Source: an uncultured delta proteobacterium (GTDB taxonomy: Bacteria > Desulfobacterota > RBG-13-43-22). Taken from it: 64,000 nt of DNA. Of this stretch, positions 1-64,000 are shown in pieces; the first letter of the stretch is position 1; each line of letters opens with the position of its first letter. The DNA is taken from contig CAVQFQ010000021.1 of NCBI GenBank assembly GCA_963711835.1, positions 256,001 through 320,000 of the forward strand, written 5' to 3'. Below the pieces are notes generated by a model. The model was given only the letters and a program-made list of their open reading frames with translations. It was not told the DNA's origin and searched no databases. Both the position numbers and the translations under genes were made by a program.

Positions 1-567
1 CATCATGGCATGGGCCACCGTCACTAAGGTCAACTGCGGCTCGGAAAGGATGCGGATTCCGTCCGGGACCCGAAGGTCCCTGACATGAAGGGAATCGCCG
101 ATCTCCAGGGAGCTGACATCGACGTCGATGTAAGCCGGGATGCTGGTCGGCAAACAGCGAATTTCCAGTTCCCGGGAGATTTCCTGGACGATCCCCCCTT
201 TTTCCAAGGCCGGGGATTTGCCTATAATTCGGAGCCCCACGGTGACATCGATCTCTTTGGTCAGGGAAACCTCAAGAAAATCGGCATGGAAATAAGCCCG
301 GGTAACGGGATGCTTTTGCAGTTCTTTCAACATGGCCGTCTTGACGTTTTCCCGGTTATCCCCCTTTATGGTCAGTTGATAAAGGACATTTTCACTGGCC
401 TGCTTTTTTAATATCTTCTCCAGGTTCAGCTTAGGGACATAAATCGGAATGGGCGCGCTCTCCGGACCATAAAAAATCGCCGGGATTTTCTCGGACCTCC
501 TCAAATAACGGGCCCCTCCCTTCCCAAAGCGGTCTCTAATAAACACTTCTAAAGCAACTTGTTCCAT
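1..567 (-). CDS. rplY: 50S ribosomal protein L25/Ctc (truncated by window edge)
   Basis: Manual translation from ATG at 567: MEQVALEVFIRDRFGKGGARYLRRSEKIPAIFYG; conserved prs-rplY synteny. Confidence 0.9.
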   Translation of the reverse strand, partial: MEQVALEVFIRDRFGKGGARYLRRSEKIPAIFYGPESAPIPIYVPKLNLEKILKKQASENVLYQLTIKGDNRENVKTAMLKELQKHPVTRAYFHADFLEVSLTKEIDVTVGLRIIGKSPALEKGGIVQEISRELEIRCLPTSIPAYIDVDVSSLEIGDSLHVRDLRVPDGIRILSEPQLTLVTVAHAMM

Positions 568-587
568 GGGTACTTCCTTTCCTTGGT

Positions 588-1529
588 TTATACAAATAGC
601 GAACTCACCGATTCTTCCTGGTGAATTCGTCTGATGGCCTCGCCGAAGAGGGGGGCTACCGAAAGCACTTTAATCTTGGGGCTGGCCTTGGCCGGATCGG
701 TTAAGGGAATGGTATCGGTGACCACAAGCTGGTCCATGGGGGAATTCATGATTCTTTCCAGGGCCGGCCCGGAAAGCACGGGATGGGTGGCACAGGCATA
801 AATCCTTTTGGCACCGTGTTCGGCCAGGGCCACCGAGGCCTTGGCCAAGGTCCCGGCGGTGTCCACCATATCATCCAAAATGATGACGTTGCTCCCTTCC
901 ACCTTCCCGACAATATTCATCACTTCCGATGAATTGGGGCGGTCCCTTCTCTTATCAATGATGGCAATCTGGGCATTAAGCCTCTTGGCAAAGGCCCGGG
1001 CCCTCTCCACACCGCCCACATCCGGAGAAACAATCACCAGGTCGTTTTGGAAATGATCCTTAATATAGTTTAACAGAACCGGAGCCGCAAATAGATGATC
1101 TACCGGGATATTAAAAAAACCCTGGATTTGGGCGGCATGGAGGTCCATGGTCAAAACCCGTTTCGCCCCACCGGCCGTAATCAGATCGGCCACCAGCTTG
1201 GCGCTGATCGGAACCCGAGGGGCTACCTTGCGATCCTGGCGGGCATAGCCGTAATAAGGGATAACCGCCGTCATCCTCCTGGCCGAGGCCCTTCGCAGGG
1301 CATCCATGATAATCAGGAGTTCCATCAGGTTATCATTCACCGGGGAACAGGTGGACTGCATGACGAACACGTCCTTGCCGCGAACATTCTCCCCGATCTC
1401 GACAAAGATCTCTCCATCACTAAACCTTCTAACCTGGATGCTTCCTAAGGGGAGACTGAGATAATCGCAGATATTTTTCGCCAAATCCCGATTCGAATTC
1501 CCGGTAAAAAATTTCAACTGGTCGTCCAT
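588..1529 (-). CDS. prs: Ribose-phosphate pyrophosphokinase
   Basis: [35 protein letters not shown] motifs. Confidence 0.98.
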
Positions 1530-1647
1530 ATTCGATTTAAACGCCCTCGAGCTTAGGTCTTACTTTTCAAGGCCTTTCTTTAAATTTTCCCCACTAATTC
1601 CCTGGTAACTCTCATTTCTTTAAGGCGGATCCGGACTTGGGTTATAT

Positions 1648-1724
1648 TGGCTGGGGTGGGAGGATTCGAACCTCCGAATGCGGGTTCCAAAGACCCGTGT
1701 CTTAAGCCGCTTGACGACACCCCA
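1648..1724 (-). tRNA. tRNA-Gln(TTG)
   Basis: Reverse complement TGGGGTG...CGGGT-CTTTGGA-ACCCG...GGTTCGAATCC...CACCCCAGCCA folds as a cloverleaf with encoded CCA; usual ispE-tRNA-Gln-prs position. Confidence 0.96.
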
Positions 1725-1736
1725 ATCTAACGTTCA

Positions 1737-2598
1737 TTAAAACCCGCGGGCTAAAAAAACCTGGCCCCAGCCTCTGTTGTTCAAAGCCCGGAAGGCCTTC
1801 CGGGCTTCTGCCTCATCCTCCCAGATCCCGAACAGGGTCGAGCCGCTGCCGCTCATCAGGGCTTGCCGGCAACCCTGCCGGAGTAAGGCCTTTTTTATTT
1901 CTTTCAGTATAGGGAAGGCCGGCAGGACGAATTTTTCCAAATCATTCCGGAATCGCCCGGCCTCTGGAATTTTCTCTTTTCCATTTAAACGGTTTACATT
2001 AGTTAATTTTTTAATCTTTGTCAATGGGATTTTTACCTGACTATAGGCCCAGGCTGTAGAGACCGGGAAACCCGGATAGACCAGTACATACCACCATTTT
2101 GGAAAATCGGTCCAGGGTTCCAGAATTTCCCCCCGGCCCTGCCCCAGGGCCGTTTTTTTCAGTAAAAAAAATGGGATATCGGAACCTAAGCGGGTGCCTA
2201 TCTCCATCAACCGAGTTTGTCGAGATTCTGTTTCCCAACAGATCGTTGACCTTTAACAGGATGGCGGCCGCATCACTGCTGCCTCCGCCCAATCCCGCCC
2301 CGAGAGGGATTTTCTTTTTTAACTCGACTTCAAGAGGCAAAGGCCGGTCCAGCTCTTTTTCCAGGAGCCTGAGGGCCTTAGTCATCAGATTAGCCTCTCC
2401 TGCCAGTTCCGGGTATTCAGGACACCGGACAAAGGGACCTTTAGGGTTTTTTCGAAGAATTAGGGTGTCAAAAAGCCTGATCCTTTGCATCAGGGTTTGG
2501 ATTTCGTGATAGCCATCCTCCCGTTTTGCGATTAGGGTCAGGATCAAATTGACCTTGGCCGGGGCCAGGAGTTTTATCCCTTTTTCTGGAATATCCAT
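1737..2598 (-). CDS. ispE: 4-(cytidine 5'-diphospho)-2-C-methyl-D-erythritol kinase, split by one frameshift near 2210 (likely sequence error)
   Basis: APAKVNL, DGYHE, IPLGAGLGGGSSDAA in ORF 2041-2598; LGSDIPFF, MSGSGS in ORF 1737-2210. Confidence 0.9.
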
Positions 2599-2650
2599 TA
2601 GGTATCGGTGGTTTTGACACCGCTCTGGGGTTATTTCTTAGAAGGCCCAT

Positions 2651-2684
2651 AAAAAAAGGGGACGCAGCCCTTCGTCCCCTTTTT
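2651..2684. terminator. Rho-independent terminator after DegP/Q
   Basis: AAAAAAAGGGGACG-cagccctt-CGTCCCCTTTTT hairpin with A/T tails. Confidence 0.75.
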
Positions 2685-2700
2685 GGAACTGTCCGGGTCG

Positions 2701-4161
2701 TTATTCACCCAGGCGAAGGCTGGCAAAGAGACTGGTCCCTCCCCGTTTAAGCCGGAAAAGAACGGTGCCTCCTTTTTTGATATTGGTCATGATCCCTTGG
2801 AAGGTCTTGATATCTTTGACCGGTTTTCGATTCACCTCTTTAATCAGATCACCGGTCTGGATGCCGGCATCATCGGCCGGGCTGCCGTCTTTGACCTGCA
2901 TAACCAGGAGACCGGGTTCAAAGTCCACCCCATAACGGCGGGCCAGTTCCGGAGTGAATTCATTTAAGGATAACCCCAGTCCCTCCTTCATCTGGGAAGG
3001 TCCTGAAGCCGTCTGTTTTTCCTCCATTTCCTGGATTTGAACCTTGAAAACCTGAGGGCCCCCGTTTCGTAAGACCTTGACCTCAACGACTTTTCCGAGC
3101 GGGACGGCCGCCACCAGTCGAGGCAGCTCGCTCATTTCTTTAATGGCCTTGCCGTTAAATTCAATAATGATGTCTCCGGGTTTGATGCCGGCCTTCTCGG
3201 CCGGGCTGCCGCTGGTCACATCCCCAACCAGGGCGCCGGATTCATCTTTGAGATCAAAGGCCTTAGCCAACTCAGGGGTCACTTTCTGGATCATCACCCC
3301 CAGCCAGCCCCGGGTGACCTTTCCCTTCTCCTTGAGTTGCGAGATCAATTCCTTGGCCGTATTAATGGGAATGGCAAAACCGATTCCCTGCCCTCCGGCA
3401 AAGATGGCGGTATTGATACCAACCACTTCCCCCTTCAAATTGATCAGAGGACCGCCGCTGTTCCCGGGGTTGATGGAGGCATCGGTTTGAATAAAATTAT
3501 CGTACGGTCCGGCTCCGATCACCCGCCCCTTGGCGCTGACGATTCCTGCGGTGACCGTATTTTCCAGACCGAAGGGGTTACCGATGGCCACCACCCAATC
3601 GCCGACTCGGAGTTCATCGGAATTCCCCAGTTTTATAAGGTGCAGTCCCTTCCAGGACTTGATTTTGATCAGGGCCAGATCGGTTTTGGCATCCCGCCCG
3701 ACAACCTTGGCCTCCAGTTCCTGGTGGTCCTTCAGAATAACCTTGATCTCGTCGGCATCTTCAACCACATGATTATTGGTTAAAATATAGCCTTCCCCAT
3801 CCAGAATGAACCCGGAACCCAAACTTTTTTGTTTGTACTCCCTCTGGGGGGTGTCCCCGAAAAACCTTTCAAAAAATTCATCCATGGGGTTTTTTCGTTC
3901 CCGGGGTCCCATGAAATAATCGAAGACCCGGCCCCCTCCTTTGACCCGTTTCACCGTGCTGATATTCACCACGGCCGGTGAAACCTGCTGGGCCAATTCG
4001 GCAAAGGAAGGGACGCCTCCTATAATCGGGACATCACCCCGGGCCGATATGGGATTGGTCCAGTTCAAATTGGCGGCAATAATCAGCCCGGCAATGACGG
4101 ACAAAAAGGAAACCCCGACCAGGGTCCATAAATAACGACGTTTTTTCATTGGTTCTGCCAT
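2701..4161 (-). CDS. DegP/DegQ (Do/HtrA) serine protease with two PDZ domains
   Basis: GSGFI, TNNHV, QTDASINPGNSGG; N-terminal TM segment. Confidence 0.95.
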   Translation of the reverse strand: MAEPMKKRRYLWTLVGVSFLSVIAGLIIAANLNWTNPISARGDVPIIGGVPSFAELAQQVSPAVVNISTVKRVKGGGRVFDYFMGPRERKNPMDEFFERFFGDTPQREYKQKSLGSGFILDGEGYILTNNHVVEDADEIKVILKDHQELEAKVVGRDAKTDLALIKIKSWKGLHLIKLGNSDELRVGDWVVAIGNPFGLENTVTAGIVSAKGRVIGAGPYDNFIQTDASINPGNSGGPLINLKGEVVGINTAIFAGGQGIGFAIPINTAKELISQLKEKGKVTRGWLGVMIQKVTPELAKAFDLKDESGALVGDVTSGSPAEKAGIKPGDIIIEFNGKAIKEMSELPRLVAAVPLGKVVEVKVLRNGGPQVFKVQIQEMEEKQTASGPSQMKEGLGLSLNEFTPELARRYGVDFEPGLLVMQVKDGSPADDAGIQTGDLIKEVNRKPVKDIKTFQGIMTNIKKGGTVLFRLKRGGTSLFASLRLGE

Positions 4162-4196
4162 AATGGTGGCCTCCTCAATCTTGAATAAAATGGTGA

Positions 4197-4592
4197 TTAT
4201 GATGCCCTAATAAAGGCCATTCTCAGGTCATAGAGCATATGTTCCAAGAGTCTTTTTTCTTCCTCGGCCAGATTTCCCTGGGTTTTTTCCATCAGCATGG
4301 CCAGGGTATCGATGGCATGTTTGGCCAGACTCAAATCCTTCTGTTTCTCTCCCGAGATCGGGTGGGGGATTTCGCCCAGATGAAAAAGGACTTCCGTGCT
4401 TAACGAAACCACAAAAGTGGAAAAGTTGACCTCCGGTAAAGGAGGCTGGGGAGGGATTTTTGCTTCAGCCGCGGTTTCCTTAACGGCTTCTTCCGGACCA
4501 TTATTTTTAGGGGATTCCGCTTCTTTTTCGGACTCGGAAGAAAGTTTTCGGCGATCCTTAAACACGAAGCCTTTTTCTTCTGTTTCGGGCAT
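4197..4592 (-). CDS. DUF1844-like protein
   Basis: EEKGFVFKDRR...LGEIPHP...AKHAIDTLAML.EKTQGNL...LYDLRM pattern; GGAGG RBS. Confidence 0.8.
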   Translation of the reverse strand: MPETEEKGFVFKDRRKLSSESEKEAESPKNNGPEEAVKETAAEAKIPPQPPLPEVNFSTFVVSLSTEVLFHLGEIPHPISGEKQKDLSLAKHAIDTLAMLMEKTQGNLAEEEKRLLEHMLYDLRMAFIRAS

Positions 4593-4744
4593 GGGTTAAT
4601 GGCCTCCTTACCAGATCTTTTTTTGTTTTTTCCTGGAGTTATCTTTTGGTGACAATAATAATGATAAAATCGGAAAAAATCAATACCTCCTCACCTGAAG
4701 GCCGGGCACCGAATACGGCCTTTTAGCTTAAATCTTCTTGTGTA

Positions 4745-4774
4745 TTGACACCTTAGGATAAATTAGGTTAAAAT
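4745..4774 (+). promoter_or_regulatory. Putative sigma70 promoter reading into repeat element A1
   Basis: TTGACA (4745) - 18 bp - TAAAAT (4769). Confidence 0.5.
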
Positions 4775-4790
4775 TTTTTATTTAAAATCG

Positions 4791-5123
4791 GGGATAGTCC
4801 CAAAGTTACCTGATTCTCAAACTGAAGGGGTAGCCTCTTAAAATATTAAATCACCCCAAAGGGCTTCGGGGGTCTTGATTTCAAGGATTGTCCGCCAAAA
4901 CGTCGGCAGCCTGAACCCGGGCAGGAAGTTTATAAGTGGGGTTTAGAAACAGGCCAACACCAAAGCGATTTATCGTCTTGGGTGAATGCCCGGCTCCCAA
5001 CCAACTTAGAAATTCGGGCCGGGTTGGGGCTATGGATTACCATTCGGACAACCTTGGAATCAAGACCCCTGAAGCCCTCGACTAATGGAGTGCTTAAAAA
5101 TCACATAACTTTGGGACAAACTC
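4791..5123. mobile_element. Non-coding MITE-like element with nested inverted repeats, family A copy 1
   Basis: Outer TIR GTCCCAAAGTTA.../...TAACTTTGGGAC; inner ~35-bp IR 4860-4894/5045-5078; close copy at 8293-8679. Confidence 0.8.
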
Positions 5124-5154
5124 TAAAACCGAGGATTGGGAGAGAGGCTGAGAC

Positions 5155-5379
5155 GTGTTGAACCCCTGGGATGGATTAGGGAAACTCTTGCTGGTATTGG
5201 GTTTGGTCCTGGTTGTTATAGGAGGGAGCATCTTATTGCTCCCGAAAATCCCCTGGCTCGGCAAGTTACCGGGGGATATTTTCATCAAGGGAGAAAAGGT
5301 CAGTTTTTACTTTCCCATCACGACCGGCATCATTATCAGTCTTCTCCTGACCCTCCTATTCGCCCTTTTCAGAAAGTAA
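5155..5379 (+). CDS. DUF2905-like small membrane protein
   Basis: LGKLPGDI...FYFPITT.IIIS motif. Confidence 0.85.
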   Translation: MLNPWDGLGKLLLVLGLVLVVIGGSILLLPKIPWLGKLPGDIFIKGEKVSFYFPITTGIIISLLLTLLFALFRK

Positions 5380-5859
5380 TCCCTGATAACGGCCGACGAT
5401 CCGCTGGATAAGCTTCGTGGTGGATATGGAGGGAACTAATTGGATGCGCCTGACCTGGCCGCCGTAAGACCGGACCAGGTCCGCCCCGATAATCTTTTCC
5501 TCCGGCCAGTCCGCCCCCTTAACCAGGATATGAGGTTTAATCGCCTCAATCAGTCGAAAAGGATCCGGCTCATTGAAAAGCACGACATAGGAAACGCATT
5601 CCAGGGCCGCCAGGACCTCGGCCCGGTCGTCTTCGGCCGTCAGGGGTCGGTGGGGCCCTTTAATCTCCCGGACCGAGCGGTCGCTGTTTAAGCCCAGGAT
5701 AAGGCTGTCTCCCAGACTTCGGGCCTCTTTTAGGTAGCGGACATGGCCCACATGAAGAAGATCAAAACAACCGTTGGTAAAAACTATCCTTTGGCCTCGT
5801 TTCCTCAGGTCGGCGGCTATTTCGGCAATCTGATTCTGGGGAATGATCTTGTTTTTCAT
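5356..5859 (-). CDS. rfaE2: D-glycero-beta-D-manno-heptose 1-phosphate adenylyltransferase
   Basis: FTNGCFDLLHVGH, GLNSDRSV, VKGADW; start set at MKNK (ATGA overlap with comF). Confidence 0.92.
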   Translation of the reverse strand: MKNKIIPQNQIAEIAADLRKRGQRIVFTNGCFDLLHVGHVRYLKEARSLGDSLILGLNSDRSVREIKGPHRPLTAEDDRAEVLAALECVSYVVLFNEPDPFRLIEAIKPHILVKGADWPEEKIIGADLVRSYGGQVRRIQLVPSISTTKLIQRIVGRYQGLLSEKGE

Positions 5860-6581
5860 TCCAGTCCTACCCGGGCCAGGGTCAACACGGAAACCTCCCG
5901 GGCCCCGGCTTTTTTTAGAATCTTGGCGCATTCATTGACCGTGGCCCCGGTGGTAAAGACATCATCCACCAAGAGGATCCTCCGTTTGCGGACTGCGGCC
6001 TGATCCCGGACCGCAAAAGCCCCCCGGACATTTTTTTCCCGCTCTTTGGGATTAAGGTGGACCTGGGGCAGGGTATCCCGAATACGTTTTAAGGCCCTCG
6101 GCAAGATTTCTTTTCCAAGGCTACAGCCGAGAGTCTTCCCCATTAAAAGGGCCTGGTTAAATCCCCTTTCCCGCAACCGGGAGAGATGCAGGGGAACCGG
6201 CACAATGGCATCAAAGGAAAGGTCCCCCAAGTCCATCTCCTTCCAAAACCGGCCCAGCGGTTCGCTGAGGGTGAACTCCTTGTGATATTTAAAGCGATGC
6301 AAGGCCCGGACGATAATGCCCCGGTAAAGGACCACCCCCCTGGCCCAATCGAAATAGTACTTTCCCTTTAAACAATCCGAACAAAGATGCGATAAATTCC
6401 CGGCCGGGTAAGGCAGCCCGCAACCCGGGCAAAAAGGCGGGGTTATCCAATGAATATCCTTTTCGCATCCTTGGCAAAATCCTCCTGGAAAGGCCTCTGA
6501 GGGCCTTCTGAGGGTCTGACACAAGGAGCAGTGGTCTGGGAAAAAGAGGGAAATTAACCCGAACCACCAAGCGGAGGTCAT
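5856..6581 (-). CDS. comF: ComF family protein
   Basis: Zn-ribbon CxxC pairs, [25 protein letters not shown]. Confidence 0.9.
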
Positions 6582-7765
6582 GGGATTCTTTCAATCAGGG
6601 CCTGGCCGAATTGGGAGCAGGAGACCTCTACGGCATCCCTTACCTGGCGGGCCAGATCGTAGGTGAAAATACGATCCGAAAAAGTTCGTTCCAGGCCCTG
6701 ATAAAGAACAGCAGCAGCCTCCGGCCAGCCCAGGTGTTCGAAGAGCATGGCCCCGGAAAGGATCAAGGAGCCCGGATTTACCCTGTCCAGACCTGCATAT
6801 TGCGGAGCCGAACCGTGCGTCGCTTCAAATATGGCGCACTCATCGCCCAGATTGGCGCCGGGCGCCATGCCTAACCCCCCCACCTGGGCAGCCAGGGCGT
6901 CCGATAAATAATCCCCGTTCAAATTGGTGGTGGCGATAACCGAATACTCAGCCGGACGCAACAGAACCTGCTGAAACATCATATCGGCAATACGGTCTTT
7001 TATGACGACCTTTGAGCCCCTTTCCCCTTCCGGCCGGCTTTCGGCCTCGGTTGAAGTCCGGTCGGGGAACTCTGTCCGGGCCAATTCATAGCCCCATTCC
7101 CGGAAGGCCCCTTCGGTAAATTTCATGATGTTGCCCTTATGGACCAGCGTCAGACTGGGCTTTTGAAAACGCAGGGCATATTCAATGGCCCGGCGGACCA
7201 GGCGCTGGGTGCCGAACCGGCTGATCGGTTTTATGCCGATCCCGGAGTCTCGAGGCAATTTCTTTCCGGTCTTTTTTTCGATCCAGTCCAGAAGCTCCCC
7301 GGCTTCAGGGCTTTCAGCCGGCCATTCGATACCGGCATAGACGTCCTCGGTATTTTCCCGAAAGATGACCATATTCACCGCTTCCGGATCTCGCATCGGG
7401 CTGGGCACGCCGCTGAAATAGCGAACCGGCCGGAGACAGACATAAAGATCCAGGATCTGTCTCAATTGCACGTTCAGGCTCCGGATACCTTTGCCCACCG
7501 GGGTCGTTAAGGGTCCCTTAAGGGCCACCCCATGTCGGCGAATAGTCTTTAGGCTTTCTTCCGGCAGCCATTCCCCGGTCCGGGCAAAGGCCTTTTCCCC
7601 GGCCGGAACCTCCAGCCATTCGATAGTCCGGCGGCCGGAGTAGGCCTTTTTTAAGGCCGCCTCCAAAACCGGCCGGGAGGCCCTCCATATATCCGGACCG
7701 GTGCCATCCCCTTCAATAAAGGGAACCACGATCTGATCGGTTGTTTCCGTTCTCCAGAAAGGCAT
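6578..7765 (-). CDS. icd: NADP-dependent isocitrate dehydrogenase
   Basis: [46 protein letters not shown]. Confidence 0.96.
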
Positions 7766-7800
7766 TTTTTACGGTCCTCGACTTAACTCTTAAACAAAAG

Positions 7801-8116
7801 ATCGTTCAGTAAGTTGTGGCACTGGCGTATTATTGCCTTACTGGGGACCGGGGGCCTTGATTTCAAGGCTTGTCCAAAGGGTGATCCTTCCCGCCAATCC
7901 GGCCCAGATTTCTAAGGTTGGTTTAGAGCCGGGCATTCACCCAACCGAACAAACAGCTTTGGTGTAGGCCTACTTAAGGCATTATCGTCAACCTTCCAGT
8001 CCCGCTAAAAGCGGGATTTCAAGGTGAGGAGTTTATGGTGGACAACCTTGAAATCAAGACCCCCGGTCCCCTTCCATCGGGTATCAAAAATATAATGCCA
8101 CAAGCTTCTGAACGAT
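7801..8116. mobile_element. Non-coding element with nested inverted repeats, family B copy 1
   Basis: Outer TIR ATCGTTCAG..AAGTTGTGGCA/TGCCACAAGCTTCTGAACGAT; inner IR 7843-7876/8039-8071; second copy at 58509-58822. Confidence 0.8.
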
Positions 8117-8292
8117 GCCAACAAAAGGCATCCCAATTTCATAACAAAAGGGCTTCAAGAATACAATCAAATAACCTTTTTTTTTGCCTTAGGGCACTTT
8201 TTGATTAGACTATCAATCCTATTTATGTAAAAATTACAACAAAATAATCGAGATAGCCGTCATGGGTTCGGTTCGGTGTGATTTTAAGATTA

Positions 8293-8679
8293 GGGATAGT
8301 CCCAAAGTTACGTGATTCTCAAACCGAAGGGGGTGTCTCTTAAAATATTAAATCACCCCAAAGGGCTTCAGGGGTCTTGATTTCAAGGATTGTCCGCCAA
8401 AACGCCGCTAGCCTGACCCCGGGCAGGAAGTTTATAATGGGGTTTAGAAACAGGCCAACACCAAAGCTATTTATCGTCGGCGGGATGAATGCCCGGCTCC
8501 CAACCAACTTAGAAATTCGGGCCGGGTTCTTCGCATCCAAAACAATGCTCAGTCCCACTCCTGCGGAGTGGATCCCAGTTTGGGGCTACGGATTGCCTTT
8601 CGGACAACCTTGAAATCAAGACCCCCGAAGCCCTCTATGAATGGAGTGCTTAAAAATTACGTAACTTTGGGACAAACTC
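8293..8679. mobile_element. Family A copy 2 (with ~55 bp extra insert)
   Basis: Same TIRs and inner IR (8362-8396/8601-8634) as 4791-5123; flanked by TTA and TAA. Confidence 0.8.
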
Positions 8680-8767
8680 TAAATTTCGGATATTTGAAAC
8701 CCATTTTACTGTGAATAATGCGGGATAACGAGGGAAATTCCAACAAGCCGCTCTATCGGGGGAAGCC

Positions 8768-10795
8768 ATGGTCATAGAAAAAAAGGGGAAGAGCGCATCC
8801 GGTGGCCGGGGATTCTGGGGAAGGATTTTGAACATTCATCTCGATAGCCGGAGGCTGGAATATGAAGAAATTGGGGCTGATGTTTATGGGAAATTTATCG
8901 GGGGTATCGGGCTGGGGGCCAAGGTCCTCTGGGAACGGATGAAGCCCGGTGTTGATCCCCTGGGGCCGGAAAATATGCTCGGATTTACCACCGGCCTTTT
9001 GACCGACACGGGGTCCCTCTTTACCGGACGGTTTATGGTGGTGGGGAAATCACCGGCCACCAATGGCTGGGGGGATGCCAACTGTGGAGGTTATTTTTCT
9101 CCCTTCCTGAAGCGCTGCGGGATCGACGCCGTTTTTTTTCAGGGACAGAGCGAAAGTCCTGTATACCTGCTGGTCAACGATGAAGGTGCCGAAATCAAAG
9201 ACGGCTCCGACCTCTGGGGACTGGATACCATGGAAACCGAGAAGCGTCTCAAAGACCGTCATGGGGCCAGGGCCCAGGTGGCCTGCATCGGACCGGCCGG
9301 GGAAGGCCTGAGTTTTATGGCCGGTGTAGTCAACGACCAGGGCCGGATTGCCGCCCGGGGCGGACTGGGCGCGGTCATGGGATCTAAAAAAGTGAAGGCC
9401 ATTGTGGCGGTCGGGACCCAGCGGATAGGGGTCATAGATTCCAAAAGGGTCCAGGAATTAAGCCGGCAGTTTTTAAAACACCTGGAGAAGGGGCAAAGAT
9501 TAAAACCCCTTTTGGGGGACAGGCTTTTGGGAATCCTGGGTCTGATCACCCGGAAGAGCCGCCTTTATCCCAGGCAGCCGGCGGATCTCTGGCGCCTGCT
9601 TTTAAGCAAGTACGGCACCGCCGGAATCACGGCCCTCAGCGCCGAAAGCGGGGACAGCCCGGTCAGGAACTGGGGCGGGGTAGGCTATAGGGATTTTCCT
9701 TTAAGCCGATCCAAAAAAATCGGTCCGGAAGCGGTCTTGCAGTATGAGGTCAAAAAGTATGGCTGCTATTCCTGCCCCCTGCACTGCGGTGGTATCGTAA
9801 AAGTAACGGACGGCCCCTATCCGATTGAAGAAATGCACAAACCGGAATACGAAAGCCTTTGCGCCCTGGGAACCCTGCTGCTGAATGAGGATCTGCCTTC
9901 CATCTTTAAGATCAACGACCTGGTCAACCGGGCCGGTATGGACACCATCTCCTGCGGTGGGGTGCTGGCCTTTGCCGTGGAGTGTTTTGAAAACGGTCTC
10001 TTGACCAAATCCGATGCGGATGGCTTGGAACTGCGTTGGGGAAATGCCCCGGCCCTGGTAGCCCTGACGGAAAAAATGATCAAACGGGAAGGGCTGGGAG
10101 ATCTCCTGGCCGATGGTGTTAAAAAGGCCGCGGAACGGATCGGAAAGGGCTCGGAACAGTTTGCGGTTCACTGCGGCGGTATGGAGGCGCCCATGCATGA
10201 TCCCAAATTTGATCCCGGGTATGGGATTTCCTATTCCTGTGAGCCCACCCCCGGACGGCACACCATTTCTTCCTATCAATTCTTGGATCTCCAATTTCTG
10301 GAGAAAAAATTCAAAAGGGCCGGGAAGGTTCCCGCCTTGACCACCTATCACCAAAAATATAATTATGAAAACAGAGGGGAGGCCGTGGCCATTGACAGCT
10401 TTTACAAAATGCTCATCGATTGCGCCGGGGCTTGCCTCTTTGGAACCCAAATCAGGGGGGACATCCCGCTTTGCGAATGGATGAACGCCGTTACCGGTTG
10501 GGATCTATCGAATGATGACTATCTGCAGATCGGGGAACGGGTTGAGCAGTTGCGGCATGCCTTCAATATTCGGGAAGGCCTCAACCCGCAAAAGGACTTC
10601 CGGCCCCATCCCCGCCTCACCGGGGACCCGCCCCTGCCCAAAGGCCCGGCCAAGGGTGTTACGCTGGATATGGAAAAGCTGACTCGATCCTTTTACCAGG
10701 CCATGCACTGGGATCTTGAAACCGCAAGGCCGGCCAGGGATCATTTGGAAAAACTCGATCTGGATGAGGTTGTCAGCGTATTATATTCCGATTAA
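8768..10795 (+). CDS. aor: Aldehyde:ferredoxin oxidoreductase family (W/Mo-pterin)
   Basis: KSPAT.GWGDAN.GG, RGGLGAVMGSK, CxxCPxxC, EYES, GMDTIS, LADG. Confidence 0.92.
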   Translation: MVIEKKGKSASGGRGFWGRILNIHLDSRRLEYEEIGADVYGKFIGGIGLGAKVLWERMKPGVDPLGPENMLGFTTGLLTDTGSLFTGRFMVVGKSPATNGWGDANCGGYFSPFLKRCGIDAVFFQGQSESPVYLLVNDEGAEIKDGSDLWGLDTMETEKRLKDRHGARAQVACIGPAGEGLSFMAGVVNDQGRIAARGGLGAVMGSKKVKAIVAVGTQRIGVIDSKRVQELSRQFLKHLEKGQRLKPLLGDRLLGILGLITRKSRLYPRQPADLWRLLLSKYGTAGITALSAESGDSPVRNWGGVGYRDFPLSRSKKIGPEAVLQYEVKKYGCYSCPLHCGGIVKVTDGPYPIEEMHKPEYESLCALGTLLLNEDLPSIFKINDLVNRAGMDTISCGGVLAFAVECFENGLLTKSDADGLELRWGNAPALVALTEKMIKREGLGDLLADGVKKAAERIGKGSEQFAVHCGGMEAPMHDPKFDPGYGISYSCEPTPGRHTISSYQFLDLQFLEKKFKRAGKVPALTTYHQKYNYENRGEAVAIDSFYKMLIDCAGACLFGTQIRGDIPLCEWMNAVTGWDLSNDDYLQIGERVEQLRHAFNIREGLNPQKDFRPHPRLTGDPPLPKGPAKGVTLDMEKLTRSFYQAMHWDLETARPARDHLEKLDLDEVVSVLYSD

Positions 10796-10807
10796 AGAGG
10801 TGAATAA

Positions 10808-12022
10808 ATGAAAGAGAACGAAGTGGTCATCGTATCGGCGGTCCGCACCCCTTTTGGAAAATTTGGGGGAGCCCTGCGGGATTTCCGGTCCATTGATTTG
10901 GGGGCCTTGGTCATCAAAGAGTGCCTTAAACGGGCAGCGGTAGAGCCGGCGGAGGTTGAAGAAGTGAACTATGGTCTTTCCGTCATCTTAGAGGCCGGAT
11001 TGGAGACGGACGTTCCGGCTCGGCAGGCCACCCTCTTGGCGGGATTTCCTCCGGAAAGTATTTCCCTTACCGTGAACCGGGCCTGCTGCTCTTCCCTCTC
11101 GGCCCTGCGGCTCGGTTATCGAGCCATCCGCTCCGGGGAGATCGAGGTGGCCTTGGCCGTGGGTTCGGACAATATGGGCCGGGCCCCCCTCATTGCTCCC
11201 AACCTGCGCTGGGGAAGCCGACTGGGCAATGTCGTGCTGAAGGATCCCCTCTTTGAGCTGGGCTATCCGGATTTCCCTCCCCTGGCCGTAGATGCCGGAG
11301 AGGTAGCCGTGGAGTACGGCATCAGCCGCCAAGAACAGGACGAATGGGCCTTGAGGAGCCATCAGCGCTATTTTCAAGCCTTGGAGCAGGGCAAGTTCAA
11401 AGTGGGGGAAGAGCTCATGGCCGTAGAGATTCCTCAGAAAAAGGGACCTGCCCTGCAATTTACTCAGGATGAATCTCCCCGGGCGGAAACGACCCTGGAG
11501 CATCTGGCCAAGCTGCCGACCATTTACGGAAGCCCGACCGTGACCCCGGGAAATGCCCCGGGTCTCAGCACCGGGGCTACGGCCATACTCATTATGAGCG
11601 CGCGGAAAGCCCGGGAAAAAGGGCTCAAACCTTTGGCCACCCTGGTTTCCTCTGTGGCCACGGCCATGAACGCCCGCTATATTGCTGTCATCCCGGCCCC
11701 TACCCTATTAAAGGCCATTGAAAAGGCGGACCGGAAAATCGAGAATATGGACCTCATCGAAATTAACGAAGCCTTTGCCGCCATGCCGCTGGTGAGCACC
11801 AAGATCCTGGCGGCCGAGGATGGCCGCCTCCTGGAAAATTTGCGGGAGAAGACCAATGTGAATGGGGGTGCCATTGCCATCGGTCATCCGGTGGGGGCCA
11901 GTGCCCTGCGCATTACCATGACCATGATGTATGAGCTGCATCGACGCGGAGGCGGATACGGAGCAGCGGCGATCTGCGGCGGTCTGGCTCAGGGAGAAGG
12001 CATTGTCATCAAGGTCGGTTGA
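10808..12022 (+). CDS. Thiolase family protein
   Basis: VRTPFG.FGG, NRAC, EINEAFA, NGGAIAIGHPVGAS, ICGG. Confidence 0.92.
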   Translation: MKENEVVIVSAVRTPFGKFGGALRDFRSIDLGALVIKECLKRAAVEPAEVEEVNYGLSVILEAGLETDVPARQATLLAGFPPESISLTVNRACCSSLSALRLGYRAIRSGEIEVALAVGSDNMGRAPLIAPNLRWGSRLGNVVLKDPLFELGYPDFPPLAVDAGEVAVEYGISRQEQDEWALRSHQRYFQALEQGKFKVGEELMAVEIPQKKGPALQFTQDESPRAETTLEHLAKLPTIYGSPTVTPGNAPGLSTGATAILIMSARKAREKGLKPLATLVSSVATAMNARYIAVIPAPTLLKAIEKADRKIENMDLIEINEAFAAMPLVSTKILAAEDGRLLENLREKTNVNGGAIAIGHPVGASALRITMTMMYELHRRGGGYGAAAICGGLAQGEGIVIKVG

Positions 12023-12435
12023 CAAAAAGATCAGTTCAAAGATCCCTTCCGTATTATTTGCTTAGGCGCTGAGTAAATCGGGGATTCCGATTGCTTAACG
12101 TAGCTATTCGTCCTTTCGACCATTGCTTGAATCAACATTCAGAGGCACACATGTTGGCTTCCACCACTTACGTATACGCTGTCAAGGAGGACATTAAATA
12201 ATTTTATTGCCTATGGACTCTGCTCACCATTGAGTCGGTTTTGAAAAGGCTGAACCTCAGAAAAAATTAAATAGCACCATTGTTTATGATAATCCTGACC
12301 AAGCCTTGCATAGCTATCAGACTACCCCCATTGAAAAGGTTTTTATCCCTCAAAGGAGTTGTGATTTGGTTCTAAAAATCGTTCCACCGTTTCCAAAAAC
12401 ATATGTATTTACCAAGATGATTAATCGAAGAAAAT

Positions 12436-13968
12436 TTAAGTGTACCTTGAAATATTAGGACTGGAGCTATACATTGCCTTCACCTTTTCTCGGTCGATGG
12501 CCCCATCTTCCCTTTTCGGAAGCAAATCGACAAAAGAGACATAGCCTGGTTTTTTATAGCGGGCGATCCTTGCTGCTACAAAATCGATCAATTCCTGTTC
12601 TGATAATCTCGAATTCTGTTTTAAGACACAAACGGCCTTGATCCCCTCACCAAACTTTGGATCAGGTACTCCAATTACCGAAACTTCCAGTACGCCAGGA
12701 TGTTGAAGAATCACTTTTTCGACTTCCACTGGATAAACATTCTCTCCACCAGGTTTGATCAACTCCTTTTCAGCTTTTCTTCCTACAAAAAAGAGATAGC
12801 CGTCCCCATCGAGACGACCTGTATCTCCTGTATGATGCCAGCCTTCCCTAAAAGTATATTGTGTGAGCTCGTTTTGTCTCCAGTATCCTTGGAATACAAG
12901 GGGTCCCCGAATCACGATATCTCCTGTTTTCCCTACCTCAACCTCACGGTCAAATTCGTCCACAATCTTTAAATCAACCAGGGGACCCTGTTTTCCAGCC
13001 GAACGTGGTCTTTCCTTGTTTGAACAAATGCAAGTGAGTCCCATGGTCTCTGTCTGACCGTAGGCCAGCCAGAATTGACCATGACCAAGGCTCTCAAACC
13101 TCTTCACCGTTTCAGGCAATTCCACACCGATGACATGCTTCAGAGATGAAAGCGAACATCCTCCTTTCTCTTTTTCATCAACCAATTGGGCCAGAATAGG
13201 AGGAAAGTCGCCGATGAGGGTCACTTTCTCCTGATCGATCAATTTACCTGAAGCCTTCGGATCAAATTTTGAAACGACCACATTCTTTCCTCCTACATGC
13301 ACCATTGTCAGACCAGCCACCAAACCTACAATGTGAAATAGGGGGAGAATGTTCAGATAAGCATCATCGCGTGCCAGACCAACAACCTGAGCGACTTGGA
13401 TCAAACAGGAAATGAGGTTTCGGTGACTAATGAGGGATCCTCGAGGTTCACCTTGTGTGGCAGCAGTGTGAATGATGACAACCGGATCTTCATCCCTTAA
13501 TTCGACCGCATCACCTGGTTTATTTTTCAGGAGAGAATCGAAAGGAAAATAATTTCCTTTTGAGGATCCCAAAATGATGGCTTCCCTTAATGACGGACAG
13601 GCAGATGAAATTTCGGAAATCATCTGCTCGAATTCTGGGTCAAAAAAGAGCATCACTGGCTCTATATCTAAAAAGATATATTTCATCTCATCGGTTGATA
13701 GACGGAAATTGATAGGGACCATAATTGCGCCCAAAGCGGCGATGCTCCCCATTAAGGTAAAGAATTGAGGACAGTTCCGGCTCAAGACAACGATTCGATC
13801 TCCCTTAGCGATCCCTCTGGAACCGAACCAACCTGTCAATGCATTTATCTGGTCAAACAGTTCACCAAAAGTGATCCCCTGGCCATCAAACAGCAGGGCT
13901 ATCTCCCCTTTATATAATCGAGCACTTCTCTTAAAAAGGTCATAAATGGTGAAATTGCGAAGATTCAT
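12436..13968 (-). CDS. AMP-binding acyl-CoA ligase
   Basis: LPLFH, YGQTE, WHHTGD, IKPGGENVYP; atypical P-loop HTAATQGEPRG. Confidence 0.9.
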   Translation of the reverse strand: MNLRNFTIYDLFKRSARLYKGEIALLFDGQGITFGELFDQINALTGWFGSRGIAKGDRIVVLSRNCPQFFTLMGSIAALGAIMVPINFRLSTDEMKYIFLDIEPVMLFFDPEFEQMISEISSACPSLREAIILGSSKGNYFPFDSLLKNKPGDAVELRDEDPVVIIHTAATQGEPRGSLISHRNLISCLIQVAQVVGLARDDAYLNILPLFHIVGLVAGLTMVHVGGKNVVVSKFDPKASGKLIDQEKVTLIGDFPPILAQLVDEKEKGGCSLSSLKHVIGVELPETVKRFESLGHGQFWLAYGQTETMGLTCICSNKERPRSAGKQGPLVDLKIVDEFDREVEVGKTGDIVIRGPLVFQGYWRQNELTQYTFREGWHHTGDTGRLDGDGYLFFVGRKAEKELIKPGGENVYPVEVEKVILQHPGVLEVSVIGVPDPKFGEGIKAVCVLKQNSRLSEQELIDFVAARIARYKKPGYVSFVDLLPKREDGAIDREKVKAMYSSSPNISRYT

Positions 13969-14010
13969 TCTATCCTCCCTGATTCACAAGATTTCAAAAG
14001 CCAGCCACTT

Positions 14011-14430
14011 TCACTCAGTTTTTGATTTGCGCACAAAATTCCAGGCGGTGGCTACCATGCCCAACGCACCTGTCACTATCCCGATAAGCAATAGAATTGG
14101 TTTCATCAACACTACGCATGGCATATCAGGATTCATACAGACTCCGATAAGGGCTGTGGGGAAAAGGATAATAAAAACTCCCATAATAAGCGCCAAAATG
14201 GAAAGGAACCTTCTTGATTCTAATTTGTGGCTGATAAAGAGAAAGAAACCAACTGCTAATAGCAATACCCCTATCCCGATCTCCGCCCGCGCCGTCCATA
14301 AGCACTTCATAGGAATGCCCCCACCAGCGGGGAGTTGAATAGCCCTCCCGTGAGCCTGGCAGGTGTAAAAAGAAGGAACAAAAATCGTAATTAGTCCCGC
14401 AAGCATCAATACGATTGCAATTATCTTCAT
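14011..14430 (-). CDS. DUF4418-like membrane protein
   Basis: Four hydrophobic segments; PMKC.WTARAE and IGVC...MPC motifs. Confidence 0.8.
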   Translation of the reverse strand: MKIIAIVLMLAGLITIFVPSFYTCQAHGRAIQLPAGGGIPMKCLWTARAEIGIGVLLLAVGFFLFISHKLESRRFLSILALIMGVFIILFPTALIGVCMNPDMPCVVLMKPILLLIGIVTGALGMVATAWNFVRKSKTE

Positions 14431-14486
14431 CGTTAATCCCTCCTATGAATCCACTTAATTGTTTAGAAAATATCCTCTAAAAAATC

Positions 14487-14576
14487 TTGCCTCCCTTGGC
14501 GGAAGGGCACGAAGGGGAGGGAGAGCCAAATATAATCACCCCCACCCACACCTTCCTCCACCAAGGGGGGAGAGTG
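14487..14576. repeat. Degenerate REP-like palindromic repeat
   Basis: CTCCCTTGGCGGAAGGG...GGGGAGGG / TCACCCCCACCC...CCTTCCTCCACCAAGGGGGAG. Confidence 0.5.
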
Positions 14577-14612
14577 ATAGTCTTTATTTTCGTATTTCGT
14601 GCCTCCCTTCTG

Positions 14613-15647
14613 TTAACGCATCTCCGGAGGAAGAAGCCTATCGGGAACTTTCAGCCCCAGCTCACGATAAAACCTGACAGCCCCTCTGTGTAATGGGAAG
14701 GGGCCGTGCTCCAAAGTGAGCCTCGGAAAAGCGATAATGTCTTGCTTCATGGGTCTGTAACTGGCAGAAACGTCCCACACATCCTGCCACACCGCCTTGA
14801 TAAGACTATAAGCAGCTTCCGAGGCTAGATCCTGTCTTGCGTAATAACCCATCATTAAGCCAAAAGTGACGACACTCTTCTCCTGCCCTGGATAAGCTCT
14901 ATCCTTGATTACGGTCTGTGGATACGTTAGACCACTCCCTTTGTAGCGCTGACCGGCTTTAGCCAGTTCTGATTCCGTAATCTCCAAGACAGTAAACGGG
15001 CGACGCTCATTGCATTCTGACAGTAGAAGTTCATCGGGGCTGTATTGTATAAAACCAGCAAGTCTGCCATGCTTATAAAGGTCAACTTGAGCTTTTAAGG
15101 AGTCGCGACTCCATTGAGGTTTGATATTGAGCGCCTCAAGGAGCTTGGTGGCTTTGAAGTCTGCCATATCCTCTCTGCCGCCATTACCATAAGCTTTGCC
15201 TTTGAGTGCGGATATAGACTTAATGCCGGTATCCGTAGCTACCAAGAATGAAACCGGAAGGATACCCATCACCCAAAGCAATCTGAGCTGAGGATGGGGC
15301 TTTCCGTTCCAAGGAAAAAAGCCATAATACGCTTGGGCTGCTTCGTCAAGGCTTATCCCGCAAAAATCATAACGCTCGATGTCCTTTATGACTTCAGCTG
15401 TTCCACCTGTGTTCTCAACAAAAACAACGTCAAATTCCGGCCGATACATTTTCACAGCTCGCATGACAGATCTTGAGAGTGCATTCATTCCGTCATTGGC
15501 GGCGAGACCGGCGCCAAAGTTGATCTTAGTCTGCTTTTCTATTTTTGATTCTTGCTTGCAGCCGACAGCTGAAATAATAACAGTTGATAAAAGCAAATAA
15601 ACTACTCCAGCCAAACAGACAAACCTTGCCATTCCGCTTTGTCTCAT
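14613..15647 (-). CDS. TAXI-family solute-binding lipoprotein
   Basis: ENTGGT, LRLLW, IKSI..LKGK, AYPGQ, PLHRGA.RFYRE.G; lipobox AVGC. Confidence 0.8.
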   Translation of the reverse strand: MRQSGMARFVCLAGVVYLLLSTVIISAVGCKQESKIEKQTKINFGAGLAANDGMNALSRSVMRAVKMYRPEFDVVFVENTGGTAEVIKDIERYDFCGISLDEAAQAYYGFFPWNGKPHPQLRLLWVMGILPVSFLVATDTGIKSISALKGKAYGNGGREDMADFKATKLLEALNIKPQWSRDSLKAQVDLYKHGRLAGFIQYSPDELLLSECNERRPFTVLEITESELAKAGQRYKGSGLTYPQTVIKDRAYPGQEKSVVTFGLMMGYYARQDLASEAAYSLIKAVWQDVWDVSASYRPMKQDIIAFPRLTLEHGPFPLHRGAVRFYRELGLKVPDRLLPPEMR

Positions 15648-16321
15648 GCCACCAATCTTCCGTTGGACATGGTGAGGTGTCTCGTCCCATAATCAATGAG
15701 GCCAGGGTGATGGGTCACTAATATGATAGTCGTCCCACCACGGTGAATTTCCTGGACAAAGGCCATTACTTCCTTTTCAGTGAGTTCGTCAAGATTGGCT
15801 GTGGGCTCATCAGCCAGAAGAACTGTGGGATTATTTATGATCGCTCGAGCAATAACCACCCTCTTTTCCTCCCCTGCAGAGAGGTGGCGCGGGAAGGCCT
15901 CCGCTCGCTGAGACAGTGTCACCGACGCCAACGCTTGCATGGCTCGCTTGTAAGCATCTTTCTGCTTTTCTTTGGGAGCAAACATTGTTGGCACCACAAC
16001 ATTGTCCAGAACATTCAGGGTCGGGATAAGACTCGGCACCTGAAATATGAAGCCCATTTTCTGGTTTCTTAGGGCGGAGATATCCCCATCTTTCATCGTC
16101 CAGATATCCGTGCCGTCAACAAACACCTGGCCCGAATCGGGTCTGGACAGACCCGCAATAATATTGAGCAGACTCGTCTTTCCACAACCCGACCGACCTG
16201 TAATCACCACGAACTCCCCGGGGTCAATCCTCAGATCGATCCCCTGAACGGCCGTCACTGTAACTTGATGACCCCGCTTGCCCCGGAAATACTTTTTGCT
16301 TACTTGCCTGAGCTCAATCAT
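15644..16321 (-). CDS. ABC ATPase, LolD/MacB type
   Basis: GRSGCGKT, LRNQKMGFIFQ, LADEPTANLD, VTH. Confidence 0.92.
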   Translation of the reverse strand: MIELRQVSKKYFRGKRGHQVTVTAVQGIDLRIDPGEFVVITGRSGCGKTSLLNIIAGLSRPDSGQVFVDGTDIWTMKDGDISALRNQKMGFIFQVPSLIPTLNVLDNVVVPTMFAPKEKQKDAYKRAMQALASVTLSQRAEAFPRHLSAGEEKRVVIARAIINNPTVLLADEPTANLDELTEKEVMAFVQEIHRGGTTIILVTHHPGLIDYGTRHLTMSNGRLVA

Positions 16322-16324
16322 TGC

Positions 16325-17512
16325 CTACACCTCCCTCATGGCCACTGCTGGATCGAGGCGGCTGGCTTTAATGGCAGGATAAAGAAGAGCGGGGAGGACC
16401 AGTAAAAGCGCCGCTACAAAACACCCGACCGTGAACAGCACCAGGCCGGGCAACGACGGGAATAAAATTTGAATTTCGAGAGCAGACATCAACCATGCCC
16501 TCATGCAGGAAAGAAAGAGCATGCTTAGGATGATCCCGGCGAGTCCGCCGCTACAGGCCAGAACAGCGCTTTCTGTCAGAAACAGTTGAAATATAAAATT
16601 GCGGCTTGCCCCAGTGGCGCGAAGCATGCCAATCTCCCGTCGGCGCTCGTTGACCAGCATAGAAAAGACAAAACCCGTGAGCACAACCGCCAGTGCCCAG
16701 ATGATGCCCAGGGCCACGAATAGGCTTTGGATGAGCCCGGCTCTCTGGGTTGACAAAATCGTCATCAATTGGGGAGCCCTAACCGGCCATATGCCAGGAG
16801 CCGTCAGCCACATCTTCACCGCTGTTTCGTTGATATCAATGCCCGGTTTCAGGTCAACCGTAATATTCGTGACGGCCTCTAGCGACACTTCACCGGAAAC
16901 TGCCCCTTTTGCTTTCATATCCCGAGCCGTGTCGAACGTGACAAAAATCGCCTGATCGTACCATATCCCTACAGGATCAAGTTTACCGACAAGTGTCAAT
17001 TTATAATCGTTCATTGAAACATGCCCAGAAGGCGAAATTTTATGGATGAAGGCTCCTCCGATCGCCTCTCCGATCTTCAGGGGCTCTTTCAATTTATCTT
17101 TCAGCCAGCAAAGGATCGTAAAATCGGTCTGAGGATCAAAAGCTATGACGACCTGCTTTTCAGCAGAAGAGTGAAGTGAACCGGGAATCGTAGCCAAGTG
17201 AAGCCGGGGGCTCGCCCGCTCCACTTCTTCCATTTCCAAGAGCCGACGAACATTGTCGGCGGGCATCGAGTCTGTCGAACCCAGCTTACCGGCTAACACC
17301 TCTTGCTGAGCTTGCTCCGTGATGTCATAAGGTATGACAATGATGTCTGCACCGAGTTTCTCCATGCCGCTTCGAAGGCTCTTTTCCACCCCCCTCAAGA
17401 TCACTGTGGTCGCTAACAGAAACCCGGTCAGAAAAAGAATAAAGAAGACAATGAGCAGGCTCGTGAATTGTCGCTCCTTCAGTCCTTGCAGCACCAGATA
17501 AAAAAGACTCAA
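16325..17512 (-). CDS. FtsX/MacB-like ABC permease
   Basis: LGADIIV, ERRREIGMLRA.GA, PAIKASRLDP. Confidence 0.9.
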   Translation of the reverse strand: MSLFYLVLQGLKERQFTSLLIVFFILFLTGFLLATTVILRGVEKSLRSGMEKLGADIIVIPYDITEQAQQEVLAGKLGSTDSMPADNVRRLLEMEEVERASPRLHLATIPGSLHSSAEKQVVIAFDPQTDFTILCWLKDKLKEPLKIGEAIGGAFIHKISPSGHVSMNDYKLTLVGKLDPVGIWYDQAIFVTFDTARDMKAKGAVSGEVSLEAVTNITVDLKPGIDINETAVKMWLTAPGIWPVRAPQLMTILSTQRAGLIQSLFVALGIIWALAVVLTGFVFSMLVNERRREIGMLRATGASRNFIFQLFLTESAVLACSGGLAGIILSMLFLSCMRAWLMSALEIQILFPSLPGLVLFTVGCFVAALLLVLPALLYPAIKASRLDPAVAMREV

Positions 17513-17516
17513 CGGA

Positions 17517-18713
17517 TTACACCTCTCTCATGGCTACCGCCGGGTCGATCCGGCTTGCTCGTATCGCCGGATAAAGTAGAGCGGGCAAGGCCAGGACCAA
17601 GGCGATAACTAAACAAGCCAACATAAATCCTAAAATGGATAGGATAGGAGGTATCAAGAGCGGTACTTCGGCAGAGAGCCTCAAATACAACCGGAAAAGA
17701 TAGACAAAAAGAAGGGCAAAAGAGACCCCGATTAAACCTCCTCCCAATCCGAGGATGCTGCTCTCAGCGAGGAAGACTTTAAATATGAAATTGCGATCAG
17801 CTCCAAGGGCACGAAGCAGGCCAATCTCCCGTCGGCGTTCATTAACCATCAGCGAAAAAACAAAGCCACTGAGAACCACAGCGAGTACCCACACCACTGC
17901 CAGCCCCAAGAACAGCATCCGAAACAACCCTTGGGTCTGTTTGTGAATAGACCTTGATAACTCCAGGCTGGCAAAGGGATACGTTCCGGGGACCCTTTCC
18001 TTGATCCGCTGAGCTACCTCGTCGATGCTATAGTCCTCTTTGACTTTTACCTGCACCGCTGAAATCTTTCCTTCCGGAATGTTCATCGGCCTGGCAGCGG
18101 TAGTTACCGATTGTCTGGCAATCTCATGGGCCGTGTCAAGAGTGAGGAACATCGTCTTGTCAAGGCCCATGCCGGTAGGCTCGAGTTTGGTAGCCAGATT
18201 GACCTTAACGCCATATATCATGACTTTCCCCGTCTCCTCGGGAACAATGACCCAGTCTCCTCCGACCACATCCAACAGGCCAAGTTCTCTCACTTCCTTT
18301 CTCAGCCACGGCATGACAGTAAAGTCGGTCTTCGGGTCGAAAGCAATCATAAACATATCCCAGGCGCTACAGCAGGCGGCTCCCGTCAGGGTCTCAAGGT
18401 AAAGCTGGGGACTGACTTTGGCCACCCCTTCCACCTGAGCTATCCGGTCAACATTCTCCGCTGGCATCCATGCCCCTGACAGCGGCTTACCCAAAAGAAG
18501 AGCCGTCTGAGCTTCAATCTCATTGCCGGCTGGCACAACAACGATGTCAGCCCCAAGCCTTTTCGTGCCCACCTCAAGGCTATGCTTGATGCTTCTTGCC
18601 AGGAGTGTAGTAGCCATTAAAAAAGCGGCCAGAATCATAATGAAGCACACAATTAAACTGCTCCTATAGGCTCTGCCGCTAATGCTTTGGCCAACCAAGT
18701 ACCACAGGTTCAT
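17517..18713 (-). CDS. FtsX/MacB-like ABC permease (paralog with periplasmic CC motif)
   Basis: LGADIVV, GAACCS, ERRREIGLLRALGA. Confidence 0.9.
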   Translation of the reverse strand: MNLWYLVGQSISGRAYRSSLIVCFIMILAAFLMATTLLARSIKHSLEVGTKRLGADIVVVPAGNEIEAQTALLLGKPLSGAWMPAENVDRIAQVEGVAKVSPQLYLETLTGAACCSAWDMFMIAFDPKTDFTVMPWLRKEVRELGLLDVVGGDWVIVPEETGKVMIYGVKVNLATKLEPTGMGLDKTMFLTLDTAHEIARQSVTTAARPMNIPEGKISAVQVKVKEDYSIDEVAQRIKERVPGTYPFASLELSRSIHKQTQGLFRMLFLGLAVVWVLAVVLSGFVFSLMVNERRREIGLLRALGADRNFIFKVFLAESSILGLGGGLIGVSFALLFVYLFRLYLRLSAEVPLLIPPILSILGFMLACLVIALVLALPALLYPAIRASRIDPAVAMREV

Positions 18714-18759
18714 TTTATCAATGTCTCATGTTATAATCCAGTTGGATCCCCAAAACTAC

Positions 18760-19554
18760 TCAACCCAACCACCTCTTTCGCCGCTTATAGTGTTTGACAT
18801 CACGATAACTTTTCCGTTGTGAAAGGGCGCCAAACCCGAGGTAAAACTCCTTCACATCTTCGTTTTCCTTCAACTGCTCCCCAGTACCATTCAGGACGAT
18901 CCTGCCATTCTCCATCACGTAGCCGTACTCAGCCAGGTCGAGAGCAGCCGTAGCGTTCTGCTCGACAATGAGAATCGAGACCTTTTCTTCTTGATTAATG
19001 GTTCTGACGATGCCAAGGATTTCCTCTATCAGCCTGGGTGCCAGACCCAGAGATGGCTCATCTAACAGTATCAGTTTGGGGTGGGTCATTAAAGCTCGAC
19101 CGATGACTAACATCTGCTGCTCCCCACCGGAACAATAGCCACTGGTGTGGTGACGAAGGTCCTTAAGCTTTGGGAAATAGTAGTAGACTCGATCCAGTTC
19201 TTTTCTCAAGTCTAACCGGTGGCGGGCAATGTAGCCGGCGACAAGCAGCTCATCTTCAACCGTCAGATGCTCAAGGATCCTCCTGCCCTCCATAACCTGA
19301 ATAATCCCTATTTTGGCAATATCCTCTGGGTCAGAACGATCGATTCGTTGGCCATCGAAATGGATATCGCCCCGAGTGACTTTGCCCACCTCCGTTTTGA
19401 GTAGACAAGAAATGGCTTTCAAAGTTGTACTTTTCCCGGCACCATTAGCTCCCAATAAAGTTATGATCTTCCCTTCATCTACCTCGAACGACACTCCCCT
19501 CAACACCAAGATGACCCCATGATACGTGACTTCAATATTATTCACCCTTAGCAT
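18760..19554 (-). CDS. LivF-like ABC ATPase
   Basis: GANGAGKS, SGGEQQM, LDEPSLGL. Confidence 0.92.
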   Translation of the reverse strand: MLRVNNIEVTYHGVILVLRGVSFEVDEGKIITLLGANGAGKSTTLKAISCLLKTEVGKVTRGDIHFDGQRIDRSDPEDIAKIGIIQVMEGRRILEHLTVEDELLVAGYIARHRLDLRKELDRVYYYFPKLKDLRHHTSGYCSGGEQQMLVIGRALMTHPKLILLDEPSLGLAPRLIEEILGIVRTINQEEKVSILIVEQNATAALDLAEYGYVMENGRIVLNGTGEQLKENEDVKEFYLGFGALSQRKSYRDVKHYKRRKRWLG

Positions 19555-19570
19555 TTTAATCCCTTTCCTC

Positions 19571-21469
19571 CTACTCAACCGAGTAGATCGTTAGCTCAGC
19601 GCTCACCTTCCCCTTCCTGCCATCATCGTAGGTGAACTCGGACGTGATGGGGATGGTCCGTTTCCCACTATACATAGCTTCAATGACCTCGCTGTAACGT
19701 TTCTCCATAGCCGTTCGTCGAAGCTTTCTCGTCCGGGTCAGGTCGGCCTCATCCGGATCAAACTCCTTATGGAGAAGGACGTACTTCCTTATTCTGGTTG
19801 CTGGATTCAATTGCTTATTTACTCTGTCGATGTCCTGCCGGACGAGCTGGCTAACTTCGGGTTTTTGTGACAGGTCGGTAAAGGTAGTATAGGTAAGATG
19901 GTTTCTTTCTGCCCAGCGCCCTATATTTTCATAATCCATATTAATAATCGTTGTTACAAATCCCCTTCCTTCCCCTATGGTGATGGAATCTTTTATATAA
20001 GGGCTAAAACGCAAACTGCTTTCAATCCACTGAGGGGCATATTTCTCCCCCGAACTCAACTGGGCCAGTTCGCTTACCCTGTCCATGTAAACCAGATGCC
20101 CCTGTTCATCGATCCTGCCTGCGTCACCACTGAGCCACCAGCCCTCTCGCACCGTTTTTTCATAAGCTTCTTGGTTTTTATGGTAGCCAGCAAAAAGGTA
20201 AGGGCTTTTGACGAGAATTTCTCCCTCTCCTGATATTTTGACCTCCACTCCAGGCAGAGGAGGTCCAATGGTTCTGGACTGTATGTTATCAGCCCTATGT
20301 CCGGAAATCATCCCGCCTTCAGTGCTACCATAGACCTGTCTCAATCTAACTCCGATTGAATTCATAAAGGCTATGGTATCCGTCCCAGTTACCGATCCAG
20401 CAGTAATAGCAAATCGGCATTTGGTCAATCCAAGTTTGTCCCGAATCGCCTGGAGGAGGATCAAATCTACAAACCAATGGAGAATGCGCTTCCACAGAGA
20501 GATCTTTTCTCCTTCTTCGATAGCCTTCCCCACCTTGAGCGCCATGGGCATCAGTGTTTTGTATACCAACCTCTCCAGGCCGCCAGCTTCCTCGATCTTG
20601 GCCCGGATCTTCGATACCCACCCTTCCCATTGTCGAGGTCCGCCCAGGATCATACTTGGAGTTATCTCATAGATGTCATGAAAAATCGTCTCCGGCTCTT
20701 CCAGGGTGTTGAGCTTCGCCCCAGTAATCAGGTGAGGGACAGTGGTGAAAAAAGCTTCACCAATCCAGGCAGGAGAGAGATAGCATAGAATGTCATCTTG
20801 GTCATTGAGTTCGAATAATGTCAGCGTCGCTTCCGCTGAACCGACCAAGGACTGATGGGTGATCATGGCACCCTTAGGAAGGCCGGTTGTCCCTGAGGTA
20901 TAGAAAATATTTGCAAACTCGTCGCCTTTCGCAGCATTTATATTCTCCTCGAAAGCCCCAGGGTGGCCCTCTTCATATTTCTTTCCCAGTTCCTTCACTT
21001 GCTCATAGCTCGTTATTAAGGACTGCTCGTATTTCCTCATTCCTTTCGAGTACCACCAAATGATTTTCTCCACCTTGGGCAACTTGTCATGGGCTGCCAA
21101 TATCTTGTCTACCTGCTCCTGGTCCCTGGCAATAATGAATTTGCTGTCAGAATGGCCGACAATATATTGAATCTCATCAGGAATAGCATCGGTAAATAGA
21201 GCTGCGGTTATTCCTCTTGCTGCCTGAATGGCAAAAGATGCCCAGTACCACTGGGGCTCATTATCCCCGATGATCGCTGCTCGTTCGCCAGGCTTGAGAC
21301 CGAGGCTGATCAGTCCCAAAGAGAAGTATTTGACGTTTTCGTAGACATCTTTCCAGGTATACTCATTCCAGATGCCGTAATCCTTATCCCGAAAAGCTAC
21401 TTTTGTGTCACCCCAACGTTCAAAATTGCGCTTCAATAACTTGGGAAGAGTGTCAAGCTGCATTTCCAT
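19571..21469 (-). CDS. Long-chain acyl-CoA ligase
   Basis: YTSGTTGLPKG, YGSTE, ELAQLSSGEK, LTRTRKLRR. Confidence 0.92.
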   Translation of the reverse strand: MEMQLDTLPKLLKRNFERWGDTKVAFRDKDYGIWNEYTWKDVYENVKYFSLGLISLGLKPGERAAIIGDNEPQWYWASFAIQAARGITAALFTDAIPDEIQYIVGHSDSKFIIARDQEQVDKILAAHDKLPKVEKIIWWYSKGMRKYEQSLITSYEQVKELGKKYEEGHPGAFEENINAAKGDEFANIFYTSGTTGLPKGAMITHQSLVGSAEATLTLFELNDQDDILCYLSPAWIGEAFFTTVPHLITGAKLNTLEEPETIFHDIYEITPSMILGGPRQWEGWVSKIRAKIEEAGGLERLVYKTLMPMALKVGKAIEEGEKISLWKRILHWFVDLILLQAIRDKLGLTKCRFAITAGSVTGTDTIAFMNSIGVRLRQVYGSTEGGMISGHRADNIQSRTIGPPLPGVEVKISGEGEILVKSPYLFAGYHKNQEAYEKTVREGWWLSGDAGRIDEQGHLVYMDRVSELAQLSSGEKYAPQWIESSLRFSPYIKDSITIGEGRGFVTTIINMDYENIGRWAERNHLTYTTFTDLSQKPEVSQLVRQDIDRVNKQLNPATRIRKYVLLHKEFDPDEADLTRTRKLRRTAMEKRYSEVIEAMYSGKRTIPITSEFTYDDGRKGKVSAELTIYSVE

Positions 21470-21484
21470 TTTCCTGCTTCCTCC

Positions 21485-22261
21485 TCAAGAGGCTTTACCA
21501 AGGTAAGCTCGTATGACATCCTCATTCGTTCTGATTTCTTCCGGGGTTCCCTCGGCGATTTTGCGGCCGAAGTCCAACACCACCACCCTATCACATATGT
21601 CCATGACCAGTCCCATGTCATGCTCTACGATCGCGATGGTAATCCCCATCTCTTCAGAGATATCGAGGACAAACCTGGCTATGTCTTCCTTTTCATCCCG
21701 GTTCATCCCGGCCAACGGCTCATCTAAAAGAAGAAGTTTCGGCTCGGCAGCCAAGGCCCTTGCCAGGTCAACCCTTTTTCTCAAACCATAGGCGAGGGCC
21801 CCGACTCGATGCTTCCTGATAGATTCTATCTCAAAAAAATCAATGAACTTCTCAACGACTCTCCGATGCCTTATCTCCTCCCTCCGTGTCCGGCCGAAAT
21901 AGATGGCCTCACTCAGAATGCCCGTCTTAAATTTGAAATGCCTTCCAGCCATAATATTATCCAAGACACTGAGCCCATCGAAGAGCTGTAAGCCCTGAAA
22001 GGCCCTTCCGATACCTAACTCGGCTATGCGGTGAGATGATAGACTGGTGATCTCCCGGTCTTCAAAAAAGATGCCTCCCTGCTGAGGACGATAAAAGCCA
22101 TTGATACAGTTAAAGAAGCTGGTTTTGCCGGCACCATTAGGGCCTATCACGGCAAAGATCTCGCCCCGCTTTATATCAATATTGACATCCGTCAAAGCCT
22201 GAATTCCACCGAAACTCAGACCAATACCCTTGGCAGCTAACATCACATCATTTGCAGGCAT
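21485..22261 (-). CDS. LivG-like ABC ATPase
   Basis: GPNGAGKT, LDEPLAGM, VEHDM, AYLG. Confidence 0.92.
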   Translation of the reverse strand: MPANDVMLAAKGIGLSFGGIQALTDVNIDIKRGEIFAVIGPNGAGKTSFFNCINGFYRPQQGGIFFEDREITSLSSHRIAELGIGRAFQGLQLFDGLSVLDNIMAGRHFKFKTGILSEAIYFGRTRREEIRHRRVVEKFIDFFEIESIRKHRVGALAYGLRKRVDLARALAAEPKLLLLDEPLAGMNRDEKEDIARFVLDISEEMGITIAIVEHDMGLVMDICDRVVVLDFGRKIAEGTPEEIRTNEDVIRAYLGKAS

Positions 22262-22350
22262 TTTTTCTCCCTGAAACTATTTCGACCCTCCTGGAAGGAC
22301 AGACGATTCACCAAAAGGGCCTTGGCTTGGCATAACGTTTTATTCCCTTT

Positions 22351-23628
22351 TCAATAGGCCTTTTTGGCTAAAGGAGGCTTTGAAGGCTCCTTGTAAGGCC
22401 CCTTCAGCTTATCTTGGATAAGCCCTGGCATCCTACGCCAGGGAGTCGCTGGAACCCACTGGCCATCTTTTATTTCAACCAGTCGCGCCATCATTGGCGT
22501 TCGGGACTCAAGAGTATAGTCGAACTTGACCAATCCGTGAAGATCATATTCTTTGCCCCAACTCTCCAACTGCCTCCTTAGCACCCTGGCATTGATACCA
22601 TCCCAACCAACCTTGGGCACCAACTGGTTCAATAGATCATAAAGGGTAAGTGCGTTCGCCCAACCCAAGAAATAGCTATTGAGAAGGTCCTTCTTGCGTC
22701 GCCCCTGTTCATTAGAAATTCTTGTCGCCATTTGAATGAACGGGTCTTTCGTTTCAGACCACAGTTTGTAGGGGGTTGTTCCCATGACCCCCTCAACGGC
22801 TTTTCCTCCAAGCATCGGCAGTGGCTCGTCGACCCCGAAATTGCTGGTTCCAAACTTCAAACCATAACCAAGCCTCTCATTTTCCTTAGCCAGTGGCACT
22901 AAGCTCTGCCACAGCAGCTGACCATAAATATAGTCGGCGCCCGCTTTCTTAGCTCGAGTCAGTGGGGTAGCCGCATCCACCAGGATAACAGGTATGAACT
23001 GCTTATCGACCACTTCTATTCCCTTTTTCTTAGCATATTCCAGGACTAAAGGTTGCAGACAGGCCCTGCCAAAAGGAGTGTCATAGGTCATAAACGCCAG
23101 CCTCGGGCCTCTACCCTGTTTTTTAAAGTCCCACCTCTCGGCAATCACGTCAGCAAAATTGGCAAACTGGTCCGCGTATAGCGGAATGGTAGCAAAGGCG
23201 TAGCCCGCCGGGTAGATTCCCGTCTCACTAACCCCACAGCTTGAGACCAAAACCTCATCTTCTGCATAACGGTCATGGAAGGCTTCATTCTCCTGAGATC
23301 CGCACACTGCCAAAAATATGAAGTTCTTCCTGGTGCGCCACCTCTCGTAGATTGTAGCCCCAACCGAAAGGTCATTCGTGTGATCAGCCCATTCCACCCT
23401 CAATTTCCTGCCCTGAACTCCACCCTTTTCCTTGTTAATCCAGTAGATAGCGTCCTGAATCCCCAGAAGGCGGGGAACATTTACAAAACCGTAGACACGG
23501 CTCATGTCGGCCCAAAAATACATAGTGAAAAACTCATCTTTTGCAGCCGCAGGCTTAGATCCTAAGGCCGGAAAGACTGATAAAGAGATGGCCATCAGAG
23601 CAAACAACACTAACCCGATTTTTCTCAT
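22351..23628 (-). CDS. LIV-type ABC substrate-binding protein
   Basis: Signal peptide, INKEKGGVQGRK, DTPFG; operon context. Confidence 0.85.
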   Translation of the reverse strand: MRKIGLVLFALMAISLSVFPALGSKPAAAKDEFFTMYFWADMSRVYGFVNVPRLLGIQDAIYWINKEKGGVQGRKLRVEWADHTNDLSVGATIYERWRTRKNFIFLAVCGSQENEAFHDRYAEDEVLVSSCGVSETGIYPAGYAFATIPLYADQFANFADVIAERWDFKKQGRGPRLAFMTYDTPFGRACLQPLVLEYAKKKGIEVVDKQFIPVILVDAATPLTRAKKAGADYIYGQLLWQSLVPLAKENERLGYGLKFGTSNFGVDEPLPMLGGKAVEGVMGTTPYKLWSETKDPFIQMATRISNEQGRRKKDLLNSYFLGWANALTLYDLLNQLVPKVGWDGINARVLRRQLESWGKEYDLHGLVKFDYTLESRTPMMARLVEIKDGQWVPATPWRRMPGLIQDKLKGPYKEPSKPPLAKKAY

Positions 23629-23744
23629 CGTTTTTCTCCTTTCTGTCTTGGTATTACCTTTATATTCCTCGGCATTTTATGCCGCCTTTTTCGCAATATT
23701 TTCACATCGTTTCTCGCTGGTAAGAAACCGTTACCCTATTCACC

Positions 23745-24809
23745 TTAAAGCGCATACTTGAAAGGCCAATGTCTAAACCGGGATTTGAGCACCTCCCAAG
23801 TGTGAGCCAAACCTCTGGGCTCGAAAATAAGAAAAAGAATAACCACCAGGGCCCAACTAATAATCCCCAACGCTGGGCCGATCTTGGGTGCATCAATAGG
23901 TGATACCAATTCACCCAAGATCGGGGTTACCATAACTACAATTTCCTTTATTGTTCTCAAAAATAGAACGCCGAAAACGGCTCCAACTACGGTTCCCATG
24001 CCACCGACAATCAGGCATCCAAGATACCAGATCGATACCTCAAGATGAAAGTGGAGTGGGTTGACGCTCCGGAAGAAAGTGGCCCACAAAGAACCGGCAA
24101 TACCAGCATAGAAACAGCCGATAGCGAAACCATAGAGTTTGTATTTCGCTACGTTGATACCTATGACCTCGCTGGCCAGGTCGTTGTCTCTCAGGGCAAC
24201 AAAGGCTCGCCCCAATCGGCAACGAACGAGATTTTTCGCAAAAAACGTCATAAGCACCGTTATCACGATGACGACATAGTAGAACGCTTCGTTATTTCTG
24301 AAGTCAATACCCGCCAACTCGGGACGATTAACCCTTATGCCACCCACGGCGTGGAAATAATCGGGAAAGGCATGGTTAAAGAAGGCGATGATGATGAACT
24401 GTGCCGCAAGAGTGGTTATCGCGAGATAGAGCATCTTGAGTCGAAAAGAAGGAAGGCCAAAGAGCACGCCGACTGCGGCAGCGGCAATGCCCGCGAGAGG
24501 CACGGTTGCCCAGAAGCTCCAATGGAAGGAATCCATCAGCACGGCTGTGGTGTAGGCACCCACAGCCACGAAGGCCTGGTGCCCCAGAGAAATCTGACCG
24601 GCATATCCAGTAAGGATGTTGAGCCCAAGAACAGCAATCAAAGCTATCCCGGTCAGGATCATGAAACTCAAAAAGTAAGAGCCGGCGAATAGCGGCAGCA
24701 CAGCCAAAAGAATCATAAAACCTATCAGGGTTCCCCACTGAGGGGCAGTCCGGACAATCGCTAAGTCCAGTTCATACCGAACATCGAAAACACCAGCTGG
24801 TCGTTCCAT
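23745..24809 (-). CDS. LivM-like permease
   Basis: GYAGQISLGH, ALRDNDLA. Confidence 0.92.
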   Translation of the reverse strand: MERPAGVFDVRYELDLAIVRTAPQWGTLIGFMILLAVLPLFAGSYFLSFMILTGIALIAVLGLNILTGYAGQISLGHQAFVAVGAYTTAVLMDSFHWSFWATVPLAGIAAAAVGVLFGLPSFRLKMLYLAITTLAAQFIIIAFFNHAFPDYFHAVGGIRVNRPELAGIDFRNNEAFYYVVIVITVLMTFFAKNLVRCRLGRAFVALRDNDLASEVIGINVAKYKLYGFAIGCFYAGIAGSLWATFFRSVNPLHFHLEVSIWYLGCLIVGGMGTVVGAVFGVLFLRTIKEIVVMVTPILGELVSPIDAPKIGPALGIISWALVVILFLIFEPRGLAHTWEVLKSRFRHWPFKYAL

Positions 24810-24815
24810 TTTTCT

Positions 24816-25682
24816 CTACAGCCTTTCTATCCGCACCAAGCCGAAGAGACCGTACGGCTTGATGACCAAGATGAGAAGCAAGACAATATAGGGTATGACA
24901 TCAGCCAGAGCCGGGTTAAGGTAACCGGTCACCAAGGATTGGAGCACGCCCAATATCATGCCGCCAACGATAGCTCCCGCAATGGCGTCAATACCTCCCA
25001 GAAGCACCACAGCGATTGCCCCGAGCAATGACGTGTACATGAGATAGTGAACACCGCTGACCACGCCCAAGAGAAGCCCAGCTATGACACTTAACAATCC
25101 GGCGAGTACCCAGCTAAGGCTGAAAACGCCCTTCACTGGCAGTCCCAGGCTCTGAGCAACCTGATGGTCCTCCGCCGTAGCCCTCATCACCCTGCCCATG
25201 AGGGTCCGCCAGTAGAAGAAACTAAAGGCGGCAAAGGCCGCTACTGCTACTCCGATGCCCCATAGAAGGATGTGGCTTATCACCACTCCACCCAATTTGA
25301 TAGATTGACCGGGTAACTTCACCGGCAGGTCATAGCCAGTATTTCCCCACGTTAAAATGTTTATCCCCTCGATCACATGAGCTAACATGATGGTCAGCAT
25401 CAAAGCAGCAATGAGGGGTTGCCCAATCAACGGGCGCATGAACAGTCTCTCAATCACCATACCAAGAAGAACTCCAAAGGCAAGCCCAGCTATCACTCCA
25501 ACCACCACTCCGAATTTGCCGATAAGAGTCACCAGCATAAATGCCCCAAGCGTCACCATCCATCCCTGAGCGAAGTTAAATACTCTCGTGGACTTGTAAA
25601 TGATAACGATCCCCAGAGCAATCAGCGTATACATACCGCCGATAAACAGGCCTCCGACCATGAACTGCAGAAATATAGCCAT
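24816..25682 (-). CDS. LivH-like permease
   Basis: FNFAQG, GRVMRATAED, KPYGLFG. Confidence 0.92.
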   Translation of the reverse strand: MAIFLQFMVGGLFIGGMYTLIALGIVIIYKSTRVFNFAQGWMVTLGAFMLVTLIGKFGVVVGVIAGLAFGVLLGMVIERLFMRPLIGQPLIAALMLTIMLAHVIEGINILTWGNTGYDLPVKLPGQSIKLGGVVISHILLWGIGVAVAAFAAFSFFYWRTLMGRVMRATAEDHQVAQSLGLPVKGVFSLSWVLAGLLSVIAGLLLGVVSGVHYLMYTSLLGAIAVVLLGGIDAIAGAIVGGMILGVLQSLVTGYLNPALADVIPYIVLLLILVIKPYGLFGLVRIERL

Positions 25683-25712
25683 GTTGAGTTCCTTACTCAG
25701 TCTTATTCGGTC

Positions 25713-26393
25713 TTATTCCGTCACATCAATTTTCCAGCTTTTGACCTGACTGCACTGGACTTTTATGTAATACTCACCAGGTCCTTTAAGGGACATTGTT
25801 CCCGTTCCAGCACCCACCATGGACATATAAATATAGTTTTCCGTTTCCCCCCTGGGATAAACCGCAATACTCTGCCCACCTCCCTCCCACATCAAGGCCG
25901 TTACGGGTTCCATCGTATAGGTCATTTTGAACTCTTCATTCCGAATTTTGAAAGGTTGTGTGGTCATATCTGCACTTCCGGCAAATGAAGCTGGTGAATT
26001 CAGCGGCTTGCTGACTCCTGCTCGGACAACCTGCACCTGCCAATTAGCAATGTTCCGGGCTATAACCTTGATATAGTACCGACCCTTCCCCTCATAAAGA
26101 TAGGTGTTGCCACTGGCATCAAAGCGGGGGGTCTTCACCATTTCGATCCAGTTGACTTTATCTCCCTCCGGATACACATGTAGGACAAAATTGGGCACTT
26201 TCTTCTCTTCGGCTTTATATTCCCAGTTGATCTGCCATTCCTTGGTGTTAATTTCAAAGGGCTCACCGGTAAAGTCTTTAGAACCACTGAACTTTAGCCC
26301 CTCCAAGGGTGGAGGTGCCGGTCCCATTGTGGCACAACCGAAAGCTCCCAGTAGAAACAATAACCCGCATCCAATCAAAAAAATCTTTCTCAT
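25713..26393 (-). CDS. Hypothetical lipoprotein with internal two-fold repeat
   Basis: Lipobox AFGC after GGAGG RBS; F.GS.D.T..PF.I...G.YYIKV......W pattern occurs twice. Confidence 0.75.
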   Translation of the reverse strand: MRKIFLIGCGLLFLLGAFGCATMGPAPPPLEGLKFSGSKDFTGEPFEINTKEWQINWEYKAEEKKVPNFVLHVYPEGDKVNWIEMVKTPRFDASGNTYLYEGKGRYYIKVIARNIANWQVQVVRAGVSKPLNSPASFAGSADMTTQPFKIRNEEFKMTYTMEPVTALMWEGGGQSIAVYPRGETENYIYMSMVGAGTGTMSLKGPGEYYIKVQCSQVKSWKIDVTE

Positions 26394-26670
26394 TGTAGCC
26401 CCTCCTTTATCATTTTTCTTTTTGGGTACCCAGCGTAACAACTTTTGGACATAGCACACGGTTGCGGCTGAGCCAGTATTTATTAATGATCTCGGGATGT
26501 TAACTGTAAAGAATGTTAACCTTTTAGGACACAGGCAGACTCGTTGATTATTTTAACAAAATTAATAAAAAAATTAAATCATAAATTTGTTAAAAAAATG
26601 TTAAAAAAATTTGCTTTCCCAAATATAGTTTGATATATATTTTGATATATAAGGATTTACTGGAAAGGAG

Positions 26671-29600
26671 ATGATCAAGGATATGAAAGACCTTTTGGGC
26701 CAAAAAGCTGATCCTATGGGGAGTAAAAACATAGTCAGAAGGGAGAGGCTCGAATGCCAGATTCGAGAAAACCTCGACAAGAAATTGATCCTTATCACCT
26801 CTCAGGCAGGCAGTGGGAAGACCACTCTCATCTCAAGCGTTTTAGAGTCCGTGAAGGTCCCCCATATCTTTTACTCGTTCGATACCTCGGACAAAGAAAT
26901 CCCATCATTCTTATACCATTTTTTCTCTAAAATTAAGGCCAGCTCTCCCGGGTTTGCTAAAAATTTTGAAAAGAAGCTAATATCCGATAAGGGTCAAATT
27001 GGGCCTCCCACTCTATTGGCATCCCTTTTTGTGAACGAGTTGAAGCAACATTTTACTAAAGAAAAAAGGTTGATCATCGTCCTTGACAACTACGAAGCTG
27101 TTAATTCCTCTTTGATCATCAACCAGTTTCTTGAATATATCTTTAAGAAAATGCCTCCTCCAGTTACCTTTATCCTTTCGAGCAGTCAATCCCCGAATAT
27201 CCGTCTTCCAAAACATGGATCCAATGGGGAGACTTACCAGATCAATAGTTCTGATCTGGCCTTCCACTTAGATGAGATTGGGGAACTCTTCTCCCGTATC
27301 TATTATCTTGACCTTTCACATGAGGAGTTAGAGTTTATTTATAAAAAAACAGAAGGCTGGATCACCGGTTTGATCCTCCTGGTTCAATTTTTAAAAATGA
27401 ACGAAGGGAGTCCCATCGAAGACCTGCTCAAAGGGGTCAATGGATATGGAAAGGCCATCTCCCAATTTTTGATGGAACATGTTTTTCAGAATCAGCCGAA
27501 ACATGTCCAGGAATTTCTCTCCAAGACAGCTCTCCTCAATGATCTGACCTCCGATCTTTGCGACCTTGCCCTCCAGGTGAAATATTCGGCCAAACTTCTT
27601 GAAAATTTAGTTAAACATAATCTCTTCACCTTCCAAATCAATTCCTCATATTACCGTTATCATCCCTTGATGAGAGAATTTCTCTTAAAGAAACTCTATG
27701 AGAATTATGTCCAGGAGGAGATTGAAGCATTTCAGGCCCGCTTAGGGGAGATCCTCACCCCCATCGATCCAGAAAATGCCGCTTATCATTTCATTTCCGC
27801 AAAATGTTTCCCAAAGGCGACAGCCCTCTTGAGATCCATAGGGGAAAAGATGCTTCGCAAATGGCGATTTGGAAATTTTGGTGAGCTTCTAAAGGCCATT
27901 CCTTTTTCTTTGATTGAGGAGGATCCCGTGCTCCTCTACTTTTCAGGAAGGATAGCCGAGATAAAAGGCGAATCGGATCGAGCCTTCGAATCTTATGAGA
28001 AAGCCTTTCATCTCTTTAAAAAGAGGAAAGAGGTTTCCAGTGAGATTTCCTCTCTCAATCGTATGGCGGTCATTCATATCCGTCAGGATAAGTATAAAGA
28101 TGCTAAAGATCTTCTTCAGGATAGAATTCAATACCTTGAGAATCAGGGGATAAAGAATGATATTGCTTTGAAACTTTTCAATAGCTATACGAACTTAAGT
28201 CAGGTGCTCATAAAATTGGAGGAGAGGGAAAAGGCGGTATCCTACCTGCAAAAGGCGGAACTTCTCTATGAAGTCCACCTCGATTCCCATCATCAGGTGA
28301 CTTTAACTCAGAGCCAGGCTTTGAGATGTCTCGTCGAAGGGGATCTGGTGGAAGGAATTGAACTGGCCAAGAAAGGTGAATCCCTTTCCCTCGAACTCAA
28401 TCTCCCGACGAAAATCAATATCTTCAACCATTACCTGGCCTTCGGCCACCTCCATCTTGGTCACTTCTCAGAGGGCCTGAATTATGCTAAGCGGGGATTG
28501 GAACTTGCCAGGCAATACGGCATAGAGGATAACATCACCGGTTCCCTCTTTTCCGATTTGGGACAGGTCCAATATGCCTTTTCAAATTATGACCAGGCTA
28601 TTAAGGCCCTCGAAAATAGTATTGCCATCTTCAAAAAAGGCCAGAACATCTGCGGGGGTTTCTGGAGCAATCATGGCCTCTATCATATTGCCCTGAAATT
28701 AGGAGACATCGAAGGAGCAAAGGGATATTTAAAGGCATTGGTTCATCTGGCCCACCTGATGGGACTTCCCTTAGAGATCGGGGTGGGGATGATAGACCAG
28801 GCCTACTTCTCCTCATTGAAAGGAGAGGAAGGAGTGCTGGCCTTGATCGAAAGGGGGGAGGGATATCTCAGACATTCCATCAAGAGGATGTCTATCTTTC
28901 TGGCCCATTTGATCGCTGCCAAGGCCTATTTCAATCTCGGTGAAGAGAAAAGGGCAGAAGACCTCCTCCTCGATTCCCTGAAGCTTATTGAAGGGGAGAA
29001 TTACTACCTCTATGGAATCCACCAGGAAAAGAGCTGGCTTCCTTCGTTCCTCCAGAGGTTTACTTTAATAATCCCTCAATGTGAGAGATTACTGGCGGAG
29101 TATCAGAATAGGATCATCCGTGCTTTTGAAACCATCAAAGAGAACGGGAGAGACCAGGAAGACATTTATAGAATGGAAAAAGGGAATGGAGAACTTTTAA
29201 ACCTCCGGATTTACAGCCTGGGACCCTTTCGAATTTTTATAGGGGATGAAGAAATTCCATTATCCCAGTGTAAGAGTAAGAAAGGCATCACCTTGCTCAG
29301 GTATCTCTTCTTCGCTCGCCATAAAGGGCCGACTCCAAAGGATGTACTCCTTGAACTTTTATGGCCGGAATCACCTCCAGCGCCGGCCGATTTGAATTTC
29401 AGAGTAACCCTCTCACTCTTGCGAAAGACCCTTTCCCTTAACCACAATGGCCGGAGCGATTTCCCCAATTTATTGAGGAAGGAAGGGGGCTATCAGCTTC
29501 TCTTGGGTAAAGAGGGTTGGAGTGATTTGGACGAGTTTAACAATCAGATAAATTTGGCCCATTATAAGGAAAAGAAACAGAATGGAGAGGAGGCCTTCCA

Positions 29601-29970
29601 ACATTATCTCAAGGCTGAAAGGCTCTATCAAGACGATTTCTTGGTGGAGAATCTCTATGAGGATTGGTCTTATATTGAACGGGAACAGTTAAAAAATCAA
29701 TATGTCCATGCCCTCGCCAGAATTCTTAACAATCACGAGGAGCAGCATAACTTCGCAGCGATAATCAACACCTGTTACAAGATTATTAAAGTGGATCCTT
29801 ATCAGGAAGATATTTTTAGAAAGCTGATGCTCTATCATTTCAAATTAGGAAATCATAAAGAAGTTCGCTCGGTTTTCGAATTCTGCCGTAAAAATATCGA
29901 GAATGATCTGGGAGCAGCCTTATCTCCTGAGACAAAAGAAATTTATCGAAAATTATCCGCTTCTTCTTGA
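26671..29970 (+). CDS. Large MalT-like ATPase-TPR regulator with C-terminal SARP/BTAD domain
   Basis: QAGSGKTT, KTEGWITG, YRYHPLMREFL, SLGPF.I, ELLWP, YQDDFL...DW. Confidence 0.85.
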   Translation: MIKDMKDLLGQKADPMGSKNIVRRERLECQIRENLDKKLILITSQAGSGKTTLISSVLESVKVPHIFYSFDTSDKEIPSFLYHFFSKIKASSPGFAKNFEKKLISDKGQIGPPTLLASLFVNELKQHFTKEKRLIIVLDNYEAVNSSLIINQFLEYIFKKMPPPVTFILSSSQSPNIRLPKHGSNGETYQINSSDLAFHLDEIGELFSRIYYLDLSHEELEFIYKKTEGWITGLILLVQFLKMNEGSPIEDLLKGVNGYGKAISQFLMEHVFQNQPKHVQEFLSKTALLNDLTSDLCDLALQVKYSAKLLENLVKHNLFTFQINSSYYRYHPLMREFLLKKLYENYVQEEIEAFQARLGEILTPIDPENAAYHFISAKCFPKATALLRSIGEKMLRKWRFGNFGELLKAIPFSLIEEDPVLLYFSGRIAEIKGESDRAFESYEKAFHLFKKRKEVSSEISSLNRMAVIHIRQDKYKDAKDLLQDRIQYLENQGIKNDIALKLFNSYTNLSQVLIKLEEREKAVSYLQKAELLYEVHLDSHHQVTLTQSQALRCLVEGDLVEGIELAKKGESLSLELNLPTKINIFNHYLAFGHLHLGHFSEGLNYAKRGLELARQYGIEDNITGSLFSDLGQVQYAFSNYDQAIKALENSIAIFKKGQNICGGFWSNHGLYHIALKLGDIEGAKGYLKALVHLAHLMGLPLEIGVGMIDQAYFSSLKGEEGVLALIERGEGYLRHSIKRMSIFLAHLIAAKAYFNLGEEKRAEDLLLDSLKLIEGENYYLYGIHQEKSWLPSFLQRFTLIIPQCERLLAEYQNRIIRAFETIKENGRDQEDIYRMEKGNGELLNLRIYSLGPFRIFIGDEEIPLSQCKSKKGITLLRYLFFARHKGPTPKDVLLELLWPESPPAPADLNFRVTLSLLRKTLSLNHNGRSDFPNLLRKEGGYQLLLGKEGWSDLDEFNNQINLAHYKEKKQNGEEAFQHYLKAERLYQDDFLVENLYEDWSYIEREQLKNQYVHALARILNNHEEQHNFAAIINTCYKIIKVDPYQEDIFRKLMLYHFKLGNHKEVRSVFEFCRKNIENDLGAALSPETKEIYRKLSASS

Positions 29971-30274
29971 GCCCCTCAACAGTCTTGTTCAAACTAAGTT
30001 TTTGGTACTTCCCCTAATCGACGGAATACAATTGGTGGGTATTTTAATTTGTCTTTGCAGGTTCTCTCGAAAGGGGAAACGGTTCTTAAGAACACGGGTA
30101 CCAGGGACGGACAATAAAATGGTCCCTCCGGTACAAATCGTCGCCGCTGATAATATAAAGAATGATCTTGGCAAATTGAAAATTGAAATTTCAATCAGCC
30201 ACATTACCATTTACCTACTCCTAATTATAGGGAAGGGAGGATATGCAGATATGGGTAAAAAAAGATTTTCTCCA

Positions 30275-31072
30275 TCAAGGGAGATTCTTGTTGAAAACCG
30301 GTTTCCTTTTACTTAAAAAGGCCTCTACTCCCTCCTGAAAATCCTCCGACAGGACGGTCAGGGCGAATTGATCCAGATCCATGTGGCCCACGGCTTGATT
30401 GGCGGCAACCAGGGCATTAACGGTCTGCTTGGTCATGAAGACCGGGGCCTGGGGTTTCGCAGCAATTCTTTGGGCGATTTCTTGAGCCCTTGCTTCGGCT
30501 TGGCTTGGAAGGGCTGTCCATTGGGCAAACCCGTAACGGACGGCCTCGGTACATCCCACCTTATTCGCCAGGATCACCCACTCCTTGGCTTTGGCCGGTC
30601 CTACCAAATTAACCAGCCGGGGCAGAGAGCCCCAACTATAGTTCATGGCCAGATCAATTTCGGGAATGCGGATAAAGGCGTTTTCAGCCATGACCCGGAA
30701 ATCGCAGGCCAGGACCAGGGAAACGGCTCCACCGATACAAAACCCTTCCAAAGCGGCGATGGTCACCTGGGGGATTTCTTCCCAGGCCCGGCACAGGCGG
30801 GGCCCTATTTCGAGCAGGCGGCGACGGACCGAAAAGGGTTGGGTGAGGATTGACGCCGTCTCGGGATCCTTCAGGTCAAAGCCGGCGCTGAAAAAATGGT
30901 TGCCGCCGCTTAAAACCACAGCGATCAAAGAATAATCCTCCCGGATCTCGGCTGCCACCTGGGTCAGTTCTTTCATTAACCCGGCGGACAAGGCATTGCG
31001 TTCATCGGGCCTGTTGATTCTCACGGTCAAGACCCGGCCTCGTTTTTCAAGTATGAGAAATTGATAATCCAT
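30275..31072 (-). CDS. Enoyl-CoA hydratase/isomerase family
   Basis: INRP..RNAL, FSAGFDL, GFCIGG, PE, EDFQEGV.AF..KR.P. Confidence 0.92.
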   Translation of the reverse strand: MDYQFLILEKRGRVLTVRINRPDERNALSAGLMKELTQVAAEIREDYSLIAVVLSGGNHFFSAGFDLKDPETASILTQPFSVRRRLLEIGPRLCRAWEEIPQVTIAALEGFCIGGAVSLVLACDFRVMAENAFIRIPEIDLAMNYSWGSLPRLVNLVGPAKAKEWVILANKVGCTEAVRYGFAQWTALPSQAEARAQEIAQRIAAKPQAPVFMTKQTVNALVAANQAVGHMDLDQFALTVLSEDFQEGVEAFLSKRKPVFNKNLP

Positions 31073-31075
31073 TTT

Positions 31076-31333
31076 TTAGGGTGTGATCTTGACCACCTGG
31101 TCATTTTCCCGGACCCGGTCCGGAACCTTGATGCCGATGAAATCACCGGGGCGGGCCTCGGTAATGGCCTGATTGTCCTTTTGCAGGCTGTCAACCTTGA
31201 CTTCGAGCTGAGTGGAATGACCCTGAAAACGCAGGGTATCCCCAAGGGAAATCGAACCCTGAGTCACTTCCACGGCAGCCACCCCAACCTTGGAAAAATA
31301 CCTTTTGACAACCCCAACGGTTTCCGTGGCCAT
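31076..31333 (-). CDS. Small translation-elongation-factor-like (U32 C-terminal-like) beta-barrel protein
   Basis: VG.V..YFSKVGVA...GIKVPDRVRE.D.V; GGAGG RBS. Confidence 0.7.
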   Translation of the reverse strand: MATETVGVVKRYFSKVGVAAVEVTQGSISLGDTLRFQGHSTQLEVKVDSLQKDNQAITEARPGDFIGIKVPDRVRENDQVVKITP

Positions 31334-31518
31334 GGTCAGACCTCCTGTTCAAGTTTTTTAATTCCTTGAGAGATTCAAATATAAAGTATTTTAAATAATC
31401 TAAAGGACCTAAGTCAAGTAAGGTTTCAATATATTTTTTTGAAGCGGTAACCCAAAATTCGATATCCCTTCCTTTCTTCCTGTACTATTGTTTTCGATGA
31501 GCTACTTCACCATGCGAG

Positions 31519-31539
31519 ATTGCAAACGCAAATCTTCAA
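31519..31539 (+). repeat. Left 21-bp direct repeat of islet
   Basis: ATTGCAAACGCAAATCTTCAA, 20/21 identical to 34237-34257. Confidence 0.7.
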
Positions 31540-31783
31540 TCATTGTTGTTTGGCGGACCTAATGACTTATAGGGAGAAGGCGGAAATTTGGCGGACAGTT
31601 CCTATTTTACAAGGGATATCAGCAAGTTTCTTCCCATACGGTTGTTTTTGAATTCTGTACAGGGTGGAAAGGAAGCACGCTTAGCCATATTGCCATTTTT
31701 AACCTTTTTCGTTATTTAAGGGTCTATAATAGAAAAAAGGATTGGACCACCTACCCGATCCGGACTATCCGGGAGATGAAAAT

Positions 31784-32593
31784 ATGAAAAAGCTCATTAG
31801 TTTGTTAAGCATCCTTTTTATTTTAGCCATATTAGGGCCGCCTAACCAGGCAGAGGCTGCTCGTGGGAGTGGAGGGCCTGGTATCTCTGGTGGACACGGA
31901 GGGTCTGGGCGTGATGGGTCCGGTGGAGATGGCGTATATAGAGGGAGTGGCAGGCCAGGCGATCAAAGTAGAGACGGTGCACGTGGCGTATATAGAGGGA
32001 GTGGCAGGCCAGGCGATCAAGGTAGAGACGGTGCACGTGGCGTATATAGAGGGAGTGGCAGGCCAGGCGATCAAAGTAGAGACGGTGCACGTGGCGTATA
32101 TAGAGGGAGTGGCAGGCCAGGTGATCAAAGTAGATACGGTGCACGTGGCGGGTATAGAGGACATTATGGGTATCCTGGGCATGGCGGATATCGTTGGTAT
32201 GGTGGGTATGGAGGTTTTTTCCCCGGATTGTTTATCGGCGGTGTCTTAGGCTGGAGCTTGTGGCCGGCTTACTATTACCCTCCGGTATATGATTATCCTC
32301 CCCCGCCTCCGCCGGATTACTATTACCCACCACCGCCCGAAGGGAGTCAGGCGCCACCGTCGGAAAGCCAAGGGTCGGGTGGTCAGATGTTCATCTACCC
32401 CCGCCAGGGCCAAAGTGAAGAGCAACAGTCAAAGGATTTTAACGAATGCAACAACTGGGCTGTTGGTCAGATAGGCTTCGATCCGGCAAAGCCGCCCGAT
32501 GGAGCACCCGATGCTCAGACCATGCAAAAAAGCGAGGACTATTTACGGGCGATAAGTGCCTGCCTCGATGCCCGGGGGTATACCCTAAAATAG
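31784..32593 (+). CDS. Secreted Gly/Arg/Tyr/Pro-rich protein with C-terminal IYPxxGQS...EC domain
   Basis: Signal peptide ending AEA; 18-aa tandem repeats; GGAG RBS. Confidence 0.8.
   Translation: MKKLISLLSILFILAILGPPNQAEAARGSGGPGISGGHGGSGRDGSGGDGVYRGSGRPGDQSRDGARGVYRGSGRPGDQGRDGARGVYRGSGRPGDQSRDGARGVYRGSGRPGDQSRYGARGGYRGHYGYPGHGGYRWYGGYGGFFPGLFIGGVLGWSLWPAYYYPPVYDYPPPPPPDYYYPPPPEGSQAPPSESQGSGGQMFIYPRQGQSEEQQSKDFNECNNWAVGQIGFDPAKPPDGAPDAQTMQKSEDYLRAISACLDARGYTLK
31931..32146 (+). repeat. Coding tandem repeat, 4 x 54 bp (GVYRGSGRPGDQSRDGAR)
   Basis: Units start at 31931, 31985, 32039, 32093. Confidence 0.95.
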
Positions 32594-32758
32594 CAAGAAA
32601 TGGCCATACCGGGCTGTCCGGAATGCACCTCCTATATAGAAAAACTTCCTGCCCGGTTGACCGTCACATAGATTTTTTCAGATAAAAATGTAACAGTTGG
32701 TGCCGATCACAGTGGTCTGTATGCGGTCGGTTGAATGATAAATAAAGGAGGCAATCCG

Positions 32759-33544
32759 ATGAAGAAGTTAATTTTTAAAATATTGTTTTTGACATTGGTA
32801 ATTGTCGTTCCTATTCCAACGATGGCAAGGGTAGATGTAAACATCAGTATTGGTCTGCCGCCGCCCATCGTATTTGCCGCACCACCAGAGGTGATAGTGA
32901 TACCTGGGACGTATGTCTACGTTGTACCTGACATTGATGTAGACCTCTTTTTCTGGAATGGTTGGTGGTGGCGTCTATGGGAAGGTCGTTGGTATCGCTC
33001 ACATTATTATAACCGGGGCTGGGGTTATTATAACGATGTTCCAAGTTTTTATTTTGATGTAGACCCAGGTTGGAGAGGATACTACAGAGACCATAATTGG
33101 TACGGGCACCGGTGGAACTATGAACGGATTCCTTACCAACGACTTCAACAGAACTGGAAGAGCTGGCATAATGATCGACATTGGGAAAGGCAAGGAACTT
33201 GGGGCGTCCAGAGCTATCAACCTCGACCACAACAACAGAGACAGGAACTAAGACAACAAAGGCAACAGCAATATCAACAGAGGCCTGAGGTTCAGCAACA
33301 TCAGCAACAGAGACAACAGCAACAAAGACAACCTCAGGTTCAGCAGCCAAGACAACAACCTCAGGAGAGAGTTCAGCAGCCGCAAAGACAAGAGCAAAGA
33401 CCTCAGGTTCAGCAGCCAAGACAAGAACCTCAGGAGAGAGTTCAGCAGCCGCAAAGACAAGAGCAAAGACCTCAGGTTCAGCAACCACAACATTCTCAGC
33501 CTCAAGGAAAACCTGAAAGAGGGGAGGTAGAACATAAAAAGTAG
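32759..33544 (+). CDS. Secreted protein with Trp/Tyr-rich domain and Gln-rich tail
   Basis: AAAGGAGG RBS, signal peptide, VNISIGLPPP..FAAPP motif. Confidence 0.8.
   Translation: MKKLIFKILFLTLVIVVPIPTMARVDVNISIGLPPPIVFAAPPEVIVIPGTYVYVVPDIDVDLFFWNGWWWRLWEGRWYRSHYYNRGWGYYNDVPSFYFDVDPGWRGYYRDHNWYGHRWNYERIPYQRLQQNWKSWHNDRHWERQGTWGVQSYQPRPQQQRQELRQQRQQQYQQRPEVQQHQQQRQQQQRQPQVQQPRQQPQERVQQPQRQEQRPQVQQPRQEPQERVQQPQRQEQRPQVQQPQHSQPQGKPERGEVEHKK
33332..33484 (+). repeat. Coding tandem repeat, ~2.2 x 69 bp (Q/P/R-rich)
   Basis: CCTCAGGTTCAGCA at 33332, 33401, 33470. Confidence 0.9.
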
Positions 33545-33754
33545 GATGACAAAAAGTTAAAAAAAGTTGCCCTCTATAATAACTGTCGGTTAGAACAAGA
33601 AAACCATAATCGCCGACATTCAGGCTTATTTTGGAATGAAGGGTAGTAGGATGTAGAAAGAATAATCAAGGGGGACAAGGCGCAACTGCCTTTTTTGTAG
33701 ACTCGGGATTACGCTAGTGCAGAAATTAGAATAAAAAGATATTAGGAGATAAGT

Positions 33755-34036
33755 ATGGATGAAATATTTACAAAAAAAGTGCGGGCTGCGGCAGTGGCTG
33801 GATGGTGGACTTTGTTAATCGCCTTTTGTATCCTGCTGATTCAATGGCTTGCTTATTTGCTGATTATGACCAAGCAGCCGACAGGAATACTTTGCTTCTG
33901 GGGTGAAGGCGTTACCTGGCCGGAAATTCGTACTATCTGGCTGTGGGCAATGGTGGCATATAAGTTCGGCGTCGCAATGATGATATTTGTCGTCATCTGG
34001 CTGACACTTTGGGCAAGACAACTGGCAAAAAAATAG
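33755..34036 (+). CDS. Small 2-TM hypothetical membrane protein
   Basis: AGGAG RBS; two hydrophobic helices. Confidence 0.7.
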   Translation: MDEIFTKKVRAAAVAGWWTLLIAFCILLIQWLAYLLIMTKQPTGILCFWGEGVTWPEIRTIWLWAMVAYKFGVAMMIFVVIWLTLWARQLAKK

Positions 34037-34172
34037 AATTGACAGTTGCGGCTAACTATCTGCTTTCAGCAAGCACTTCTTAGTTGGAAAAGATGAAAAA
34101 CTTGTTCGGATATCTTACAGTATGAATTGGAAGGTAATTAATATTTATCACCGGGGTTTCGATGAGAAGAAA

Positions 34173-34229
34173 TGCTAACCAAGGCATCCACCGGACGGCT
34201 TTCAGCCGCCGCTGATCCGCACGTTGCAA
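34173..34229 (+). mobile_element. Integron attC-like site
   Basis: TGCTAAC-caaggc-ATCCACCGGACGGC-tttca-GCCGCCGCTGAT-ccgcac-GTTGCAA. Confidence 0.6.
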
Positions 34230-34236
34230 ATCAATT

Positions 34237-34257
34237 ATTGCAAACGCAAATCATCAA
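34237..34257 (+). repeat. Right 21-bp direct repeat of islet
   Basis: ATTGCAAACGCAAATCATCAA. Confidence 0.7.
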
Positions 34258-34352
34258 AATATTCTATCACCATACTTGTTGCTTTGTAGGTGAACTGAAC
34301 AGGGCAGAGCAAGTCTCAGGAAATTCGCCTTTCGGTGATGGTCCGGGATGAA

Positions 34353-34396
34353 AATAAGAAAGGGGTTTGAAAACGTTTTCAAACCCCTTTCTTATT
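34353..34396. terminator. Perfect 44-bp palindrome, probable terminator
   Basis: AATAAGAAAGGGGTTTGAAAAC|GTTTTCAAACCCCTTTCTTATT just after the stop at 34421. Confidence 0.7.
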
Positions 34397-34420
34397 GATC
34401 TCACTGTAGGCGGGCAGGTT

Positions 34421-36004
34421 TTAGCCTTGATCGCTCCATTTGCCGTATTTTTCCCTCAATATCCTGTGCAGGATCTTGCCGGTGCCGGTTCTGGGCATCT
34501 CGGCATCGCCGATAAAGTCGATGGTCTTGGGCTTTTTAAACCCGGCGATTTTATCCTTGCAATAATCCATAAGTTCCTTGGCCAGTTCCGGGGTTCCTTT
34601 ATATCCTTCGTGCAGGATGACAATGGCCTTGATGGCCTCTCCCCATTTTTTATCCGGAATGCCGATGACGGCCACGTCCTTAACCGCCGGATGGCCGCCG
34701 ACCACATTTTCTATCTCGGAAGGATAGACATTCTCTCCCCCGGTGATAATCATATTAGCCTTGCGGTCCACCAGGACATAATAGCCCTCTTCATCCCGGC
34801 GGACCATGTCCCCGGCGGTTGACCAGCCGTTGTCAAAGGCCTCTTTGGTTTTTTCCGGGTCTTTCCAGTATTCGGTAAAGAGATGGGGGGTCCGGTAAAA
34901 GAGTTCCCCGACCTCGCCTTCCGGTACCGGCTGCCGATTTTCATCCAGGATCCGGATCCGGTCGGTCCCGAAGATCTCACGGCCGATGGAACCCAGTTTT
35001 TTGAATTGATCCTCCGGCCGGAGCAGGGTCACCAGGCCCCCTTCCGTGGAACCGTAGGCCTCCCAGAGTTCGGCATTTTTAAAATAGTCCATAATGGCCA
35101 ATTTGAGGTCCTTGCGGGCCGGGGCGGAAGAAATCAGGAGCTGGCGAATGGAGGAAACGTCCAGGCTTTTTTTGATCTCATCGGGCAGGGCCAGGATCAT
35201 GATGTAATGGGTCGGAACCAGAGAGGTAAAGGTAATTTTATATTGGTCGATGGTTTGCAGGAGATCTTCCGGATCGAAGGAAACCATATTGTACACGAAT
35301 ACCGGCGCCGTTACCAGGGTATAGGGGAAAGAGTAGAAAATGGAATTGACATGGCACATGGGCATGACCAGCATGACTTTGTCCGTTGGCCGGACCCCCA
35401 TGTTGACGTTATTAAGATAGTACATGGACATATTGCTCTCGTGAGACCGGACCACCCCCTTGGGTCGGCCGGTCGTGCCGGAGGTATACATGAATACCCA
35501 GGGGTCGGCGGCATCCACCAGATAGTCCTGTTCTTCCGGAGAGGATTGGGCCAGCCAGTCTTCATAACCGATGTACCCATCCGGCGCCGGTCCATCTCCC
35601 AGGAAAATATAGGCGTTCTTGGGAACCGGCAGCTTGTCCTTGATTCCGTCGATCATTTTCACAAAAGGCTCCTCAACAATGAAGGCCTGGCAACCGGCGT
35701 GGTTGACGATGTATTCGATATCGGGCGCCGCCAGGCGGAACATGAGGGGAACGGCAATCTGGCCTCCTTTGGCCGCCCCGGCGTAAATATCCATCCACTC
35801 GCCCCGGTTATAGGCCAGGACGGCAAAACGATCCTTATCATTGACACCCAGCTTGCGAAGCCCATTGGCCAGGCGGCAGGAGCGTTCATTCCATTCTTTA
35901 AAAGTAAATTCCTTTGACTTGTCCTGCCAGCCCAGTTTATCCGGATAGTTGGCGGCGTTCATTTTAAGAATCGTTCCCATATGGATCCATCGGCTTTTTA
36001 ACAT
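34421..36004 (-). CDS. Acyl-CoA ligase (AMP-binding)
   Basis: YTSGTTGRPKG, YGSTE, TAGD, IITGGENVYP, RTGTGK; AGGAGG RBS. Confidence 0.93.
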   Translation of the reverse strand: MLKSRWIHMGTILKMNAANYPDKLGWQDKSKEFTFKEWNERSCRLANGLRKLGVNDKDRFAVLAYNRGEWMDIYAGAAKGGQIAVPLMFRLAAPDIEYIVNHAGCQAFIVEEPFVKMIDGIKDKLPVPKNAYIFLGDGPAPDGYIGYEDWLAQSSPEEQDYLVDAADPWVFMYTSGTTGRPKGVVRSHESNMSMYYLNNVNMGVRPTDKVMLVMPMCHVNSIFYSFPYTLVTAPVFVYNMVSFDPEDLLQTIDQYKITFTSLVPTHYIMILALPDEIKKSLDVSSIRQLLISSAPARKDLKLAIMDYFKNAELWEAYGSTEGGLVTLLRPEDQFKKLGSIGREIFGTDRIRILDENRQPVPEGEVGELFYRTPHLFTEYWKDPEKTKEAFDNGWSTAGDMVRRDEEGYYVLVDRKANMIITGGENVYPSEIENVVGGHPAVKDVAVIGIPDKKWGEAIKAIVILHEGYKGTPELAKELMDYCKDKIAGFKKPKTIDFIGDAEMPRTGTGKILHRILREKYGKWSDQG

Positions 36005-36043
36005 GTCCCTTTCCTCCTGTATCATTTTATTGTTTGGCCAAAA

Positions 36044-36883
36044 TCAAAATGTCGAATTACGGAAATCTGAAACAGATTCAAATGACCCAATATCAGAATT
36101 CGAAACGGTTTCAATACGCCCCTCCACCGCAAACAGGGCCGCCCCAAGGGCGCCGGTCAGTTGGGGGCGATCCGGCACCAGGACCGGCCGTTGAAGCCGT
36201 TCCTCAACCATGGTCACCAGATAGGGATTATAAGCCACCACACCTCCGGTCATAACCACCCCTTCCCCCAACAAGCCCATTTCCAGGACCCGCTTGACTA
36301 CCGATAAAAACAGCCCTTTAACGATATCAGGGACCTTTTTGCCCTGGCGTATTTTTTCAAGGACTTCGGTGGCCGTGAAAACCGTGCAGAAACTCCCCAG
36401 CTCTACGGCCTCCTGAGATTGCCGGGCCAAGCCGTCCAGATCCTCTAAAGGGATATTCAGCCGCAAGGCCATCTCTTCCAGGAAGGCCCCCGTTCCGGCG
36501 GCACACTTTCGGTTCATCTTGAAGTTGAGGCGGCGCCCATTCGCATCCAACTGGATTATTTTATTATCCTGCCCTCCAATATCTATAATGGTGATGGCCC
36601 TGGGGAAATGAAAATAACATCCCTTGGCATGACAACTGATCTCCGTTTTGTCGCCGTTGGCGAAGAGGACATTTTTTCGCCCATACCCGGTGGAGATGGT
36701 TTGAATCCCCTGCGGGTCTCTTTTCAATTCAGCCTGTTCCAAGGCCTGGAGCAGACAGGCTTCGGCGACCGCAGAAAAATCAGTTCCTGAACGTTGGACC
36801 GCCCAGCCCAAGAGGTTTTTCTCTTGGTCAAGAAGCATCACTTTGGTCGTGGACGACCCGACATCGACACCGGCAAAAATCAC
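36044..36883 (-). CDS. 2-hydroxyacyl-CoA dehydratase activase (HgdC/BcrD-like ATPase)
   Basis: GVDVGSSTTK, TGYGR, DIGGQD.K, MNRKCAAGTG, CTVF. Confidence 0.92.
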   Translation of the reverse strand: MIFAGVDVGSSTTKVMLLDQEKNLLGWAVQRSGTDFSAVAEACLLQALEQAELKRDPQGIQTISTGYGRKNVLFANGDKTEISCHAKGCYFHFPRAITIIDIGGQDNKIIQLDANGRRLNFKMNRKCAAGTGAFLEEMALRLNIPLEDLDGLARQSQEAVELGSFCTVFTATEVLEKIRQGKKVPDIVKGLFLSVVKRVLEMGLLGEGVVMTGGVVAYNPYLVTMVEERLQRPVLVPDRPQLTGALGAALFAVEGRIETVSNSDIGSFESVSDFRNSTF

Positions 36884-37020
36884 AAAAATCCTCGTTAATA
36901 CCGCTTAGGTTAGAGGCCAGAGGCTTGAGGCGAAAATTCGGTACCTTTCATTTGAATTCCCGCATCTATTCTTCCCGGTTTACCGCTTTGCGCTTTGCCC
37001 TACAACCTTCAAACGTCGTT

Positions 37021-38238
37021 TTATTTTTCTTCCAACTGTTCTATAAACGCTTCGATCTGGGTCTTGGCCTGTTCCTCGGAATAACAGCGCAGGTCATTTA
37101 AATCCCCATTGATGGTCAGAGTCGAAATCCCCAGATTTTTAGCCAGCCGTTCCGGCATGCCGTACCGGGGATTGGAATTATTGGGACAGGTCTTGGCGTC
37201 ATGGAAGAGGATGCCGTCAAATTTAAACAGATCATGGCACTTCTTTATGTACTGTTCCTTAAACGCCTCATCCCGAACGATGAACAGTTCCGTATAGGCC
37301 CGGCCCATGCTTTCAAAGGGTTCGTCCGGATCCAATTGATCGAAGATCCAGCTATTGCAGTAGGTGGAGGCCACCACGCAGGTCTTAAGTGAATTCAAGA
37401 GCTCCGCTAACGATCTCAATTTGCCCCAGATCGGCATGCCTTCCCAGTAGAGACGATGCTTTTCTCCATCAACGGCCGCCAGCCCCTCCTGAACCCGCTG
37501 TTGCAGTTCGGGCAGCAGGGTCCGGTAGTAATCAACCGCCTCCTGGGTACCACGGGCGACCACTGCCGGCCCCATGTGAATGGTGGCGTCAAAAAAAGTC
37601 CAGGGCGAGGGGACGGTTGCCGCTGTCTCTAAGACCGCACGCCAGAGCCGGGAGCAATCCCGCGACAATCGGATCGCCTCTTTAAAGCGATCCATATCGA
37701 ACCGTTGGCCGCTGACTTCTTCAAGCCCGGGGATCAGGCCTTTGATCTGCTCGGCAATGTCCTGGATTTCATATCGGGTAATGCCCCCGATGTTGCAGTA
37801 GGAATGGATTCCGAGTAAGGGCACCTTCAGTTCCCGGGCATACCAGGCAAACCAGTCTTTGACATCCCGGCACTGGTTGGTGTTAAAGACCAGGACATCA
37901 GGCCGGGGCACGGATTGGATGCCGTAGGCTTTCTGGAGAGGGGTGACCTTCTTGAGGTAGGCCCCTACATCACTGGTTAAATAGGAACAGATATCCGGTG
38001 AATAGCCAACGGCATTGGCTACCGGAATGAATTCGGTGGCCATTCGGGTGGCCCCCAGCATGGCCCCGTGGTTTTCCGGAAAATAGACCAGAAAGCCCAT
38101 GCCCCGCAGGAGCTCGGCCGGTCCGACGCTGGTACACCAGGCGATCTTGGGTTTCCCTTCCTTGGCGGCCCGATCCAGATTCAAAAAATGATCGGCCATG
38201 ATCTTTTTCATCAGCTTGGTGGACTGGATGTCTTTCAT
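37021..38238 (-). CDS. 2-hydroxyacyl-CoA dehydratase family subunit
   Basis: FPENHGA, GYSPDICSY, NQC, KTC, TQIEAF.E; start set at MKDIQ. Confidence 0.88.
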   Translation of the reverse strand: MKDIQSTKLMKKIMADHFLNLDRAAKEGKPKIAWCTSVGPAELLRGMGFLVYFPENHGAMLGATRMATEFIPVANAVGYSPDICSYLTSDVGAYLKKVTPLQKAYGIQSVPRPDVLVFNTNQCRDVKDWFAWYARELKVPLLGIHSYCNIGGITRYEIQDIAEQIKGLIPGLEEVSGQRFDMDRFKEAIRLSRDCSRLWRAVLETAATVPSPWTFFDATIHMGPAVVARGTQEAVDYYRTLLPELQQRVQEGLAAVDGEKHRLYWEGMPIWGKLRSLAELLNSLKTCVVASTYCNSWIFDQLDPDEPFESMGRAYTELFIVRDEAFKEQYIKKCHDLFKFDGILFHDAKTCPNNSNPRYGMPERLAKNLGISTLTINGDLNDLRCYSEEQAKTQIEAFIEQLEEK

Positions 38239-38430
38239 GACGATTTCCTTTTTTTCGAAGAGTTCGAGGATCCAAAAAATACCGATCCTGGATGCTGGAT
38301 ACTGGATAAACACCAAAGTCCAGTTTAGAAGAGGGGGTTCAAAGTTTTTATCCAGGATCCAGGATCGGTATTTATCCAGTATCTTTTCCTGAAACAATCC
38401 TCGGCCCCTTGACCCCTTGAATCCGTATTC

Positions 38431-41016
38431 TTATGCCAAAGCCGAAGCCACCAGCTCCGTGATATCCTTTACCTTGATCTTGCCTTTCTTTTCCTTGCGC
38501 AGGCGGGCCGCCCCCTGGGTCAGGTTGCTCTTGCAGGACGGGCAGGATGAAACAATGACCTCGGCCCCCACCTCCAGGGCCTGCAGGACCCGGTTGTAGG
38601 CGATGTCCTGGCTGAGCTGGTTGTCAAAACCTTTAACCCCGCCGCCGCTCCCACAGCACTTGGCCAGAAGGCGGTTCAGCTTGAATTCTGTGAGTTCTAC
38701 GCCGGGAAGCTGTTTCAAGAGCTGGCGCGGCTCTTCGAAGATATTCATGTGTCGGCCCAGATCGCAGGGATCGTGATAGGCCACTTTCTGCCCGCCATTG
38801 CCTCCTTTCAAGGGAAGCCTGCCCTGGCTGATCAATTCATTGAGATAAGTGGTCACATGGTGGACCTTTATCCCTGAGCTGCCTCCGTAGGCCGGATACA
38901 GTTTGGCCAGGGTTCTAAAACAGCCCGGACAACTGGTGACGATTTCCTTTACCCCGAGCTCGGCAAATTTCTTGGTGTTGGCGCTGACGCAGGTCCTGAA
39001 ATCATTTTCCAGACCGATCAGATAGCTCAAGTAGCCGCAGCAGTCTTCTTCCTGGCCCAGTGTGGTATAGGAAATGCCCGCTTTGTCCAGAATGGTCATC
39101 AGGTTGGGGATCATGTTGATATCCTGATAGGAGGCCACGCAGCCGGCAAAGAGAAGGACTTCGGCCCCTTTTTGTCCCTGTTTGAAACCTTCCGGAAAGA
39201 CATCGGTCCGTTTTCCCCGGGGTTCCCCAAAGGGATTGCCGTACTGGACGATGCTCCTGCTGCTGCTTTGAAACACCTCGGGCAAAAAGCCGCTTTCCAC
39301 CAATCGTTTTCGAGCGGCCTGAACCACATCGGAAACCTCGACCCGGGAAGGGCAGGTGTATTTGCAGTTCAAGCAGGTGGTGCACTGATAGAAACGCTCG
39401 GCCAACTCGGCTGAAGGCTGGAGGCGACCGCTCATCAGGTTGAAGGCCAGCAGGACCCGGCCCCGGGCATTCATGGCTTCGAGATGACTTTGGGCATAGG
39501 TGGGGCAACCGGCCCGGCAAAAACCGCACTGGATACAGGCCAGGATCTCATTGTCCACCTTGTCACCCAGGCTCCGGATGTCTTCCGGGGTTTCAAGAAG
39601 GTGGCGGAAGGCAAACTTGTCATAAATGTCTTCGATACTATCGGAAAAACCCATTTTCCCCGGATTCAGGATATTGTCCGGATCAAGGGTCTTCTTAATC
39701 TTTTCCATTACCTCGAGGGAAGCTCCCAGTTCTTCTTTGATGAAAGGGGACTTGGCCAGCCCCAAACCGTGCTCGGCGGTCAGGGTTCCTTTATACTTGA
39801 GTGTCAGCGCTACGAAATCCTTGGCAATCTTGCGCAGGGTCTCCCACTCCTCTTTTTTGCGGATGTCCATGAGAAGTACGGCATGGAGGTTGCCGTCCCC
39901 GATATGACCGAAGGTGGCAATCTGGGAATGGAATTTTTTCCCGATATCCTGGATTTCATGGATGACGTTTTTGATCTGGCTGATAGGCATGCCAAAATCT
40001 TCCACAATGGGGATCTGGCGGTATCCCGGTTTGACCCTCGAGAGGGAAGGCACCAGTCCCTGCCTGGCCGACCACATGACCAACCTTTTGGCCGGGTCAT
40101 CGGACCATTCATTTCCCAGACCCCCAAATTCCTGGCAGATGGCATCGATTTGGGTGATATAATCCTGTACCGCCGCCTTATGCCCATCAATTTCTATAAA
40201 GAGGATGCACTTGACTTCCGGCGGAATCTCCAGGTTCATGGCCTTTTTGACCACTTCAATGGACATCTCATCCAGGATTTCACAGGAAGACAAGGGGATG
40301 CCTGAGGTCAAGATTTTCTCCACGGCATTTCCGGCTGATTCCACGGATGGGAAAGAAGCCTTAGCGAAGGCAATATAAGCCGGTTTGGGTAAAATCTTAA
40401 GTGTGGCGGAGGTAATGATTCCCAGGGTCCCTTCGGATGTGGAGAAGAGCCGGGTAAGGTCATAACCGGCGGAACTTTTCGGCGCCAGGGTTCCGGTTTT
40501 GATCACCTGGCCATCCGCCAGAACGACCTCCAATCCTTTGACGTAATCCCGGGTAGTGCCGTATTTGACCGCCCGGACCCCGCTGGCGTTGCAGGCGATC
40601 ATGCCTCCAATGGTGCAGATAGGAGCGCTGCCCGGGTCAGGGGGGAAAAAGTGGGTTGGTTCAAGCCGAGCATTCAGGGCGTTGCAGACGATCCCCGGCT
40701 CAACAATGACGTAACCGTCGTTCTTATTGATCTCCTTGATCTGGTTCATCCCGGAGAGGTCCAGCAGGATCCCGCCCTTGGCGGGCAGAACCGCACCGGT
40801 TACGCTGGTGCCGGCTCCCCGGGCCACCAGGGGAATTTTGTAGGCCGCCGCTATCTTGACTATGCCGACTACTTCTTCGGTAGTGTTAGCAAAAACAATT
40901 ACATCCGGAATACCCTCGTGGACGGACATATCCCGGGAAAAACTCATACAGTCTATGGTTCCGGTATGAACATTTCCTTCTCCAGCCACCTGTTTCAATT
41001 CATCGATATATCCCAT
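38431..41016 (-). CDS. FAD-linked 2-hydroxyacid oxidoreductase (GlcD/LctD-like) fused to 4Fe-4S and CCG (GlcF/HdrD-like) domains
   Basis: RGAGTS.TG, PPDPGS, GHIGDGNLH, EHG.G, LNPGK; CIQCGFC...C, CTTCLNC...C, two CCG motifs, YHDPC. Confidence 0.9.
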   Translation of the reverse strand: MGYIDELKQVAGEGNVHTGTIDCMSFSRDMSVHEGIPDVIVFANTTEEVVGIVKIAAAYKIPLVARGAGTSVTGAVLPAKGGILLDLSGMNQIKEINKNDGYVIVEPGIVCNALNARLEPTHFFPPDPGSAPICTIGGMIACNASGVRAVKYGTTRDYVKGLEVVLADGQVIKTGTLAPKSSAGYDLTRLFSTSEGTLGIITSATLKILPKPAYIAFAKASFPSVESAGNAVEKILTSGIPLSSCEILDEMSIEVVKKAMNLEIPPEVKCILFIEIDGHKAAVQDYITQIDAICQEFGGLGNEWSDDPAKRLVMWSARQGLVPSLSRVKPGYRQIPIVEDFGMPISQIKNVIHEIQDIGKKFHSQIATFGHIGDGNLHAVLLMDIRKKEEWETLRKIAKDFVALTLKYKGTLTAEHGLGLAKSPFIKEELGASLEVMEKIKKTLDPDNILNPGKMGFSDSIEDIYDKFAFRHLLETPEDIRSLGDKVDNEILACIQCGFCRAGCPTYAQSHLEAMNARGRVLLAFNLMSGRLQPSAELAERFYQCTTCLNCKYTCPSRVEVSDVVQAARKRLVESGFLPEVFQSSSRSIVQYGNPFGEPRGKRTDVFPEGFKQGQKGAEVLLFAGCVASYQDINMIPNLMTILDKAGISYTTLGQEEDCCGYLSYLIGLENDFRTCVSANTKKFAELGVKEIVTSCPGCFRTLAKLYPAYGGSSGIKVHHVTTYLNELISQGRLPLKGGNGGQKVAYHDPCDLGRHMNIFEEPRQLLKQLPGVELTEFKLNRLLAKCCGSGGGVKGFDNQLSQDIAYNRVLQALEVGAEVIVSSCPSCKSNLTQGAARLRKEKKGKIKVKDITELVASALA

Positions 41017-41190
41017 AATAAGACTCCTTTTGAATAGTGCGTTAAGACGCAAGGCGAAAAAACCAAGATGGATTGGGTTTACTGTTTGCTGGGTCTGTTT
41101 TCATCCTCGCTAATCTCCCGAGTTGAGAATAGGCTACCATTTTAGGCATCTCCCTTACCCTTTACGCCTTACGCCTTGCGACTGTCGTTG

Positions 41191-41622
41191 TTATTTATTA
41201 ATTAAATCCTTGACCCGGGCTATTTCGGTTTCAATAAAAGGTTTGATATCCGAACCCGGCACCAGGTTTTGTTTTTCCCCTTCCGAATCTTCCGGAGCGA
41301 TCTTACAGATCCAGCCCTTTTCGTAGGGCGAGGAATTAATCAATTCCGGTTCATCTTCCAGGGCTTCATTGACTGCGGTCACTTCGCCGGAAAACACGGC
41401 ATAGATGCGGCCGACCCATTTCCCGGACTCCATCGATCCAATCGGTTTGCCTTGCGTTACCTTTTGTCCTTTTTCCGGCATTTCCACATAACCGATGTCG
41501 CCGGCCAGCTTCTGGGCAAAGTCGGTGGTACCCATGACGACCGTATCTCCCTCCAGCCGACCCCAAAAATGATTTTTATCATACCACAAATCATCCGGAA
41601 AAACGTAGCCTTCAATTTCCAT
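41191..41622 (-). CDS. GcvH-like lipoyl-carrier protein
   Basis: PDDLWY...H.W, GTTDFAQ..G, ESGKWVG (lipoyl Lys), SPYEKGW. Confidence 0.88.
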   Translation of the reverse strand: MEIEGYVFPDDLWYDKNHFWGRLEGDTVVMGTTDFAQKLAGDIGYVEMPEKGQKVTQGKPIGSMESGKWVGRIYAVFSGEVTAVNEALEDEPELINSSPYEKGWICKIAPEDSEGEKQNLVPGSDIKPFIETEIARVKDLINK

Positions 41623-41624
41623 AC

Positions 41625-42506
41625 TCAGGCCTCCCTTTCAAATTGTTTTAGAAATTCCTTGTCTTTTACCCGGTTTAGTTTAAAGCCCAGGGCCTCGGGG
41701 CTGAAACCCATAGCCAGGCCCAGGAGCTGGGGATAGTAGAGCACCGGGACCTTCAGCTTCTGCTCCAGTTTTTTTTCAACCTTTTTTTGCTGCCCTTCGT
41801 ACATAACGTTGCAGAAAGGGCAGATCAAAACCAGACCATTTCCACCCAGGGTGTTAATCTCCGCCAATTTCTGCCCGGCCAGGGTATTGGCCAGCTCTTC
41901 CTTGGCCCCCAGGATGCTGCCCCCGCAGCAATTCAGGAGTGTATCATAGAGCAAGGTCGTTGCTCCGGTAGCCTCAATCAGTTCCGATAAGGATCGGGGA
42001 TTTTCCACCGGGTCGATCCCGCCGGTCGCCTCGGCCGGTTTGATGTAGTGGCAGCCGTAATGAGGTGCAAAACGAAATCCGGTCAGGGGCTGGGTCACTT
42101 TCGATTTGATTTTCTCAAGCCCGACTTCCTCATAGAGGATACGAATAAAATGTTTGACCTGGATCGTTCCCTGGTAACTCAGTCCGATTTTCTGAAGCTC
42201 GCTGTTGACCCGGCTTCGCAGCTCCGGGTTGTGCGTCAGGAGGTGGTTGGCCTCGCTTAAGGAACCGCTGCAGGCGCTGCATAAGGTACAAATAGACAAG
42301 CCCTCTTTTTCAGCCAGAGCCATATTCCTGGCGGCAATGACCAGGGAATCCAGAACGCTCAGGGATTTTATGGGAAAGCCGCAGCACTGGAACGCTTCCA
42401 GGTCTACCAGCTCTATCCCGAACCCGGCAGCCACCAGACGAGCCGAAAGTTCGTAATTTAAATTACGGACCGGAACGGTACAGCCTAAAAAGAAAGCGTA
42501 TTTCAT
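41625..42506 (-). CDS. hdrB: Heterodisulfide reductase subunit B-like
   Basis: FLGC, CCG, CSAC, HYGCH, CCG, CPFC, PQLLGLAMG. Confidence 0.92.
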   Translation of the reverse strand: MKYAFFLGCTVPVRNLNYELSARLVAAGFGIELVDLEAFQCCGFPIKSLSVLDSLVIAARNMALAEKEGLSICTLCSACSGSLSEANHLLTHNPELRSRVNSELQKIGLSYQGTIQVKHFIRILYEEVGLEKIKSKVTQPLTGFRFAPHYGCHYIKPAEATGGIDPVENPRSLSELIEATGATTLLYDTLLNCCGGSILGAKEELANTLAGQKLAEINTLGGNGLVLICPFCNVMYEGQQKKVEKKLEQKLKVPVLYYPQLLGLAMGFSPEALGFKLNRVKDKEFLKQFEREA

Positions 42507-42514
42507 TTTAGTTT

Positions 42515-42985
42515 CTAAGGAGTCAAGAGCTTTTTATAATCCCCAGGGTCGCTTTTTATTGTAGGCAGACCCAGTTCTTGACGCTTTTCATTTTCGAAGT
42601 CGCCGACTTCGTACATCCTGCCCTGCCGGCAGAGCAGATTCTGGGCCGCACCCATGCCCGCCGGGGCCAATCCCTTCCGAACCGCCATATTGCGCAGGGC
42701 AAAAATGACCTCGGTGAAATTAACCCCCTGGGGGCAGCTTTCCTGGCAGGTATAACAGGTCGAACAGTGCCAGAGGAATTCCTCCTTTAAAAGCGCCTCT
42801 TCCATCCCTAACAGGATCATGCGGATGATCTTCCGGGGATTGTATTCAGGTTCAATCTTTTCAATAGGGCACCTGGCCGAGCAGACCCCGCAAGCGTAAC
42901 AGGTGCGGATATGCTCCCCGCCCAGTTCCTGAGCTACCCGGTGTTTAAAATCCGGATCCAATTTTTTCAGATCAATGCGTTCCAT
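42515..42985 (-). CDS. hdrC: Heterodisulfide reductase subunit C-like
   Basis: CYACGVCSARCP, NPRKIIR, WHCSTCYTCQESCP. Confidence 0.92.
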   Translation of the reverse strand: MERIDLKKLDPDFKHRVAQELGGEHIRTCYACGVCSARCPIEKIEPEYNPRKIIRMILLGMEEALLKEEFLWHCSTCYTCQESCPQGVNFTEVIFALRNMAVRKGLAPAGMGAAQNLLCRQGRMYEVGDFENEKRQELGLPTIKSDPGDYKKLLTP

Positions 42986-43050
42986 AGTTCAAAAAGATCA
43001 ATGTTCTCCTGAAGGCCGGTTAAAGCCAGCCACTGCGGTTACCTGCACTA

Positions 43051-44707
43051 TTAAAGCTCTCTTATTTGTTTCCTAAAATCCGTTAGTACGTCTTTCAAAA
43101 CCCAAACCCTATTGCTGGAGAGGGTCTCGAAACGCACCCTTTGGGGATCTATCCCCGCCTCCTCCAGATAATCTTGGGCCTCGGCGATACGCTCCCGGGC
43201 ATAGGTATTCCCATGCCGGGAACGACAATTTTCTTCGGGACAGGCCAGAACCAGCACCCCGTCGGCACCAATGGATAGCGCCTTGAGGAGATGATCAGGA
43301 TCTATCTTTCCTGCACAGGGCAAGCCAGATGAATTCCACCTGGCTATCAGCTATCAGCTTTGAGCTATGTGCTTCTTCCCAGGCCACCCCGGCCGACCGC
43401 CGGCAGCCGAAAACGATGAACTTGGGATCACCGGCTGCCTCCTTTTCCCACAGGGCGCTTATGTCAGCCAGGCGGTTTTCCACTTCCGGATCGGAATAAC
43501 CGGCGATCTGAATGGCATCCATAGGGCATTCCCCGGCGCAGATGCCGCAGCGCCGACAGGCCAGAGGATGGATAAAAACCCGATGGGTCCAGCCGATGGC
43601 CTGATGGGGGCAGAAACGCAGGCAGGTCAGACAAACGGTGCAAAGCCCCTTATCAACCCATACCTCGCGGTCCATGGGTTCCAAGGGATGGCCCTGGAAA
43701 AACTGATGGACGGCCAGGGCCGCTCCCCGGCCTTCTTCGATAGCGGCTGAGGCCATCTGAGGACCCTTAGCCGCTCCGGCGGCAAAGATCCCGGTCCTTT
43801 GCAGCCCATAGGGCCAGAAGTGAACATTTCCCGGCTGCAGGTAACCGGAGCGGTCCAGTCCCAATTGCGCCGAGTGCGCCAGGGACTGCATTTCAGCGGG
43901 GAGGGTATGCCCGGAATCGATGACCAGCAGGTCCGGTGTTAATTCAAAGGGCTGTCCCAACAGAGGATCCCTGAATTGAAGGGTGACCTGATCCCCGTTT
44001 TGAACAAATTCCGGCCTTTCGTTGTCAAATTTAAAAAAAACTACCCCGGCATCTCGGCATTCCTGATAAAGCCTCTCCAGTCCCTCCTCGGCCACTTTAA
44101 TGTTGCCGGAAAAAAAATAAACCTGAGCTTCCAACCTGTTCCGGATGGCTATCGCCGCTTCCAAAGCCTGGGCCATGTCGGCAACTCCCCCGGAGCCGGT
44201 CAGCCCGACCAGAAAGGCCGCATACGAATGGGATTTCAACGAAGCAACAACTCCGGGAGCGGCCGGGAGGGAACTTAATTCCTCAACGAGGCGATCAAGG
44301 CTTATGGTCTGCCTGGAAGAAGCCGGAAGGCAGGTAGAACATTTTTGTTCCGGAACCAACTCCGGCGCCAGGATAATCGCCCCAACGGATTCGTTCCATT
44401 CTTTTTGGATGGATGTTAATCGAACCTGGAAATCCCCGGCAAAGCCATCAACCGCATTGACCCGGGTTTCGGGAAAAAAAGAAAACTGGCCATGGGCTCC
44501 CAGCCGTTCCGCCAAATTCCGGGCGTAATCCGGCAGCTCCCGATCTCCCGGGAGCAAGGAATTTACCTTCTCCATGTCCATCTCCGGACAAGCTAATAAA
44601 ACCTCATACCCGAAATGGATCAACTGGGAGGCGGCTTCCAGGGCCGTCAGCCCTCCGCCGACGGTTAACACCCGGGGCCTTTTTTGAAATTCCTGGAGGG
44701 GAATCAC
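43051..44707 (-). CDS. HdrA-like flavoprotein/ferredoxin-MvhD fusion, frameshifted near 43320
   Basis: VGGGLTAL, two 4Fe-4S motifs, then PCAGKID...GADGVLVLAC...C...GN; GTG start overlaps upstream stop. Confidence 0.78.
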
Positions 44708-45772
44708 GCCGGATCTCCCTCCTTTAAAAATTGCAGTACCTCTTCGGCCGCCTGCTGGGCCTGAGAGACCGACCTGGCAATGCTTTTGGGACCGCAAACG
44801 GTCCCGGCCATGAAAACCCCTTGGGCAGACGCAAGCGAAAACGAGGACCCGTTCCGGCCTAAGAATCCATCGGCCGTCAATGGGAGATTGAATAGTTGAC
44901 TTAAACCGATTAGGTCTGCTCCCGGCATTAAACCGATCGAAAGGACCACCAGATCAAAGGCTTCTTTTTGACTCGGCCGGCCGTCATCCTGCTGATAGGT
45001 CAGGATGAGTCGATCGTTGTCTCCTCCTTGAACATCTCCCGGGATGGCCCGGATAAATCGTAATTGCTGTCGGGCTTCTTCCAGAAACATGGAAAAATCT
45101 TTTCCAAAATTCTGAATGTCCATATAAAAGATCAGTGATCTCCGTTTCCGGCTTTTTGTATTTGAGAAGTGTTGCCATACGCAAGGCATACCCGCAACAT
45201 ACCTGGGAGCAAAAGGGATGTCCCAGATGCAGATCGCGGCTGCCGACACACTGAATAAAAGCGATGGACTTGGGCGGGGTTTGATCGGATGGCTTGAGGA
45301 TACTCCCGGTTTCTTTGAGCTGTCTTTCCAGGTCCAAACCGGTGACTACGTTGGGAAGGTTTCCATAACGATACTGAGGTTTGTCTTCTGCCCTGAAGGG
45401 GGTAAAACCGGTGGCCAGGACCAGGGCCTCGGCCCTGCCCTCCCCGGCCCCTCCAGGGCCGCTAAAGGTGTAGAGGAAATCCTTTTGCTCCTTTTTTATT
45501 TCCTTGAGTTCCGTTTCAAGGTGGATCTGTATCCGAGGCGTCTCACCCGGTCCTGCCAAAGCCAGTGATCTGAGGGTATCATTTAGAAGGCAGGCCCCGC
45601 ACTGCTGACAGGCTTTGGTGGCTTTACAACAAAAATTGCGGACCATCCCGCCTAAGATCGGAGATTTTTCAATCAGGTCAACGGAAATATTCAGGCGGTT
45701 CAAGGCCAGGGCCGCTGTCAGGCCGGCAATGCCGCCGCCGAGGATTAATACGTTGGGGTTACTTGAGGTCAA
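44704..45772 (-). CDS. hdrA: Short HdrA-like FAD protein, frameshifted near 45130
   Basis: GGGIAG, CKAT..CQQCGAC, FIQCVGSRD, CSQVCC, YMDIQ, DLVVLS.G. Confidence 0.8.
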
Positions 45773-46648
45773 AGCAGTTCCCCTATCCGTTCCTCCGCCC
45801 CTCTGAGCAGGAGGTGGATTCCCCGAAAACGGCCGTCTTCCCTGACCGCCCGGATTACTCCTGCCGCCATCTCCAGGGAACGAGAGAGCATCTTCTCCTC
45901 TTCCAAGGTCCTAAATTCGTCAAGAACAGCCGGGGGAACGACCAGGCCCGGCAGGCGTCCCTTTAGGGGGCCGGCAAAATCCTTGGGCTTGAAAAGGCGG
46001 ATCGTGGCCAGCAGGGGTTTCCCCGGTTTCTGCAATGATGGACAGGAATTCCCCAATGCCTTCCAGATCGAAGAGAGGATGGGTAATGAAAAAATCAGCC
46101 CCGGCCGCTATCTTCTTATGGAACTTGAGGACCTGGGGTCCCAGGGGATCTGTTTTTAAAGGCACCAAAGCCCCGGCCGTAAATTGGGGCAGCCTTCCTT
46201 CCAGAGGTTTTCCCATGAGATTCGTTCCGGCCTTGAATTGGGAAATAGCTTGCAATAGTTGAATGGAATCGAGATCGAAGACCGGCTTGGCCTGGGGGTG
46301 ATCTCCCCAGGAGAGGTAATCGCCGGTAAGGGCCAGGATATTGGAAATACCCAGGACGGCGGCACCCAGGAGGTCGGACTGCAAGGCCAGACGATTTCGG
46401 TCCCGGCAGGTCAGGGTCATAATGGGTTCAAGCCCTTGATCCAGGAGGTATCGGCTGAAGGCCAGGGGCGACATATGCAGTTTGGCCTGATGGTTGTCCG
46501 GGACAACCGCCGCTTGAACTTTCCCCTTAAGAAAGGCGATTTTATCGTCCTTAAGGGAAGGATCCGCACTGTGGGGCGGGTCCAGTTCACAAAGAATGAT
46601 AAAGCGGTCCGAGGCCAAGGTCTGGGAGAAACTACTGGGTTCCGGCAT
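45769..46648 (-). CDS. metF: Methylenetetrahydrofolate reductase, frameshifted near 46050
   Basis: TCRDRNRLALQSDLLGA, LTGD, KPVFDLDS, KKIAAGADF. Confidence 0.85.
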
Positions 46649-47315
46649 GATACCTCCGCAGGTAGGCTCTATGGGTTACCTTCCCGGGCCGGGTCTGCCG
46701 GCTGTAGTCGGCCGGAGGAAGGATGCCCTGGATATTTTCCAGTCTGTTTTCTTCTGCCAAACGGTCATAGATCATAACCCAGGCACAGGGCCGGTCCGGA
46801 TCCACCTCGCATTTTCCGCCGGCCATGCCTCCGCAGGGACCGTTGTTGAGTCCTTTGGTGCACATCGTTCTGGGACAGATGCCGCCGGTCAATGACAGGA
46901 CGCAATCCCCGCAGGCCCGGCAGCGCTCGGTCCACATACCGGCCGCTTCGGTCACACCGATAAAGGTGGTGTTTACACCGGCATAGACCGGTTTGTCGGG
47001 ATAGGCTTCGGCTAAGAATTGGATGCCGGCTCCACAGGCTAGCGACAAGAGGGCGTCGTACTCTCCGACCTGTTGGCGAATCATTTCCAGAAATTCCCGG
47101 TCGCATTGCCGCTCCAGGGTTACTTCGGAAATCTTCACTTCTTTCTTGTCGAGTCGAAAATTCATCCGCAGTTGGCTGGCCAGGAGACCCACTTCCTTCT
47201 TGCCGCCGGCCAGGCAGACGGCCACACAGGTCCCGCAGCCGACGACCAAAATGTTTTGGTAGGGGGCCAGGAATTTTTTGATCTCTTCAAAGGGTTTTCG
47301 TTGGGCAACGATCAT
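46632..47315 (-). CDS. metV: MetV (MTHFR Fe-S/Zn small subunit)
   Basis: GCGTCVAVC, RQC, ACGAG, CRACGDC, CTKGL.NGPCGG, CEV...CAW. Confidence 0.9.
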   Translation of the reverse strand: MIVAQRKPFEEIKKFLAPYQNILVVGCGTCVAVCLAGGKKEVGLLASQLRMNFRLDKKEVKISEVTLERQCDREFLEMIRQQVGEYDALLSLACGAGIQFLAEAYPDKPVYAGVNTTFIGVTEAAGMWTERCRACGDCVLSLTGGICPRTMCTKGLNNGPCGGMAGGKCEVDPDRPCAWVMIYDRLAEENRLENIQGILPPADYSRQTRPGKVTHRAYLRRYHAGTQ

Positions 47316-47429
47316 AAAAATCACCTATGAATCCGAAATTCAAAGTTCAAAGTGCAAAATGCAAAATGATAAAATTCCGAAATAACCCTTTCCCTAATTT
47401 TGCACTTTGCATTTTTCATTTTACATTTT

Positions 47430-47563
47430 GATGGACTCGTAAAAAGTCATCAAAGCCGTCACCCCGGCGAAAGCCGGGGTCCAGAAGTGCTTGAGTTTCC
47501 TGGATTCCGGCTTCCGCCGGAATGACTCAGGGTAGATGATTTTAACTTTTTACGAACTTGTCA
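47430..47563. repeat. REP-like doublet inside a short TIR shell
   Basis: GATGGACTCGTAAAAAGT...ACTTTTTACGAACTTGTC enclosing GTCACCCCGGCGAAAGCCGGGGTCCAG...CTGGATTCCGGCTTCCGCCGGAATGAC. Confidence 0.75.
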
Positions 47564-47570
47564 TTTTGAA

Positions 47571-47993
47571 TTATAGTTTTTTTTCTCTTTTAAGCGGATT
47601 CGGCCCTAATTCCCTCGCCCGCCGGTCATTTCTGTCACGGCTCGGGCCCAGGCCGGGGCGTCGGAGGCACCGATGTGGAACATCTCCAGACGTTCCGGTT
47701 CCAGTCCGATTTCTGTTAAAAGCGTTTTCGTGTATTCCACCCGCTCTTTCGCTCTGAGATTTCCTTCCAGGAAATGGCAGTCGCCGATTTCTCAGCCGCC
47801 GACCAGGACGGCATCGGCACCTCCTTTCAAAGGCCTTTAAAATATGCGGATATCAATCTTGCCGGTGCAGAGGTACTTTGACGATTCGAACGTTATGCGG
47901 GTACTGGAGCCGCATGGAACCGGCCATGTCCGCCGCCATATAGGTGCAGTAGGTGCAGACCATGGCAATAATTTTGGGTTCGAAGGATTCCAT
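47571..47993 (-). CDS. mvhD: MvhD/FlxD-like [2Fe-2S] subunit with in-frame TGA (probable selenocysteine); several indels
   Basis: MESFEPKIIAMVCTYCTYMAAD.AG..R.QYP...CTGKID...GADAVLVGG[TGA]EIGDCHFLEGN...ELGPNP. Confidence 0.8.
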
Positions 47994-48164
47994 TTTAACA
48001 AAACCCGTAAGGCGCAAGTCGTAAGGCGCGAGTCGTTAAAAGCAGCCGGCTTTGCCCTTTCCGATTTGACCCCTCCAAAAACGATTGTTTCAGTTATCCG
48101 TTTCCTCAACGACCTTTACCCCTTACCCCTTAGCGGTTACGCCTTGCGCCTTACGACTCACGCC

Positions 48165-50818
48165 CTAACACGCCTCCAGCAGGGCCACATACTGGTCGTC
48201 CTGGAAGTGGCCGACCTGGATGGCCCCCTGGGGGCAGGCACTGGCGCAATTCCCGCAGCCCCGGCAGGCGGCCGGATCGATCTGGGCAAAATGGCGCTCG
48301 TTGATGCGCGGGACATTGAAAGGACAGACCCGCAGACAGGTCAGGCAGGCCACGCACCAATCCTCGTTCACCTCGGCCACTGGCCCGCCCACATAGATCA
48401 GCTTCTGGGACAGGATGGTGGCTGCCCGGGCCGCCGCCCCCTTGGCCTGGGACAGGCTTTCTTCAATGGATTTCGGGCCATGTCCCAGGCCGCAGAGGAA
48501 CATCCCGGCTCGTAGAAACGGTCGAAGCCCTTACCCTGGGCGCGCATATCGATAAAGAAGATCGTGGTGTCAATATCGGCCTCGTGTTCCTTGGTGATCA
48601 TGGCCTGCTTGGTAGCGTACATACAGCAGACATAGGAACAGTAGTCGGCCGATTGCGCCGTCGCGCGAGCCCACGCACTGGATCCAGGCCATTCCGGCTT
48701 GGTTTCTTACCATCGGAAGAGCCGATGGATATGGCCTTCGAAGGGTCCGGCAGCGGACAGTATGCGCTCATATTCGATACTGGTCACCACATTGGGGTAG
48801 CGCCCGTAGCCGTATTCCTCTTTCAACCGGGCGTCAAAGATCTCAAAGCCGGGGCAGGCCACCACCGCCCCCACTTCCAAGGTAAGGTCCTGGCCGGTCA
48901 TGGTGTGATCGATGGCTTTGGCCAGACAGACCTTGACGCACTGATAACATTCCGAACAGATCCCGCACTCAGCAGGCATCGTTCGGCCTCGGTCAGGGTG
49001 GTCTCTTCCTGGAACGCTGGGGCCACTTCCTTGAAGTTTCCTTCCCGGGCGGCCGGGGGAATCTTGGTGATGGACAGGCGGGCCTTCTTCAGGACCCCCT
49101 CCGTGGAGGGCTTTTCATAGGACCAGTCTTCTTCCCGCCCGGCTTTCAGGTCCACCCCCTTGAGGTACCGGCGGATGCTTTCGGCGGCCTTCTTGCCGCT
49201 TTCCACGGCTTCGACCACCGACTTGGGGCCGTAAAAAACATCGGGCCGCAAAATACTGCGGAATAGGGGTTTGAAGAGAGACCGGGTTGCCCGCAGCCCC
49301 CCTCGGGGGTTATGGGCGACAACCTGCTGGTGGCAAAGGAGAGATCGGCCGCCTGCCCGATAGCCACGATAACCGTATCCCCGGTGAGGGCGGTCAAATC
49401 CTTTTCATCATACTGTTGCTGCAGGGCCCCTTGGGCATCGAGACGGCCGTGCACCGTTTGAATTCGATCCCAACTTTACCGCCTTCCTGGAGAAACCGCT
49501 TCGGACCGAGACTGTTCACGATTTCGATCCCTTCTTCGAGGGCCTCTTCGATCGACAATCCCAGGCGGCATTTCTTCCCGCTTTCGAGGAGATCAGGGTG
49601 ACCTGCCCGGCGCCGTAGCCGTTGACGCTGAAGGCCACATCGACGGCCACATTGCCGCCGCCGATGACCAGGACTTTTTTCACCCAGGGGGATCGGGTTC
49701 TTCAAGGCCTAGTTCTTGGAGAAATTCATCCCTCGATAATCCCTGGGCAGGTCCTCCCCTCCATGTTCAGGCCCCACTCTATGTGCAGGCCGGTGCCGCG
49801 ACGAAACATGCCGCCGAAAGCCCTCGGCCTTCAGGATATCGAAGGAAATATCCTGACCGAAGGTCATCCTGGTCTTGATTCCCATACCGAGGGCCTCGAT
49901 GGTCCGAATTTCGGAACGGAGGATGTCCCGGGCAGGTGGTACTGGCAATGCCCGACGGCCATCCATGCCCCGGCCACAGGAAGTTTCTTAGACCGTTACT
50001 GGATACCCTGGGCGAGGAAAGGTGACCCAGTCCGGCGGACCGGAGTCATTATGGCGATTTTTTGGCCTTCCGTTCCTTGATCTCCCGGAACTGTAGCTTT
50101 TCCGCCGGGCCAGGTCCTCATCGGCCAGAGCTGCAGGTACTGGATCTGCATAGTGGCTGGTCGAATTCTCCGGCGGATGCCCAGGGGGACGGCGACAGAC
50201 CCGGCCGCAGATTCCGGGAAAAGGATGGGCCTCTTCGCAAGAGGGCCAGGGCCTCCCGGGTATTTCTTCTGGTTGATCAGGGCGAGGGACCCTGGACGCT
50301 GACGTGGGCCGGGCAGGTGGCCTTGCAGGGGGAGGTCCCCCGGGCGATCGATGGCAAAGGTGGAAGGCACGGCCTGGGGAAAGTGATGGTAAATGGCCTT
50401 GCGCCGGTTCATCCCCTGGTTAAAATCGGCCGGCACCTCAACGGGGCAGACCTTGATGCACTCCCCGCAACCCGTACAGGCCTCTTCCCGAATAAAGCGG
50501 GGTTCTTTATGGAACTTGGGAAATCATAAAGCGGCCGGTCTCCATAGATCCCCGTTACCCGGCTTTGGGTCAGAAGCTCTATATTGGGTTGCCGGATACC
50601 TCGATCAGTTTGGGTGAAATCAGGCAATTCTAGCAGTCGTTGGTGGGAAAAGTCTTGTCCAACTGGGCCATGCACCGCGCGCTGCCCCTCACGTTGCGGG
50701 TGCCCGCCAGATAGACCTTAAAACCGGCATTGGCCAGGTCCAGGGCCGACTGCATCCCGGAAATGCCGGACCCGACCACCAAAACGGCACCGATCTTATT
50801 TGAATTGGGTTGGCTCAT
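48165..50818 (-). pseudogene. Large HdrA/HdrL-like flavoprotein, heavily fragmented (decay or assembly error)
   Basis: Fragments in different frames: [66 protein letters not shown]. Confidence 0.75.
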
Positions 50819-50849
50819 GAGGAGACTACAGAACCCCGCTCAGAGGAAA

Positions 50850-51563
50850 TTATTTGCCCAGGTAAGCCTGGCGGACTTTTTCATCCGCCAGCAGTTCCCG
50901 GGCCGGCCCCTCCAGGGCGATGCTTCCGGTTTCCAGGACATAGCCGTACTTGGCGATCTGTAAGGCGGCCCGGGCATTCTGTTCCACCAAGAGTATCGTG
51001 GTGCCCTGATCATTGAGCTGGCGAATGACTTTGAAGATTTCCTGAACGACCAGGGGAGCAAGTCCCATGGAAGGTTCATCCAAAAGGAGGAGCTTGGGAC
51101 GGGACATGAGGGCCCGGCCGATAGCCAGCATCTGCTGTTCCCCGCCGCTCAGGGTCCCGGCCAGCTGTTTGGCCCTCTTACGCAGGATTGGAAAAACCCG
51201 GTAAATCCATTCCAGTTTTTCTTCAATTTCCCCTTTGAATTTCCGGTTGTGATATAAATAGGCCCCCAAGTGGAGATTATCCATCACCGATAAATGGGCG
51301 AAAATTTGACGTCCTTCCGGCACCTGAGAGATTCCCTGGGAAACAATCTTGACCGGGGTAAATTTGGAAATATCCGTACCTTGATACCAGATGGCCCCCT
51401 CTTTCGAGGCCATCACTCCTGAAATGGCCTTAAGCAGGCTGCTCTTCCCGGCGCCGTTGGCCCCGATAATGGTCACAATACTTTCCGAGGCAATTTTCAA
51501 CGACACGTTTTTCAAAACCTGTATGGAGCCATAGTAAGCATTGAGACCGCGGAGATCAAGCAT
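50850..51563 (-). CDS. livF: LivF-like ABC ATPase
   Basis: GANGAGKS, LSGGEQQM, VEQN. Confidence 0.93.
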   Translation of the reverse strand: MLDLRGLNAYYGSIQVLKNVSLKIASESIVTIIGANGAGKSSLLKAISGVMASKEGAIWYQGTDISKFTPVKIVSQGISQVPEGRQIFAHLSVMDNLHLGAYLYHNRKFKGEIEEKLEWIYRVFPILRKRAKQLAGTLSGGEQQMLAIGRALMSRPKLLLLDEPSMGLAPLVVQEIFKVIRQLNDQGTTILLVEQNARAALQIAKYGYVLETGSIALEGPARELLADEKVRQAYLGK

Positions 51564-52332
51564 AGTCAATCTCCCCGCCCAAATAGGCTTCGATCACCCT
51601 GGGATCGTTCTGTATGACCGTCGGAGGCCCTTCGGCAATCTTCTGGCCGAAATTGATGGCCACGATCTCGTCCGAGACCTTCATGACCAGACTCATATCG
51701 TGTTCCACCAAAAGGACCGTGATCCCGCGGTCCCGGATGGCATAAATCAGGTCCGACATCTTTTGGGTTTCGGCTTCATTAAGCCCGGCAGCCGGCTCAT
51801 CCAGAAGGATCAACCGGGGTTGGGTGGCCAAGGCCCGCAGGACTTCCAGGATCTTTTGCTCCCCCAGGGGGAGGCTGGTGGAGGGGTACCGGGCCTTGGA
51901 AAGAAGGCCCCCTAATTCCAGAATTTTTAAGGATTCCTCTTGAATCCGGGACTCTTCCCTCCTCATCGCCGGAAGTCGAAACCCCACTGAAACAAGACCG
52001 GAACGGGTTCGGGGATGGCGTCCGACCATGACATTTTCAAGGGCGGTCATGTTCCCGAAAAGCTCCACGGTTTGGAAAGTGCGGGAAATCCCCAAAAAAG
52101 CGATGATATGAGGGCCCAGGCCGTTGATGGCTTTCCCCTGAAAGATAATACGGCCCGCGGAAAGGGAATGAACCCCGGTAATGAGATTAAAAAGGGTGGT
52201 TTTACCGGCCCCGTTGGGTCCGATAACCGACTTTATCTGACCATCCTGAATATCGAAGGAGAGGTCTACAATAGCCATCAAACCGCCAAAGGCTTTTTTG
52301 ATCGTATCAATTTTTAAGAGGGGCTCGGGCAA
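51556..52332 (-). CDS. livG: LivG-like ABC ATPase
   Basis: GPNGAGKTT, DEPAAGL, VEHDM. Confidence 0.93.
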   Translation of the reverse strand: MPEPLLKIDTIKKAFGGLMAIVDLSFDIQDGQIKSVIGPNGAGKTTLFNLITGVHSLSAGRIIFQGKAINGLGPHIIAFLGISRTFQTVELFGNMTALENVMVGRHPRTRSGLVSVGFRLPAMRREESRIQEESLKILELGGLLSKARYPSTSLPLGEQKILEVLRALATQPRLILLDEPAAGLNEAETQKMSDLIYAIRDRGITVLLVEHDMSLVMKVSDEIVAINFGQKIAEGPPTVIQNDPRVIEAYLGGEIDYA

Positions 52333-52334
52333 GG

Positions 52335-53285
52335 TCAGGCCTTTCCTTGTCTAAAAATTTTTCGAAGCAGGATCGGGGTCCCTTCCAAAAAGCCCTGGGG
52401 CATGAAGAGTAAAATCGCCAGCAAAATAGCCCCGTAAACCAGGATGTCGTATTGCTCAAAAACCCTTAAATATTCAGGCAAAAAGGTCAGCAGGGTAGCC
52501 CCGAAAAGGGCTCCCCAGATATTTTGGATTCCCCCGATGACCCCCATCATGAGAAACATGATGGAGACCATTAAGCCGAAGTTGTTGGGGGCGATAAAGG
52601 AGACGAAATGGGCATAAAGGCTTCCGGCAATCGAGGCATAAACCGCACTCAGGACAAAAATCTGGATCTTCAAGAAGGAGAGATTGACCCCCATGGCGCT
52701 GGCCGCCACCTCACTGCCGTGCATGGACCGTAAGGCCCGGCCTACCCGGGAATAAATGATATTCAGGGAAAACCAGAGCAGCAGAAGGGTGATCCCCCAG
52801 ACCAGATAATAAAATCGAAAACTGGAGTTAATCTGAAAGCCTCCGAAATGAACCGGCGGGATATTGGAAAGACCGGAAGGGCCTCCGGTGAGTTCCATCA
52901 ACTCATTAAAAAGAATAAAGACAATCTCCCCGATACCCAGGGTGGCCACGGCCAAATAGTGTCCTTTGAGACGTAACGCCGGAATCCCGATAACAATAGC
53001 CACTAAAATGGAGAGGAAAACACCGCCCCCAAAGGCCGTAAAAATGGAAAACCCGAAATGAGTCGTCAGGACACCGGTGGAATAAGCGCCTATGCCATAG
53101 AAGGCGGCATGCCCTAAGGAGATCTGCCCGGCGTACCCCATCAGGAGGCTTAATCCGATCACGACCAGGCTGTTGATGCCCATAAACACCAGAACGCTCA
53201 GGTAGTAATCGCCTCGGATAAACAGGGGAACGACGGCCACCAGGATGGCCAACCCCAGGAGTTTCAGGTGATTCGTTTTTCCCAT
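52335..53285 (-). CDS. livM: LivM-like permease
   Basis: GYAGQISLGHA, TGGPSG. Confidence 0.92.
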   Translation of the reverse strand: MGKTNHLKLLGLAILVAVVPLFIRGDYYLSVLVFMGINSLVVIGLSLLMGYAGQISLGHAAFYGIGAYSTGVLTTHFGFSIFTAFGGGVFLSILVAIVIGIPALRLKGHYLAVATLGIGEIVFILFNELMELTGGPSGLSNIPPVHFGGFQINSSFRFYYLVWGITLLLLWFSLNIIYSRVGRALRSMHGSEVAASAMGVNLSFLKIQIFVLSAVYASIAGSLYAHFVSFIAPNNFGLMVSIMFLMMGVIGGIQNIWGALFGATLLTFLPEYLRVFEQYDILVYGAILLAILLFMPQGFLEGTPILLRKIFRQGKA

Positions 53286-53295
53286 CCCGAACCCT

Positions 53296-54189
53296 TTAAA
53301 ATTGTTTGACCTTCCCTACCTCGGCGCTGCCGAAGAGGCCGCTGGGCTTGATGAACAGGACCAGTATTAATATGACCAGGGCAATGGCGTCTTTGAACCC
53401 TGATGAAATAAAGCCGGCGGCAAACGATTCCACTACCCCGATGATGAACCCGGCCACGACCGCCCCGGTTCCCATGCCCAATCCGCCTAAAACCGCCGCA
53501 CAGAAACCTTTTAAGGCCAGCAGCGGACCCCGGTCATATTCCATCAAGGCAATAGGCGTGATGGAGGCCCCGGCTATGGCCCCCAGTGTGGCGCTCAGGG
53601 CAAAGGAAAGAAGCACCATATGAGAGACGTTGATTCCCACCAGACTGGCCGCCAATCGGTTCCCGGCACAGGCGCTCATGGCCTTGCCGGTAATGGTCCG
53701 GTTGAAAAAAAGGTTCATGAGGATAACGGTCACCAAGGTCAGGCCCAGGACCCAGAATATCTGAGGCAAAATCGCGGCCCCGGCGATAATCAGGGGTTTC
53801 CCGGAGGAAAAAGAAGGCAGGCTGTAAGGATCTTTCCCCCAGATGAACATGGCTATGCCCCTGAAAAAGATGGAGACCGCTACAGTGACGATAATAAGGG
53901 TGATGAGGGAAGCATTTTTAAGCGGGTTGATGAAGGTCCTTTCATAAATTGCCCCTACCCCGGTTACGACCAGAAGGGTAATGAAAAAGGACAGGATCAT
54001 GGGAATCTTCAGGGTAGCCGTTAATGAGACCATGACCAGGCCCCCCAGCATGACAAATTCGCCCTGGGCCAGGTTGATGATCCCGGTGGCATTATAAATG
54101 ATCGTGAACCCCAGCCCGACCATGGCATAGATGCTGCCCAGGGTTAATCCTGTAACTAAATACTGTATGATTTGACTTTGGAGGTCCAT
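53296..54189 (-). CDS. livH: LivH-like permease
   Basis: INLAQGEF, KPSGLFG. Confidence 0.92.
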   Translation of the reverse strand: MDLQSQIIQYLVTGLTLGSIYAMVGLGFTIIYNATGIINLAQGEFVMLGGLVMVSLTATLKIPMILSFFITLLVVTGVGAIYERTFINPLKNASLITLIIVTVAVSIFFRGIAMFIWGKDPYSLPSFSSGKPLIIAGAAILPQIFWVLGLTLVTVILMNLFFNRTITGKAMSACAGNRLAASLVGINVSHMVLLSFALSATLGAIAGASITPIALMEYDRGPLLALKGFCAAVLGGLGMGTGAVVAGFIIGVVESFAAGFISSGFKDAIALVILILVLFIKPSGLFGSAEVGKVKQF

Positions 54190-54348
54190 GGCCTTATCGC
54201 TTTTTATCCCGGGGCAATCAAAACATTAAAGAATATTTTACTATTAAAGAAAGGGGATAGGGTTTAACTCGTTTGCCGTTCGGCCTTCGGCGTTCGGCGA
54301 ATCGATTCTCCGAACGCCGAACACCGAACGGTTTTTAAGTTGGAAGCG

Positions 54349-55557
54349 CTATTTGGCAAATTCCCAGTCGCCTTTGACCACCTCGATCATCTCGAAGGCG
54401 GTCAGATCCAGACCGGTGTGGTCTGCCGGGGACATGTTAAAGATTCCACCCGTTCCGGGCCACTTTTTGACACTATTTTCCAGATAATCACGTAGTTTGG
54501 CCTTGTCGGTTCCCACATGTTTAATGGCATCGGCCACCATCATCAGGGCATCATAGCCATGGCCTCCAAAGGTGGAGACATCGGCCTTGAAACGTTTTTC
54601 ATATTCCGTAGCGTACTTGGAAAGAACGGCATATTGGGGATGGTTCTTGGGCAATTTATCCCAGATCACCAGACGTCCTAAAGGAGACAGGACCCCCTCG
54701 GCCGCCCCACCGGCCAGTTCGATGTTCTTTTTACTACCAAAGCCATGACTCTGATAGAGGGGAATCCCCATGGCCAGGGCCTTCCAGTTTTTGGTAACGA
54801 CCACCTGAACCGGTCCAACGGACCAGTTAATAACCGCCTGGGCGCCGCTGGCTTTGATGCGGGTCAGTTGAGCGGTCATATCCGAGTCTTTGGGGCCGTA
54901 GACCTCATCGGCTAAGATGGTCATCCCATATTTGGGGGCCAACCGCTTCAATTCCTTGCGGCCCGAGTCACCGAACCCGGCTGAGACGCTGATAATACCC
55001 ACCTTGGTAATTCCCTTTTTCTTAAAGTAATTGTAAATGGCTTCCACCGCTTGGGTATCGGCTTGGGGGGTTTTAAAAATCCAGGGGCGCTGAACCTTGG
55101 GGACCTCAAAGGCGGCTTTGGGGCTTTCCACCATCCGTTTGTATTCCTCCGCCGGGGTGACGATCTGGAGGGCTGCTGCCATGGAAATCATGGGAATTTG
55201 AGCCTTCTCGCAGATGGGGGCCATGGCCATGGATTCGCCGGTGGTGGAGGAGCCAACTATAGCTACTACTTTGTCCCGCTCAATGAGTTTTTTAACGGCC
55301 AGAACGGCCTGGCTCTCTTCACTTTTGGAGTCTTCAATGATGATTTCTACGGGTTGACCTTTGATGCCCCCCTCCTTGGTAATCCATTCCTGGATCATCA
55401 ACGCGGTATTTTTTTCCGGTTCGCCCAGGAAAGAGGCCGGGCCGGTAATAGAGGCGATAAAACCGATTTTAATGGGGTCGGCGGCCCGAAGGGGGCCGTT
55501 CAAGGTCAGACTTAACAGGATGGCTGCGAAGATAACCAAACAAGTACCTTTTTTCAT
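54349..55557 (-). CDS. LIV-type ABC substrate-binding protein
   Basis: Signal peptide, IKIG..ASITGPASFLG.PE. Confidence 0.9.
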   Translation of the reverse strand: MKKGTCLVIFAAILLSLTLNGPLRAADPIKIGFIASITGPASFLGEPEKNTALMIQEWITKEGGIKGQPVEIIIEDSKSEESQAVLAVKKLIERDKVVAIVGSSTTGESMAMAPICEKAQIPMISMAAALQIVTPAEEYKRMVESPKAAFEVPKVQRPWIFKTPQADTQAVEAIYNYFKKKGITKVGIISVSAGFGDSGRKELKRLAPKYGMTILADEVYGPKDSDMTAQLTRIKASGAQAVINWSVGPVQVVVTKNWKALAMGIPLYQSHGFGSKKNIELAGGAAEGVLSPLGRLVIWDKLPKNHPQYAVLSKYATEYEKRFKADVSTFGGHGYDALMMVADAIKHVGTDKAKLRDYLENSVKKWPGTGGIFNMSPADHTGLDLTAFEMIEVVKGDWEFAK

Positions 55558-55846
55558 GCGTTGTCCTCCTCTTTCTTTCTAATCAGGATAGGTTAAAAAG
55601 TTGCTTGGGATGGGTCCGTACCGGCTTGGGATTTAAACAAAAAAGTTAGTTCACCCCCTTTCCGAAGGGCTCGGGCGTTCAAGCTTAGAAAAATTAGGAT
55701 AGGATTTGTTAAGGTTCTGAAAAAAGGCTAAAATTATATAAATAGCTATATTATAACTTATTCGAAACCCTATCAAGCGCAAAATCATTTTTAGTAGCCT
55801 CCGGGATGTTTGTCAATCCTAATCGCTGCCGGACCGGACAAAAACC

Positions 55847-55894
55847 TTGACAGGAACAAAGTCCTTGGCTATAAGGTGAATGAGACATCATTCA
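55847..55894 (+). promoter_or_regulatory. sigma70 promoter plus FadR(YsiA)-type operator
   Basis: TTGACA-17bp-TATAAG followed by palindrome TGAATGA-GACA-TCATTCA (55877-55894). Confidence 0.8.
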
Positions 55895-55916
55895 TACCGA
55901 CATACCGAAAGCCGTT

Positions 55917-56588
55917 ATGAGAGACCTCCATAAACGCGAAAAGATATTGCAGGCCGCCGTTAAGGTGTTTGCCCAAAAAGGTTTTTACCAGTCCAAAGTT
56001 TCTGAAATCGCCCGGGAAGCGGATGTGGCCGACGGCACCATTTACCTCTATTTCCATAATAAAGACGACATCCTGATCAACCTCTTTGAAGAGGAGATGA
56101 CCAAGATCTTGGAGGAAATGAAAGGCCGGATGGCCAAGTGTTTGGATCCCCGAAAAAAAATCGAGCAGTTTGCCAGGACCCATTTGGGATTGGTTAAAAA
56201 GAAAAAAAATCTGGCCGAAGTGATCCAGGTGGAAACCCGTCAAAGCAGCAAGTTTATGAAAGAGTATGATAACCGCAAGTTTGCCCAATACTTGGATCTG
56301 ATTTCTGACATTATTACCGAGGGACAGAGAAAGGGGGTGTTTCGTCGAGACATAAACCCGGGAATCGCCAAGCGGGCTATATTTGGGGCCCTGGATGAAT
56401 TATCCAGGCTGTGGGTCTTATCCCCGCAGAAAAAATATTCCCTCGCCATGGCTGCCAAACAAATAAGCGCCTATTTTTTAATAGGAATGATTGAACCCGA
56501 TTATCGAGCACGAAAAAAAAATGGTCCTGCCCCTTCAGAGGGTTCGACCAGAAAAGGAGGATACAGTGAATCTATTGGCCTTAATTAA
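55917..56588 (+). CDS. fadR: TetR-family regulator, FadR/YsiA-like
   Basis: IAREADVADGTIYLYF.NKDDIL, LAEV.QVE.RQS, FGALDE. Confidence 0.82.
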   Translation: MRDLHKREKILQAAVKVFAQKGFYQSKVSEIAREADVADGTIYLYFHNKDDILINLFEEEMTKILEEMKGRMAKCLDPRKKIEQFARTHLGLVKKKKNLAEVIQVETRQSSKFMKEYDNRKFAQYLDLISDIITEGQRKGVFRRDINPGIAKRAIFGALDELSRLWVLSPQKKYSLAMAAKQISAYFLIGMIEPDYRARKKNGPAPSEGSTRKGGYSESIGLN

Positions 56589-57360
56589 ACAAGTTCCGGA
56601 CACGGAAACCCAGATTAAAATAGATGCTGGGGGAAAAGGAATTCAAACCACTGATATCAAGTGGGTGATGAATCCCTATGACGAATTCGGCGTCGAAGAA
56701 GCCCTCCGAATCAAAGAAAAAACCAGCGGGAAGGTGACCGTCATCGGCTTGGGCCCCCAGCGGGTGGTGGAATCGCTGCGAACGGCTTTGGCCATGGGCG
56801 CCGATGAAGCCATCCATATTGACGATCCCGCTGCCGAAGGCGGAGATGCCCTGGCTACGGCCCGGGTCTTGGCCGGGGCAATAAAAGAGGTCCCTTTTGA
56901 TCTTATTTTCTGCGGTCAGCGGGCGGTGGACGATGACAACGCCCAGGTAGGCGCCGCCCTGGCCGAACTGCTCCAGGTCCCCTTATTATCGGTCATCACC
57001 AAGGTGGAGATTTCGGAAGACAAGACCAAGGTCAAAGTCAATCGGCCGGTGGAAGGAGCCACCTGGGTCTTGGAAACATCCCTGCCGGCCCTCATCACCG
57101 CTCAAAAAGGATTAAATGAACCCCGCTACGCCTCCCTGCCGGGGATTATGAAGGCCAAGAAAAAACCCCTGACCGTCAAAAAATTGGCCGACCTGGGGTT
57201 GGCCCCGGATCAGGCCGGTGAAGCCGGTTCAAAAATAAAGACGCGCGTTCTTACGTCCCCGCCGGACCGCATACCCGGTAAGCTCGTGGAGGGCGAATCG
57301 GTCCAGGAAAAAGGGACCGTTCTGGTCAAGCTTTTGCGAGAAGAAGCCAAAATCATTTAA
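56566..57360 (+). CDS. etfB: Electron transfer flavoprotein beta subunit
   Basis: KQVPDT, NPYDE, EPRYASLPGIMKAKKK; GTG start after AGGAGG. Confidence 0.96.
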   Translation: MNLLALIKQVPDTETQIKIDAGGKGIQTTDIKWVMNPYDEFGVEEALRIKEKTSGKVTVIGLGPQRVVESLRTALAMGADEAIHIDDPAAEGGDALATARVLAGAIKEVPFDLIFCGQRAVDDDNAQVGAALAELLQVPLLSVITKVEISEDKTKVKVNRPVEGATWVLETSLPALITAQKGLNEPRYASLPGIMKAKKKPLTVKKLADLGLAPDQAGEAGSKIKTRVLTSPPDRIPGKLVEGESVQEKGTVLVKLLREEAKII

Positions 57361-57377
57361 GACAAGGAGAACAGGTT

Positions 57378-58364
57378 ATGGCAAAAGGAATTTTGATTAT
57401 TGCAGAACAAAGAGGGGGGGCCCTCCGTAAGATATCTTTGGAGTTGGTCAGTGAAGGACGCCGCCTGGCCGATCAATCAGGGCAGCCATTGGCCGCGGTC
57501 ATTGTGGGTCATCAAATTTCTGAGGAGGCCAAAAAATTGGTCCCCTACGGAGCCGAAACGGTTTTTATGGCCGATGCCCCGGAGTTGGCCGATTATACCC
57601 CGGAAGCCTATACGGCGGTCCTGAGTGATCTGATTAAAAGCCAGGATCCGGATATCGTCCTGGCCGGCTCCAGCCAACAAAGCAAGGAATTAGCGGCCCG
57701 TCTGGCAGCCCGTCTGGGAACCGGCTTGGCCATGGACTGCGTGGCCTGGCGCCTGGAAGATGGTCTGCTGGTGGCCAAAAGACCGATTTATGCCGGGAAG
57801 GTCTATGCCGAGGTAGTATGTGAAACAGCCCGGCCTCAAATGGCAACCGGGAGGCCCAATGTCTTCTCGATTCTTGAGCCGGACCCCGGCCGGACGGCCG
57901 AAATGGTACCCCTTTCCGTCTCCCTGAAACCCGAAGATCTTCGCACCCGATTGGTGGAAACCCTGGCCGATCAGAGCGGCCGGGTGGACCTGACCGAGGC
58001 CACCTGTATCGTTTCCGGAGGCCGGGGTATGAAGGGGAGTGAAAACTTTACTATTTTGGAGGAATTGGCGGAGGTTATCGGAGCCAGTGTGGGGGCTTCC
58101 CGCTCGGCCGTGGATGCCGGCTGGCGTCCTCATAGCGACCAGGTAGGACAGACCGGAAAGGTGGTCAACCCCAACCTGTATATAGCCTGCGGCATTTCCG
58201 GAGCCATCCAACATTTGGCCGGCATGGGATCCTCCAAGGTCATTGTGGCCGTCAATAAAGACCCCGATGCCCCGATTTTCCAGAAGGCCGACTATGGTAT
58301 TGTCGGAGATCTTTTTGAGGTGGTCCCGATCTTGAAAGAAGAACTCAAAAAAATCCTATCCTGA
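57378..58364 (+). CDS. etfA: Electron transfer flavoprotein alpha subunit
   Basis: [34 protein letters not shown]. Confidence 0.97.
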
Positions 58365-58508
58365 TCCGGCCCCCAGGAAAAAATGGATTGCGGTTTTAGG
58401 CTGATCCCTTAGAGGGGTCCGCTGGTCCTGATTTCATGGAACGTTGTACCTAAACAGGCCCTCTCTCCCAAAAAAGGAGAGAGGGCCGGGATCAGGCAAC
58501 TGAGGGGT

Positions 58509-58822
58509 ATCGTTCAAAAGTTGTGGCATTTTATTTCTGATACCCGTTGGAAGAGGACCGGGGGTCTTGATTTCAAGGTTGTCCAAAGGGTGATCCTTCC
58601 CGCCAATTCGGCCCGGATTTCTAAGGATGGTATAGAGCCGGGCCTTCACCCAACCGGACAACCAGCTTTGGTGAAGGCCTGCTTAAGGTATTATCGTCAC
58701 CCTTCCAGTCCCGCTAAAAGCGGGATTTCAAGGTGAGGAGTTTATGGTGGACAACCTTGAAATCAAGATCCCCGGTCCTCCAGTCAGGCAATAATGCGCC
58801 AATGCCAAAAGTTTTAAACGAT
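58509..58822. mobile_element. Family B copy 2 (shell reversed relative to core compared with copy 1)
   Basis: Core 58586-58747 colinear with 7877-8038; outer arms are reverse complements of the opposite arms of copy 1. Confidence 0.8.
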
Positions 58823-58834
58823 ATTAAATAAGAT

Positions 58835-59617
58835 ATGGAGCGCTACGGATTGCCCGGGGAGGTCGGTTTCCGAACCGGAAAACGAGGGTTGATTAAAGGG
58901 CGTCCCACCCTGGTTCTGATTCATGGGGCCGGCGGCAGTGCCCAGATCTTTTTGCTCCAATTGCGGTTTTTGGACCGCAACCTCAATGTCCTGGCCCTGG
59001 AACTTCCAGGTCACGGCGGGTCCGACGGTCCCGGGAGACAAACTATCGCCGAATATGCCCAATGGGTTCACGAAACCCTGAACGGCCCTTATTTTGAGTC
59101 CTTTTTCCTGGGCGGCCACTCCATGGGCGGGGCTGTCAGCCTGGAAATGGGCTGGCGTTATCCCGAAAAAATCTCGGGGCTGATACTCATGGCTGCCGGG
59201 GCCAAGATGGAGGTTTCCCCTAATATCCTGAGGGGACTTGCAGAACACCCCCACGAAACTATCGTTAAAATCAACCAGTGGTGTTATCCCAAAGGCACCA
59301 ACCCTCACATTGTCGAACTGGCCGCCCGGTTAATGGAGCAAACCCCGGCCCCCACTATCCTGAAGGATTTTGAGGCCTGCCATCGATTTAACCGCCTCGA
59401 AGAAATCCGGCAGATCCGCCGACCGACTCTCATCCTGGTTGGGGATCAAGACGTCATGACCCCTCCGGATTATTCCCGTTACCTCTCTGAGCAGATACCT
59501 TCTTCATCATTAACCATAATTCCCGGGGCCGGGCATATGGTCATGCTGGATAAGCCCAAGGAAGTCAATCAGGCCGTTTGGGATTTTATCGCTGCCCAGT
59601 CTTCGACCGGCCGCTGA
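58835..59617 (+). CDS. Alpha/beta hydrolase
   Basis: LIHGAGG, LPGHG.S, GHSMGG, GDQD, AGHM. Confidence 0.92.
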   Translation: MERYGLPGEVGFRTGKRGLIKGRPTLVLIHGAGGSAQIFLLQLRFLDRNLNVLALELPGHGGSDGPGRQTIAEYAQWVHETLNGPYFESFFLGGHSMGGAVSLEMGWRYPEKISGLILMAAGAKMEVSPNILRGLAEHPHETIVKINQWCYPKGTNPHIVELAARLMEQTPAPTILKDFEACHRFNRLEEIRQIRRPTLILVGDQDVMTPPDYSRYLSEQIPSSSLTIIPGAGHMVMLDKPKEVNQAVWDFIAAQSSTGR

Positions 59618-59658
59618 AAAATAACGGATTGACAAAAGGAAGGGGTTGGCGGGAAAGT

Positions 59659-61530
59659 TTAAATCTTTTCCAGACTGTTCCGTTTTACCTTCAGGCTCAG
59701 CTTGTCCCCGGGTCGGATGTGTTCCTTGGAGGACATCTTGTTCCAGGTGCGGATTTGATTCGGGGTCGTGTTGAATCGCTGGGCAATTTCAAAAAGGCTG
59801 TCCCCTCGCTTGACCGTGTAAAGAACCTGCTTAATCGGACTGCCGCCCTCCGTCTTTGACTTGCGCTGGGGGCGGATCACCCTGCCCTGATCGGAATGGC
59901 CGTTCTTTTCCTGCGGGGATTTGTCCACAAACAGGTTCAGGGTGGTCCCGGCCAGGATTTTATCCCCGCTTTTCGGATTCCATTTTTTTAACAAGGGGAT
60001 CCCCACATCAAATCGCTTGGCTATGGCGGCTAAGGTGTCTCCCTTTTCCACCTTGTAGCGAATTCGGCTTAAGGCCCCCTCTTTGTCTTTTCCCTTGCCT
60101 GACCAGGCTGGAGAATATTTTTGGGCGGTCGTTTTTAAGGAAGCCCGGTTGGGGGACCCCTTTTCCGATCCCTTCGGGCGAAGATCTTCCTCATCGGCAT
60201 CCATGGAAAATGCGGCCGGGTGAAATCCCTTCTGCGGGATCAATAAAACCAGCCCGGGTTTAAGCGAACGGTGGCCGTTGAGGCGGTTGGTCCGGGCGAT
60301 TAGTCCGGCCTGCACCCCATAGCGTCGGGCAATGGCAGCCAGGCGCTCCCCCTTCCTGACTTTGTGCTCGGCATAAGTAATGACGGGTTTGGGTTTGGTC
60401 AGCTCCGCATATTGCTCCATGACTCGATCTTTCGTGCCGATCGGGATCCGCAGGGAATAACTGGAAACCCCGGGCGGGGTGACCCAACGTTTCAATTCCG
60501 GATTCAGGTCGACCAGGGTCTCCACATCCACCCCACAGGCAGCGGCCACGGCTTTCAGTTCCACAGCTCCGGGCAGGTCCACCTCTTCATAGGAAAAAGG
60601 GGCTTGATAAGGAATATTAGTAAAGCCGTATTTTTGAGGCTCCTTGGCGATCAAAGCCGCGGCAATCATCTTGGGTACGTATTGTTTGGTTTCGTCTTTG
60701 ACATAGTGACAATGATCGGCGCTGATCTCCCAAAAATTTTGGGCATTGTAAAGGGCCAAGGCCCGGGTGATTTTACCTTCACCGGCATTGTAGCCCGCTG
60801 CAGCCAGATACCACGACCCGAATCGATTGAAGAGGTCGGAGAGGTGCTTGGCAGCCGCCTGAGTGGATTTAATGGGATCCTTTCGTTCATCCACCCAGCT
60901 CGTGGTTTTTAACCCGTAGCGGTTGCCGGTCTCCCGGATGAATTGCCAGATTCCCACCGCGTGGGCCCTGGAATAAGCCTTGGAGCTGAAGCCGCTTTCG
61001 ATCATGGCCAGATAAATCAGGTCTTCCGGCAAGCCGTGCTCGTTTAAGATCTTTTTCATCATCGGGATATAGCGCGTCGAACGGGCCATCCAGAGGGAAA
61101 ATCGTTTTCTCATATTGGACTGGAAATAGTTGATGAAATATTCCACCTGCTCATTAATGACAATGGGTAGGTCATAGGATACGGCACTTCCCGGATGAAG
61201 GGCTTTTTCGAGCTCCTTATATTCCAGAATTATTTTTTCCCGTATTTCTTCTTGTGAAGGTCTGACGATCGGGGGCAGGTCGTCCGCTTGTTCTTCCAAA
61301 TCATCAAGGGTTCGCGGAAGCGCTTTGGCCTCCGTTTGAGGAACGGGCCATGACGGGCCGGGGGACGATGTTAGGGAAGATCCGGTCTGCAGGGAGGAAA
61401 CCAGCGGACTGGTTTTTACGGCATCAGCCGAAGCGGTTAAAGCAGACGCCCCTTGAGAAAGGGACAGAATAAACAGGGTTACCCAAAAAAGGTGCAATCG
61501 GTACGGTCCGTACTGATTGTTTTTATGCAT
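59659..61530 (-). CDS. mltD: MltD-like lytic transglycosylase with three LysM domains
   Basis: IESGF, GIWQF, AAAGYNAGEG, ETKQYVPK, LysM repeats. Confidence 0.9.
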   Translation of the reverse strand: MHKNNQYGPYRLHLFWVTLFILSLSQGASALTASADAVKTSPLVSSLQTGSSLTSSPGPSWPVPQTEAKALPRTLDDLEEQADDLPPIVRPSQEEIREKIILEYKELEKALHPGSAVSYDLPIVINEQVEYFINYFQSNMRKRFSLWMARSTRYIPMMKKILNEHGLPEDLIYLAMIESGFSSKAYSRAHAVGIWQFIRETGNRYGLKTTSWVDERKDPIKSTQAAAKHLSDLFNRFGSWYLAAAGYNAGEGKITRALALYNAQNFWEISADHCHYVKDETKQYVPKMIAAALIAKEPQKYGFTNIPYQAPFSYEEVDLPGAVELKAVAAACGVDVETLVDLNPELKRWVTPPGVSSYSLRIPIGTKDRVMEQYAELTKPKPVITYAEHKVRKGERLAAIARRYGVQAGLIARTNRLNGHRSLKPGLVLLIPQKGFHPAAFSMDADEEDLRPKGSEKGSPNRASLKTTAQKYSPAWSGKGKDKEGALSRIRYKVEKGDTLAAIAKRFDVGIPLLKKWNPKSGDKILAGTTLNLFVDKSPQEKNGHSDQGRVIRPQRKSKTEGGSPIKQVLYTVKRGDSLFEIAQRFNTTPNQIRTWNKMSSKEHIRPGDKLSLKVKRNSLEKI

Positions 61531-61804
61531 TATTGGATCCTTTCGCTGCGTTTCAATCTCCGGCCCTGCTTCCTTTCCGTTCAGCCGTCAAACCCAGTGG
61601 GATATAATACCCTGGCTTATTACCATATCCTCAATAAAAAAGCAATCTTAAAAAAAGGCTTTCTCTTTCCGGCATGAAGGGGGAGAAGGTCGATTTAATG
61701 AAAGGTCGGGATTTGACGGAATCGTAAAAAGTCAAGACATTCCGAAAACAGGGTCTGGGGGTCCGATTGGAACCGACTTATGGCGAAACCCTCAGGGTCG
61801 GGTT

Positions 61805-62122
61805 TTAAAATTTCACTCCGGCCACGAGATTTTCTTTTTTGAGGGCATCGAAATTTCTCAGATCTTTGATGGCCTGCCCGATCTTATTCAGGTGCTCCAA
61901 AAATTCCGCACCGGCTTCCGCCATCCCCGGCAGGGAAGCGATTCGCTGGGCTAATGATTCGCCCCGGGCCAGGAGGGTCTTGACGTTTTCCTCCGGCACC
62001 TCAATCCCTTTTTGAAGTTGTTCGGTCGTCTGCCTTAAGCTGTTCAATATTTCGATGATTTCATCCTTAAGTTCTATGGCTATGCTCTGTCCGCTTTTAG
62101 TGCCCTCGTTTTCAGACATCAA
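61805..62122 (-). CDS. Hypothetical coiled-coil protein
   Basis: 105-aa ORF with GGAG RBS; no recognised motif. Confidence 0.6.
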   Translation of the reverse strand: MMSENEGTKSGQSIAIELKDEIIEILNSLRQTTEQLQKGIEVPEENVKTLLARGESLAQRIASLPGMAEAGAEFLEHLNKIGQAIKDLRNFDALKKENLVAGVKF

Positions 62123-62328
62123 AATCTCCCTGACCTAAGAATGAATTAGGATAAACCGCCGGGTCGGCAAATGAACCGTGGTTGCCGAATTTATTTACTT
62201 TCCCAGGCTTTGTCAAGGATTTTTCAGCTCTACGGAGAATAACTTGACGCCCTCACCCAAAGCGGATAAAAAGGCTTTATTGGAAGGATTGTTATCCTTT
62301 TAGCCGGGAGAGAGGATCAAGGGTAGCG

Positions 62329-62772
62329 GTGAAGGACCATCAGGTCAGGCTGAATGGAATAGGTCCCCCCCTCTGGATAGGGATCAAGAAGGGACTGAGG
62401 TCTTCCCTGGGGATTATTAAGGTGATGTTTCCCGTGACCCTGGCGGTAACGGTCTTAAAATGTACCCCGGTTTTAGGCTGGCTGGCGGAAGGGTTTCGTC
62501 CCTTCATGGGCCTCATGGGTTTGAGGGGAGAAACTGCCCTGCCCTATATCTTGGGATCGGTCCTTAACCTCTATGTTGCTATAGGGGCCATGATCCCGTT
62601 AGGCCTGACCTCCAGGGAGATCACCATCCTGGCCACGGTGCTCCTCATATCCCATAGCCTGTTGGTGGAAACCGCCGTAATCAAAGGCATCGGGGCCCCT
62701 TGGTTTGGGCTGCTTCTCATGAGAGTGGGGGCCGGTTTTTTTATGGGCCTGGTGCTTTCCTGGGTTTTATGA
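62329..62772 (+). CDS. Nucleoside-recognition (Gate) domain membrane protein
   Basis: PFM...GL.GE, N.Y.AI, HSL.VE. Confidence 0.75.
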   Translation: MKDHQVRLNGIGPPLWIGIKKGLRSSLGIIKVMFPVTLAVTVLKCTPVLGWLAEGFRPFMGLMGLRGETALPYILGSVLNLYVAIGAMIPLGLTSREITILATVLLISHSLLVETAVIKGIGAPWFGLLLMRVGAGFFMGLVLSWVL

Positions 62773-63224
62773 CCGCTTCCCTGATTCAGGTCGAATTCCT
62801 CAAGGCCCTCTATGCCTTTCTCAAGGTCTCGGCCATGATCCTCCTGATCGTAACCCCGATCATCACGATCATGGAACTCCTGCGCTCCTTCCATCTCCTG
62901 GACCCCTTAGTGACCCCGCTCCACCGTCTTTTCGCCTGGATGCGGATCCGGAAAGAATCGGTGGCGGCCTTGTTTGTCGGCATTATTTTCGGCATCGCTT
63001 ACGGCGGCGGGGTGCTCCTGGAAGAAAAACGATCCGGGGCTTTAAACCGGCGCGATGCCTTGCTGGTCGGGGTCTTCCTGAGTCTGAGCCATGCCTTGAT
63101 CGAAGATACCTTTCTTTTCGTGGCCGTCGGGGCCGACCTCTTGGTGGTTCTTTTTTCCAGGATCCTCTTAACCATTCTGGTACTCCTGTCCCTGCGGCTC
63201 TTTCTGCCGCCCGAAAGGAAATGA
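62769..63224 (+). CDS. Nucleoside-recognition (Gate) domain membrane protein, partner half
   Basis: GI.FGIAYGGGVL, HALIEDT; ATGA overlap with upstream gene. Confidence 0.75.
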   Translation: MTASLIQVEFLKALYAFLKVSAMILLIVTPIITIMELLRSFHLLDPLVTPLHRLFAWMRIRKESVAALFVGIIFGIAYGGGVLLEEKRSGALNRRDALLVGVFLSLSHALIEDTFLFVAVGADLLVVLFSRILLTILVLLSLRLFLPPERK

Positions 63225-63355
63225 GGGAATGGATTTTTATTGAATTTTCTCGAAGCTTGCACTAAATAACAAAGGGGACAATAGTACTTTAGCGTATTTT
63301 TTTCCTTAATTCAGGGCTCCGGTAAAGAAAAGAATAGAGGCTGGAGGGCAGGACC

Positions 63356-64000
63356 ATTCACTTAGGAGAGCTCTTGATCAAGGCCTTGAAGGCCTATCCG
63401 GACAAGGAAGCCATCCGCTGCCACCAGGCGGTTTTTACCTACCGCCAGTTTGCGGAAAGGGTCTTCCGCTTGGCCCATTTTTTCCTGGATCAGGGGTTGG
63501 GTCAGGCAAGCCAGGCCGCCATTTTACAATACAATGGCCATGTCTTTTTAGAAGCCTATTTTGCAGCCGCCCTGACCGGGGTGCGGCTGGTGCCCCTGAA
63601 TTGCCGGCTCTCTTCAAAAGAAATCCAGTTTATCTTGGAAGATTCGGAATCCGAACTGGTCATTGCCCATCCCGATTTTTCCCCCAAATTGTTGCCGAGC
63701 GGGGAACAAGCCCCAGCCGTTGCCCGAATCCTTTGGACCCCGGCAACAGCTTCCAACGCCCCTCCGGGTCTGGAATATGAATCCGCCTTAGCCGCTTCTT
63801 CCTCGGCCCCGCTCCTGCCCCTGGGTCCGGGCGGCGAGGCCGTCGCCCAGATTTACTACACCAGCGGCACCACCGGCCGGCCCAAAGGGGTCATGCTGAC
63901 GCATAAAAACTGTTATCTCCATGCCCTGGGGACCATCGCCGAGCTGCATTTGCAGGACAGCGATGTTTGGATCCACGTGGCCCCTCTTTTCCACCTGGCC
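63356..64000 (+). CDS. Acyl-CoA synthetase (runs off window; start codon uncertain)
   Basis: Open frame contains VPLNCRLS, YYTSGTTGRPKG, APLFH. Confidence 0.85.
   Translation, partial: MHLGELLIKALKAYPDKEAIRCHQAVFTYRQFAERVFRLAHFFLDQGLGQASQAAILQYNGHVFLEAYFAAALTGVRLVPLNCRLSSKEIQFILEDSESELVIAHPDFSPKLLPSGEQAPAVARILWTPATASNAPPGLEYESALAASSSAPLLPLGPGGEAVAQIYYTSGTTGRPKGVMLTHKNCYLHALGTIAELHLQDSDVWIHVAPLFHLA

Follow-up and report, generated by a model that had tools for sequence, protein, structure and literature searches.

How two kinds of mobile-element shell come to enclose the same interior is the question raised by four short insertions in a 64,000-nucleotide stretch of DNA, here called the window, from an uncultured delta proteobacterium (contig CAVQFQ010000021.1, positions 256,001 to 320,000). 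A sequence-only reading had placed these elements in two families, A and B, around a common inner inverted repeat and core, and the four elements, like the inner repeat and the core that they share, proved to lie where it had put them. A1, A2, B1 and B2 are MITEs that have ISH6-type ends and no genes, and each carries one common palindromic module of ∼220 bp.

A1 (4791-5123, plus strand) has ISH6-type (A) TIRs and is bordered by an 8-bp target duplication with one mismatch (4783-4790 and 5124-5131). Its a-type module (4860-5078, plus strand) consists of a 5′ arm (4860-4894), a motif core (4895-5044) and a 3′ arm (5045-5078). B1 (7801-8119, no strand assigned) has ISH6-type (B) TIRs, the left one three bases short, and lies in a perfect 8-bp duplication (7793-7800 and 8120-8127). 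The b-type module of B1 (7843-8071, minus strand) contains an inserted small REP-like palindrome (8001-8015, no strand assigned), which has a counterpart in B2 (58710-58724) and is missing from some other b-type copies. A2, an A-type MITE with a degraded target duplication (8293-8679, plus strand), carries an a-type module (8362-8634, plus strand) interrupted at about 8529-8582 by a 54-bp insert, within which lies another small hairpin (8557-8571). B2, a B-type MITE whose target duplication is gone (58506-58825, no strand assigned), holds a b-type module at 58553-58780 on the minus strand. B1 and A2 were correctly placed between two genes, icd on the minus strand and, on the plus strand, an aldehyde ferredoxin oxidoreductase-like gene that scores under the NCBIfam cut-off, but the gap between them measures 173 bp, not 177 bp. 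A promoter and terminator scan of 7700-8800 gave chance-level results.

The outer TIRs of the two families had been taken for unrelated. In fact, 13 of their first 17 bases agree (4791-4807 against 58506-58522) and both are of ISH6 type; the sub-terminal spacers do not align. The ends of the A shells, including those of A1 and with their asymmetry, match an autonomous element (L190), and those of the B shells, including B1, match another (L106). The transposases of these two elements, of 449 and 451 aa, scored 433.7 and 483.5 bits against NF041731 (cut-off 240) and share 24% identity; the module is absent from both elements. Full-length copies of ∼300-390 bp (40 A and 28 B) contain no transposase gene, and an 8-bp target duplication with at most one mismatch borders 26 of 39 A copies and 22 of 28 B copies. 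At the B1 site, one RNA-library contig from a related sediment strain skips 7800-8134; this empty site shows recent movement and does not identify the enzyme. The target duplications, the empty site and the end matches to autonomous ISH6 elements establish the shells as transposed units. No ISH6 transposase was detected in this genome, whose assembly is 89% complete, nor any above the cut-off among 21 family genomes (best 233.6 bits), and no long A or B TIR pair surrounds an ISH6 gene in the genome. A search of the genome for ISLre2-type transposases (PF06782) was also negative and carries little weight, as the control gave no match either. Among the loci examined, none was an autonomous partner of shells C, D, E, F or H. 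A and B elements resemble ISH6-family insertion sequences (NCBIfam NF041731) and insertion sequence-derived MITEs in having the TIRs of two autonomous ISH6 elements and 8-bp duplications and, at ∼300-390 bp, in being non-coding and intergenic. They differ in that the interior is not an ISH6 remnant, the module being missing from the autonomous elements and occurring also in shells without ISH6 ends or without target duplications.

The module was found at 146 loci in the genome, well beyond chance, and, with relatives included, in at least seven shell types within one bacterial family. It is present in 20 of the 21 genomes of the order and in none of 146 genomes outside it. Plasmid and phage collections searched in distant mode with one module as query gave no match, and viral contigs searched with the core pattern gave none. 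Full copies are more numerous than module-less ones among A (40 against 4, with 3 partial), B (28 against 6, with 1 partial) and D shells (16 against 6), and copies freely gain insertions and deletions. With at least seven shell types, exchanges between shells and autonomous ISH6 partners that lack the module, the modular view of these elements holds beyond what had been proposed.

Within the module, inverted arms of 33-35 bp flank a symmetric array of short motifs spaced ∼30 bp apart. A core of ∼75 bp had been described as common to both families; the sharing stands but the size does not, as the whole ∼220-bp skeleton is common and ∼100 bp can be aligned directly between A and B. Of 157 modules, 132 conform to the motif skeleton; its median span is 162-164 bp in each of the four genera, and 124 of the 132 preserve a G-versus-C asymmetry within one motif pair. 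Spacer lengths are likewise conserved over the four genera, with no sequence in common among the spacers. Private substitutions occur in motifs at roughly half the spacer rate (33/3771 against 211/12561; p = 1e-4), a deficit that could reflect hairpin-templated repair instead of selection because the motifs pair with each other. The motifs at fixed spacing likely mark a role at the DNA level rather than an RNA gene. A decayed protein gene was rejected, the alignment showing frequent 1-2-base indels and, as read off it, no common open frame. Resemblances to a DnaA box in the TTGTCCA motif, to Tn3 38-bp ends and to the E. coli REP tail found no support and were dropped.

The core had been described as reverse-complemented in B. 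This is not a family trait: A shells and B shells alike contain the module either way round, and B2 is an inversion isomer of B1, with its shell halves exchanged relative to the module. Both shell ends could be classified in 90 of the 117 near-full copies, and in these the orientations were divided 28:8 in A, 22:3 in B, 9:7 in C and 11:2 in D. Eight of 25 B shells contain an a-type module, and on the tree these modules lie dispersed among A copies. An assembly artefact was rejected as the source of flips and swaps because flipped and swapped copies have intact target duplications and recur in independent contigs; flipped A copies, for instance, are present in the metagenome contigs L192 and L197. 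A few left/right shell hybrids (L031, L059 and one joint in an RNA-library contig) could be assembly chimeras. The arms, in turn, mirror each other's mutations. Rare alleles were mirrored in both arms 33 times in 98 copies against about 2.9 expected, not all of them independent since related copies share mirrored alleles, and 93 rare arm alleles were unmirrored. In each of four families the mirroring exceeded anything produced by 2000 shuffles, and two copies were over-palindromised. Private mutations shared between arms in this way are what template switching would give, a process reported to homogenise arms and invert spacers; the inversions in that report span a few bases, compared with 150 here (PMC8604942).

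We favour, at a probability of roughly 0.6, the explanation that gene-less ISH6-type MITEs carry a DNA passenger that is not mobile by itself, is spread by transposases that recognise its shells, is flipped by template switching and contains motifs under selection. ISH6 transposase would have acted on the shells in trans, and the passenger, itself probably immobile, would be spread by whichever transposase recognises its shell. Polymerase template switching between the 33-35-bp arms would copy mutations from arm to arm, and the same switching would produce the observed inversions of the core and keep the module symmetric, while slippage at short direct repeats that lie at the hairpin foot could delete the module. 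Recombination or gene conversion through the common arm and core may pass variants between shell families. The motifs, with their ∼30-bp spacing over four genera, would be putative protein-binding DNA sites arranged symmetrically about the centre. Copies that keep them would be favoured, most plausibly because the motifs help to pair the ends of a very short element, whichever transposase acts.

Of the earlier proposal of a mobile inner module captured by non-autonomous elements, the modular part holds, and mobility of the module's own is conjectural, no enzyme and no clearly naked copy having been found. A specific form of such mobility, movement as single-stranded DNA by an HUH tyrosine transposase of the TIRYT/RAYT type with insertion into small G-run/C-run hairpins within MITEs, as REPINs are moved by RAYTs, appears rather unlikely. 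In its favour, the genome has 12 Y1 matches, mostly genes for 285-335 aa flanked by inverted repeats starting with GGGG, and 20 of 21 family genomes contain close homologues, several with a GGTCT plus T-tract repeat resembling the module arm. TIRs of this kind are reported to be able to form repeat families in dimers (PMC3733652), and the same shells accept REP-like and Ssn-motif-like passengers elsewhere. TIRtrons, TIRYT repeats and REPINs are like the module in being inverted pairs starting with GGGG (PMC3733652, PMC6006769), with cognate-type Y1 genes plentiful in the same genomes. However, the arm was beside none of the 40 Y1 loci examined among the more than 100 matches listed, only two weak partial matches being seen; its sequence, GGGGTCTT (alignment A1), departs from the TIRYT terminal consensus GGGGWSAS (PMC3733652). 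In comparison with these systems, as far as the available text of the two sources describes them, the arm lacks GGGGWSAS and the GTAG foot, it borders no Y1 gene examined, and the module is confined to the inside of other elements. Tyrosine recombinase, IS110 and GIY-YIG genes were also listed, and the flanks inspected were those of Y1 and small GIY-YIG genes; a module lay within 2.5 kb at only 1 of 15. None of the 117 near-full copies is clearly naked, and a shell end was recognised in 116 of them by classification and inspection. A, B and D shells without the module are deletion products formed at a variety of short direct repeats, with several different microhomology junctions, and not clean pre-insertion sites. 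In C shells, where module loss is common, 10 of 33 matches have a symmetric mini-hairpin alone at the module position, in at least two sub-lineages; these mini-hairpins could be pre-insertion targets, although 2-base microhomologies account for them as well.

Selection through a transcript, with the module as a structured non-coding RNA (a long rod that a 35-bp stem closes, or a substrate of RNase III) spread by MITEs, is very unlikely. The whole module folds strongly, well beyond chance (z = -10.1 and -9.0), 25 of 32 stem pairs covary, the inner motifs could form short helices, transcripts of Correia MITEs are cleaved by RNase III (PMC10969869) and RNA libraries contain related sequence. The suggested structured RNA family nevertheless found no support: covariation was confined to the arms, neither strand nor orientation was biased, and Rfam gave no match. 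None of 12 pairs in inner helices 2 and 3 showed a compensatory change (3 of 8 did in helix 4), and Rfam gave no significant family on the module in the window and six related loci. The core without its arms has only a weak fold, of equal strength on the two strands (mean z -1.8 and -1.7), and mismatches in the arms yield G-U on one strand as well as on the other (40 against 50). By crude gene calls, 36 of 70 copies between co-directional genes share one orientation, and the core flips freely. RNA-library runs gave high summed depth over the elements, which is no evidence of expression because the elements are multi-copy and the runs are assembled contigs, with neither strand nor ends; two runs with small shares were uninformative on habitat. 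Resemblances to 6S RNA, SRP RNA and an HDV-like ribozyme were unsupported and dropped. The least probable reading takes the module as a neutral relic, for instance of an extinct transposon whose two ends have fused, and ascribes its apparent conservation solely to self-repair of hairpins and to gene conversion across the many copies. The mirroring of the arms is the kind of signal that repair leaves, and the over-palindromised copies and the free accumulation of indels agree with it. Against this reading, four genera have retained the spacer lengths and a non-complementary position with spacers that share no sequence, and self-repair would erase the G-versus-C asymmetry that has been kept; no matching transposon end was found in plasmid and phage collections, autonomous elements or Y1 loci.

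The usual account of a MITE is that it arose from a single insertion sequence by internal deletion. In the present elements, the interior has a history of its own, being older than any single shell pairing and absent from the autonomous elements, and it keeps its motif spacing under apparent selection. Correia/NEMIS, ERIC and Chunjie of Geobacter resemble the module MITEs in being multi-copy and non-coding, with TIRs, strong folds, size variants and truncated copies, and inversion has been reported for Correia (PMC10969869, PMC3184786). In the available text of these sources, each forms a single family with a single pair of ends, and no core common to the shells of different transposons is described; Chunjie, at 178-235 bp with 9-bp duplications, is set apart by this description, not by sequence. 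Similar in organisation are the SINE superfamilies CORE, V and MESC, in which a conserved central domain is combined with ends borrowed from different autonomous partners (PMC4758252). SINEs are eukaryotic retroelements that move via RNA, whereas the module is bacterial, palindromic DNA, and no homology is claimed. We found no description of a prokaryotic MITE superfamily with a shared core in the literature searched, a set that lacks most subscription journals. A possible, still tentative interpretation is a prokaryotic counterpart of the SINE CORE domain, an ancient and selected dyad-symmetric module passed among at least seven unrelated shells in one bacterial family because it may boost or direct transposition in cis, by any transposase, through a host or HUH protein.

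Should the module prove to enhance transposition independently of the transposase, or to be a mobile unit targeted to hairpins, the efficient transposition of very short elements would be explained and DNA-delivery tools would gain a portable part; if the motifs are inert, it would be layered selfish DNA of a familiar kind. For RNA-motif screens it is a warning, as the perfect covariation of a long stem here accompanies flipping and arm-to-arm copying, not RNA function. C- and D-type shells hold other palindromic cargos in other families.

The four repeat elements of the window (A1, 4791-5123; A2, 8293-8679; B1, 7801-8119; B2, 58506-58825) and their inner inverted repeat were found as described in the sequence-only reading. 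B1 and A2 are separated by 173 bp and occupy a divergent gap bounded by genes for isocitrate dehydrogenase (match above the cut-off) and for an aldehyde ferredoxin oxidoreductase-like protein (match below the cut-off). The outer TIRs of the A and B shells, previously thought unrelated, are identical at 13 of the first 17 bases on direct reading, and the unit in common is a palindromic module of ~220 bp rather than a core of ~75 bp. Nor is the module fixed as the reverse complement in B shells, since it has opposite orientations in B1 and B2 relative to the shell halves. In two contigs from RNA libraries the left shell is A-type and the right shell B-type, linked via the arm (window 8377 to 8072); this could be a hybrid element or an assembly chimera.

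The module comprises two arms of 33-35 bp enclosing a core with four symmetric motif pairs: TTGTCC, CCGG(G/C)C, GCAGG and a central short hairpin. This motif skeleton matches 132 of 157 distinct modules, with median spans of 162-164 bp in all four genera and spacers of 22-26 bp; 124 of the 132 preserve an asymmetry within one motif pair, with G at one side and C at the opposite side. Spacers of divergent genera have little sequence in common. Small REP-like palindromes are frequent inside the module. One B copy (L061:309-2468; G000:C10 of this genome, about 53.7-55.9 kb) is interrupted in such a hairpin of its B-type module by an unrelated 2.2-kb insertion sequence with a 7-bp target duplication. 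Its two overlapping ORFs, likely joined by a frameshift at an A-run, encode a 190-aa helix-turn-helix-like protein and a 423-aa DDE_Tnp_1 protein; no NCBIfam family scored above its cut-off.

A profile search of the 3.9-Mb assembly returned 146 module loci (~3 being duplicates from overlapping contigs), 117 of them near full length. The hosts in this genome are A, B, C and D shells, plus two or three shells judged E-type by inspection; relatives supply F and H shells and additional E shells. Because a shell end was recognised in 113 of the 117 by pattern and in three more by eye, with one uncertain, there is no clear case of a naked module among these near-full copies. Within the order, a sequence model matched 20 of 21 genomes, covering all four genera; 146 genomes belonging to other families of the phylum, for which stricter filters were applied and 15 candidates scored per genome, gave no match. 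MAGs with matches are labelled Deltaproteobacteria, Thermodesulfobacteriota or Pseudomonadota; the plasmid, phage and viral collections searched gave zero matches.

A and B shells belong to a known class, the IS-derived MITEs of the ISH6 family. An 8-bp target duplication with at most one mismatch flanks 26 of 39 A copies and 22 of 28 B copies. A ends bound a 1.45-kb element with a 449-aa transposase on a metagenome contig (L190), and B ends bound a 1.6-kb element with a 451-aa transposase in a genome region (L106); the two proteins are 24% identical and score 433.7 and 483.5 bits, respectively, with the ISH6 model (cut-off 240). The module is present in neither of these autonomous elements. 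This assembly yielded no ISH6 gene, and the best match in 21 family genomes was slightly below the cut-off. D shells have TIRs, with the 8-bp duplication in 0 of 14; C shells have dissimilar ends, TAG at each boundary and no visible TIR. D- and C-type shells from other families enclose palindromic cargos other than the module, and relatives hold short C shells without trace of it; the shells thus serve as vehicles of general use, with the module as one passenger among several. A single sediment RNA-library contig, joining 7799 to 8135 with nine different letters intervening, is the empty B1 site of a related strain.

MITEs of other families at L079 (genome G215, B-type ends) and L115 (G301, A-type ends) hold different nested inverted-repeat cargos, the former including a repeat similar to the arm and a CAACTTAG motif, which recall the module without a profile match. 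True nested insertions occur in this genome at G000:C25:45074-45330 (an A element within a D element within a C shell) and G000:C16:1570 (an A element within a D terminal repeat). A second D-type subfamily of ~300 bp has another interior (G000:C17:44047, 47766, 393249; C4:87115, 480184; C22:10047).

Of the near-full copies, 90 could be classified at both shell ends, and the module occurs in both orientations (A 28:8, B 22:3, C 9:7, D 11:2). An a-type module occupies 8 of 25 B shells; on the module tree (FastTree, clades without test) these are dispersed among modules from A copies, and in relatives C and D shells are intermixed there too. In a set of 98 copies (two anchorless ones skipped and three duplicates removed), 33 rare alleles were shared by both arms, where shuffling of partners predicts about 2.9, and 93 occurred in one arm only. 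Template switching is reported both to homogenise arms and to invert the spacer, in cases with spacers of a few bases (PMC8604942). A, B and D shells without the module are deletions, as they retain arm parts and have their breakpoints at various short direct repeats. Symmetric mini-hairpins, 10 of 33 C-type hits, could be deletions or targets.

A structured RNA family had been proposed, and the whole module does fold far more strongly than shuffles. This strength comes from the arms, since the armless module gave mean z values of only -1.8 and -1.7 on the two strands. In a 32-sequence alignment, compensatory changes affected 25 of 32 pairs in the arms and 3 of 8 in the central helix, but none of the 12 pairs in the two inner helices formed by the motifs. 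G-U pairs from arm mismatches (40 vs 50) favoured neither strand, orientation between co-directional genes was 36 of 70 by crude ORF calls, and Rfam gave no match; that the module is an RNA appears quite improbable, and its inner conservation is that of sequence and spacing, as for putative DNA-binding sites. A neutral relic is very improbable. Private substitutions, counted within this genome's four module types after exclusion of seven odd or duplicate copies, were about half as frequent in motifs (33/3771 site-copies) as in spacers (211/12561; p = 1e-4), a deficit to which hairpin-templated repair could contribute.

Alternatively, the module might be an independent element moved by an HUH enzyme, which we consider unlikely. 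Y1 matches number 12 in this genome, and most lie between inverted repeats that start with GGGG and resemble those of TIRYT elements (PMC3733652, PMC6006769); some family Y1 homologues have a GGTCT plus T-tract repeat that recalls the module arm. The arm itself flanked a Y1 gene at 0 of 40 loci examined and departs from the GGGGWSAS consensus, and we treat a link to Y1 enzymes as a lead only.

We favour, at a probability of roughly 60%, a non-autonomous DNA passenger that would be spread by the transposases of its shells and altered by template switching, would pass from shell to shell by recombination, and would be kept for a candidate role of its spaced motifs in cis, plausibly via end synapsis. 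Its shared, apparently selected core recalls the common central domain of SINE superfamilies (PMC4758252). The literature searched, of incomplete coverage and including portions of two MITE reviews (PMC10969869, PMC3184786), yielded no description of a shared-core MITE superfamily in prokaryotes.

Elsewhere in this genome, loci L232-L241 include roughly nine Y1 transposase genes of TIRYT-like type, accompanied by inverted repeats that begin with GGGG, together with small GIY-YIG genes flanked by NTS/dRS3-like hairpins. Open frames of the window contain tandem repeats of 54 bp and 69 bp (31867-32190 and 33331-33492). The window also holds heptamer-like CCTTACG arrays at 41152-41183 and 48008-48167, one of which is an inverted pair.
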